Part shown: in pieces, positions 1 through 64,000 of the stretch
How positions within the stretch are numbered: position 1 is the stretch's first letter
Layout of the letters: each line of letters starts with the position of its first letter
NCBI GenBank assembly: GCA_951406725.2
Contig: OX597823.1
Location: 101,370,001 to 101,434,000 of the forward strand
Direction: 5' to 3'
DNA length: 64,000 bases
Source of the DNA: Octopus vulgaris
Taxonomy: Eukaryota
Position numbers and translations under genes: made by a program
The notes under the pieces: generated by a model
Told to the model about the DNA's origin: nothing
Seen by the model: the letters and a program-made list of their open reading frames with translations, nothing else
Database searches by the model: none

Positions 1-273
1 ATCTGTCTATCTGTCCGTCTGTCGTCTGTCTCTGCATATATACGTATATGTGTGTGTGTATTTATATCTCAATATATGTATGCAGGTATGTATGTATTTA
101 TATATGTACGTATGCCTGTGTGTATAATCCTCTGTCTGTAAACTTCGTGTAAACTACCTGACGATCTACCAAAAGTCCCTTACCTACAGTGAAGATATCG
201 CTCTTTCTTCCTACGTGACTTTGCTAGTAATTTTATTTTACTACTCCTACTCCTCCTCCTCCTCCTCCTCCTC

Positions 274-360
<87 letters not shown>

Positions 361-489
361 GTCGTTCTCCAAGTTTCATTCCGTTTTCTCACTTCTTCCA
401 TTCAATGACTGATATAGTCTCGACCTCAACATTGCCATTCCTCTCTCCCTCCTTCCATCTCTCCCTCTCTGCCCCTCTCTCTCTCTCGG

Positions 490-524
<35 letters not shown>

Positions 525-545
525 GTCTATCTATCTATCTATCTT

Positions 546-584
<39 letters not shown>

Positions 585-607
585 CTCTCTATATATATAC
601 GTCCATC

Positions 608-652
<45 letters not shown>

Positions 653-662
653 TTATAGAAGG

Positions 663-713
663 AGCTTCTACAGGACTAGAACTGTTTCATTCAAGAGAAA
701 TCATCAGGAAGCT
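663..713 (-). ncRNA. Type I hammerhead ribozyme in 3' pLTR
   Basis: Minus strand reads AGCTTC-CTGATGA-tttctcttgaat-GAAA-CAG ttctagtc CTG-TA-GAAGCT. Confidence 0.85.
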
Positions 714-1052
714 AGTTAACAAGAATTGTATTGGCATTTATACATTTAGGCAGGTTTAAAGGGGTGGTGGTGGGGGACTTTTTGGGGGTAGGCATAGCGC
801 AAAAATATCATACTTGGGGGAGTGGTCAAGGAGTCAGTGGTAAAATAGATAAAAGAATAAATAAAAAAATAAAAGAATAAAAAAATATATAGAAAAATAT
901 ATAGAAGAATAGAGTTTTAGGTAAATAAGGAGATTCTCACTTATACATATACACATATGTATATATATACACACACACACGCACACATATACATACACAC
1001 ATACATACACACACACACACATATATATATATACATATATGTATAAATACAC

Positions 1053-1108
<56 letters not shown>

Positions 1109-1298
1109 ATATGCACACATACATATGCACACATATATACACACACACATGTATATATACACACACGCCCACACATACATATACACACAAAAAAATATAT
1201 ATACATACACACACATACACATACACACATACACACACATATATGTCTACATACACACATGCACACACAAGTCCATATATACACATACATATATATAC

Positions 1299-1345
<47 letters not shown>

Positions 1346-1763
1346 CATATACACACATATATGTGTACCTATACATACCTATACATACACACATATATAC
1401 ATACAAATACAAACCCATTCCCTAATTTTAATTTTATTATTATCTTCATTTATTACTTTTGTTATCTTTGACCGCGGGTCACAAGCATCTTGGCTACGGC
1501 AGCAAGTCCATTTATCTTTCTGCTCGAACACAAGCACTCACTCACGCACGCACACTCATTAGCACGCACACTCACTCATTCGTACACTCATACACATACA
1601 CGCACGCACGCGTTATATTCATACATACATACATCTACATACATTCACATATATACACATACGTACGCGTACCTACAGATTCATGTCTACACGCTTAGAA
1701 GACTAGTCCATACATATACACCAATAAATATATATACTCACATACATATACACCTACATACTA

Positions 1764-1804
<41 letters not shown>

Positions 1805-1921
1805 CGCGTATATACATCCATACATACATACATATATACACATACACACACCCACACATATACATATACATACATATACGCGCATACATACACATACATA
1901 TACATACATATACTCATACAC

Positions 1922-1953
<32 letters not shown>

Positions 1954-2342
1954 ATATATATATATGCACACACACATACATGTACATACATACATATACA
2001 TATATACACACACACACATACATACACATATACATACACACACATACACATATACATGCGTACCCATATACACACACACACGCGCGCATCCGTATATACA
2101 CATAAGTACACACATGCGTAAAAGTATACATATATCTATACATATGCTTACACATACACACACACACACGCGCCTCCTTATGTTCATATACTTACATGCA
2201 TACTCAAAAAATAAATAATAAAATATATATACGTGCAGTTATTCATATACATACATGCATATTCAAAAAATAAATAATAAATATTAAGTATATATTTACG
2301 TGCAGTTACCTATTATACAGACGGATACATACATATAAACTT

Positions 2343-2416
<74 letters not shown>

Positions 2417-2577
2417 ACTTACACATATGTACATATACATACATACATACATAACTCAACGTACCTACATATACATAAACACACGAGCGTACACGTATAT
2501 GTACATATACACATACACATACACACACATACATACATATATATACATACACACATACATATATATACATATATATA

Positions 2578-2613
<36 letters not shown>

Positions 2614-2638
2614 CATATACATACACACACATACACAT

Positions 2639-2687
<49 letters not shown>

Positions 2688-2894
2688 CATACATATACAT
2701 ATACACACATACACACACTCACACATATATATATATATACACACACACATACACACACATACACACATACACATACATATATATTTGTGTATATATATAT
2801 ATATACACATATACACATGTGTGCATACATACATACATACTCATACACGCACACACACTTACACATACATATATACACACACTTACACACATAC

Positions 2895-2941
<47 letters not shown>

Positions 2942-3087
2942 TATACACACACATTCACATATATATATATATATATATATATACCCACGCATACACATAC
3001 ACACATATCTACATATATACATACACATCCACACACATACTCACACACACACATATATATACATACATACACACACATACATATATG

Positions 3088-3123
<36 letters not shown>

Positions 3124-3401
3124 CACATGTGTGTATACATACATACATACTCATACACACACACACGTGCACATACACACATATATATATATATATACAT
3201 ATATATATACACGTATATACACATAAGTACATACATGCATAAATGTATACATATTTCTATAGAGGTGCATACACATACATACACTCACGCGCCACCTTAT
3301 ATACATAAATACATACATGCATACAAACGCATACTCAAGTAATAAATAATAAGTATATATACATGCAGTTACCCTTTATACAGACGGGAACATTCATATA
3401 A

Positions 3402-3496
<95 letters not shown>

Positions 3497-3651
3497 CATA
3501 CACACATATATACACATACACACATATATATATATACATATACATATATACACCTATCTACATATATGCACACATACACACACACATGCACATACGTATA
3601 ACTCTACATACCTACACATACATATATATATATATATACACACACACATAC

Positions 3652-3683
<32 letters not shown>

Positions 3684-3877
3684 GTATACACATACACACA
3701 TATATATACATACCCATCTACAATCTGTATATACACACACATACATGCACATACACATAACTCTACATACCTACATATATATCGACATACTCGCGTACAC
3801 TCATATATATATACATATCCACACATATGTACATATATATATATATATATATATAAATATATACACACACATACATA

Positions 3878-3909
<32 letters not shown>

Positions 3910-4468
3910 TACACATACATATATATATACATACATATATATATATATATATATCAACAATTGAGGGTAAAGTTAATTAGTTATTAATCAATTTCACCAA
4001 GTATTCAGTATGTAAAGGGACCATTATTTTTGAGTAAACATTGTCTGAGAGAAATTTTCTTTAAGTAGTGGAAATGGCTAAAAAACTTTTTGGGCTGCTA
4101 TTTCTAGAAAGTTCAGTATGTGGCAAAGTAATTTATTTTACTAAGCCCTAATTATATAATATTTTATATATACATACATATATATACACACATACACATA
4201 CATATACATATGCGTACACTCACATATACATATATACATATATACACACACACACGCACACACACATATATATATATTTACATACATACACACGCACACA
4301 CACATAATACATGCGTATATTCCTACTATACCCATACATTTCTATACATATATACGATACACATATACAAGCGTACACATACAATATGTGAAAGGTCTTA
4401 GGAGAAAAGGTAATCGGGGGTGCTAGGGGAACGGTGGGATTGGGGGTGGTGGTTGTGGGGGGGTGTCA

Positions 4469-5458
4469 TCAATCTGGTTGCCGGGTAGGTCTATAGTTCT
4501 TGTAGTTTGCATAATTCTTATGCTTGCAATTTGGGGAGTGTTCTGAGATCTTGTTAAGGAGAGGGCCTTTGGCGAACAAGATCTCTAGGCTCTCCGAAAT
4601 GCAAAGGTCACAGCAGGTATGGCCTCCTGTGTACGAACGCGCCTTCTGTAGTAGTTTCCACTTGGTCTTGAAGGGGATGGAGTTCCTTTTAAGGTACCAG
4701 ATGTGGGCGGCAAGGGTAGTTTGGTTGGATTTATCTGGTCGCCGGAACGAGTGTGTGTGGGCGTACCAACGGGTCTTAAAGCTGTTTGACGTCATTCCGA
4801 TGTAGGATTTTCTTTTATCATCAGGGCCTGATCTTACCTCGCATGTATATACGAGGTCCCTCTGTAGGCAGTTGTTGTTGAGGGGGCAAGTGGTTTTATC
4901 AGGGCAGTTGCAATTGCTATCGGATGTTGGATGGGCCTCGGAAAAAGTAGATATATTAAGTTTTTTCACATTGTTGTTGGCTAGGTTCCTGGCTAGATTG
5001 GGCGTGGTAGAGTAGGAGAGTCTAATAGTGTTCTTATTTAGGATAGTGTAGTACTTATGTTGGGTGGGGAAGTGTTTCTGTAGGAGAGTGAAGAATATTT
5101 TAGCTACAGGTGTAGCGACCTCACGGTTGAAGGGGGGGGTTGTACCATTAATGTGTCTTCGTCTATTTTTCCTGGGTTGGCGTGGGGCTATACTAGTATA
5201 GGTAATCTTATCTTTAAAGCCACTGCGGGCCAGGGCCTCGTTGTAATAGGGGGCTGCGGCCTTAAAGATATCTTCCGTGGCGGACAGGCTAGAAATTCTA
5301 ATTGAGACACTTTTTACTAGGTTATCTAATATATTTTTGGGGTGGTTGGAATTAATGTCTATATATCTAAGGGATTCATTTGGTTTGTGGTACGGGTAAT
5401 AAAGTGAGGTTTTTAAGTCGAGGGTAACATCTAGGAAGTTAGCTTTGGTTAAGTTGGA
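4469..5458 (-). pseudogene. PLE ORF C-terminal part: end of RT (FLDVTL), Cys-rich linker and GIY-YIG endonuclease
   Basis: Motifs FLDVTLDL, YHKP, SNHP, CNC..CPLNNNC, LVYTC..SYIGMT..FKTRW..H, CDLC..E. The first ~25 aa of the track ORF come from the inverted pLTR. Confidence 0.9.
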
Positions 5459-5550
5459 TTTTTGCGCTATGCCTACCCCCAAAAAGTCCCCCACCACCAC
5501 CCCTTTAAACCTGCCTAAATGTATAAATGCCAATACAATTCTTGTTAACT

Positions 5551-5601
5551 AGCTTCCTGATGATTTCTCTTGAATGAAACAGTTCTAGTCCTGTAGAAGC
5601 T
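5551..5601 (+). ncRNA. Type I hammerhead ribozyme in inverted pLTR
   Basis: Stem I AGCTTC/GAAGCT, core CTGATGA and GAAA, stem III CAG/CTG, GUA cleavage triplet ending at 5595. Confidence 0.85.
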
Positions 5602-5683
5602 CCTTCTATATAATAAATATTTTTACTCTGCTATGTATTGAGTACCTTATTTACTGTGGTTAACCCCGAATCAACCCGGGACC

Positions 5684-5725
<42 letters not shown>

Positions 5726-5806
5726 AGGTGGTGCTATTAAGTTAGACATGGCCTGGGCTAATAATGGCCGAAACCTATCAAAGTATCAAAGTATCAAAGT
5801 ATCAAA

Positions 5807-5842
<36 letters not shown>

Positions 5843-5852
5843 ATACATAAAT

Positions 5853-5900
<48 letters not shown>

Positions 5901-6094
5901 CCACACACATATACCCTTATGTTTATCAGTTCGCTTTTTTCTCCTCTTCATTGTTTTTGTTCGAGAATACACAGGCGCGCCTCACAAACACACACACACA
6001 CATACTCACACACAAACACACACATATATTTCACAGACGGTATTTTCTTCACCTCCTTTTCCTCGTTTATCTTTCTCACGTACTTGCTCCACAT

Positions 6095-6132
<38 letters not shown>

Positions 6133-6512
6133 TACATACATATATACAAACATACATATGTGTGCGTGTATGTGTACAAATGTCAAACACAAACATACAC
6201 GCTTACATATAGGAAAGGACCAATACTGACACAAACGCACATACACACACATACAAGAACGAACCTACACCCATAACATGGGCAGTCGGAAGTGTTGTCA
6301 AGAACTATAAAATGTCTTTCCAAACCAACACTATCACTCACACACCTAGACACGTACACACACATACACTCACACACACACCCACACACACACATACACA
6401 CAATCGCCCGCACATTAGCAGACATACAGAACGTCAGACTACACCCAGCCGTCATCATCATCATCGCCCTCATTAATTTCCTTATTTACACTTGCCATTC
6501 TGTTTTACGCTC

Positions 6513-6589
<77 letters not shown>

Positions 6590-6895
6590 TCACACTCTCT
6601 CTCTAAAACGGAAATCATCTGACTCCGATCGAGTTCAGGAATGGTTCTGTTTACTGCGGGCTTTTCTCAGAATCGCCTGTATTAGAATGTAAGCGGTGTG
6701 TTACTTTTGAAGGGCGGCTGGGTAGGGAGTCACGTGTGTGTGTGTGTGTGATTGTGTGTTGTGTATACATAAAGAATAGTGCATGTCGTGTTTATGCATA
6801 CCGATAAGTTAGCATGTGTGTGTATGTGTGTATGTGTGGATGTATTCACGTATATGGGTGATATCAGTGAGTGGGTAATGATAGATACGCGCTCT

Positions 6896-6951
<56 letters not shown>

Positions 6952-6959
6952 TGGTAGTG

Positions 6960-6999
<40 letters not shown>

Positions 7000-7013
7000 C
7001 AGCCGCAGCAGCC

Positions 7014-7066
<53 letters not shown>

Positions 7067-7292
7067 TGTTGTTGTTGCTGTTGTCGCTGCTGCTGCTGTT
7101 GTGGTGGTGATGGTGCTGGTATCGGCGGTGTTGATTTGTTAGAGAGCGGTACGCTGCTCCATGTCTGACGTTGCAGAAAAACGGGTGGAATATGTTTGAG
7201 GTGCGGTTGTGTGCAGGTCTATGTATGTGCTTGTTAGTGTGTGTATGTGTGTATGAATGTGTGTCATGGCTGAGCATAGATAAGTAGTAGTG

Positions 7293-7339
<47 letters not shown>

Positions 7340-8009
7340 TATGGTGGTGGTGGTTTGACGTAGAGAATTATCAGGACTGAGTGCAGTGCGGTCATCCCAC
7401 ATTTCCTCTACCCCGTAACTCGACTGCTTCTTTGACCTATCCTCGGCAACTTCCGTTTTTTTTTTTGTCTTTGTTTCTTTTATATATATATATATATATA
7501 CAATCCGACCTCGGCACGGCTCCATTTACTTTGAACTTCCGTCTCATTTCCTTGAAAAGTGGTAAAAAAAAATACACGACTTTCTGGTCAAGAATTCCTT
7601 CCCACCCAGCCAGACCCTCTCCAGAACCACCAGCCCCTGTGAAACTCAAACACATAAATTATTCCTTCGTGATCCTACATTTATGATCCGTGTTTCCAAA
7701 TGCCTTGATTGCACATCTGCCGGCATAGAAATACCATCATAATAATCTTTTATGTAACTAATAGCAGTTGCTGTTTTGACGATCATCTTTGGAAACATCG
7801 CTATTTGCTTAGCGATATTCTGAGAATTTCACAATTTTTAATTTTTCTAACATTCCCTCGCTACCATACCGTGTATTTCCAAATAGAATACGTTCGAAAT
7901 GAGGCTTACGTAAAGAAAACAACTGGCTAACTGTAGGGATTCACCCATTGTTACTCTCATCTCTGCTTGTTCGATATTTATTCCGTTATTTTCTGGAGCT
8001 TTCATCATC

Positions 8010-8228
8010 ATCATCATTTTGTAGTCTTATTTTTATCACGTGAGCTCACTGCACTAACGAGCACAACCCTGTGTGCCTTGGGTATGTGCTGTGGTTTGTT
8101 CTTATTTTCACTGTATTGAAAGTGCTTTACGTAGAATGTGTGCGATGCCTAGTAGTGTTATTTTCTGTATGTTACATACATTCCTAAGCCATGATGTTTT
8201 GGTTATGTAATTGTCTGAATATTCAAAT
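8010..8228 (-). mobile_element. 3' end of R4/Dong-like RLE LINE remnant, split by the CR1-like insertion
   Basis: Minus strand translates to IQKITLLGIAHILRKALS, matching the C-terminus of the 13335-13928 ORF. The element continues at ~12104. Confidence 0.7.
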
Positions 8229-8231
8229 AAA

Positions 8232-11200
8232 GTTAAGTTAATTTTTTGGCTCAAAAAGCAAAAAGCAAGGCCATGTAGGGGGACATGGAGTTATGTACAG
8301 GGAGGGTGTTCATGCAAAGAGTTCAGGCCATTTCTGGTCAAGAGAGACTTTGAACCGAGCGGTCGTCGGCATCTTCACTATCTCGTCCGGCAGCTTATTC
8401 CACGGATCCGCAACCCGGACGGAGAAAGCCCCTCTCCTTCGATTGAGATGAAATCGTCTCAGATAGAGCTTTTCGGAGTGACCCCCGCAGCCGACGCTCT
8501 GGAGCAGGAGTGAAGAACAGCTCTTTCGAGAGTTTACACTTTCCGCTTATGATGTTGTGAACAAGAATGAGATCACCACGGCATCGTCGTTTTTCTAGAG
8601 AATAAAGGTCGAGCGTCTTCAGCCTTTCTTCATAAGACAAATGCTTGAGACCAAGAATCATGCGGGTAGCCAGCTTCTGGATTCTTTCGAGATGAGGGTA
8701 TGTCTTTGAGGAGATAAGGAGAAGAGGATTGAATTCCGTACTCCAATATGGGTCTCACCAGCGTGACATAGAGCTGTAGGAATATGGCTGCTGTGAGCAT
8801 TCCGAATGACCGTCGAATCAAAAATAGAATCTCCGCGTACTTTGTTGGCAGCATGGACGCACTAGGCCGAAGGCGAAAAGGAAGAATCCACCAAGATACC
8901 CAGGTCCTTTAACTGGTCGGTTCTCTCCAGCAGCAGACGACCCGGCTCGAAATCAAGTTGAGTTGCAGGAGAGGAGCCAACAAGCAGATGACAGCACTTT
9001 GACACGTTCAGACACAGGTCCCATTCGTTAGTCCATCTCCAAACTTGGTGGAGGCATCGACGAAGATCATCTATATCACCGCGAGGAGCGACCAGTTTGA
9101 CATCATCGGCAAATAGAAGGGTGTGTTGCGTGAGGTCGTCGGGCAAGTCATTGATGAAGACTAAAAACAATAACGGCCCAAGCACTGAACCTTGAGGCAC
9201 GCCACTGCTCGCACTGGAGACGTCGGACAGCGAACCATTAACTTGGACTTGGAAGTAGCGATCTGAGAGGAAGGCACCAATCCATCGTACAATATCCGGA
9301 TGGAAACTATATGCTTGAAGCTTGACAAGTAATAGGCGGTGGTTAACCGAGTCAAAAGCTTTGGCAAAGTCCAATAAAACGATGTCAACAGCATCACCAT
9401 CATCCAGGATACGTGTCATCAATTCTTCCATTACCAGTAAGTTGGTCAAGCATGATCTCTTCGGCACGAAGCCGTGTTGGGAATCAGAGATACAGGCTGT
9501 GTTTTGGAGGTGGAGCAACATACTTTTCTTGAGGATGGTTTCGAACATCTTGCTGATTATTGAAGTAAGGGAAACCGGTCGGTAGTTAAGCGGGTCTTCG
9601 CGGCTCCCTTTCTTGAAAATTGGGCAGATTATCGCTGTTCTCCAGTCCGCAGGTATAACACCCGTCGCCAATGACATATTGAATAGAAGTGTTAAAGGTT
9701 CGCAGATGACCGGAGCCAACGCTTTGATAACCTGTGTGTGTATGCCGTCAAGGCCGTGACCCTTGTTGATATCGAGGCCTTGAATAACGCGTTCGACTTC
9801 GTCCCGAGTGATGACCAATCTAGGCATTGGAGGTACCGATCTATCAAATGGGGTGGGGTGGGGGTCACGACCATCATCTTGTTTGAAAATTGTTGAAAAA
9901 GCCTCGGCAAATAACTGACTCTGCTGATAAAGGTCCTCAATCGATACGCCTGTTGAGTCTACCAACGTTGCAATTTGGTTGTTCAAGCGGGAATTCCGTT
10001 GGACATGGGCAAAGAAGGTTTTTGGATTGCGACTGGCGTTTGCCGCGATTCTGTATTCATATCTGAAGCGTTCTTCCTTTTCAATTTTCACGGCTCGGTC
10101 TCGTTGAGTTTTGTACACCTCAAAAGCTGCAGTCGAATCTAGATTTTTGAATTCAGCCCAAGCAATATCTCTGAGTCGAAGTTCTCGTTTAACCTTCTTC
10201 GTCACCCAGGGAAGCCCAACGGGAACTGCTTGGTCAGTCAACCAGATTACATATGATTTGAGGGACGACCATAGTTCGTCAACTGAGGACATCGTCATCA
10301 GGGATCGCCAGTCCAGAAGTGCAGAAGCCTCGGTTAGAATTTCAAGATTGATTTGCAGAGAAGACTCTACGAGGCAGCGAAGTAGTCATGGGCGTAGAAA
10401 AAGTTGTGTGCATGTCGAACTTCAGGACCGCGTGATCACTCTTGGCAAGAGGGGCGCACACAGATAAGCCTGACACTGATCTTGGATAGCGGGAGAATAC
10501 CAGATTCAGCATAGATGGTTGTTGCCTAGACCGATGCCTTGTCGGATATTTAACATGTTGCGATAGAAAACAATCTTCAGCCACGTCAAGAAGGGCTTGG
10601 TCGAACCGGGAAGATGATGTACAAATTGATGCGGGCCAGTCGATCGTGGGAGCATTGAAGTCTCCTAATATCAAACAGTCGTGAGAAGCTGAAACGAATC
10701 TTATCGTTTCGAGTAAATGAGCATCATCCTGGAGGTCGGCAAGAGGCGGCCTGTAGACAGCTAACACGGGCAGGCAAAACCCGGATAGGCTCAGCTTGCA
10801 ATAGACGGCATCGAATTTTGTTGTAGGTTGAGCATTAGTGGGTAGAATACCGCTGAACGGTTTGAGATCAGATTTAACATACACAGCAACACTTCCACCT
10901 TGCCTTTTTCTCTGTCACACCTGAAGAGGGCGTAGCCCTGTAGGTGGATTTCCGAGTCCTTTACTGCTGGAGTCAGCCAAGTCTCGGTGATAGCTATCAC
11001 ATCTGACGAATCACGCATGGCCAGTGTAAATAATTCGCTGAACTTTGGAAATAAGGAGCACAAGTTGGTATAGACGATGCTGAGCTGTGAAGTTTGACGG
11101 ACGGGAATTAGGGAACAAACAGAATAAGGGGTATTAGAGATAGCATCGTTGTCGGGGGTATCTACTTTACTTCGATTCGCCCTCGATTCACTTTCCCTGT

Positions 11201-12103
11201 CAGCACTACAGCATGCGACCAGAGGTAGGACTTGATTATTTGTCCATCTTGGATGCGTAAACCCTTCTCTCCCATCTGTTTTCTCATCTTCAGTTCGGAT
11301 ATTAGGTTTCTCCGGCGAATTCTCTCTCTCAGTGAGTATTCCTCGCGAAAAGCCATATTGGGGTCCTCCCAGGCATGCTTCTGAGCTCTGTTCAGAAAGG
11401 TTGAAGCCTCCTGATCGGAAGAAAAGATTACTCTTATTGGGCGTGGTCTAGTGTCTTCCTAGCCGAGCGACCTTATGGATACTGACATTTTCGTTGACAG
11501 AGAACAATTCTCCAACTAATACGGAAACAAAATTTATGTCATCTTTTAGGCGGTTTGTGCCTGTATCACCGGTGGATTCAGCTTTATCATAAATGATTGC
11601 TGATCTTGAGTGGGCAAATGGTCTTTCTGTTCTCTACTGTGAACTGCGGCATTCGATTCTTCATCGGATAATTTAGAAAGGGCGGTTTCGTAGCCATCAG
11701 ACTTATGTAGGCCTTTGGGGTCGATCGGAATGGGTTTAGTGGTCATAACTTTCCTGCCTGGTTTGGAACTGCACCGCCTCTTCTTCGTTTTGGAGGAGCA
11801 CCACTCCCCAGATGAACTCACATCAAGATCATTCAGAATTGGTTGAGCAATGGCATTGATGGGAAGGACAAATGAAAGAGAATCCAAACAGATTTTATCT
11901 TGAGCAGGTTTCGCAGCTAAATCTGCCCCACTGGAGTTTTGACTACGTTTCTTCTTTTTGGGAGAACAACGGTCTTCAGGTGGGTTTGAGTCTACGCTCC
12001 TCAATTCAGGTTGGGGAACCTCCGGGACCGAAATGGCAGATGAGGAAGAATCCGCACAGATACGATCATGAGTGGAAACGACCGCCGGTTCTTTCGCCTG
12101 ACA
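8232..12103 (-). mobile_element. CR1-like LINE (ORF1 remnant, APE endonuclease, RT), frameshifted
   Basis: APE motifs (IAITETWL, LGDFNAP, SDH) at 10342-11090. RT motifs (YRPVSLTS, LDFAKAFD, GVPQGSVLGP, FADD) at 8862-10298. C-terminal LEKRRCRGDLI. Short AACTT repeat tail. Confidence 0.9.
8395..11090 (-). pseudogene. LINE ORF2 (APE-RT) in five frameshifted pieces
   Basis: Track ORFs 10791-11063, 10342-10884, 8862-10298, 8630-8854 and 8395-8661 are colinear parts of one ORF2. Confidence 0.88.
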
Positions 12104-12490
12104 GCTATTATTACAGGGATTGTTTCTATTTTTAGGCTCCACATTCGAGTTACCTCTATTTTTAGATCTTTGAATGTCGAGAGTTTCTCTGTTTCTTTTA
12201 CAGATAGCTTGTCATCTTTTGGTATTACTACATCAATTAGAAGGCATTTTTTCTTGTGAGATCTCTGACAACTTTATCCGGTCTATTAGCCTTGATTTCT
12301 CTATCTGTGTGTATTGGCATATCCCAGAGTACGGTTGCTTTGTCATTTTCTGAAACCTTTTCTGGGGTGTGCCTATACCATCTTATTTCTGTTGTTGTTC
12401 CATAGTGTTTGCATAACTTCTAGTGTATATAGGTTCCAACTTTGTCACGTCTGTTGATATATTCTTTTTTAGCGAGGACTGGGCATTATT
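12104..12490 (-). mobile_element. R4/Dong-like RLE LINE remnant (endonuclease region)
   Basis: Similar at nucleotide level to 12700-13030 and to the RLE region 13480-13830. Confidence 0.7.
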
Positions 12491-12499
12491 ATTATTGTT

Positions 12500-13080
12500 C
12501 AGTATTCATATTTTTACCAGCTCTCAGTGTCTTGGTTATCTAATGTGGTTTCTTGTGATACTGTATTGAAAGTGTTTTACGTAGGATGTATGCGGTGCTT
12601 AATGGTGCTATTTTCTATATGTTATATATACTTGTTAGTCCTGGTGTTTATGCTATGTATTTATCTGAATATTTTTTTCATCATATCTAATGCACCTACT
12701 ATGATAGGAATTGTTTCTGTTTTTAGACTACACATTCGCGTTTCTAGATCTTTGTATTTTGGAAGTTTCTCCGTTTCTTTTAGAGAAACATTGTCATCTG
12801 TTAGTGATCTCTGACAACTATATCCGGCATACTGGCCTTAATTTCACTATCTGTGTAAATTGGCAAATTTCTCAAAGTATGGTTGCTTTCTCATTTTCTG
12901 AGAACTTTTCTGAAGTATACCTAAAGTATCATTTTTCTGTTGTTATTCCATAGTATTTGCATAGTTTCCAGTGTATGTAGGTCCCAACTCTGTCGTGTCT
13001 GTGAATATATTCCTTCTTAGCCAAGACTGAGCAGCCAGAGAAAATATGATTTATTGTTTCTTGTCCATCTCCACATACTC
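12500..13080 (-). mobile_element. Second R4/Dong-like RLE LINE 3' remnant
   Basis: Degenerate RLE C-terminal coding sequence ending near (TTA)n at ~12486. Confidence 0.7.
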
Positions 13081-13156
13081 TGCTATTACTTGTATTTTTT
13101 CATTACATGTTTTTGGTAATTTCTGGCGGGAAGGATTATTATTATTATTATTATTA

Positions 13157-16100
13157 CTTTTTTTTTCTTCTTTCAAATTTGCTTCCATTTCTTGCCGAGT
13201 GTCTTCCCGACTCCTAGGGCAAAGAAACTCATAGTATACATTGGTAGGCCATTAAACCAAACTCAATAGTTCGTTCATTTTTATTTTTTAATTTTTTTAA
13301 AAGTTAAATTAAAATACATGAGCAGCAACAGTTCTCACATCGACAATGCTCTTCTCAATACGTGTGATGTACCAGTTAAGACAATCTTTTGCACTTCTTG
13401 CAGGGATGGTAAGCCAGGGATCATTCTCATATAATTTTCGGTTCCCTTCTTGATCATTCCTAGTGCTCCTACGATCACTGGTATTGTAACCGCCTTGAGA
13501 TGCCACATTTTCTCAATTTCAATGAGTAGGTCTTTATATTTTCTGAGCTTGTCAAACTCTTTCGCTGAGATATTATGATCACAGGGGATGCTCATGTCGA
13601 TCAATAAGCAAACTTTATTGTTTTGGTCTTTCACAACAATATCTGGTTTATTGGCCTTGATGGTTCGGTCTGTATGTACTGGAAAGTCCCACAGAATGGT
13701 TACATTTTCTCCTTCAGTTACAGCCTCAGGGTGGTGATTATACCACTTGTCGGCAGTTTTGATATTGTAATGCCGACTTATTAGCCAGTGTAGATATTGA
13801 CCAACTCTGTCATGTCTTAATTTATACTCCACTGGTACTAAGACTTTACATCCAGAGATTAGGTGGTCCACTGTTTCAATCATGTCGTTGCAGAGTCGGC
13901 ATTTTGGGTCTGCTCCATTTTTCATCACATTGGCCTGGTAGTTCCGGGTTAATAGGCTTTGATCTTGAGCAGCCAGGATGAAATCTTCGCTCTCTGCTTT
14001 TAGCCCTGAGCTCCGTAGCCACTGATGGGTTTGCTTCTAGTCAACATCAGCTTGTTTGCTGCGGGTCACATATTTGCCGTGCAGAGGTTTCTCCTCCCAC
14101 CTATCAGCCAATTGCTCGTGCGCTTTTTTCGTTGCCATCATTTTCACCTTCTTTGCAACAATAGTTGCCGTACTTCCCTCGGGTTGTTCAGTTTGGGTAT
14201 CCTGCACGAGATCAATAGCAAATTTTTTGCTTTCCTTTATAATAGAATGAAGCTTCTTTCGTCTCTCGTGATTTTCCACGAGCTTTAGCATCCAGTCATT
14301 CGATATTTCGAAATATTTGGCCAGTCCAATTGTGGTTGTTTTGTAAGCTAGTTCAAATTGGATCAGGCCTCGACCTCCTTGGGCTCTGGGAAGGTAAAGG
14401 CGATCTACGTCTGCCTTTGGGTGGTGCATCCTATTACAACTCAGCAGCTTGCGTATTTTCCTATCTATATTCTTTACTTCACTCATATTCCAGTTCAACA
14501 CATTGTAGCTATAAGTAACAACTGGAACTGCTAAGGAATTTATAGCTAACACCTTGTTACGTGCATTTAGTTCAGATTTCAGGACTGCACAAACTCTCCT
14601 ATAACATTCCTTCCTGATCTTCTCTTTCATGCTTGCATGCTGAATACCAGAGCCTTCATTTATCCCTAAATATTTGTATGTTTGTTCTTGCTCAAGCTCT
14701 CTTATGACTGTGTCAACATCTAACAAGACTGAATTTGTGGTCTTCACTTTCCCTTTCTGGAAAGTGGCCTTGGCACACTTCTCAAGTCCAAACTCCATCC
14801 CGATGTCATCGCTGAATGCTTTCACGGTGCGCAATAGGCCTTCAAGTTCATTATTGTCTTTACCATAAAGTTTTAAGTCATCCATATAAAATAGATGGCT
14901 TATTTTTTTATTGGCAATTTTATACCCATACCCTGTTCTGTTTAATTCACTTGTAAGGGGTATTAGGGCTATGCAGAATATTAAAGGTGAAAGTGAGTCA
15001 CCTTGAAAAATTCCACAGTTGATGTTTATATTTTCTGAGGCAAGTACTCCATTAGAGTGGTATAATTGGAGATTCGTATTCCACAACATATTGTGCTTCA
15101 GGAAGTTTGAAATCACAGGGGAAATTTTGAAGATGTCCAGCGATCTCAAGATCCATGGATGCGGTATACTGTCGAAGGCCTTTTTATAGTCAATCCATGC
15201 TGTGCTGAGATTTCTGCGCTTGTTGTGACAGTTCTCAAGGATCATACGATTGATTAGCAGTTGATCTTTGCATTCGTAAGAGCCTCGGCGGCACCCTTTT
15301 TGTTCAATGGGGAAAATATCGTTCTTCTCCATGAATGCATATGTTTTCTCCGCCAGGATAGATGTTAGGATTTTATACGTGGTGGATAGACAGGTTATAG
15401 GCCGATAGTTTTTTGGAAGGTTGGTTTCGTTATTCTTTGGGAGTAGGTAAGTAATGCCACTTGCTAACCATTTAGGTGTTTTCTTTGGGTCTCTCATAAT
15501 TCCATTGAGCAGCTGAACTAGCTTACCGTGTGCGCATGGGAGCGATGCGAGCCTGAAATTCGGCACCCTATCTTTACCGGGGGATTTCCAATTATGGGCC
15601 TTCGTGAGTGCCTTTCTTAGGTCTGCTATTGTGATGTCTTCCCATGCTTGTTGTTGTAAATTTTGGTAGGATCCTTCAGTTTGTATAATCCAGTCTGCAT
15701 TTATGTTGTACGTCTTCTTGTCACTCCAAATCCTTTTCCAAAAGTTTTGAACTTCTTCCATGGGAGGGGGGGTCTTTAACGCTTACTTTCTCCTTCCTTA
15801 TTTCTCTGTAGAATTTTTGGGCATTGGATGTGAACAGCTTATTTTGCTTGTAAAACTTGTTTCTCTTCTCAAATCTTCGTATTCTTTGGGCTTTTGCTTG
15901 GACTTTTTGTTTCAGCGTTTCTTTTATTGATATCAGTTCTTCTCTTGGTGAGGATCCAAATTTTCTCTTCATCTTTCTTCCTGTTCTGGATCTTACATCA
16001 TTTCCCACATATTAGTTCATTTAATATTGCTATTTCCCCTCTCATAAATTCAATCTCTTTTTCAATTTTACTTCTCCAGGTTTGATTTCTTCCCAGGTTT

Positions 16101-17132
16101 TGTTTCCTTTGTTTTTTCGGGGGCATACAGCTGGTTTCAATTGTCCTAGCAGAAGCGTAAATAATTTCATTTAACTCAGTAAAATCAGGTTTTAATTCTC
16201 ATATTATTTCATTTGTTACATAGTTGCCAATTTGGATTTGTTTTTTATTTTGGTTTGTATTTGAGAGTTTATGAAGTGGTTCTCTATCAGTTATACTTGT
16301 ATGTCTTACAACTTCAAGCGTATTCAGGATTTTCTGCCTCATTTCTGCCATAGACTCTCTGTGTTCTTCAGCAAATGCGAGATCTTCAGTTACTGTTGTT
16401 TTTTCGTTTTCCTGGCTATCTTTAACAGGTACAATAGAATTTCTTGTATCTTCAGGCCTTTGCGTACTTTGGTCAGGTGGCAGTCTTTCAATTAAGCCTC
16501 GTGGCGGGCTATACTGTTCATCTGATTCTTCATTTCCTTTGTGTCTTATATTTATGTCATTTTCCGTTGCGTGCTTGATCGCGCTTATTTCACTGTCTGT
16601 GAGTCTGTTATTTCTAAGGATATCCCTCCTCACATTTGCTAATTTGTTCTCGTCCAAATAGGGCCTACTGTCTTGATTCCGTGTTCTCCATATACTGTAA
16701 GAGTTTGCGGTGTGTCTCTCTTGAGATGGCCTACCTAATGCATAGTAATAAGCGTATATTACTTCTTTATACTGTTCTCGGGTCCATTTGTTCCGCTTAC
16801 ATTTTTCTTTCTGTGGTGGTTGTGGTGGTGAACTTGGAGGGCTCGAGTTGGGGGATTTCCCGTTCAAGTGACCATCCATGTCCGTATTCGGAGAAGAGTT
16901 TGTGCCAGTTGATGACTTTTCGATCCCAGGCTGGCTCTTCCCTGGGGGACGCGCTTCCAGATTAACCATAGGACAAGCGATTTGGTATACTGATTTAGTT
17001 TTCCTTTTAGTTTCCAAAAACATTTTGGTGCTACGATAATGTTATCATTTTTTAGCTTTGATTGGCTCGTGGGGAGACGGCCATCATTGCCGTTACAATT
17101 ATAATCGTACCATTATAGCAGCCGTAGTCGGC
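13157..17132 (-). mobile_element. Near full-length R4/Dong-like non-LTR retrotransposon (RT plus CCHC plus PD-D/E RLE)
   Basis: RT motifs YRPITCL, IDYKKAFD, GIFQGDSLSP, YMDD. Also CRLC..H..SGC, NKPDIVV..ID and KLRKY. (TTA)n on both flanks. The ORF is broken by frameshifts and a stop. Confidence 0.88.
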
Positions 17133-17378
17133 TTATTATTGTTATTATCATCACCATTATTATCACTATCATCATTATCACCACCATCACCATCATCATC
17201 ACCATCACCATCATCATCATCAATGATATTGTTTTATGTGTAGTCACAGCAGTATCTTATTATTGTTAATTTTTATCATCATCACCATCACAGTAGTGTC
17301 TGTCTGTCTTGTTGGCTGGCTTGGTGGTTGGCTGGCTGACTGTCTTCAACGCCAGAGTTCTTGCCTGTCAAATAATAC

Positions 17379-18554
17379 TGTTACAAGGGGACCTCCGAAA
17401 ACTGTACGGAATCCCTCAGACAGGCCCGACTCGATCAGCGAATATTCCCGCCAGGGAAACTCGTCGGAGAGGAGAGGAGAGATACAACAACAACAACAAC
17501 CGCAGCAGCACAGAGAGATACAGAGGCACAGAGGCACAACCCGAGAGAGACACCAAAAGAGGCAAGGCAAAACGGCAACACTGGCTTACATTCAACAACT
17601 AGTTTATATGACAATCAATGGTTACAACATCAAAGCATTTAAGGCAAACAACAAATCAATACATCATACGGGTATACCACAGATCAAAGCATTTAACATG
17701 CATGTAACAATATAACAGTGTTCAGTAACGACACAACAAGTCCAGATCAAATAATGTTCACGATACGTCACAGTCCAATCACTTCGATACATTATACAAT
17801 GTTCGTATCACAACAATTCACGTTACAATTCAACAAGTCCTTTACTGTTCTTTAAAGTCTTTTTCTACACATCACTGTTCAATACACCAATTCTTTTCAC
17901 TGTCTCTTTACATCGTGACACGTATCAATACACAATCACATACCTTAATTCCTAACTGAATCGCCAGCGTCCCATATTGCACTCATCTCTCTCTCAATCT
18001 GTTAACTCCAGCTTGCCAAACTCCTGCATCCCAACTTGCTCCTAAGATTCCACCGCTTGCTCCTAAGATTCCACCGCTTGCTCCTAAGATTCCACCTACT
18101 CGCTCTGCCGACTTCCAGAATCCGACTGTGTCCTTCGACGACCGACCACCGACTGCCCAAAACCTCACTTGCTCTCTCCCTCTGTCTTTACGGCCTATAC
18201 CCTCTCTAATCTGCACTCAGCCCTAACTGCCTATCTCTACCGCATCAATCTGTCCCTTCGCCTTATACTCTATCTCTCTCACTACTTTTCTTCTCTCTGC
18301 CCCTCATCCTCTCTTACTGCCAATACCCTCTCCATCTGCTCTTAGATTCCTTACTCTATCTTTTTCTTACTACTGCTAGATTCTTCCTCACATATTCAAG
18401 GGGTGTCTAGAACGACCCCTAATTCGCCCGCACAGGGTCACAAGGTCCCATTAATCTCCCAGTAAACAAAGGACTGTCACTTTTCTTCCAGACGTGCCGG
18501 CGCCACACCCAAAGTGGGTCACCAAGAAATACTGCACTAGCTAAACTCATAACA
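17379..18554. mobile_element. Solo LTR (Gypsy-like)
   Basis: Termini TGTTA...TAACA with a 4-bp target site duplication ATAC (17375-17378 and 18555-18558). Internal 21-bp tandem repeat at ~18035-18098. Confidence 0.75.
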
Positions 18555-18813
18555 ATACTTTCATATTTGGTTAACAATAGAGCCGAGGTGAGGTTTTGTG
18601 TTGGTTGAACTCTTTGAGTGTGTGTGTGTAGATAGATAGATAGATTATCAGCACTATTACTATCATTATTATCATCATCACCATCATCACCATCACCATC
18701 AGTGATATATATTTTTTTTTTTATATTTTTAATTTTTTTTTTTTTTTAGGTGGGGTCCTATCGGTCAAAAAAAGTTCAGATGTTTACTACTATTAGGCTT
18801 AAGAAAAATTAAG

Positions 18814-19712
18814 GAAGGGCTGTTCTGTATTGTTTGTGAATAGAGAAGTTGTGTTCGACCAGAGAGAATCTTAGCATCATCATTTTTTTTTTCCATGTGC
18901 GTTTGTGTTATTGCAATAAAAAGTGTTTGTATATTTCGTGTAAGGTAATATTGTGGAGGTTGAAGTTGACTTTTCTAGAGATGTTTGTATGTCCAGTTAG
19001 AAGAACAGGTGTGTTTTTACAATAAAAAGTATATGTTTACATTTATATTTGAATATTCAGGGAGGAAGCAAAGAAAAGTCAGATTTTCATAGAAAGTTTT
19101 AGGGTTTTGTAAGTCCACAAAAAGAAAAGCGTGATGTTTTTAGAGAGAAAAAAAAAAGGATGTTTACAGAGGCAATTGTGGGTATCAAAGTTTTTAAAGC
19201 TGGTCGAATGTATGATTGAAAACTGTAGATATGTAAATTTGTAAATTTTCTTAACTTATTTTGAAGGGCTGTTCTGTATTATTTGTGAATAGAGAAGCTG
19301 TGTTCGACCAGAGAGAATCTTAGCATCATTATTTTTTCCATGTGCGTTTGTGTTATTGCAATAAAAAGTGTTTGTATATTTCGTGCAAGGTAATATTGTG
19401 GAGGTTGAAGTTGACCCCTCTAGAGATGTTTGTATGTCCAGTTAGAAGAACAGGTGTGTTTTTGCAATAAAAAGTATATGTTTACATTTATATTTGAATA
19501 TTCAGGGAGGAAGCAAAGAAAAGTCAGATTTTCATAGAGAGTTTTAGGGTTTTGAAAGTCCACAAAAAGAAAAGCGTGATGTTTTTAGAGAGAAGAAAAA
19601 AAAAGGGTGCTTACAGAGGCAGTTGTGGGTATTAAAGTTTTTAAAGCCGATCGGATGTATGTTTGAAAGCTGCAGATATGTAAATTTGTAAATTTCTTAA
19701 CCCACTTTGAAG
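18814..19712. repeat. Two-copy ~449-bp tandem duplication
   Basis: GAAGGGCTGTTCTGTAT starts at 18814 and 19263, and the two copies are highly similar throughout. Confidence 0.9.
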
Positions 19713-19874
19713 AGAATTTCAAATACTCACGAGGTATTGTAGATGTTCCAGTCTTTGAGAGTTATTTTTCCCCGTTGCTAAACTGGCCCATATTAGTGTT
19801 TCTATGGCTTTCGGCCACCGAACTGTCAGAGCAGTGAGGAACACGTCCAGCCGCTGTCAAGGCTGGCTCTCCTC

Positions 19875-19915
<41 letters not shown>

Positions 19916-19949
19916 GTTGTTGTTGTTGTTGTTGTTGTTGTTATATTTT

Positions 19950-20570
19950 AAAAGGATTGACGTAAATCTTCACATAGGTAAACAGTCAAGACGAAGAGCG
20001 CGATGCGATTGCAATAGATATTTTATTGGTTGAACGATATTTCAACAGGATGCCTGTCTTTGTCGAGTTCAACAGACAAAGTGATAAAAATTCAAAATTA
20101 TAGAAATTCAAATCTAAAGAGAGCAACGAGCGTCCACACGTTGTTGGAATGACATCATCAGTCTTTAAGTTTCAGTTTAATAACTGGCGAAAAGAGACAG
20201 AAAAAAAACGAAAAAGAAAAAGGAAAGGATAAAGAAGACGAAGAATATTCAATCAAACAATTTTGTATAAATTTGATGATATTCTCCTGTCATTTTATTC
20301 ATTCCTCCAAAGCGTGATGTTAATAACATGCAAACATATTTCTCCTCATGCATTTTGAGTATTGAAAGGGAAGCAGATCCAGAATATTTTCTGAGAATAT
20401 GCACTTTCAAGTCTTTTTTCAAAATTGCAGCAGTTTGAAACAAAATGTTCGGCAAGTTCTATAGAACTACTGTTATTGTGCCTGGCGTCATATCTGTGCC
20501 CATTAAATCTTTTGTTTAGTTGTTCTCCCCCACTTTTCTTACTCCTTTTTTTTCTAATCACGTGAAAGCG
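19950..20570 (-). mobile_element. Second PLE remnant (GIY-YIG C-terminus and pLTR)
   Basis: Minus-strand peptides QLNKRFNGHRYD..LAEHF and HEEKY..L..GGMN are typical of PLE endonuclease ends. A hammerhead-like fold lies downstream at 20029-20073. Confidence 0.65.
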
Positions 20571-21018
20571 TCATCGACGGGAGAAGTAACGCAATGACAA
20601 GCAAAATTATAAGATAATATTGGAAAGGGTTAAAATAAATGCTTGTTGTGAAAAGCGAAAGAATTTGTTTGACAATCCCATACATACCTTTGTGTCATTC
20701 CAAATACACTTATGACGCTATATTAACATTTGTTCTATTTTGTAGAATACTATCCTTTTACTACCAGGTAGTATATATTACACTACTACAACGTAAAACA
20801 AAAAGAAGTTGAATGTAACAGTATATGTATGTTTTAGATGGTACGAGATATTTCTTGTACGAGATAATTCTCCCAGTTTCAGCATAAAATACAATCCCAG
20901 ATCAAATTACCTTCCCAACGAGTACAGTTGCGATATATTTGGATGATTGAAAACGTAAAATTTACTGAGAATAATTAATCTCATACTGAAGTATATTTCG
21001 TTATCATCGGTAGGTCTG

Positions 21019-21590
21019 CAACACTAGGCACAGGCTTTCATGGCTGCTGATCTTAACTGATTGGAAGTGTTATCATCTACATTGTTTTGTTTTTGTATAA
21101 AAGATGGACTACGGCAAATACTCTGCTCAATACAACAGATTTGCTTGTCAGTTGTTTGACCTTAACCAGTGAGTTTGTTCCTTAGTGGCTGACAATATGT
21201 GCATCTCTGACCACAAGCAGAAGTAGTGGGGGAGTATCATAGCATGTGTTGTGACGAATTCTTTGGGGTTTTAAAAATTCACCTCTGGAAACATGGGTGT
21301 TTCGTTCAACACTCTTAAATAACCCTTATTCAGGAACCTTTCGAACTGCATGGGCTACTCGACCTGAAGAAAATTCTAACTGGGCCTCCACCTGCAAGGT
21401 CATGCGCTGTTCATCTTGATATGAGATCATCATGTCACGTACATATGGTAGTGATGCATGTGCCTGGTGTACCCTTATCAGACGGCTATTCATGATGGGT
21501 ATGCTGGGCTTCGTACATTTTACCCCAGTGTCACTTTGCTGACATGCACTGCTCTCTCACTCAATAATGATGATGATGATGACGATAAGA
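21019..21590 (+). mobile_element. Probable 3' UTR of an RLE LINE ending in AAT/GAT repeats
   Basis: Starts with ACTAGGCAC, similar to the LG(T/I)AH coding end of the RLE remnants in this window, and ends TCACTCAATAATGATGAT. Confidence 0.45.
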
Positions 21591-21780
21591 TCAGCTACTC
21601 CTCAATAAGATGAACTTAAAAGATTGTCACAAACGACACAAAAACTTGTCAATAGCCTGGATAGACTATAAAAAAGCTTTTGATAGTCCACCACATAGCT
21701 GGATTAAGAAATGCCTGGAAATGTATAAAATAGCTCCTACTCTGCGAAACATTTTGTCTGTAAGCATGAGATCTCGAAGA
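21590..21780 (+). pseudogene. R4/Dong-like RT fragment
   Basis: DQLLLNK..NLSIAWIDYKKAFDS.PHSWI, homologous to the 14037-15761 ORF. Confidence 0.8.
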
Positions 21781-22106
21781 ACCGACATGGCTTCGGTGCT
21801 TAAAAAAGTTGTTGATTTTAGATACAAATTCAAAAGTATCCCGAATAAAAGAACTTGATCTTTTTGCAACAGGGAATGGAAAGCCACCCAGCTATTCTGA
21901 AATCTTGGCTGTACAACATTCATATCTGCTGTAAGTTGGATGCATTGGAGGAAATCTTTCGAAGTTCTTGTGTACTTTAAGGGGACCCTAAAATACAGGT
22001 GTTCTTTCTGACCACAAACATTCTGGGTTCGGCCTTATTAATGAAATTGTTTTCCTCAATTTCCAGAATCATCTTGTCAAGTTCTTCTCTGTAATCGGAG
22101 TTTGGA

Positions 22107-22460
22107 TTGACAGGTAATACAACCAACAATTTTTTCACACACGGAATTTCTACATACAGTCCACACCGCACATTGTTCATTCATCACACCAGGAGCAATC
22201 ATTGTGTTTTGTTGACTAATGTTTTCGGAGATGTTTATATTTATGACAGTTTGAACTTACCAATACCGCTAGGACTATCAGCACAAATAACAATGTTGTA
22301 CTCACCAGAAGAAAGCATAATTCCTAAAGTTCAATATGTTCATATTATTAATCCCCAAGTTGGCTCCTATGATTGTGGCCTCTTTGCCTTGGCCTATGCA
22401 TTTGAACTGGTCATTGGAAACGATCCAGAGTTTTTATTTGATCAATCAAAAAAAGAAGGT
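22107..22460 (+). pseudogene. Ulp1/C48-like cysteine protease fragment, probably transposon-derived
   Basis: NHCVLL..IYDSL..PQVGSYDCGLFALAYA gives the H-D-Q-C catalytic order. Confidence 0.6.
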
Positions 22461-22573
22461 AAGAGATGCGTCCATGACGTGAGGTAGCGGGAACGTAATA
22501 GTAACGCTTTCACGTGATTAGTTGAAGGGAAAGAGATGTTTGTGTACGTATGTTTGAATGCATGTGTGTGTGC

Positions 22574-22653
<80 letters not shown>

Positions 22654-23040
22654 CTGTATGTATATGTACATGTACGCGTATATGTTTGTGTAAGTATGGG
22701 TATTTGCATGTATATGTATTTATTATTTGTGTATGCATGTATGTCTATGTGTATATATATATATATATGGGTATATATATGTATATGTATATATGTGTAT
22801 ATGTATATGTATGTGTGTATATGTATGGACTTGTAGGTTTTTTTATATATATGCATATATATGTGTGCGTGTATATGCGTAGATATGCGTATGTGTATTA
22901 GTATGTGCATGTGCTTATATATATGTACGTATGTGTATAGGTGTATATGGATGTATGTGTATGTAGGTATGTATATGATGGGCGTAAGTATATATGTGTA
23001 TGTATATGTAGGTATATACGTATGTGTATATGTATATATA

Positions 23041-23075
<35 letters not shown>

Positions 23076-23079
<4 letters not shown>

Positions 23080-25173
23080 CATAAGGGACTAAAGCCATCT
23101 GAATATGGCTAGGGACAGGGCAGGGTGGTGGGGGTGTTACTGTTGCATTTAGCCCCAGGCGAACATCGACGTCACCAGAAAGGCTCGACACCGTCACGGT
23201 GCCCTTAACCTGCAAAGGAGGTAATTCCCCGATGAAGCGGAAACCACACACGGACCATGGTTTCAAGGTGTATTGCCTATCGTCGGCGTGTGGTAGGCTT
23301 CCGCTTCCTCGACGAATTCTCACTCTGCAGGATATTCATATATAGATTTTCAAGCAAAATACATTTGCTGATTTCGAAAATCTGTTCGAAAGCAATAATA
23401 ATTCTCTAAAAGAGATATAGACAGTAACTGCTCGATAACATAAGGGACTAAAGCCATCTGAATATGGCTAGGGACAGGGCAGGGTGGTGGGGGTGTTACT
23501 GTTGCATTTAGCCCCAGGCGAACATCGACGTCACCAGAAAGGCTCGACACCGTCACGGTGCCCTTAACCTGCAAAGGGAGGTAATTCCCCGATGAAGCGG
23601 AAACCACCACACGGACCATGGTTTCAAGGTGTATTGCCTATCGTCGGCGTGTGGTAGGCTTCCGCTTCCTCGACGAATTCTCACTCTGCAGGATATTCAT
23701 ATATAGATTTTCAAGCAAAATACATTTGCTGATTTCGAACAGATTTTCGAAATCAGCAAATGTATTTTGCTTGAAAATCTATATATGAATATCCTGCAGA
23801 GTGAGAATTCGTCGAGGAAGCGGAAGCCTACCACACGCCGACGATAGGCAATACACCTTGAAACCATGGTCCGTGTGTGGTTTCCGCTTCATCGGGGAAT
23901 TACCTCCCTTTGCAGGTTAAGGGCACCGTGACGGTGTCGAGCCTTTCTGGTGACGTCGATGTTCGCCTGGGGCTAAATGCAACAGTAACACCCCCACCAC
24001 CCTGCCCTGTCCCTAGCCATATTCAGATGGCTTTAGTCCCTTATGTTATCGAGCAGTTACTGTCTATATCTCTTTTAGAGAATTATTATTGCTTTCGAAC
24101 AGATTTTCGAAATCAGCAAATGTATTTTGCTTGAAAATCTATATATGAATATCCTGCAGAGTGAGAATTCGTCGAGGAAGCGGAAGCCTACCACACGCCG
24201 ACGATAGGCAATACACCTTGAAACCATGGTCCGTGTGTGGTTTCCGCTTCATCGGGGAATTACCTCCCTTTGCAGGTTAAGGGCACCGTGACGGTGTCGA
24301 GCCTTTCTGGTGACGTCGATGTTCGCCTGGGGCTAAATGCAACAGTAACACCCCCACCACCCTGCCCTGTCCCTAGCCATATTCAGATGGCTTTAGTCCC
24401 TTATGTTATCGAGCAGTTACTGTCTATATCTCTTTTAGAGAATTATTATTGCTTTCGAACAGATTTTCGAAATCAGCAAATGTATTTTGCTTGAAAATCT
24501 ATATATGAATATCCTGCAGAGTGAGAATTCGTCGAGGAAGCGGAAGCCTACCACACGCCGACGATAGGCAATACACCTTGAAACCATGGTCCGTGTGTGG
24601 TTTCCGCTTCATCGGGGAATTACCTCCCTTTGCAGGTTAAGGGCACCGTGACGGTGTCGAGCCTTTCTGGTGACGTCGATGTTCGCCTGGGGCTAAATGC
24701 AACAGTAACACCCCCACCACCCTGCCCTGTCCCTAGCCATATTCAGATGGCTTTAGTCCCTTATGTTATCGAGCAGTTACTGTCTATATCTCTTTTAGAG
24801 AATTATTATTGCTTTCGAACAGATTTTCGAAATCAGCAAATGTATTTTGCTTGAAAATCTATATATGAATATCCTGCAGAGTGAGAATTCGTCGAGGAAG
24901 CGGAAGCCTACCACACGCCGACGATAGGCAATACACCTTGAAACCATGGTCCGTGTGTGGTTTCCGCTTCATCGGGGAATTACCTCCCTTTGCAGGTTAA
25001 GGGCACCGTGACGGTGTCGAGCCTTTCTGGTGACGTCGATGTTCGCCTGGGGCTAAATGCAACAGTAACACCCCCACCACCCTGCCCTGTCCCTAGCCAT
25101 ATTCAGATGGCTTTAGTCCCTTATGTTATCGAGCAGTTACTGTCTATATCTCTTTTAGAGAATTATTATTGCT
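23076..25173. repeat. 360-bp tandem array with inversion: ~1.8 minus copies (23076-23739) and 4 plus copies (23733-25172)
   Basis: Exact 360-bp period (TTTCGAAC at 23733, 24093, 24453, 24813). Palindrome centre CAGATT at 23740-23745. (TA)n on both flanks. Confidence 0.97.
24083..24392 (+). ncRNA. Putative structured RNA within the 360-bp monomer (representative copy)
   Basis: Several helices covary with the homolog at 32259-32572. G-U pairs favour the + strand. Confidence 0.65.
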
Positions 25174-25564
25174 ATATATATATATATATATATATATGGA
25201 CTTGTAGATTTCTGTATGTGTATATATATATGAATGTGTATGTGTGTAGATATGTATCTGTATGTACGTGTACGTATGTGTATGTACTTGCATGTATGTA
25301 TATATGCGTGTAGGTATATATATGTAGGTATGCTTTTATGTACATGTGTATGCATGCATGTGTGCATATATGTGTTTATAAGCGTATGGATGCGTATATA
25401 TGCGTATGTATGGTTATATGCACATATGTCTGTATATGGGCATATGCGTTTATATATGTGGGCAGATGTTTATGTGTGTTTATGTGAAAGTGGGTACATT
25501 TATGTATGTATGAATATGTGTACTTGTGTGTGTGTATGTATGTGTATACATGTATACATATATA

Positions 25565-25623
<59 letters not shown>

Positions 25624-26106
25624 TTGTAGAGAGAGATATATACATAAGTATGAGTGGATGAGAAGGAAATGAGCGAGAGAACATGTGTGTTTGTGTATGT
25701 GTATGAGGGTGCGTGTGAGTGTGTGTGTGTGTGTGTGAGTGTTTGCGTTTGCAAGAGATAGAAAGGAAGAGGGAGAGGGGAGCGGTAAATGGATTTCATT
25801 TAGGCCTGCTTGCACCCTGGGGAGTTCTAAGAACTTTTAGGGTTCGTCAACTCCAGCGCCACTAAATGAGTGTCGGCGGGTAGGTAGGTCATATATTATA
25901 CCTTTTATGACTCTGAAGAGTCAAAATAAAAATAAAAATAAAATAAGGGAGGAAGATGAGGAGAAAAAAAATATGTATATGTATGTATATATGTGAGTGT
26001 GTGTGTGTATGTGTATGTGTATATATGTGTGTATGTGTATGTGTGTGTATATATGTATATGTATGTGTATGGGTATATATATATGTATATAATGTGTGTG
26101 TATATA

Positions 26107-26139
<33 letters not shown>

Positions 26140-26271
26140 GTGGGTGTGTATGGGTGTGTATATTTTTTATATATATATGTATATGTATGTGTAGACATAT
26201 GTGTGCGTGTGCTTGCGTATTGGCATGTATGTGTATATATATATTTGTGTGTATGTATATATGTGTGTGTG

Positions 26272-26311
<40 letters not shown>

Positions 26312-26317
26312 CGATAG

Positions 26318-26747
<430 letters not shown>

Positions 26748-26786
26748 ATATATATATATATATATATGTGTATGTATATATATATG

Positions 26787-26821
<35 letters not shown>

Positions 26822-27463
26822 ATATATATATATATATATATCAGTTACCATGATAGATCGGTAGTCATTACACACTTTTTTCTCTCCTTGTTTCTCTCCT
26901 TGTTTTTTGTGTCTCCCTTTTTGTAGAAGAGCGTAGGCTCGAAACGTTAAAGACTTTTTCAATTCCTGAGCGTTATACTAATACATCTGTTTGTTTTGTA
27001 CACCACTTGTCTTCGTCTTTTGTTTTTTCGTGAACTCTCCCCCCCTCCTATATATATATATAGTAAATTCACAGAAAACAGTTCAAACAAACGAATAAAA
27101 CAAAGACGGACAACATGACGTCGTGCATAAGAAATGTATTAACTTGACGCTTGTTGAAAGGAATGGATTTGACGTTTCGAGCACAGCTGTTCGTCAGAAA
27201 GGAGAAAGAGAAAAGTTCAAGGAAAGAAGAGAAATTGACAATGGCACACATGTAGCTACATTGCTGTTTGTGTGCGCATTCACGTGTTTGTGTGTGTGTG
27301 TGTATGCACACACATATACATACATACATACATACATACATACATACATACATACATAACATAACAACATAAATATACGGAATTGTGGTGTATGGCAACA
27401 TGCATCTATTTGTTCCTTCTTTTCTTATTTTTCTGAGTATTGTGTTTCTATCAATATACTTAC

Positions 27464-27526
<63 letters not shown>

Positions 27527-30015
27527 TGTATGTATGTATGTATGCATGCATGCATGTATGTATGTCTGTATGTATGTCTGTATGTCTGTATGTATGTGTG
27601 TATGTATGTATGTATGCATATATGTATGTATGTATGTATGTATGTAAGTATGTATGCATGTGTCTATGTAGGAATGTATTTACGTGTATGAACATATATG
27701 TATATATATATGTATACGTACATAAATACATACATAAATTCGTGCACATATAAGTAAAACACCCCTCCCCACATACACACGCGTATGTGTGTGTGTGTGT
27801 GTGTGTGAGTCGCCAGTGGATTACTAATAATGTCATAAGTAAAGTTTATTTTATTAACGTCAACTCCTTGAAACACAACCCTGGAAATTTCACATTCCTG
27901 CTTCTGAAATATATTTTAGTTGATATTTAAGTTTTTGAGTGCCAGCCATGTCTTGTGTGGTACTTGTCTCAAGACACTGTTGTTGTTTCTTTTGGGAGTG
28001 AGAATGACGTTTTTCATTAAATAATTTTATGCAAAAGACATTAAGTAGTTTTTCTAATTTTTTTCTATTTTCTTTTAAATAACCGTCCCTTGTAGACATA
28101 GATGAAAATTATGAATGGAATTCGGTAGCTTTGCATCCTCACATCATTCCCTCCCTGCATCTCTACCATGCTACAAGTTACAACTCTATATTATCTCACC
28201 CATTTTATCACGTCTTCTAAACATGGCTGCTCAACGTATCTAAACACACAATTCAAATTTCACTGCCCTAGCATCACACCACAACATCCCACCACCACAA
28301 ACAGCGACAACGACGACCACCACATTGTAAAACACTGTTCCGGATATACCTAATACATCGTACCACTACCATAACTCACCACACGCACCACTTTTCACCA
28401 TCTCGTTAGAATATTAAAACCCAACACATTTCAATATATGCTTTAACACCATCTCCAACACGTCATCCATTTTGCTACTCACCACGCTACCTCAGAGCTT
28501 GCACCAACCAGATTCACACCTCACAAATTTCTTGCTTTATTTTCTTGTAAATTACATAAGTTGTAGCATAGTTAAGACAGAAAATTGGACAGTCATGGCA
28601 GAAATTATACAAAATAAATTACTTCAAATATTTCTTATAGGACACAACGTTGTACGAGAGTGCTAAATACAAATAGCGATAAAGCGTTATATTACTGAAA
28701 AGCAAAGTATTTATCTTTTCTTTTCCTTTTATTTTTTTATTTGTTATATTCATTGGACTGCGGCCGTGCTGGGGCACCACATTGACGGGTGTAGTAGAAC
28801 AAATCGACCACAGTGCTTATTTTTTAAGTTTGTTACTTATTCTTCCGGTCCCTTATGCCAAACCAGTAAGTCCTCCTTGCTACGATTCAACAAAATTAAA
28901 CACTCCACAAAATATTGATGTCGATAGTTTAATCACCATTAAACGTCTGCTTTCACAAACGTTATTTCTTCAGTATAATACAAAATGTTAACATATTTTA
29001 TTATATATCTTTTAAATCAGTGATCCCAAACACCAGACTGCAGACCAGTACCGGGCCGTACAGAAAGAATAAATTTATAGATTTTATCTCTATCTTAAAG
29101 GTTGAGAAGCGCTGTTTTAACTTGTACTATTCTTTATTGTTTGTGATTCACATACACGGGTGGATTATATATTTCGGTTCTGTTTATTTACGTTTTCACA
29201 TTTTCCTTGTTGATGCAGTTGTTGGTACTCTCATTGTAATTGACGTTGTCGTTATGATTGTAGCTAACGAGCAGTTTATCGTAATATTACATTTGAATTT
29301 TCTTAAAGTTGATATTTAAAAAAAAAAGACTGAAGAAACTATGAAGATGTATCTATCGCCTCTTATTGCTCTGCATAAATAGCCACCCCCACCCCCACCA
29401 GAGAGCGGTACCACTTGAGAAACACTCCTTCCAAATCTTTCCAAATCTTTCTCAGTTTATAATCTTCCCACCTTCATGTATTGGATAATATAATCATAAG
29501 CAATAACTGAAAATATAAAGACAGGAATAGTCGTGGCTAGAACAACTTTCGTCGTAGCTGACCTGGAGTTAAATACAAATAACAGCAAGCGCAGCAACAA
29601 CAATACTAATAATAACAACAGTTACAATAACAATTGCGACACCTCCAACACTGATAGCAACAAGAAGGGTAACAAATGGTTTGAAGATTTTACTCTTGTT
29701 CCTTTAAATTTTGTTTTAAATTTCGGAATTACTTTCATATCCTTGGGTTGGAAAAATACTCAGTACTAGTAAGACACGGGTAGATTCTATTGACAATTTG
29801 CCCCTTCTCTATGAAAATTTGCTTTAGACCTACACATCTCCACGGTTTCTCTTCTCATGAAATAAACACGAACATTAATAGTCAAGGAACTTGTGAATTG
29901 ATTTAAGTTTTTGTTTCTTTTTAGCTTCCGAATCTCAGGCCAAAAACCTATTATAACTTAAGCCATAGAAATTTACTGCAATGGAGACAGGCTCTGCGAT
30001 TTTTATGATGGTTGA

Positions 30016-30370
30016 TAACATTGAGCAATCTACCTGCATGAGATTTTACATGAAGTTCGGCAAATCTGCTGCTAGGACCCTGCAAACGTTTCCTCTGGTT
30101 TTTTTGGTGAAACATTCTTTAGACCAAACACGCATTTCAGTGGCACATGCGTTTGAAGATGAACCGAGTATAAGTTCAAGATTATAAGTGTTCAATTAGC
30201 AGTGAAATGCTAGAAAATGTTGAGAAATTCGTAGTCATCCACATAAATCTCTGTCGAACAAGCCATCAGCTCTCTTGCATAACTGTTATGAGTCTGCCAG
30301 GAGATTCTCGTGATAAATCCATCATGTATCATGTTGCTACGAAGTTTCACCTGTGCTTCTTGGCACTGGA
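30016..30370 (+). pseudogene. Mariner transposase N-terminal remnant
   Basis: EQSTCMRFYMKFGKSAARTL resembles the mariner N-terminal HTH consensus EQR..IKF..KLGKSA.ET. Confidence 0.55.
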
Positions 30371-32258
30371 TCATACCTGAGAAAGCTAACGACACAGAAA
30401 GATGCACTTAGCCCTTCAGAAGAATGCAGATTACCTATTTCTGGCATTTAAAAGAGAATCTTTGTTCCTAAAGAATGTTACCAGTGGCAATAAAGGTATG
30501 TATGCACTATAGAAATGTTATCCAATACTCCATTGACATAGTAAGATTATCGATGGGTCCTTCTTATCACGAAATATGCGAAGTTACTTAAAAGATCAAT
30601 GAAAGCCAGTAAATGGGCCATAATAATACTTTAATGTAAAATTGAAATCCATCTTACTAATAAGTTGTCTATCTCTCAGCAGCAATCATGCATTCTTCTG
30701 TATCTCTGTTGTCGGTTTAATTGCTCTGCTTGTCGGTATTTGCTGTCTATACCACTTCCCGATATTATTTTCTAGTGTGATATAGGACACTTTACAGATA
30801 CTTATCAAGAAGGATTTATCGCTAGGTTTATCAAATCTGGAAATTATCTTTGTGAGGAATATTTCAGTCAAGCGAAATTCCGTTGTTGTCAGACAACATA
30901 GCAATATGTTCAGAGTAGCAGAGACGGTATTGTGTTGGATAACTACTTTCCAATACTCACTTCTGTTATTTAGACATTCTGAGTTCAAGTCCCGTCAAGC
31001 CTGATTTTACTTTTAATACCATCAGAATCGATAAAACAAGAAGAAAACATACCCTTGCGGCGATCCAATTACCCTCTATATAAATGTATAAACCCAGTGT
31101 CAAAGTAAGGACCCTGTTATTTTCGCAGTGTCTTTTATGAGGTCATTGCTTTGGATGTACATGAGGAATGTTTGAAGGATCTTTGGAATAGGAAGTTCGC
31201 TAGCGGTCCCCAGCCCCAAGTATATCCCTGTTGGGAGAACGTCTTGTTTGCCGTAGATTTTTAAGGAGTGGTTGGAGATCACGCGGTCGTTAGCCTCAAA
31301 TCGCCAGGTCTGGTCGGCGTTTGTGAGAGATGCAGCACTGAGGATGAATGAAGCCAGCTCAACCCACCCCGGGTGAATGCTGTCTCAAGACAAGAAGATT
31401 GCTTTGGATACATTTACCAGAAGTAGTTTCTCTTCAGTTGCATAGCTGTATCAGTATTATTCTTGAGAAAAGTATGTATGTCGCATAGTCTAATTGGCAA
31501 TCTTTTATAAACTTGCTTCGCTGTAAAAACAAGATCGATACTTTGTGAGACCAAACGAACAGCAGCATAGCAGAAACAGCAATAGTCCAAAGAAACTGAT
31601 TGATTATTTTTGAAACGAAAATTCTAACCAACAGAAAAAGGCTTCAGGAACTGAATCCAAATATGTATCGATGTGTCAAACGATGCCGCAAACATTTCGC
31701 AAGAGCCACTGACGTCATCCATCCTAATAACTAAATCGACCCAATTTTTCAGATCCTGGAAGAGTTCAGGATGCTTTTATCATCACGATCTGACACTTGA
31801 TCTTGTAATCATAAATATTAAATCATGGAATAATAGTAAGCGTTTTTCCTTCTTTTTCTGTTTCTTTCGTTTATTTTCGTTAAACGGTTGTTTATTGATT
31901 ATGAGAAAGAGAGAGGGGGAGGGAGAGAGGAAAAAGAAAGAGAGGAGAGAATGAGAAACGGGAGAGAGAGAAAGAGGGAGAGAGAAAACGAGAGGAGAGA
32001 ATGAGAAACGGGAGAGAGAAGGTTACAGGGGTAGAAGAGATAAGATAAACAGAAAATGTGTGAGAAACATATATAAACAAAGGCAGAGCGACTAACAGGG
32101 TATGAAATCAAATCTGAGATGGCGTATATGAGAATCAGAGCACGGGAGAAAATTATGGAGGCTAACTTAGAGAAGGGCAACGGAGACGTAGGAACACTAT
32201 TGTTACATACGGCACGTGTGGGGTATTTGGGAATTTTGAACTTGGCAGAGAGAACAAG

Positions 32259-32572
32259 AGAGATTTATTATTGCTTTCAGACAGTTTTTCGAAATCAGTG
32301 ACAGTGGTTACTGGGAAAAACATTAAATAGATATTCGCAAACAGGTCTCTCCTCATCGAAAACCGGTGATTACCGTACGTTGACAAGAGGCAAAAAACCT
32401 CAAAAATGCATTCCGTCCGTATCACTTAGGTTTACGAGAGGGTATGACCTCCCTTTGCAAATATCATAAGGGCACAAAGTGTGCCTAAATCCAGCTGGAG
32501 ACGATAATCTCCTGGGGCTAAAAGCTACAGTAACACCCACCCTTAGTGGTTAGCCATATTGAGATGGCTAGT
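32259..32572 (+). ncRNA. Diverged single homolog of the 360-bp structured monomer
   Basis: Shares TTATTATTGCTTTC, TTTTCGAAATCAG, ACCTCCCTTTGCA, TAAGGGCAC, CCTGGGGCTAAA.GC.ACAGTAACACCC and TAGCCATATT.AGATGGCT, in the same order. Confidence 0.75.
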
Positions 32573-32892
32573 ATACTTTACGATAAATCAATTATCTTGA
32601 CAGAAAGATTTAAAAAGTTATATTTTTGTTTTATTATTATTTCTATTATTTTTGTTGGTTAGTCAAAGAACAAGTGGACACACCCTTAACTTTTGCAAGC
32701 CCTCCCAAACTGCTGAGGTCGAAATTATAATTGGAATAATATGGGAGGTTGAGATCAAGGGTCATGTGTTGCTAATAATTGTCTCGTCCATCTCTGTTAG
32801 GAGCCCATATGGAAATCAATAGAATCAGGTTTAATCAAAAGCAATATCTGAAGACGATCCACTACTTCGAAACACTTTATACCAGTAGTGCA

Positions 32893-33289
32893 TACTCTCT
32901 TTACTTGTTTCAGTCATTTGACTGCGGCCATGCTGGAGCACCGCCTTTAGTCGAGCAAATCGACCCCGGGACTTATTCTTTGTAAGCCCAGTACTTATTC
33001 TATCGGTCTCTTTTTTGCCGAACCGCTAAGTAACGGGGACGTAAACACACCAGCATCAGTTGTCAAGCAATGCTAGGGGGACAAACACAGACACACAAAC
33101 ACACACACACATATATATATATACATATATACGACAGGCTTCTTTCAGTTTCCGCCTACCAAATCCACTCACAAGGCATTGGTCGGCCCGGGGCTATAGC
33201 AGAAGACACTCGCCCAAGATGCCACGCAGTGGGACTGAACCCGGAACCATGTGGTTGGTTAGCAAGCTACTTACCACACAGCCACTCCT
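32893..33289 (-). mobile_element. tRNA-derived SINE
   Basis: Reverse complement of the 35725-36103 family, with A/B boxes and an internal microsatellite. Confidence 0.85.
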
Positions 33290-34405
33290 GTGCATACACA
33301 TTTATTACACTATACGAAGTCAAAAGCACAAATGAGAGTAGAGCGACTAATGTCGTTGATATTCACAAACCGAAATATATGTGGTCCAACTGCATGAAGT
33401 ATTTTTTTTTCTTTTTTATCTTGTCTGGAGGAAGTAGCTGCGTTCATAGTCATCGTCGGTTTTCCGAATTCTACGTGGCTGAAATTCTTGTGGAGGCACA
33501 AACATGACTATTTTATTAAGAAGTTCGTATCGCAGCTGCATAATTTCGGGTTCAGTATGTGGTACTCTGGGCAAGAGTTTTCTATATAGGAGAAAAGAGA
33601 CCAATGACTGATACTTTCTGAATTTGGAAGACGGAATCTGTGCGGAAGCTCGTCTCACACACACACACACACGCACACACGAATACACACACGCGCACAC
33701 ACACACGCACACACATGTATGTAGGTGTGTGTGTTTGTATATATATATATATTTATTTGTGTATATCGAGAGAATCTCAACATAGAAACTTTTTATCACT
33801 CTAATGAACTTATTCTCCGATATCTTCACCGAAGATGAAATCTACAGGGTAAAAAGTGGCTATAAGAGGAATTCAAGTGAGCAGATATGGAGGCAATGAT
33901 TCGAATAAACAGAGAAAACCATAAAAAGAGAAGGCAGTCTCAAAATTTTCAGATGGTAAACAATCAAGTATATATATTTTTTTATGGAGCAAACTTACTC
34001 ACAGAAAAACTTACTCAAAGAAATAAAGGCGAGACGGCGTTACAAGTCTGACAACTGTTTCTGAGAACTCGGAGTTACTTCATAATACAGGCAGACGTAG
34101 TTGATAAAAAATCTGCTCCCAGTAATACAAGCAAACAAATATTGATAAGCTCCAGAGCATCGTTCATCAGGGTGGACCTCAGAAACAGCTGTCGGACTTG
34201 TAACGCCTTCTCACCTCTTATTCTTTGAGTCTGAGTAATCTGAGTAAGTAACCCCCATAAAAAAAATATATATACATTTATACTTGATTCTTTGCCATCT
34301 GAAAATTTTGTCTCTAGCCATATGGCCTCTGATGCTGAAAGACTTTCAAAACAGCAAGTGCCATAAAGGATTTCAGTGAAGAGGTTATCTCTCTCTCTCT
34401 CTCTC

Positions 34406-34519
<114 letters not shown>

Positions 34520-35724
34520 ATTTTTCTATTGTGCTCAAAAGGAATTAAGTTTTTAAAAGTTATTAATTTTCTGGATGTCAATAGGTTTTCGTTATGTACG
34601 TTATATCAGAGAAGTAATGTGTGATTATAAATGGATGAACCCGCGAATTATTATATTAGAGAATAAATGTGCAATTAATACAGCCTGATATTTTTATGGA
34701 GTTTATTATGTTAAGGGTAGAAAGCAGGTAACCTCTGACAAATGTTTTTTAAAAGTGTTTATTATTATAAAATGTTATAAATTGTTTTCATTGCAAATTA
34801 CCAATATTCAAATTTGCATAGAAATAAATTGCACAGTAATAAAACTAATTTTAAAAATTAATAATTAAAATTTTTGTTATTATTTGATAAAATTTAACAG
34901 ATCTTATTTTTATTTTTGTTAATAATTTTCAATTTTTTCCGAAGTGGCCTGTTTCCACATTAACCATTAACTACGAAGAACGTTTTCACAAATAATATTC
35001 CGATTCTGTGAACTAAAAGATAAAACAAGGTTGCTCTACATCATATTCCCCAGAATCTTTTTTTAAGGGCGAATAATTTATGCAAAATTACTAATTGGTC
35101 ATTATTTCTTTGTACTACTGTGCGGTAACAAAGCTCATTATTATATCTTCTGGCAATTTTTATGCTATGTCAGAATAAGTACCAGGGTTGATTTGTTCGA
35201 CTAAATCCATCAAGGCTGTATTCCAGCATGGCTGCAGTCCAGGAATTGAAACATGTATTGTTTCAATATAGAAATGTATTCCTCGTTAAATCTTTAACTA
35301 ATCCTCAAAATTTTAATTCAACCGCACATGATCTTGGCAATAAATCGACGCCTTTCCGTTAAACCCGTCTTCAAAATCTATGAAAAATCTTAAAACAATT
35401 TGTGATTCACAGCACAGCTGTTACTAAGCTTGCAGAAACCAGCTCAATTGTTATTGATCTACGATTCTATCGACTGATATTAAATTTTCCTGATGCCGTT
35501 ATACGTGTGGGTATAACACACGTATATATATATATATATGTGCCAGCGCGAATGCTTCTAACCGAGAAAGAATAGTGAGATCACCCTGAAATCATGCCGC
35601 ACGGCCTTAAAAGAAGACATTAGGCAATGTAGTTATTGCTAATTTTTGTTTTGCATAGCTAAAGCTAATCTGAGACAAAGCAACAATATATATGTTATAT
35701 GTGTGTGTACGAGTGTGTATATGT

Positions 35725-36103
35725 AGGAGTGGCTGTGTGGTAAGTAGCTTGCTTACCAACCACATGGTTCAGGGTTCAGTCCCACTGCATGGTACCTTGG
35801 GCAAGTGCCTTCTACTATAGCCTCGGGCCGTCCAAAGCCTTGTGAGTGGATTTGGTAGACGGAAACTGAAAGAAGCCCGTCGTATATATGTATATGTATA
35901 TATATGTGCGTGTGTGTTTGTGTGTTTGTACCCCAACATCGCTTGACATCCGATGTTGGTGTGTTTACGTCCCCGTAACTTAGCGGTTTGGCAAAGCACT
36001 AGGCTTACAAAGAATAAGTCCTGGGGTTGATTTCCTCGACTATAGGCGGTGCTCCAGCATGGCCGCAGTCAAATGCCTGAAACAAATAAAAGAGTAAAAG
36101 AGA
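35725..36103 (+). mobile_element. tRNA-derived SINE
   Basis: A box TGGCTGTGTGG, B box GGTTCAGTCCC, tail GGCGGTGCTCCAGCATGGCCGCAGTC..(AAAGAGT)n. Multiple copies in the window. Confidence 0.85.
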
Positions 36104-36184
<81 letters not shown>

Positions 36185-36260
36185 GAGTAAATAATATCTT
36201 TAATGGTTTTTAAAAAAACCCAACAATTATCTACTGGTAGATTTCGGCATGTAAATATAA

Positions 36261-36637
36261 CTCTTTTACTCTTTTACTCTTTTACTTGATTCAGTCATTT
36301 GACTGCGGCCATGCTGGAGCACCGCCTTCTAGTCGAGTAAATCGACCCCAGGACTTATTCTTTGTAAGCCTAGTACTTATTCTATCAGTCTCTTTTGCTG
36401 AACTACTAAGTTACGGGACGTAAACACACCACCATCGGTTATCAAGCAATGGTGGGGGGACAAATACAGACATGCAAACATATACATACATACATATATA
36501 TATATACATATATACGACGGGCTTCTTCCAGTTTCGGCCCGAGGCTATAGTAGAAGACACTTGCCCAAGGTACCACGCCGTGAAATGAACCCGGAACCAT
36601 GTGGTTGGTAAGCAAGCTACTTACCACACAGCCACTC
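36261..36637 (-). mobile_element. tRNA-derived SINE, inverted relative to the adjacent copy
   Basis: Same family, tail-to-tail with 35725-36103. Confidence 0.85.
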
Positions 36638-38083
36638 AAGTTCAATATATATATTGTATATAAATAAAAGAGGCAGGCAACAAGTTGCTTAGCCACATAC
36701 CCCAAAAAATTAGAAATAGCAGTCAAAGACTGTTTATTTCTATTTTCTACAAATGAGAGTCCACATACGACATATCCCTGTAATTCACATATGCAAAACA
36801 GAAGGAAGATATAACGAAAACAAAGTCTCACGGTCATTTACGAACGCGTTTCTAGATTAGGAATATAATAAAATATAAATTCGATGTCTTTCATCAGCGT
36901 ATGTATGTATGTATGTATGTATGTATACAGGGTCCATTATCAGAACTACTGGAGGGTTTGCCGACAACCAATCAGCGCTACGGCAAATTATTAACTGACT
37001 AGTTAACAAATTCGCCGAGAAACTATTGACTAACAAATTCACCTTATTTAGTAATATTATACCTTCAAAATTGAGTTTTAAAAAATACACACTTATTATT
37101 CATAAAATTTAATTTCAAATATGAAGACGCTGATACTACTTTGAAGAAATTTCTTAATTAAAATATTTATTTCTAAACTAAAATATTATGAACTAACATC
37201 TTGAACAGGGAACAGTAGACTTGTTAGGTTCGTAATTAACATCGAGCCTTTGTGTTATTACTTCACTAATTCATAATATCTTCGTCTCTTCAAATGAGAC
37301 TCTTTCTAATCGGTGAATTTTCTGAACACGGTTAATACTATTCAAAAATGAGAAAAAAATGATTTTGTAACAGTTATTAAATCTTATTAAAATTATATAA
37401 ACGAAAGTAATGCCAAGCGAAAAAAGAAAGAATTTATATAAAGTAATAGAAATTTTGAAAGCTTAGAATTAAACAACGACAAATTATACAAATATAGAAT
37501 TAGTATTCGTCTCACACATAACGTTTCACATTATATTTATCCTCCTCCCTCAACCATATTGTCGTGTTTGCTTTCCAACATTTTATTGATGTATCACAGC
37601 GTAAAATAACAATCGATATGGTATGTAAAATTTAATTACATTCCTATAATATTTTCAATATCAGCTCATTGAAATGAGATGTAGAATCAGAGAACTCACA
37701 AGCTTGTTTGTGTTTATCGTTGCTGCTTCATACTTTTTTTTTATTTAGTTTTGTATTTTCTTTTACCGGGCTTTCTTTTTGTTAGTGTTGATTTAATTCC
37801 TATTTATTACATTGTAGAATTAATTAATTCATTTCTTTTGTTTCTGGCGCCCTATTTTTTAGTTATTTTCTTTCCTTTCAATTGTTGTTTTGTTATTTTC
37901 GAGATTTATCTTAGGAGCCATTTTGAAAAAGACGTGGCTTTCTATAAGATATTTAAATCGATGCTGTAATAGTTTGATTGGTTATATACATAGAGATTAC
38001 TTCCTAAAATATCTTATTACAGGTTTCCTGCTTCCATTTGGCTACTGAAGCGAGATTATTCTGAAAATACTGTAGAGAGAGAG

Positions 38084-38179
<96 letters not shown>

Positions 38180-39871
38180 AGGGGGTTGTGTGTACATATA
38201 CATCCACTAAGCTGTATCAGCCCTTGGCTTTCCACTTGACAAACACGAAGACGTGGAGAGAGGGAAATTTGCTGTAAGAGCAACATTTAACGTTCCATTC
38301 AAACGTTGTCCAATTCTAATTCTTGAAGTAGAACTCTCAGTGCAGATACAGAGTCAACACTGACCTTCGAGGACTTAAATATGCACACACACACACATGC
38401 GCGTTCATATTGCATGTTTCCCTTTCTCTCTCTCTTAAGTTTTAGTTTAATTTTGATCAGCCACATTCCCGGTGGCAAGGTTGTAAAAAGATAAAATTCT
38501 CCTTGGCCTTTCTGTAAGGGTTCATCCTTTGAATCCTAAGAACCTTTGAATTAAAGAGCTACGTTCTTTCGCCACCAATCCAAGTTCAGTTATACTTTGT
38601 TCCAGGCAGGCTGGTATACAACTTGTAGCTGCAACAATAACGGGTATGAAGCTACACGTTATCTTGGATTCGGATTTGGTCCGTTCGTATCTTCCCTCTC
38701 ATGCAGTGATCTAACCACATAGACATCAAATGGACGGTTGATTTCTACGCTAGAGCATGTTTTTAATGTGTGGTACCTGGCCTGTTGCGTTTTAATTCGG
38801 GGGCATTTAGATTTCGTAGGTTCCAACAGCATTCCTTTCAGTTATTATATTACTCGCTATTTGATTTTATTTTCGTCTTCCGTAAAACATTCTATTTTCT
38901 TTGTATGTATGTTTGTATGTATGTATGTATGTATGTATGTAATGAATGTATGTATGTATGTATGTATGTATGTATGTATGTATGTATGTATGTATGTATG
39001 TATGTATGTATGTCTATGTATATATATATCTATTTATATCTCTGTCTCTATCTAATCATACACACTTGCGCATGCACGTACCCCCTTCGTTTCACGCATA
39101 ATTCATAAATATATAACATGTGCTGTGCGTGCTGTATACGGAAGAAAGCGGAAATCAAACGAAATGTTCTGGTATCACGTGATAGGGAGATGATGTCATT
39201 CCTTGGCGGAGGTCAGAACTGGACACTTCTGAGTCATTTCCCTTACGTGTACGGAATTTTGCAATGCCAGTGGCTTGGCTGCTCTAAATTAAAGCCCTCA
39301 ATTGCTTTGTTACTGTTCATTTTATCGTATAATGCAAAATGACTTAAGAGCGATACATCTCATAGAAATGGGAGGAGTTGCGAAAGAGTAATTTGAGCGT
39401 TTGATGATATATATATATATGTATGTTTGTATGAATATGTGTATATATGCATGTATGTATAAATGCCTATATGTATGCCTGCACGTATGTATGGATATCT
39501 TATGGATATATATTATATTTATATAATATTCACAACTATATATTCCACACACACACATACATACACACACACACACATATATATATATATATGTATACAA
39601 ACATACATGTTCATATATGTACGTATTCATGTAAACATGTATACATGAATGTATGTGTGCTTCTTCTGAGTTCTGTGCGTGTACGTGTGATTGTGTGCAT
39701 GCATGTGTGTGTATGTGCGTGTTTGTGTGTGTGCCTGTGTGTGTGCGTGTGTGTGTGTGTTTGTGTGCGTGTAAATGACTTTTGAGAAGGTGTCTTTTAT
39801 ATGCTGTTTCAACATATCATTTGATCAAGGGATTCACGAAATTCGACATGGTGAATCAGAAGATATCTACG

Positions 39872-39914
<43 letters not shown>

Positions 39915-40012
39915 ACACACAGACACACATACAGAGAGAGAAAGAGAAAAAGAGAGAGAGAGGAAGAGAGAGATAGAGACAGAGCGATTGAGATAGATAG
40001 ATACAGAAAGAG

Positions 40013-40049
<37 letters not shown>

Positions 40050-40339
40050 AAGAGAGAAAGAGAGTCTTATTTCATCCTGAGAAAATAATAAGATATATAA
40101 ATACCCGTATATTGACAGGAAACAGAAGGGGTAATTAATTATTCAACATAACTTGTATGATTCATGTTTGTCCTTATCAAATACCAGATTATTTGTTCTG
40201 TATGTGCGTGTATGAGGGAGAGAGAGCGCGACAGAGAACCTGTGTTGAAAGAGAAGGCGAGCGTGCGAGAGAGAGAGAGAAGGGGGAGGGCGGGGTGTGA
40301 CAGAGAAAGAGGGAAACCGCCAGAGACAAAGACAGAGAT

Positions 40340-40373
<34 letters not shown>

Positions 40374-40633
40374 TGAGAGAGAAAGGGGGACTGAGAGAAA
40401 TAATGGGAATGTGTATGTGTTGTGTTCCTTTATCATACGGGGATATGTTCTGTGATGGCATTGGCGGCGACACTTCTTGGCCGTGTCAGTGTGACATTAG
40501 CACAGTTCCTGGTTTCTTTTGTGTCAGTTTTGTCAGAACAGACATCAATAAGCACCTCTCCAGGTATCTTATAGATTGTAACTTATTAAATGGGATGCTA
40601 TGTCGCGCTGCTTTACCATTGTCAGCACAATAA

Positions 40634-41066
<433 letters not shown>

Positions 41067-41299
41067 CATTATCATTGTTATTATCGTCAGAACGAGGGCG
41101 CCTTTATGTGGCATCTCGACACGCTAGAAATAATAATTAAATCACCTCAAGCCGCATCTTACCATCTTAAATACGGAAAGGGTATTGTGGGTAATAAAGA
41201 AATAGGTTTTACTTAATCTTTTCCTCCTGTTTTATGAACTCTGAAATAATCTCAGGTAAGGGGAGGATATCTTTTTAGTAAGTCTCCTGGACATTTCGA

Positions 41300-42010
41300 C
41301 CAAATATTTTTTAAAAATAAGTTACTACTGCCCCTTCATCTATCCTTTTCCATGCATGTGAACGTAAACACTGATGGGTAATTTTTCTTTGGACATTGTT
41401 TTTCTTTTAAAATTAACACTAGTAGCAATTTTGTTACATACAAGCACCACTAAATAATACTCTTCGCGTATCCAGTAGTCTTCACAGTAATAGTTTTAAT
41501 ACCATTGTATCAATAGTTCTATTGTTTCATCCGCATTTGCTATTTAAGACAATTCAAATGAAACTTCTTTTCTCATAACTGTATAATATACTTGTGAAAA
41601 GTATAGATTTTCTCTTCAAAACCATCGGACACTTTTTGTGCAGTTTTCGTCTTATGCAAGTACATCTCCGTAATCTCCTAACTAGGCTTTTGCGTTTTAT
41701 AAACATATATCATCATGATATATGGCCGGTTAAATCACCTAAATTATTATCACATGCAATCTTTTTCGCTTCAAAAAATTATCATATTTTGTAGAAGCGA
41801 GTAGTCCTTGCCTTCTCTGATCCACAGCCCATTTATATGTTTATTTTCGAGATTTTGCTATTTTTCATCCCACTCACCATCCGTAAATTAAGTTTATCAT
41901 TTTAATCATTTGCAATTTTTCTTCTTGATCTAAGCAGCAAGAAATAATTTTCTTCTGTTCGTTGAAGACCAAAATGTGTTCGGTAGCTCTATTTCAATGT
42001 TTTACTCTTT
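41300..42010 (-). pseudogene. pogo/Tigger-like transposase remnant
   Basis: Minus strand near 41523-41543 encodes IANADET, with an upstream KTAQK motif and many stops. Confidence 0.45.
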
Positions 42011-42635
42011 TTAGCATAATTAATCACACTTAATTTGAATTTAACTGTGTATGACATTATCTTCGCTTTTGATACTGTGAAGGAGAGAACAAATAGAACG
42101 AAAACGAAGAAACAAACTATTTTACCCCGTATGCTTAAGATAGGGTATTTGGGCTTTCAGTTGTACATCCAACTTTACAGTAAACATGTGTCAGACTATC
42201 AAGTATCCAGTAAAAATTTAAAAACTGATGAGGCGATTACATTTTGGTCAACGGCATCGCACATTTGAAATCCAAGATAAACTCTCATAAATGACTTGTC
42301 ATTTGTTAAAACAGTTAGGCGCTGCCCAGCTAACTTGTCCATAATATGTTCATGATTCTGACAGCCAGACCGAATCGCTTCTCGCCTGGGTTAACATCAA
42401 GAGTGGACAGGTGTCAATTTCGACAACTTACAGAGTGCAGCAGAAGACGGAGTGAAGTGATGAAATCTGGTTGCGACCTCATCAAGGATTTTCCCAACGA
42501 GCACACGGTCAAAAGGTGGGAAAGAAAGATATACATATAGATTATTCATATATTCGGTGTATAAGACGGAAGCAAATCCTAGCATTAAGTCTTGGATTAA
42601 GGACATTCCTGTTATACAACGGAAAATGTGATATA

Positions 42636-42731
<96 letters not shown>

Positions 42732-42941
42732 CACACACACACACGCACATATTTATACAGCAGTTTGCTATGTTTTACCAAAAGGAAAGCTATAATAGTC
42801 ACTAAATACGACTAGGGTGTTAGAAACACTTACATTACTAGAAATAAGAGCTAAAATGATTTAATGGTATAGTCAAAGTACATAATTATATACATATATA
42901 CAAACAGGAACTATAATTGTCCGAAAACGCCGTTCGAGAAT

Positions 42942-42992
42942 TCCTTATACTAAATTCAGTTTCGACTATTTCCGTTGCCTCTTCAGTAAAGA
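42942..42992 (-). ncRNA. Orphan type I hammerhead ribozyme
   Basis: Minus strand reads TCTTTA-CTGAAGA-GGC aacggaaata GTC-GAAA-CTG aatt TAG-TA-TAAGGA. All three stems pair, some with G-U. Confidence 0.7.
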
Positions 42993-43096
42993 CTGGCTTT
43001 ACTTCAGCAGATTTCGGACTTACTTTCTCTGTATGTATGTTTTCATCAAAGAAATCTATGGATGACTTAGTGAATCGCTAAAGTGTATACACACAC

Positions 43097-43129
<33 letters not shown>

Positions 43130-44651
43130 AGTGTAAAGAGAAGAATACAAATTATAGAAATATGAGTACAATATCCAGTGAAGAGCCTAGTTAGAGTTCA
43201 GTCTAGATTACCCTTGACGCAGCAGATCCAAAATGAAACATTCCCGTCGTTTGCTTTCTGTCTTTTCCTTATGTAAGCATAAGAAATAACCACAGTAGGG
43301 TTAAATGCAGTAATTAAGGAAAATATTAACGGTTAGGTGACAACATTATTCTTTGACCGACCTTATTAGGCTTCGCCATATCTTTCTGCATATGTAGTGA
43401 CTAGCTTAGAAATTGTAAAACATATGGCGTCGCTGCGGAACAAGTTTAGCGGATAATTTGATTATAAATAATTAAAATTGATAAAATTATAATTAAATTA
43501 TCCATATATTAAACACTTGTATTTATTAATTCATAAATCTAGTGATTTCTAATGTATATTTCGATATAATATGCATATATTTTAACTTTGTGAATTCTTT
43601 CTTCAAAGAAAGCTTTGAAGAATGTCTCTGGTTATCAGTATGAATCAGATTGAGAAAATCGAGACAGTAATACATCACTGAGCTGGATACAATGCAGAAA
43701 ACGGTTTCATATTTCACTCTTCTGAGGTCAAAACCCAGCAGAAATTACTTCCTAATTCTGCTACCCAGGAATCTAAAGCGACAACAAAAAAAGATAATTG
43801 TTACTTACAATACACTGAAAGAGATTTGAACGACTATAATACTTCCCTTATATTAAATTTAGAACGATTTCTTCTAGGAGATGTGTAGAAGAGTTACAGT
43901 CGGTTAGATCAATAATATTTACCTGGCACTTATTTTACTGAACTCAGTTCGCTTCCATAGCATTTTTTAAAGTTGGTACCCTTCAACTTTCAACAATCTT
44001 CGTCTTCGCAACCGGTATTGTGCACTCTTTATTTATTTCGATGATCTCAATGCAATTTACATCTTAAAAGCATTGGGGTAGTCTTTCGTTTCACTTTCAA
44101 TTTTCCCAAGCATTATTGTATTTTCAAGTAGCCTAGTATTATTACTAACGAGACCGAATCAATTCTCTTCATCTTGTTGTGCCTCTGTGTCTTGCTATTT
44201 TCTCAAACAACGCCTAAAGTTCTAAGATTAACTATTTGGTTCGGGAGGCAATTCCAAGAATTCTGCGAAAGCATTTCATCTCGAACGCTAACAATTTCAT
44301 TTCGAACGCGAACTCTTTCATCTGAATGCTTTTAGTCTCTCCTCTCCTAATACACCTATGTCTCACATTAGCACAACAAAGTTGCAGTTATTGTCGATTG
44401 TACGAGCCTTACTATGTTGCTTGATGTTAACTACTTGGTGTTGCGAATTTTATTCTGTTTCCCTGATTGTGTTGTTGTTGTTTCAGTTGACCTCTTAATT
44501 TCAGTTTTGCATGTTATGTTTTCGTTAATTAGTGGACCCAAGATATTTCGAGGTCGGATACCAGCTGAATGTCATTGATTCCCGCTGCTTCATTGTCGAT
44601 ATCATTGCTTGTTTCGGTGTTGTTCTTCTTCAACAATAATCCGACACTGGA

Positions 44652-45049
44652 AGGCGGCGAGCTGGCAGAAAGTTTAGCACGCCGGGCGAAATGCTTAGCA
44701 GTATTTCGTCTGCCGTTACATTCTGAGTTCAAATTCTGCCGAGGTCGACTTTGCCTTTCATCCTTTCGGAGTCGATAAATTTACGCACTGGGGTCGATAT
44801 AATCGACTTAATCCGTTTGTCTGTTCTTGTTTGTCCCCTCTGTGTTTAGCTCCTTGTGGGTAGTAAAGAAATAGAAATAGGTATTTCGTCTGTCATTACG
44901 TTCTGTGTTCAAATTCCGCGGAGGTCGACTTTGCCTTTCATCCTTTCGGGGTCAATAAATTAAGTACCAGTTGCGTACTGGGGGTCGATCTAATCGACTG
45001 CCCCCTCCCCCAACATTTCGGGCCTTGTGCCTAGAGTAGAAAAGAATAT
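44652..45049 (+). mobile_element. SINE (second family) with internal partial duplication
   Basis: B-box-like GAGTTCAAATTC. GTATTTCGTCTG..GTCGACTTTGCCTTTCATCC occurs twice. 12-bp TSD TCCGACACTGGA at 44640 and 45050. Confidence 0.85.
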
Positions 45050-45126
45050 TCCGACACTGGATATACTTTAAGGAACCTCTACTTTTCTCGTGATACCAAT
45101 TAATACGCCTCTAGAACTGACTGTCA

Positions 45127-45289
45127 CAGTAGTTCTCAACCAATTTTGCCTACGAACCCTTTGATTCCTATCTTACTCTACTGCCCAACCACCATGATAA
45201 GAAAAAAAATCTATTATAGCTCTGTCTTTTCCTTATGTAAGCATAAGAAATAACCACAATTAAGTATCATTAGCAGTTGAGAACCACTG
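45127..45289. mobile_element. hAT/Charlie-like MITE
   Basis: TIRs CAGTAGTTCTCAAC and GTTGAGAACCACTG. Part of the interior recurs at ~43257-43293. Confidence 0.6.
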
Positions 45290-45329
45290 GTCTAACAAAT
45301 CAACGCTGTCATATAGACTTAATACTAAA

Positions 45330-45702
45330 CTAGCAGTATCGCCCGGCGTTGCTCGGGTTTGTTTTGACACTTTAGAATTGGAATTTTGCATTATGTAGCT
45401 TATTATTCTCTTTAAGTGAACATTTTTCTGGTTGAAATACACCGAAAAATGGCGACACAGCAGTCAAAAAATCGTAAAAAATAAGGATTTTCATAGCAAA
45501 AAAGCATCTTTTTGATGTAAATAAATTTTGGTGTTAACATGGTCCGATTTGAATTTTTTCTTCTACGGAAGGAAAAGCAAGCCTTCTTCTATCATACTCT
45601 CAAGTTTGGTCAACTTGCGCCGCAGCGTCTCGGAGGAGATAGTGTTAGTTGAAGGCTACCAAACCTGCCATACACAGACAACTTCAGCTTTATATATAGA
45701 GA
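45330..45702 (-). mobile_element. Non-autonomous Helitron
   Basis: Minus strand has 5' TC, a subterminal hairpin CCCGAGCAACGCCGGG and 3' CTAG, and is inserted between A and T. Confidence 0.8.
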
Positions 45703-46315
45703 TAAAAGCAGCGTAAATAAATGTTGTAAAAACGAGTGCACTGGCATCTCTTCGCTACACTACTTCTGCGTTGCGAATTGCGGGGACGAATTAATTTTGA
45801 TATTCTCAAACAATTAAAAAAAATTTTAAATTGTCAATTGGGTATTTGAGAATTTTAAGCATTGTTTTAGTTTCCCAAATAAAGAGACGATTTATATAAT
45901 TTATTGTAGCCTGTAATTAAATCATTTTGAATATTTAATTCACTAATTAAAATACAAAGGGGATTATAAATTTGAAGCTAAGTTTTTAATTTCCCTGACA
46001 ACCTGTGGTCTAAAGATTATATGCATACATAATCACTTCCCACCACCACCACCACACATATACATATACTACATGCGTACATATTCTCTTATAGTCAGTG
46101 TGTATATATGTGTGCCAGTGTGTGTGCTTGTGTACACACAATCATTCGAAGGTTCGGATCATGCTAAAGGAAATACACCCTCTGTTGCTGAATGATGTCG
46201 AACATAACACGAAACACGACAAGCGTGAGGAGCTCAATACGTATATGGGTATATCGGTTAATCCATTAATTGTATCAGTCGCTCTCTCCCTTTCTCTCTG
46301 ACCCTCTCTCTCTCT

Positions 46316-46353
<38 letters not shown>

Positions 46354-46407
46354 GTTTCTCGCTCTCTCTCTTTTTTTCTTTCTCTCTGTATATATATATA
46401 TATATCT

Positions 46408-46707
46408 ATCACCGTGATCCCCGTAACCGACCAGGCTATCGGATGTTGCTCCACATCGCTGGTAACAATGCGCTTCGCATTGTTTTAGCCTTCAAATGAC
46501 GCCATCCCGCTGGCTAAGCGAGCAGGCCAACAGAAGAAAGAGTGAGAGAAAGTTGTGGCGAAAGAGTACAGCAGGGATCGCCACTACCCCCTGCCGGAAC
46601 CTCGTGGAGCTTTAAGTGTTTTCACTCAATAAATACTCACAACGCCCGGTCTGGGAATCGAAACCGCGATCCTACGACCGCGAGTCCGCTGCCCTAACCA
46701 CTGGGCC
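46408..46707 (-). mobile_element. tRNA-derived SINE (third family)
   Basis: Minus-strand head TGGCCCAGTGGTTAGGGCAGCGGACT..GGTTTCGATTCCC. Confidence 0.75.
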
Positions 46708-48702
46708 ACACACATACATACACTTATATTCATATGTATGTATATAGCTACAAATACGCACCTGTTCTTGTAGTTGTCGTTTAATTTCAGATTAATCTGA
46801 TCGATTAAACTTTTAGTCAAAGGGTTTCCAGCTACGTTAACCTCCTTATCACTTTGTATATTCATGGCTATATTTTCCAATGTATTCTTCCTTTTTCTCA
46901 GATGGCAATGCGGTATTTTGTGAGAAATTTTAACTGCTACCTGCGTAGTTGAAACCTCGTGGTTTTGATTAACGATGAAGTACTTAAGATAGAAAATTTC
47001 CTCTAGGGCGCAGAGATGGGCAGAGTTTGTAAGAAAGCCTAACAGTTACCCATAAAGCAAGTCTCTCCTCTCCACGTCACCAATTGTTGTCCGTTGAGAA
47101 AGCAAGGCCCTACGTTGGCATTTTAACTCTAGTGTTATCGAAGGCGAACTCAGAACGTAAAGAACTTGCCAGGATATTGCAAATAATTTTGTCCCACACT
47201 AACAATTAGCGGCAACTCAGAACGCAAATAGCTGGAACAAATATCAGGAGATATTTTGCCCGCAGCTTTACTGTTTAAAAAAAAATGTATATATATCCAA
47301 CATGTCTCTTAAAATGTCTAATACAAATGTAATAAAAGTTTGCATATAATAAGTATTTTTTATTCGACGTGTTCGAATGCGCAATATGTATATACTACAG
47401 TACCCGAGCCGTCAATAATTACGGAGTCATTGCTGAGATTGACAGTATTTGCTAACGAGAGTATATGCATATAAATAAAAATGCCAAAGTAACAAGAAAG
47501 TAAGAAAATTGTACTTATGACTCCAGAATCGTCAACACGCCAGGTAAAATACTTAGCGGCATTTTGTCCGTCTTTAAGTTCTGAGTTCAAATCCGGATTG
47601 GATTGAAGAAACCATCCGACGGGGACTGGAGGATGGCGGGCCCAGGCTCTTAAATGTAAGGGTATTGCCGGCGATCGATTGGGAAGGGTCAAAAGCGATT
47701 TTGACTCTGTGGACCCCATCGGCCGCAATAGATCTGGTTTTTCCAGATTTCTTGAAAATGGCTGGCTGCAGGTATCCCGGTCAAAGGGAGAGGTGGATGT
47801 GGTCGAGGAGGCTTCAGCCTCCTCAACTCAAAAAGGATTAAAAAGGAAGAAGGCTGGTAACAATAGTTGCCCGCCGAAGGAACCTAAGGCTTCGGGAGGC
47901 GGGGGAGAGTCTCCGGACAAAGCGGAAGAGCTCCACTCTCCCGAAGTCAGGAAGAAAAGAAAAAAAAGAAGGAAGAAGAACGGGTCATCTCAGCGGGGAG
48001 ATGATGTGCCATCTGCATGTCCCGAAGTTGTGCCACCCACGGTGGAAGAAACCACCCCCACCCTTAAAGATGATCAATTAATTATCTTTTTCTATAAGGG
48101 CGGGGAGGTGGAAAAAATAGTGGAAGAACATAAAGAGACAGTAGATATGCCCTTCACACGGGATCCCGAATGGCCTACGCAGATAGCTGTGGAGATCATA
48201 AGGTTTCCCTTGTGGGAAAGGCTTAAAGGATTTAGGGGAGGAGTGTCGCATATGGCCGGGTGGCCCTTACACGACTTACATGTTCTACATGAGTGAGGCA
48301 TGGGAAATGGCGGGATACAGGAACTCAAGCGGAATTGAAGATAATGATGAATATATCGATGGATTTATCGAAGAGTAGGAGGTGAAAGACCCTCGTTATA
48401 GGGTTTGAAACCTCATCTTATTGCATTATTTGTAGTGGTTTATAACCTCAATTCTGTGTTTTTTAAAAAAAAAAACATGTTAAGTAAGAGGTTTTAGTGC
48501 CTCCTTCTTGTAAGAGGTTTGAAACCTCATATTGATTTTTTAAAAAAAGAAAATATGTTTTCGAGAAAAATCCAATCGGCGGGTGTTGGGTTTCGTCTCT
48601 CATTTATTCATTCTATTTCATTTTCATTCATTAATGTGTTTGTCCAGCCCGCAAAACTACACACTCTTTGTACTGTCTATGATGACAAATTTTATGAAAT
48701 AA

Positions 48703-49145
<443 letters not shown>

Positions 49146-51597
49146 CACTGGAAACGTTCTTAAAGATCAATACTTCTTATGTAGACACGAGGCAGCACCA
49201 ACACACTGTCAATTCTGAATTTTTAATCAGTAATTTCAAATTATTTCTACTTTTCGTTCAGCTTAAAGCAAGAAATACATGCATGGAGTGTAATACGTAA
49301 ATGCCCTGAAGATGAATACATGATACCTCTCAGTAAATAAAAAGGAATAGAGAAAATTATATACAGATATATACACATTCATAGGCTGCATGTGTAATTA
49401 CGTGTGTCTCTGCTTACGACCACATTAGGCTCTAGATCAACTGCAAATACACGTTCACACGCATACGCGCGTGCGCACACACACATGTGCATGTATGCAT
49501 TATACATATACATTTGCATGTGTTTGTATGTGTGTGTGTGTGTGCGCGCGCGTATGTATATATGCATACATATGCATTTATATATCCTTTCTCCTTTACC
49601 AGTTTCATTTCGAGAATTGCGGTCATGTTGGGGCATCGCCTTTACCTTTGCTACACTTTCGCTACTTGAAACCCCCTCTGATCTGTGGCATTTGGTCAAT
49701 GATGGAGTTTAATGCTGCTACCCTCATCTGCTTTTCTTGCCGCAAGGTAGGTTCATCCGGAACTCTTGACAGGGAAAAATGCAATTTTGTTTTGAAGATA
49801 CCTATATACCCCCCTGGAGATTTCTCAGGTTTTTTTTGTGGGGGTGGGGGAAGATATCGAAATGGCTTGGGACCTTGAAACCCAAGCTGTTGCAGTATCT
49901 GCTCCTGTATCCTTTTCGGACATTTGGCCCTATGTAGTGGCGCCCCGTTCTACTGTTTGTGTATATGTGTTTATAAAAGTAGTATTTGTGTGTGCGAATA
50001 CATGTCTTTATGACGTATTTATGCACGAACAGAACGTTTTCCAAGTGATGGGATGGTAAAAAGAAAGCCAGAAACAAGCAAACAGATAGATAGAACCCGC
50101 CTCTGCTACACACAAAACATACATATATCAGGTTCCCCACAGTTCCTGTCTATCAAGTTCATTCACAAGGTACTGATCAATCCAAGAAGAAAACTTATAA
50201 TCCACGCCGTGGGACCGAACGCAAAACGACATGATTTCAAAGTGAACTTCGTCACACACTATGCGTGGGTGACTATAAGAGAATATGTACGTATGTAGTA
50301 TATGTATATGTGTGGTGGAAATTAAAAACTTAGCTTCAAATCTATAATCCCCTTTGTATTTTAATCAGTGAATTAAATATTCAAAATGATTTAATTACAG
50401 GCTACAATAAATTATATAAATTTATTTGGGAAACTAAAACAATGCTTAAAGGGAACTTCGCAAAATGACATGATTTCAAAGTGAACAGATAGCCATGCAG
50501 CCATACTCAAAAAATAATCTATAAAAGTCACGGTTTTCACCCTGGGCGTTATATTACTAAACATTTCTTTGTTTAACTGAGATTATTAAAAATTACAACG
50601 TCTATACCCACATTGTTCCACACTCTACACAACAATGGGTGTATATAATACTGAACCATTATGTCTACGATAATCTCGTGAAAATCACAACATCCGGTCA
50701 ACCTGGTTTTCACTGGTGTATTTTCGGCCATTGTTTTGCGGTCAAGGTCATTGCTTGTTTGCATCATCAATATTCTCCTCCCTCATTATTTCTCTCTTTC
50801 CTCATGATACTCCTTCATCATGGTCCCTTCTCTCCCTCCCCTTCCTCTTCCTTTTTTCTCTTCCCATTTCTTCTTGTTGAAACGATACAAAATATATCAC
50901 AATAACAATCGGCTTTCTCGCTACAAACCTCGCCACAGTCGCCACAATCACTATCATTATAATAAACAGGTGCATCAGGAAAAAAGTGTGGTAACTTCAG
51001 CACCAGCAATACCAACAAGAACAATAACACCACCACAACCATCACCACCTGCACCACGAAGTACTTTTTCCACCAACGCCACCACCACAACCACCACCAC
51101 CACCACCACCACATCACCACCACCACATCATCACCACCAACTCCACCACCACATCACCACCACCACATCATCACCACCACCACCACATCACCACCATTAC
51201 CATCACCACGTATTCTTCTATGATAACCCTATTTAACCTCCAGCATTGATATGCTTTTGGGAAAGTCAAACAAGCTCGTTTACTACAATGTTCAAGGAAT
51301 ATATGGTTTCGTGTGTGTGTGTGACATTAAAAGCCGTATGCTGTTTCAATGACATTGTAATAAATATATTAGCAATGCACAGAGTATCTGAAAAATTGTG
51401 GAAGTATATTTAGAACACATCTTAAAATACCCGCCGCTTCGTTTCTCTCGATCGTCAACCTAGTTTTCAATCTTTGTGTGCATGTGTATGTGTGTATGCA
51501 GGTATAGACGGATCTATCTATCGACATAGTATCAATCTCTCCTCAGCGCTCTCCCTCTATCTCTCTTTCTTTCTCTCTCTCCCCCTCTCTCTCTATT

Positions 51598-51645
<48 letters not shown>

Positions 51646-53395
51646 CACACACAAGTAGATAGATACCTGTTACCTATCTATCTATCATCTTTTCTCTCTC
51701 TCTCTCTCTCCCCAAATACAATATACATAAACACACGCACGTCTGCATGTGTGTATTTATGCAGTGATGGCTAGATATACTTCATTGGAACCTATAACTT
51801 CGTAATGCACACTCGAAGCAGGGTAAGATCTGGGATTTCAGGTGGACAAAGCTAGGCCAATTTCTTAGACGTACATTAGGGAATTTATGTAAAGTAATGT
51901 AAACTGAGACACCAAACAATAGCGTCCGGCGATTGAATGCAATAAGTGTTTCGTAAACTTTTCATACACCCCCCACCCACTATTCGACAAATGAAGTTGT
52001 TGACAGTCCCCAGCAAGAAGTTTCATCACTGACTAAAGAATAAAGTTTCATCCCCAACTAAAATCTTTTTGAGGAGCAATATATCATTGACTGATATGGC
52101 AGTTATATGCTTACACATCAACTAGTCTTATTGTCAGATAATTTTTGAACCCTTGACAAATGAAAATGCCTCACGCCATTTGAGAGAGTTGTTTGAGATA
52201 GAGAGCAACTTCGAAGCCTGCTGTATTGAATTGTATGGAATTTGTTCGAAATGAATTAAATCCATTGCAGGTGGATTAATATGGAGACTGTTTTGACCTT
52301 CCTGACTGAGCTAATTCTTCAGCTGCATTCGTACCTTAGAGTCGCTTGAAAGTTTCACGAATGGTGATATGTTAAGGACGGTTCCGATATATTTCTTGTT
52401 TTTAATCCTTTTCACTATTGCTTCGTTACGTTTCTTACTTTTAGCACAAGGAATAACCGTCATCTTATAATGGCATTTTTCTAAACTATGTAAAACGATG
52501 TGCGGATGTGATGTGCGCGCGCCTCTGTGAGTGTATATGTGTGTGTATGTGCTTCTGTCCGTGATTGTGCGCGTGTATGCCTCTGTATGTGTATATGTGT
52601 GCCTCTGTTCACGTGTCTCTTTCACTTTCTGTGTATGTGTGTGCGTGTGCGCATGTGTGTGTACGTGCGTATAAACAAATGTTCGCAACAATATAACAAA
52701 ACAATACAAAAATAAATAGAATCAAAATTATAACAAGATGAAAATTAGAAATGCTATGAGTGACTTTAAAGCTAATTGGACTTCTGAGGGTATCATCCCC
52801 CAAAGATACATGACTCCTAAGAGAAGGTGGAAAGGGTCCTAAGACAAGATTGCTCTGGTGGGGCACGCTTTCTATTTTGCATCCAGTATCTGACTGGATG
52901 ATGCAAGTGAATCTGAAGAACAGATTCATCTTTCTTGAAGTGGTGGCAATGATTTTACTCCGACCGAATATAGTTCTTCTGTTCGGGAGAACAAAACGAT
53001 CTTCCTCTCATTACCCCTGGAAGTTAGCTACCGCGGATTCCTAGGAAGATCAATGCGCTGGGTATTGAAGAAAACTGGATTAAAACCTATATATCAAAAG
53101 ACAGCCAGTAGGAATATCAGCTCAGAATAATTGTGGTTGACAAGAGATCAGAGATTGAACCGTTCTATAGGTAAAGGTTAATCCATTCCTCATTGCCACA
53201 CTCGGACGATGCTTACAGCCTAAGGGGCGAAACGCTTGTGATTCTGAGATATCTATTGAAGGTACAGGAGGGTATTTTCAACATTGACGTAGATGTAGTC
53301 ACCAACAAGCGATTGGCTTGCAACGTCTTTATATAACTCACATAATTTCTGTTTGAAGCAAATAATCTTTTCTGTTTTTTCACCTTTATTATATA

Positions 53396-54245
53396 CTAGC
53401 AGTATTGCCTGGCTCGTGCGCTCGTGCGTTCTATGCACGCGCGAATTAAGCTAAACTTGGATGAAGTTCAATCAAAATTCAATTATTTTGGTTTTAAAAT
53501 CAAGCATTTAATGCCCTCTATTTTTGTGCTTATGTGTTCCATTTCCTCAATAGGAAGTACGTAGAAGCGTTTCATAAATTTTTGTTGATCAAATAATTGC
53601 ATTGTTGAATTATTCTTTTAGATCAGTATTTCTCAACGGGGATTTCAGGGGGGAGTTTCAGGGAGTCGCTGGCGATGTATCTTGATGATCAAAAATCCGG
53701 CCTGCTAAAATTTGGTTAAAGTGATTCAAACTGCAGACTCAACGCAAAATGGTCACATTTAATTCAAAGCGTTAAACATGTTATGAAAACAATTGGTATG
53801 TGTTCACAAAGTCCAAACGATTAATACGAAAAAACCCTCCAGGCTACATCCCGAAAATTCATTTCATTGCCGAATTTCTACAATGTTTACGGCGATTCGT
53901 TTTTATATCTTGATTTTATATTTTTCATGCAATTTACGCATGCTTGCACGCGCGGTGAACACAGTTCACGTCAAACAGCTGACCGAGTAAAGTTCACTAT
54001 TCAATGCATGGGATAAAGCTTAAACAAACACATTATCGATTTTTGCACTTGCGAGATGAATTTCGGAACAGAAATAGCGCAGTTCAGTTTTGATTTGCCT
54101 AAACTTTAAGTGACCCATTTTTGGTGGTTCTACGATTTGTTGGCTAGGAGGAGATGTGCTGGGAAGTTAAACACACAGACACACACACAGATACACACAC
54201 AGACACACAAGTTGAGTTATATATATATATATAGAGAGAGAGAGA
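53396..54245 (-). mobile_element. Non-autonomous Helitron (longer variant)
   Basis: Same CTAGCAGTAT terminus and TC(TA)n opposite end as the 45330 and 60324 copies. Confidence 0.6.
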
Positions 54246-54742
54246 TTACATAAATATCTGGCGGCTGTATGTGCTCGCACACACACACACACACACACAC
54301 ACTCGCACATATACATATATCATACATATCAAATAAAACTAGTAAATTAGCAGTGAGTTTTTTTGACAAGAAGCGTCAATATATCTACATAACACAAATT
54401 AGACTTTATGTATGAAATAGAAGAGAATGTATTCAACACGTTTCTATGCACTAATGAATGTTCCTACATTTGTATGTATACATCCGAATATGCAAATATA
54501 TATAAAATTCATGATTAACAAGTTCGCGAACATACCTACCAACGTACCAATCTGTGTACCGACCAATCTACATGTATTTCAGTTACTTTATCTCACTATG
54601 ACTGATGCTTTTACAATTCTACATTTTCTCTTTTTTTTTTCTTTTCTACCTGCGCGTCGGAGATTCTCCGGAGTAATAAAGCTATTGGATCTGTTGAAAT
54701 GAATGCAGTATCGAGAACTTTTTCTTGTTCATTAATAACAAA

Positions 54743-54802
<60 letters not shown>

Positions 54803-54847
54803 GTAGCGGGGCCGCGCTTTGAGTCTATCATTCAATCAACCTGTCTG

Positions 54848-54936
<89 letters not shown>

Positions 54937-54937
54937 A

Positions 54938-57900
54938 TCACAATGGACGGACGCTAGTCATATCGGCTCCACGTAAGTTGGCCACTTTTACATGTTTAAA
55001 ACTCCTTGTCAAATATTTTGTTTTAATCGTTGTGCAAGTTCATTCACTAAAAAACCTCAGAATTATTCACGTAGAATTCCGCCCCTGTATGGGCGAAATT
55101 ACCAGAAACTTTCAAAACTTTAGTTGGTTCTTTTTAGCCATTTTTCATTTTGAAAATGGCAACTAGAAACCACGTGGCTAGCCCGCCAGTCATGCAGAAC
55201 GGTAGCGAAACACTATTGCTACCACTAGCTGCTAAACCTCGCAGCTTGAACACCGCTGTCACCAACACCACCACCAACAACAACAACAGCAAAACTAACG
55301 TCGCGTCCGAAGACATTAACTTAGATTTCCCCCCACTCCCTACACCACTTGACGATGATAAAAGGACGGAGAAAGGGATTTCAAAAACGAATACAGACGA
55401 AAACATGAATGCCAGCACCACCACCATCACCACCACCAACAACAACAACGAAATGGGCACAAAGCCGCCTACCAAAGACAACACCGCCAACACCAACACC
55501 ACTACCACGACTTCAACTGCTATAACTAACCCTTCTGCTGCTAAAACGAATTTTGCGGATGTGACAAAACAAAAACGAACAATTGTAAAATTCACCACAC
55601 AGGAAATAAACCGCACAAAAGCACTCTTCACCAAAGAAGGAGACAAATTGCACCTTCACATTCCACAACACATCGTGGAAAACACACACAAAAAAAGCAA
55701 TAATTTATAAAGTAATAAACAAGAAAACAAGACGAACAGAAAATGCACCGCAGGAAAAAATTGAAAAATGTCTTCGTCCTGCATGGGACTCCAAGGAATA
55801 TATCAGTTGGGGAAATAAATTTGGTACAGTCCAAGTACGTTTCCTCAACGAAAATTTAGCAAAACATTTTTCCACATTGGAGCTGCATTCGGACGACTTG
55901 GTAATGATACCAGTCTATTTAAACAAGAGAGTCACGAAAGTCCAAATAAAAAATGTACCACTTGAAGTCGAAACACAATGGTTAGTCTCTGCCATCTGCT
56001 TTGAAATGACAGAGACAATGTCAGAGACAAACATCCTTGAAATCGCTGTTCTAGGAGAGAAAGACTATGTGGGAAAATCAATCGAATTCCTTCTTCATTT
56101 GGATGAAGCAGCAAGAGAGAAGATACCCACCACTATAGAACTGCCAGGAGGCTACAAACTTTATGTAGTGGTAGAGGGCAGGCGACCACGCTGCTATTTG
56201 TGTGGAAGCGAAACACACTTGAAAAAGACGTGCCCAACCACTGCACACCAAGAGCAACAACAACCACTACCACAACCAAAGCACTCCGAAAAAAAAGCTC
56301 TACTACCCACACCACCATCAACACAGAAGACGACAAGAGAAGCACACCAAGCTAATCCGTCATCAACCAAAAACCACTCAACACCTGGAAAAATACTAAC
56401 AACAGCAAGAACCAAAGGAACAGAAAAACAAATAAAACACACAAAAACTGACCCCCCCATCCCTTATACCGCACTCAACACACACAAACACTCAACAACC
56501 AACAACAACGAAAACAACAACACAACCACTTACACAGACATACATAGAAGCCTACAACATACCCCTACCCCCTACTGATTCCTCAGAAATTTCGTCGGAA
56601 GACGAAACCAGTGAGGAATGGAAAATAGCTACAAAAAGAAGGAAAATAAAGAGCAAAAACACAACCAAACCAAATGCAAACACGAACAAAGCAGAGGGAA
56701 ATACATCTCCCGAAGACATTTCAAAACCCAACACAAACAACAGCCACACTGAAAAGCTACGAAGCGGTGACAGGAGCGAAAATCAACCGGGAAAAGTCAG
56801 TGGGCTTGCGACTAGGCACCTGGAGAAGCAAGCCCATGCCGTCCACCAGCGCCTCCGTCGTGGGACGCTGGACCGACGGCCCGGTTGAGTTGCTTGGGGT
56901 CTGGTTTGGTCCGGACCTCCAAGTGGAGAAGAACTGGAACAAGAGAACGAGTAGGGTGGTCACTCTCGCCCGGCAATGGGCCGAGAGGAAACTGTCCCTA
57001 AAAGGTCGGGCGGAGGTGGTGAACACGTACATCGCGTCCGTCATCTACTACCGCCTGACCGTCGTACCTTGTCCCGACCCTGGTCGACAAGGCACAAACA
57101 TGCGCCGTGCCAGGCCGGACCATCCATGACAACCTCCACCTCATGCGCTACATCATAGACAGGGTAGTTAACGAACCTGGCATGGGTGGGGCGCTGATCA
57201 ATTTGGATCAATCGAAAGCTTTCGATAGGGTAGACCATCGATACTTGGAGGCGGTCCTCAGAGCGGCTGGCTTCGGTCCCGTCTTCCGCGGCTGGATAGC
57301 CGCTTTGTACAGAGGCATCCGTTCGGTAATTCGCGTGAATGGACATCTATCGAGACCCTTCGACATCGCACGTTCGGTCCGTCAGGGATGCCCCCTCTCG
57401 TCGCTTCTATACGTATTGACTCTCAAGCCATTATTGCGGAAGCTGGCAACTTTGAGGGGCATCCCGCGAGAACTGGGATGCGGGACGAGCGTGTCTGCAT
57501 ACGCGGACGACGTCACCGTCATAGTGTCTAGCCACGAGCACATCGAGCAGTTCCATCACCAAACTACAACGCATTCTCTTTCGCTTCTTGTGGAAAGGAT
57601 GCGTCCCGATGGTCAGGCGATCCATTTGCTGTCAACACCCGTTAAAAGGAGGGCTGGGCATGCCGTGGTTGATGATGCGCAGACACGCGCTGAGACTGCG
57701 ACATCTCTGGCTCTATGTAGACGACGGTGAACAGGTGTGGTCGCCGTTTGTGAGGCACGCTTTCCCGCAGCTCGTCTCCATGACCGAACTGCAGTCGTGG
57801 ATCAAAAAGAGGCCGAGGAAGGGCGAATGGCACCGCGAGTGTCGCGTTGCTCTCAAGCAACTCTGCCGTCCTGGGTCGACCTTGAGTGACTTCAACACAA

Positions 57901-58934
57901 CCAAAGCATTCTATAGGAGATTAGTGGAGGGGAGGTACGACGACGAGCTCGGGGCGAACCTGGACGTCGACGAGGAGTACCTAACCCGCCTGTTCAGGAC
58001 GACTTTCGGGCCAGGGCCCATGGACAACTTCCAGAGATCCCTGGCCTGGCAGTGTTACCGAGAAGCGCTACCCGTTCGGGATAAGCTCTACAGACACGGC
58101 TCGAGAAACACGGGGCCGACCTGCCCGAGATGCGGTCAGAGCGACGAAAACGTTCTGCACGCACTCGTGCAGTGTCCAACAATTTCCGACCTGTGGGCTT
58201 GTGTCGAACAACTGCTGTCACGTGTGGGGCGAGTTGGTTTATCAGCTGAGTCTATCGTCAATATTGTCACGCCTCCTTCCTTCAAACGGGAAGGAAGAGC
58301 TATTTTCATCATCCTTGTGGCTATGGCGAAAGAATGTATCTGGTGGACGCGTCTGAAAGGATTGGAGACAAACACTTTCCTCTCTGGTCAATCTCTCATC
58401 AACTTCTTCAAGTACCACTTGAAAAGGAAAGTGAAAGTAGAGAAGCAAGTTTTGTCTAGCGAATGTTTAAAAAAAAGATGGGTGAATGTAGCAAGGATGG
58501 CACGTATGAATGACGAAGCCACCTTGAGCATAATCCTATGAACCCAGAAATTGAAAACAGAGGGTTACCCACTTGCAAACAAATGTGGTAACATATAACA
58601 ATATTGACCAAGGTCACCGTGGTCTTTTTCGTAGGCTTTTCTTCCCACGGATAAACCTTACTTGCTTTCCCCTTTACACCATATATCATAACACGATCCC
58701 TATTGATCGTTCTTTTTTTTTCCTCTTCCCCTTTTTTCTTCTTTTTTCATTTCTCTTTTCTTTTGTTCCTTTTCCTTTTCTTTTTTTTCTTTTTATTCTT
58801 TTTATTTTTTATTTTATTTATTTATTATTTATTTTTTTTCTTTTGTTTTTTGGTTTTTTTCATCCCCCAAAAGAAAAGCTCTACCTTGTAACTTGTCCCA
58901 TCTGTGTGCAGCCCTGTGTGGCCAATAAAGAAAC
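54938..58934 (+). mobile_element. Tx1-like (L1 group) LINE, internally deleted and rearranged, within (TATC)n
   Basis: ORF1 with CYLCGSETHLKKTC knuckle. RT motifs LDQSKAFDRVDH, QGCPLS and YADD. C-terminal CPRC..H..C. AATAAA precedes the (TATC)n tail. Confidence 0.88.
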
Positions 58935-59042
<108 letters not shown>

Positions 59043-59269
59043 ATGTCTGTCTGTCTACCTATCTATCTATATGTATGAGTATACAAACATATGCAAAGAT
59101 GCACGTACATAAGTGTGTGTGTGTGCGTGTGTGTGGATGTATTTATATATGATAATATATGATAACATGATATATACATTTAAAATGTAATTTTGTACAT
59201 TGTTTATGTTGCAGCTCGAATTTATAGACCGTAATACTGCGAAAAGGTCCAATGCAAATTTATATATGC

Positions 59270-59306
<37 letters not shown>

Positions 59307-59715
59307 TAGGTAGGGAGATAGATGGATATATAGATAGATAGAGAGAAAGAGAGAGCGGGAGATTAGATGCGTGTATATATGTATTATGTATTTATGTATA
59401 TGTGTAGCCGTTATCTCACTTAATTTTCTCCTGCGCTTCTTTCAGCGGATGTCAAACAAGTGACTTGCTACACAATAGCGAGTAGATTTTCAGAATTCGT
59501 TTATCTATGAGATAGACAGTATTCTGTACAGTAGGTGGCTTGATATTAAGCGATTACTCGCCAAGTATATCCTATATACTGCACAAACATACATCATGTT
59601 ATCGGCATGATACCCAAGAATATTTCCATTTCAGTAATAACTGCTTTGTGTCAGTAAAACCACATAACAACTTAATTCTCTCACACACACGCATAGGCAC
59701 ATATATACTTATATA

Positions 59716-59753
<38 letters not shown>

Positions 59754-59785
59754 TATATAAGTATATATATATGCATATTATAATA

Positions 59786-59819
<34 letters not shown>

Positions 59820-59923
59820 TGTGTCTGTCTGTGTGGAAGTATGTGCAACTCACGCATATACACCTATATGTATATTTACATTTATATATAAATGCTTTTA
59901 TAAATGTGTGTATGTATATACAT

Positions 59924-59970
<47 letters not shown>

Positions 59971-60153
59971 TGTGTGTGTGCATGTGTGTGTGTGTGTATG
60001 TGTGTGTGTGTGTGTGTGACTACGCATACAACCTATTGATTTATAATCTGCTTATAGTTTTACATCTTTGGTAACATTTATGGAATATAGATATGCTTAC
60101 ATGCCCGCATGCATACATATGTACATACATTCACACATACATACATACATACA

Positions 60154-60187
<34 letters not shown>

Positions 60188-60292
60188 CATACCATACATA
60201 CATATATACATACATACATACATATATACGGACGGTCCGACAAACAGACAGACGGGCATAATATCTTTTTTTTAATGTTAATCTTCCATCTA

Positions 60293-60323
<31 letters not shown>

Positions 60324-60691
60324 CTAGCAGTATCGCCCGGCGTTGCTCGGATTTGTAAGGGAAATAACTATAAAGCATTTTTAGAGAGTTATAGCCAAAA
60401 AATAGAAAAAAATGGAAAAAAATTATGGTAAATTTTTTTTGAGAGTTAAAAAGGTCGAGTTGCGTCCCCCTAGACAGTCTGTGGTTTGTGTTTCTGATTC
60501 TCGACCCCATGTTGAATTTATCGATTTTTTTCAGAACTGGGGGAACTTTTCAAAATTTTCGCTGCGTTAGTTTTGCATTATGACATTGGGCTATGTGTGT
60601 GTCAAGTTTCATCAGAATCGGTTGAAAGCCGTGACCAGGGTGAGGGTACAACCTGACAGACACACAGACAGACAAACTGCCGTTTATATAT

Positions 60692-60694
<3 letters not shown>
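60324..60694 (-). mobile_element. Non-autonomous Helitron
   Basis: Same 3' hairpin and CTAG end as the 45330 copy, with a 5' TCTATATATAAA end. Confidence 0.8.
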
Positions 60695-60746
<52 letters not shown>

Positions 60747-60856
60747 GCACAATACAATACAAACGCTTACTAACTAACGCAAACACAAGAAGCGTATATT
60801 TCACAATCATTCTATGACTTGTAGAGCATGTGTGTGTGTCTTTGTCTGTGAGCGTG

Positions 60857-60902
<46 letters not shown>

Positions 60903-61052
60903 AAAATTAAGTTCGATTGTTTGGATAGAGGAACAAAAAATGCGACAAACTGAAATAAAGAGTTCAATACTGCTCTGAAATGTAGTTGGGATTATAAATG
61001 AATGCATCAATGCCGAGAGTAGTGATAAGGATGCCCGACTTACTCTATGTGT

Positions 61053-61113
<61 letters not shown>

Positions 61114-61576
61114 CACATACCGGCCATTCTCAGGACACAGCATTTACGTACTCCCAGAAATTTGTATGTATATATATATATATGTATATATATGTATGCA
61201 TTTATATATATATGTATATTTAAGTATATATATATATATGTATGTGTATATAGATTTATTTATATATATATATATGTACATATATGCATATATATGTATA
61301 CATGTATATATATTTATATATGTATAAATATATATATTTAGATATAATATATATATATATATATATATACGTGTACTTATGTAATTGCAGATGTATATAC
61401 ATTCATATGCATGCAATTGTATGTATGTATGTATGTATGTATGTAAGTATGCATGTATGTGTGCAAACATGTATGTGCTTGCATGTGTATGTATATATAA
61501 ACGTGTGAGGGTGTATGCGCACAGAAACAAATATATAGATATATGAAGGCACAGCCTTCTCTCTCCCTCACTGTCT

Positions 61577-61617
<41 letters not shown>

Positions 61618-62716
61618 ACACGCACATACACACACACTCATCACACACGCATACACAAATATACACGCTACTCACGCACTCATACATACATTATTTTCAT
61701 TATTAATATGTATATGGAAGCAATCTATGTTTCCAGTAAATTGCCATTTTCGCCTTTTATCCCAAAGCAGCACTTTCACCTAGCAACAACATCGTTCCAC
61801 AATTCCATGATGTAGGACTGCTTCGTATATTTTCATTCTCCCATATTTTTGTTGAATAAACACAGGACATTGTTGTTACACGTGATTATGGTTTCAAAAG
61901 ACGTCTAATTAAAGACTTCTGTCTAAATACTGAAGATATGTAAATAATGTAAGCAGGAAATTGGTCAATATGAAGATATCTAAAATAGGAAAATATGTAA
62001 AACGACACATATGTAAATGAGGCATATTTAGATGAAGTTTAATCCTCTGTCTCTGTGTGTCTCCCTTTCCTTTTCATCCTCCTCCTTCTCGCTGCTGTTA
62101 AATATAGCTACTTTAAGAGTGAGAACCAATATGTGATTTAATTTTTTATATATTCTAAAGACTCTGGTACATAGCAAGACAATCCATAAATTTCTTGTTG
62201 AGTCCCAGACACTATGGAATGAAGATCTAAAAAATAGGATCCTGAAAACATACAATTATCGTAATTATTCTGGGAAAAGGGATATAGGTTTCGTCGTTGT
62301 TGCTCAGCTCCAGCTCAGCTCTGATCGAGTAAAACATTGGTCAAAGGCATTCCATCCGTGACCTTCCTGAATTCTTTTTATGATGGTTGGTATATTTCGG
62401 CGTATATCATTGAAATGATTTTTCCATATTCAAAACTGTATAGATTGTTGTGAAGGAGGCGTCACTGCTAGTTAATGCAGGCTCAATGGCCACAGAGGCT
62501 CCTATTTCATTGTTATTGTTTAGGTCCATGTCAGCTCTGAGCAAGAAAATATTTGATCAGAGAGTTTCCAGTCAGGGTCAGCCGTCTTTATATCCTTATA
62601 TTGGACAGCACTGTCCAATATGCCTTTTGTTTAAAACGGCTGGCTGTGATTTAAGGAAAATTTCTATTGCACAGGTAATACTTTTGGGCCAAGCGTTATT
62701 ATCACAACGCTTTATA

Positions 62717-62935
62717 ACGGTGAGCTGCGAAAATCATTAGCTCGGCGGACAATATGCTTAGCAGCATTTCGGTCGTATTTACGTTCTGAGTCCAAATTCC
62801 GTCGAAGTCGACTTTGCTTTTCATCCTTTCAGGATCTATAAAATAAATTCCAGTTGAGCATTGCGCTGGATGTAATCGACTATCTTCCTCCTCCTCCTCC
62901 AAATTCCAAGCCTTCTGCCTGTAATAAAAAGGATT
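62717..62935 (+). mobile_element. Decayed SINE of the 44652 family
   Basis: ATGCTTAGCAGCATTTCG..TTCTGAGTCCAAATTCC..GTCGACTTTGCTTTTCATCC. Confidence 0.7.
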
Positions 62936-63526
62936 AATATCACAGCACTCATTTCTTCCACTCCCGTTGATGATGATTCTATCTATCACAACAGTATCAA
63001 TGTGCATGGCTTTGTGTTGCGAATATTGAACTCGCAATCATAAAGTCGTGATTTCGATATCCAGACCTAGTGTCTCGTTATGTTGTTGATGTGTTATTGA
63101 CCAAAAATGAAGTGTTGTTGAACGAAACACTCCATTTCAAGTTATACCAGTCCAACTCAATTGAAAATCAGTTTTAACAAACCCCAGGGTGGAAGCAGGG
63201 TTAACCCAACGACGGACTGGCGTCTCGATTGTGAAGGAGTAATGTACTCCCCATTGCTTATTCACCATAGAAACTGGAGTAAACTCCGATCTAGTGATTC
63301 TGTAGACCTAAAACCACAACAATGTGAGATTCTTCTAATAGCAGAAACAGTTGTAAGTTAATAATGGTGATTATATAGCTCTAGTTCTTTGTTATTCATT
63401 GAATGATACTACGCTCTCTACTCTCCTGATGCTTTCCTCTTAACCATAAGTATACTGAGTTCTAACAACTGGCTATTAGTATCACCACGTCTAAATAAAT
63501 TCATTACACACACACACATACACACA

Positions 63527-63611
<85 letters not shown>

Positions 63612-64000
63612 AATGTTTAACTCAATGTCTCGTACTTGAGGTGAGATTTGAAAAATGACAACGAAAAAAGATTGAAAGAAATTATGTAATTTACATATTT
63701 CTAAACACCGGAACACTTATCATCGACATTGTTATTAGATGGTGTTGTTGCTTAGCAAAAGATCATCTCTGACAAACCGATCTATGATCAAAAGTAATCT
63801 AGTCATAGCGATTCTAACTTTTCTATAAACTATTTCGTGTTTCGGACTTCAGTACCCGTTGATTTTTGCTTATTTACTTTTCAGGACGATATAGTGTGAA
63901 TTTAAAGGAGATTCAGCTGCTATTTTAAACATTTTGATCCAACTTTTTAACTCACTTCTGTTGTTATTGTCGCTGCTGCCCATGCTGAGTTCTGATTGAG

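Follow-up and report, generated by a model that had tools for sequence, protein, structure and literature searches.

Introduction

Metazoan non-LTR retrozymes are tandem non-coding units that each carry one type I hammerhead ribozyme, the 350-390-bp repeats of mussels being an example (Cervera and de la Pena 2020, PMC7229834). In the available portions of that paper they have a short palindromic helix III, a GC content below 50% and no LTR, with long target duplications where these are visible. Retrozymes and a Penelope-like element (PLE) as their proposed driver are both already published, as the accessible parts of PMC7229834 and of a study of vertebrate retrozymes (bioRxiv 10.64898/2026.07.22.740005) make clear. 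The latter treats its retrozymes as non-autonomous PLE derivatives, a link drawn there from co-occurrence and pLTR homology. PLE insertions in turn frequently contain a 5' copy in inverted orientation, and one of their ends bears a tail of 30-40 bp, according to the sections available of PMC8557442 and PMC3846280. Two-site initiation by a PLE has likewise been published: in the excerpts available of PMC11167929, the protein cuts and extends both strands, starting at two internal RNA sites, and in vitro the tail is the stretch between these two starts.

The window analysed here (a stretch of 64,000 nucleotides of Octopus vulgaris DNA) contains an element that is a PLE-mobilised retrozyme with a variant ribozyme core. 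It shares all of the retrozyme traits listed above, and a U-U at the base of helix II is found both in its unit and in axolotl Rtz353 (accessible text of PMC7229834). It differs from the retrozymes of those pages in that the core is non-canonical (CCGACGA, CCGAUGA, UUGAUGA, UUGAUAA, UUGACGA or UUGACAA) and in that it is known from DNA alone. The same pages yielded no description of tailed, two-armed inverted insertions such as those found here. With PLEs, as they appear in the portions available of PMC8557442, PMC3846280 and, for PAc, PMC11167929, the element has in common the head-to-head inverted arm, the tail at one end only, the preference for (TA)n and ends that lie downstream of the hammerhead cut. 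In contrast to PLEs, its unit lacks a coding frame, its tail measures 43 nt, its putative starts lie 178 and 221 nt past the predicted cut and its arms extend over many units. The partnership with PLEs is shared with vertebrate retrozymes, whereas the link is seen here in the anatomy of the insertions and a homologous pLTR was not found among the PLE loci and flanks examined. In the open-access literature we found no report of retrozyme insertions that bear this footprint of tail and inversion, or of the present cephalopod family.

Results

Anatomy of the locus

The insertion consists of two arms joined head-to-head (Table 1; window position 24093 is unit position 1). The + arm is made of four 360-nt units, as a sequence-only reading of this DNA had reported, with 0 mismatches among them, and the inverted arm covers 1.84 units with two 1-nt indels relative to the + units. 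Common to both arms are the 7 nt TTTCGAA (23733-23739), which lie within a hairpin, and (TA)n flanks the insertion on each side; the microhomology, the start of the inverted copies at the hairpin and both flanks, all described by that reading, were seen again. It had also placed both ends of the + block at one monomer position. Those coordinates stand, but the left one (23733) is the internal inversion junction and not an end of the element, whose true left end is 23076, unit position 317, the second of two fixed ends. Read against the + arm, the inverted arm ends in the second unit, not in the fourth. Relative to shuffles, folding of the unit is stronger for the + strand (z -5.2), the - strand reaching z -3.4. 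The identity of the + units supports the proposal that the insertion is recent.

Table 1. Features of the two-armed insertion and its flanks (window positions).
Feature	Position	Strand	Remarks
Whole two-armed insertion	23076..25172	.	Arms head-to-head; each outer end is a 3' end in the unit's + sense
Tailed arm, four identical 360-nt units	23733..25172	+	Outer end is unit position 360 (TTATTGC|)
Inverted tail-less arm, 664 nt	23076..23739	-	Outer end is unit position 317, inner end is position 14
Small hairpin, unit positions 1-20	23733..23752	+	First 7 nt are the arm-joining microhomology
Long stem, unit positions 57-184	23789..23916	+	Hammerhead at tip; many cDNA arms end at its 3' base
Hammerhead, unit 1	23832..23877	+	Core CCGACGA, U-U at helix II base, palindromic helix III; predicted cut after 23871
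Hammerhead, unit 2	24192..24237	+	Predicted cut after 24231
Hammerhead, unit 3	24552..24597	+	Predicted cut after 24591
Hammerhead, unit 4	24912..24957	+	Predicted cut after 24951
Hammerhead, inverted arm, inner copy	23607..23653	-	1-nt insertion in 3' strand of helix I
Hammerhead, inverted arm, outer copy	23247..23292	-	
Segment at outer end of + arm	25130..25172	+	
Left (TA)n target flank	23044..23075	.	
Right (TA)n target flank	25173..25197	.	

The array lies inside an older PLE copy (72-75% to its family's pLTR), in a 3' region rich in microsatellites. The pLTR end of this host copy, at 26440-26634 (+), carries a canonical hammerhead (core 26508, cut after 26541) and is followed by (TA)n. 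A truncated PLE occupies 4290-5700 (-), with an RT thumb and C-terminal GIY-YIG frame at 4469-5548 and an inverted pLTR piece upstream; it gave no notable Pfam match, and its family is very abundant (33,745 candidates). Remnants of LINE-type reverse transcriptases (RVT_1, zf-RVT) lie at 8862-10385, 14037-15782 and 55610-58541. A 130-aa frame at 22095-22487 (+), which lacks a Pfam match, has a motif that makes it look like part of a DNA transposon's cysteine protease.

A dispersed family of retrozymes

A 28-nt internal motif of the unit had 2,084 exact matches in the 2.8-Gb genome (control 0), and the density of the first 100 of these extrapolates to roughly 900-1,000 loci. In a DNA search, the best 40 of 794 candidate places were 99-100% identical and spread across many chromosomes. 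The units are tandem, non-coding, dispersed and about 360 nt long, against a range of 150-450 nt for retrozymes, and a hammerhead fold was present in 6/6 units of the window; the non-LTR retrozyme identity suggested from the sequence alone is borne out by these results.

We mapped 138 loci, comprising the 40 best (window locus included), 39 found by the internal motif, 54 found by the tailed end and 5 long ones. The 39 and the 54 were taken in genome order and the 5 were chosen for length, with 1/60 dropped; the rows left out were L213 (arm below 24 nt, undetected) and, at L200 and L201, an older second insertion each. The set selected by tailed end is biased toward the 360 end, whilst the set selected by internal motif is free of that bias.

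The window also holds, at 32259-32582 (+), one copy of an older sister retrozyme family, family B, with the U3-A8 core UUGACAA. Family B has at least 2,508 candidates and both fixed ends as in the window family (family A). Unit positions 231-300 (window 24323-24392), a small hairpin included, are best conserved between the two families and may serve in RT binding or as a promoter. Twister and HDV-like folds at unit positions 200-317 were tried and dropped, their pairing being inconsistent by eye. An snRNA-type promoter was likewise set aside: unit positions 18-24 (AAATCAG) resemble sequence around -60 in some U2 genes, but local alignments at 12 U2 loci did not score significantly above shuffles.

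A hammerhead with a non-canonical core

Alignment of families A and B revealed a type I hammerhead at unit positions 100-145, with the core CCGACGA (U4C), a U-U at the base of helix II, GAAA and an 8-nt palindromic helix III. The cut is predicted at GUC, unit position 139. A relaxed descriptor, written after the motif had been seen, matched the six units and nothing else in the window, and matched 0/5000 shuffles. Across 27 aligned sequences, hand-picked from 54 that represent 115 distinct copies, pairing held in 94.3% of cells, compared with 23-53% in slid controls. Both sides had changed in 8/15 pairs, although few of these compensatory changes are independent since the 27 sequences belong to two or three related subfamilies. 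The 3-8 pair is retained as C-G, U-G or U-A, and the centre of the helix III palindrome reads AU, UA or GC.

The window subfamily departs from the canonical core C3 U4 G5 A6 N7 G8 A9 by U4C and by U10.1-U11.1. Cores in the internal-motif set were CCGAUGA (10 loci), CCGACGA (9), UUGAUGA (4), UUGAUAA (3) and UUGACGA (2), whilst that of family B was mostly UUGACAA. None of the copies read has the canonical core CUGANGA, so that standard descriptors and Rfam overlook this hammerhead: when 23000-24500 was compared with Rfam at E values of 10 or less, chance microRNA-type matches from the inverted repeat were returned, and no ribozyme. U4C and a U-U at 10.1-11.1 both occur naturally and are tolerated, U4C lowering activity in vitro yet leaving enough in a viroid, according to the portions available of PMC3088659. 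In comparable amphibian motifs, cleavage depends on dimers and ligation is by RtcB, as reported in the accessible text of PMC7229834. In the modelled monomer, the active fold would lie 8.8 kcal/mol above the predicted minimum, which is a blocked fold.

Two fixed outer ends

Two-armed insertions made up 106/138 of the mapped loci, all head-to-head, and this common polarity supports the inversion as real rather than a product of assembly. In 99 of the 106, the outer ends were of two kinds, 360 (354-4) for one arm and 317 (303-320) for its partner, leaving the 43 nt between 317 and 360 as a tail at one end only. The same pair of ends was present in 27/28 two-armed loci of the internal-motif set, and 7/12 one-armed loci of that set showed the 317 end alone. 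Genome-wide, exact ends adjoining (TA)n numbered 758 at 360 and 522 at 317, the former bearing out TTATTGC| as a fixed end, where the sequence-only reading had placed it. In sets not selected on flanks, (TA)n adjoined 50/58 tailed ends and 50/57 tail-less ends. Target duplications of 12-13 bp were present in three loci outside microsatellites, picked by eye.

The two ends at 317 and 360 match the tail and inversion signature of PLEs, as far as the published portions described above go, and thus point to two-site initiation of reverse transcription. The inverted arm, the tail at one end and the preference for (TA)n likewise support the Penelope-type mobilisation proposed from the sequence. A young PLE with 781-aa frames ends 57-86 or 105-111 nt downstream of its own hammerhead cut, and for the PLE that ends at window 26634 the distance past its own cut is 93 nt. 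Since the ends of these two autonomous PLE families lie tens of nt past the cut, a fixed insertion end is the start of copying and not a processing site. GC|UUUC had been put forward as the cleavage/ligation site; that assignment is not supported, the predicted hammerhead cut being 221 nt upstream.

We consider it quite probable that the array is a recent insertion of a 360-nt hammerhead non-LTR retrozyme, copied by a PLE into (TA)n from two fixed RT starts, one per nicked strand. Arrays would be transcribed in the + sense, and cleavage by the hammerhead at GUC 139 would be slow, probably in a dimer formed through the palindromic helix III. The unit-length RNA would then be ligated into a circle, by RtcB if the amphibian analogy holds. 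The PLE endonuclease would nick both DNA strands about 12-13 bp apart, two cDNAs would start at 360 and 317 and follow the circular template for 0.3 to 15 turns, and their 3' ends would be joined (here via 7 nt of the 1-20 hairpin) to give a head-to-head inversion with the 43-nt tail at one end. In L1 twin priming, two target-primed cDNAs also produce a 5' inversion, with the second primer annealing at variable internal sites, whereas both starts are fixed in the window family.

Circular or linear template

Of the loci with three or more full units, 18/23 carried one haplotype at the common sites in both arms, and 270/350 within-locus unit pairs shared a haplotype compared with a fraction of 0.099 between loci. 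The single insertion at L198 (436-8763) has about 23 units in arms of 5304 and 3025 nt (14.7 and 8.4 units), and 16/20 of its full units are identical, yet they carry 10 changes from the window unit. A uniform haplotype per locus together with long arms speaks for repeated copying of one unit, as the sequence-only reading had proposed, most simply a circle, and we favour a circular RNA as the template. One circle is insufficient for L037 (1993-5910), with 7 haplotypes in 12 units, and for L220, which is likewise mixed; both need template switching or a linear multimer. Runs of different haplotypes follow one another along one arm at these two loci, suggesting template switching between RNAs.

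Two-site PLE initiation could instead act on linear multimers, with the ribozyme largely inactive, the circle absent and uniform units arising from uniform source arrays. We regard this as possible but rather unlikely. Such multimers, or tandem homogenisation, could account for the homogeneity of units, and the mixed loci, the U4C core and the predicted blocking fold would all suit a linear template. In the available parts of the literature, PLE insertion in vitro works without hammerhead cleavage (PMC11167929) and 8/9 Xenopus retrozyme dimers were uncleaved (bioRxiv 10.64898/2026.07.22.740005). However, 5'-truncated linear copying can merely shorten arrays, whilst arms of 8-15 units have turned up repeatedly, with haplotypes specific to their loci. 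The many distinct uniform haplotypes also imply repeated single-unit bottlenecks, and the helices and the helix III palindrome have been kept between subfamilies. A circular template copied from two starts remains our preferred reading.

Inner junctions and the fold-back alternative

In 160 arms, inner ends occurred throughout the unit. They exceeded expectation only where the long stem has its base (positions 180-200; 26 observed, 10.6 expected) and, weakly, near the predicted cut (138-146; 8 against 3.6, P 0.03, for a range picked after a first look). There was no excess at 353-14 (5 observed, 6.9 expected), so a + arm of exactly 4.0 units is no rule of the family; pile-ups at 310-325 and 353-14 in the first 58 loci were gone in the 160-arm set. 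The lengths of the two arms correlate (Spearman 0.55).

According to the sequence-only reading, a single cDNA begun at 360 snaps back on the hairpin and copies itself into the inverted arm, in which case it would have to stop at 317. The window junction is a near-perfect palindrome at a natural hairpin, 6/58 junctions overall are near-perfect palindromes, and 19/99 loci are of mirror length (inverted arm equal to the tailed arm minus 43 +/- 15 nt). Self-priming has also been proposed for palindromic PLE junctions in the portion available of PMC3846280. Mirror lengths, palindromic junctions and correlated arms are, however, also predicted if both cDNAs copy a single template at the same time and halt at the same block, and many of the mirror cases fall at 180-200, where both arms tend to end. 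An inverted arm made by fold-back cannot exceed the copied arm minus the tail, yet 39/99 do so (at L037, 3918 against 369 nt). Moreover, both inner ends lie at the hairpin in 3/106 two-armed loci, the window locus among them, and the hairpin is weaker in family B. The 317 end standing alone in most one-armed loci of the internal-motif set and the stop of the window's own inverted arm in the second unit rather than the fourth are further points against it. Fold-back is thus refuted as the general rule, and we judge it an improbable origin, although it may be a minority route that includes the window locus. At this one locus, snap-back and the annealing of two cDNA ends via the 7 nt would be equally compatible with the sequence.

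An ordinary satellite or an assembly artefact is very improbable: identical units and microsatellite flanks, where assemblies can err, would suit it, but short arrays on many chromosomes with the same two ends, the same arm polarity and target duplications already refute it at the family level.

Search for the driver element

The best candidate driver is the young PLE with 781-aa frames, which has no sequence in common with the unit. Found at L264, L269 and other loci, it has many identical intact frames, (TA)n targets and a 38-nt tail, and its hammerhead core UUGAUAA (U3-A8) is that of the older retrozyme subfamilies. By its CX4CxxC linker motif alone, it appears to be Neptune-type. The PLE family of window 4469-5548 likewise has no sequence in common with the unit. 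An autonomous PLE sharing unit or pLTR sequence was present in none of 8 extended loci of the window PLE family, 30 GIY-YIG loci (1.5-kb flanks; best 150 of 6,136 candidates scored) and 32 one-armed flanks.

Naiad was rejected as the driver: the unit bears a hammerhead and is not of the Naiad-associated kind, and a 28-nt Naiad_Ovul motif had one match, in a decayed fragment. In the available Naiad consensus file of PMC8557442, a search with 5 short terms, whose matches line breaks could hide, did not find the unit motif.

Core variant and arm length

The two sets taken in genome order held 93 loci, and the core was readable in 51 of them. With lengths measured to about 3.5 kb, the longest arm exceeded 720 nt in 14/32 C3C4 (U4C-core) loci and in 1/19 U3U4 (U4-core) loci (Fisher P 0.004). 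The U3U4 loci are older (internal divergence 1.17% against 0.23% for C3C4). Arm length did not drop with divergence inside either core class, and at an internal divergence of 1.5% or less (45 loci measurable) arms above 720 nt were found in 13/28 U4C loci and 1/13 U4 loci. As this is a single contrast between subfamilies in which other changes differ too and lengths are bounded, the link between core and arm is a lead only. We tentatively suggest, as an idea that may well prove wrong, a retrozyme lineage whose ribozyme has been tuned down: U4C would slow the re-cleavage of circles, so that the paired PLE RTs would roll further and make longer arrays.

Discussion

The return of animal retrozymes to DNA has been proposed, not demonstrated, whilst the formation of inversions and tails by PLEs has been partly worked out. 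The octopus family brings about 1,000 young, coding-free insertions with the two-start footprint of a PLE, and their arms are long enough to read the history of the template. Its predictions are exact: cleavage at 139, reverse transcription beginning at 317 and at 360, and a circular 360-nt template. Hammerhead surveys that look for the canonical core miss abundant, active retrozymes of this kind. If the lead on core and arm length were true, the octopus genome would keep a natural dose-response record of ribozyme strength against rolling-circle reverse transcription.
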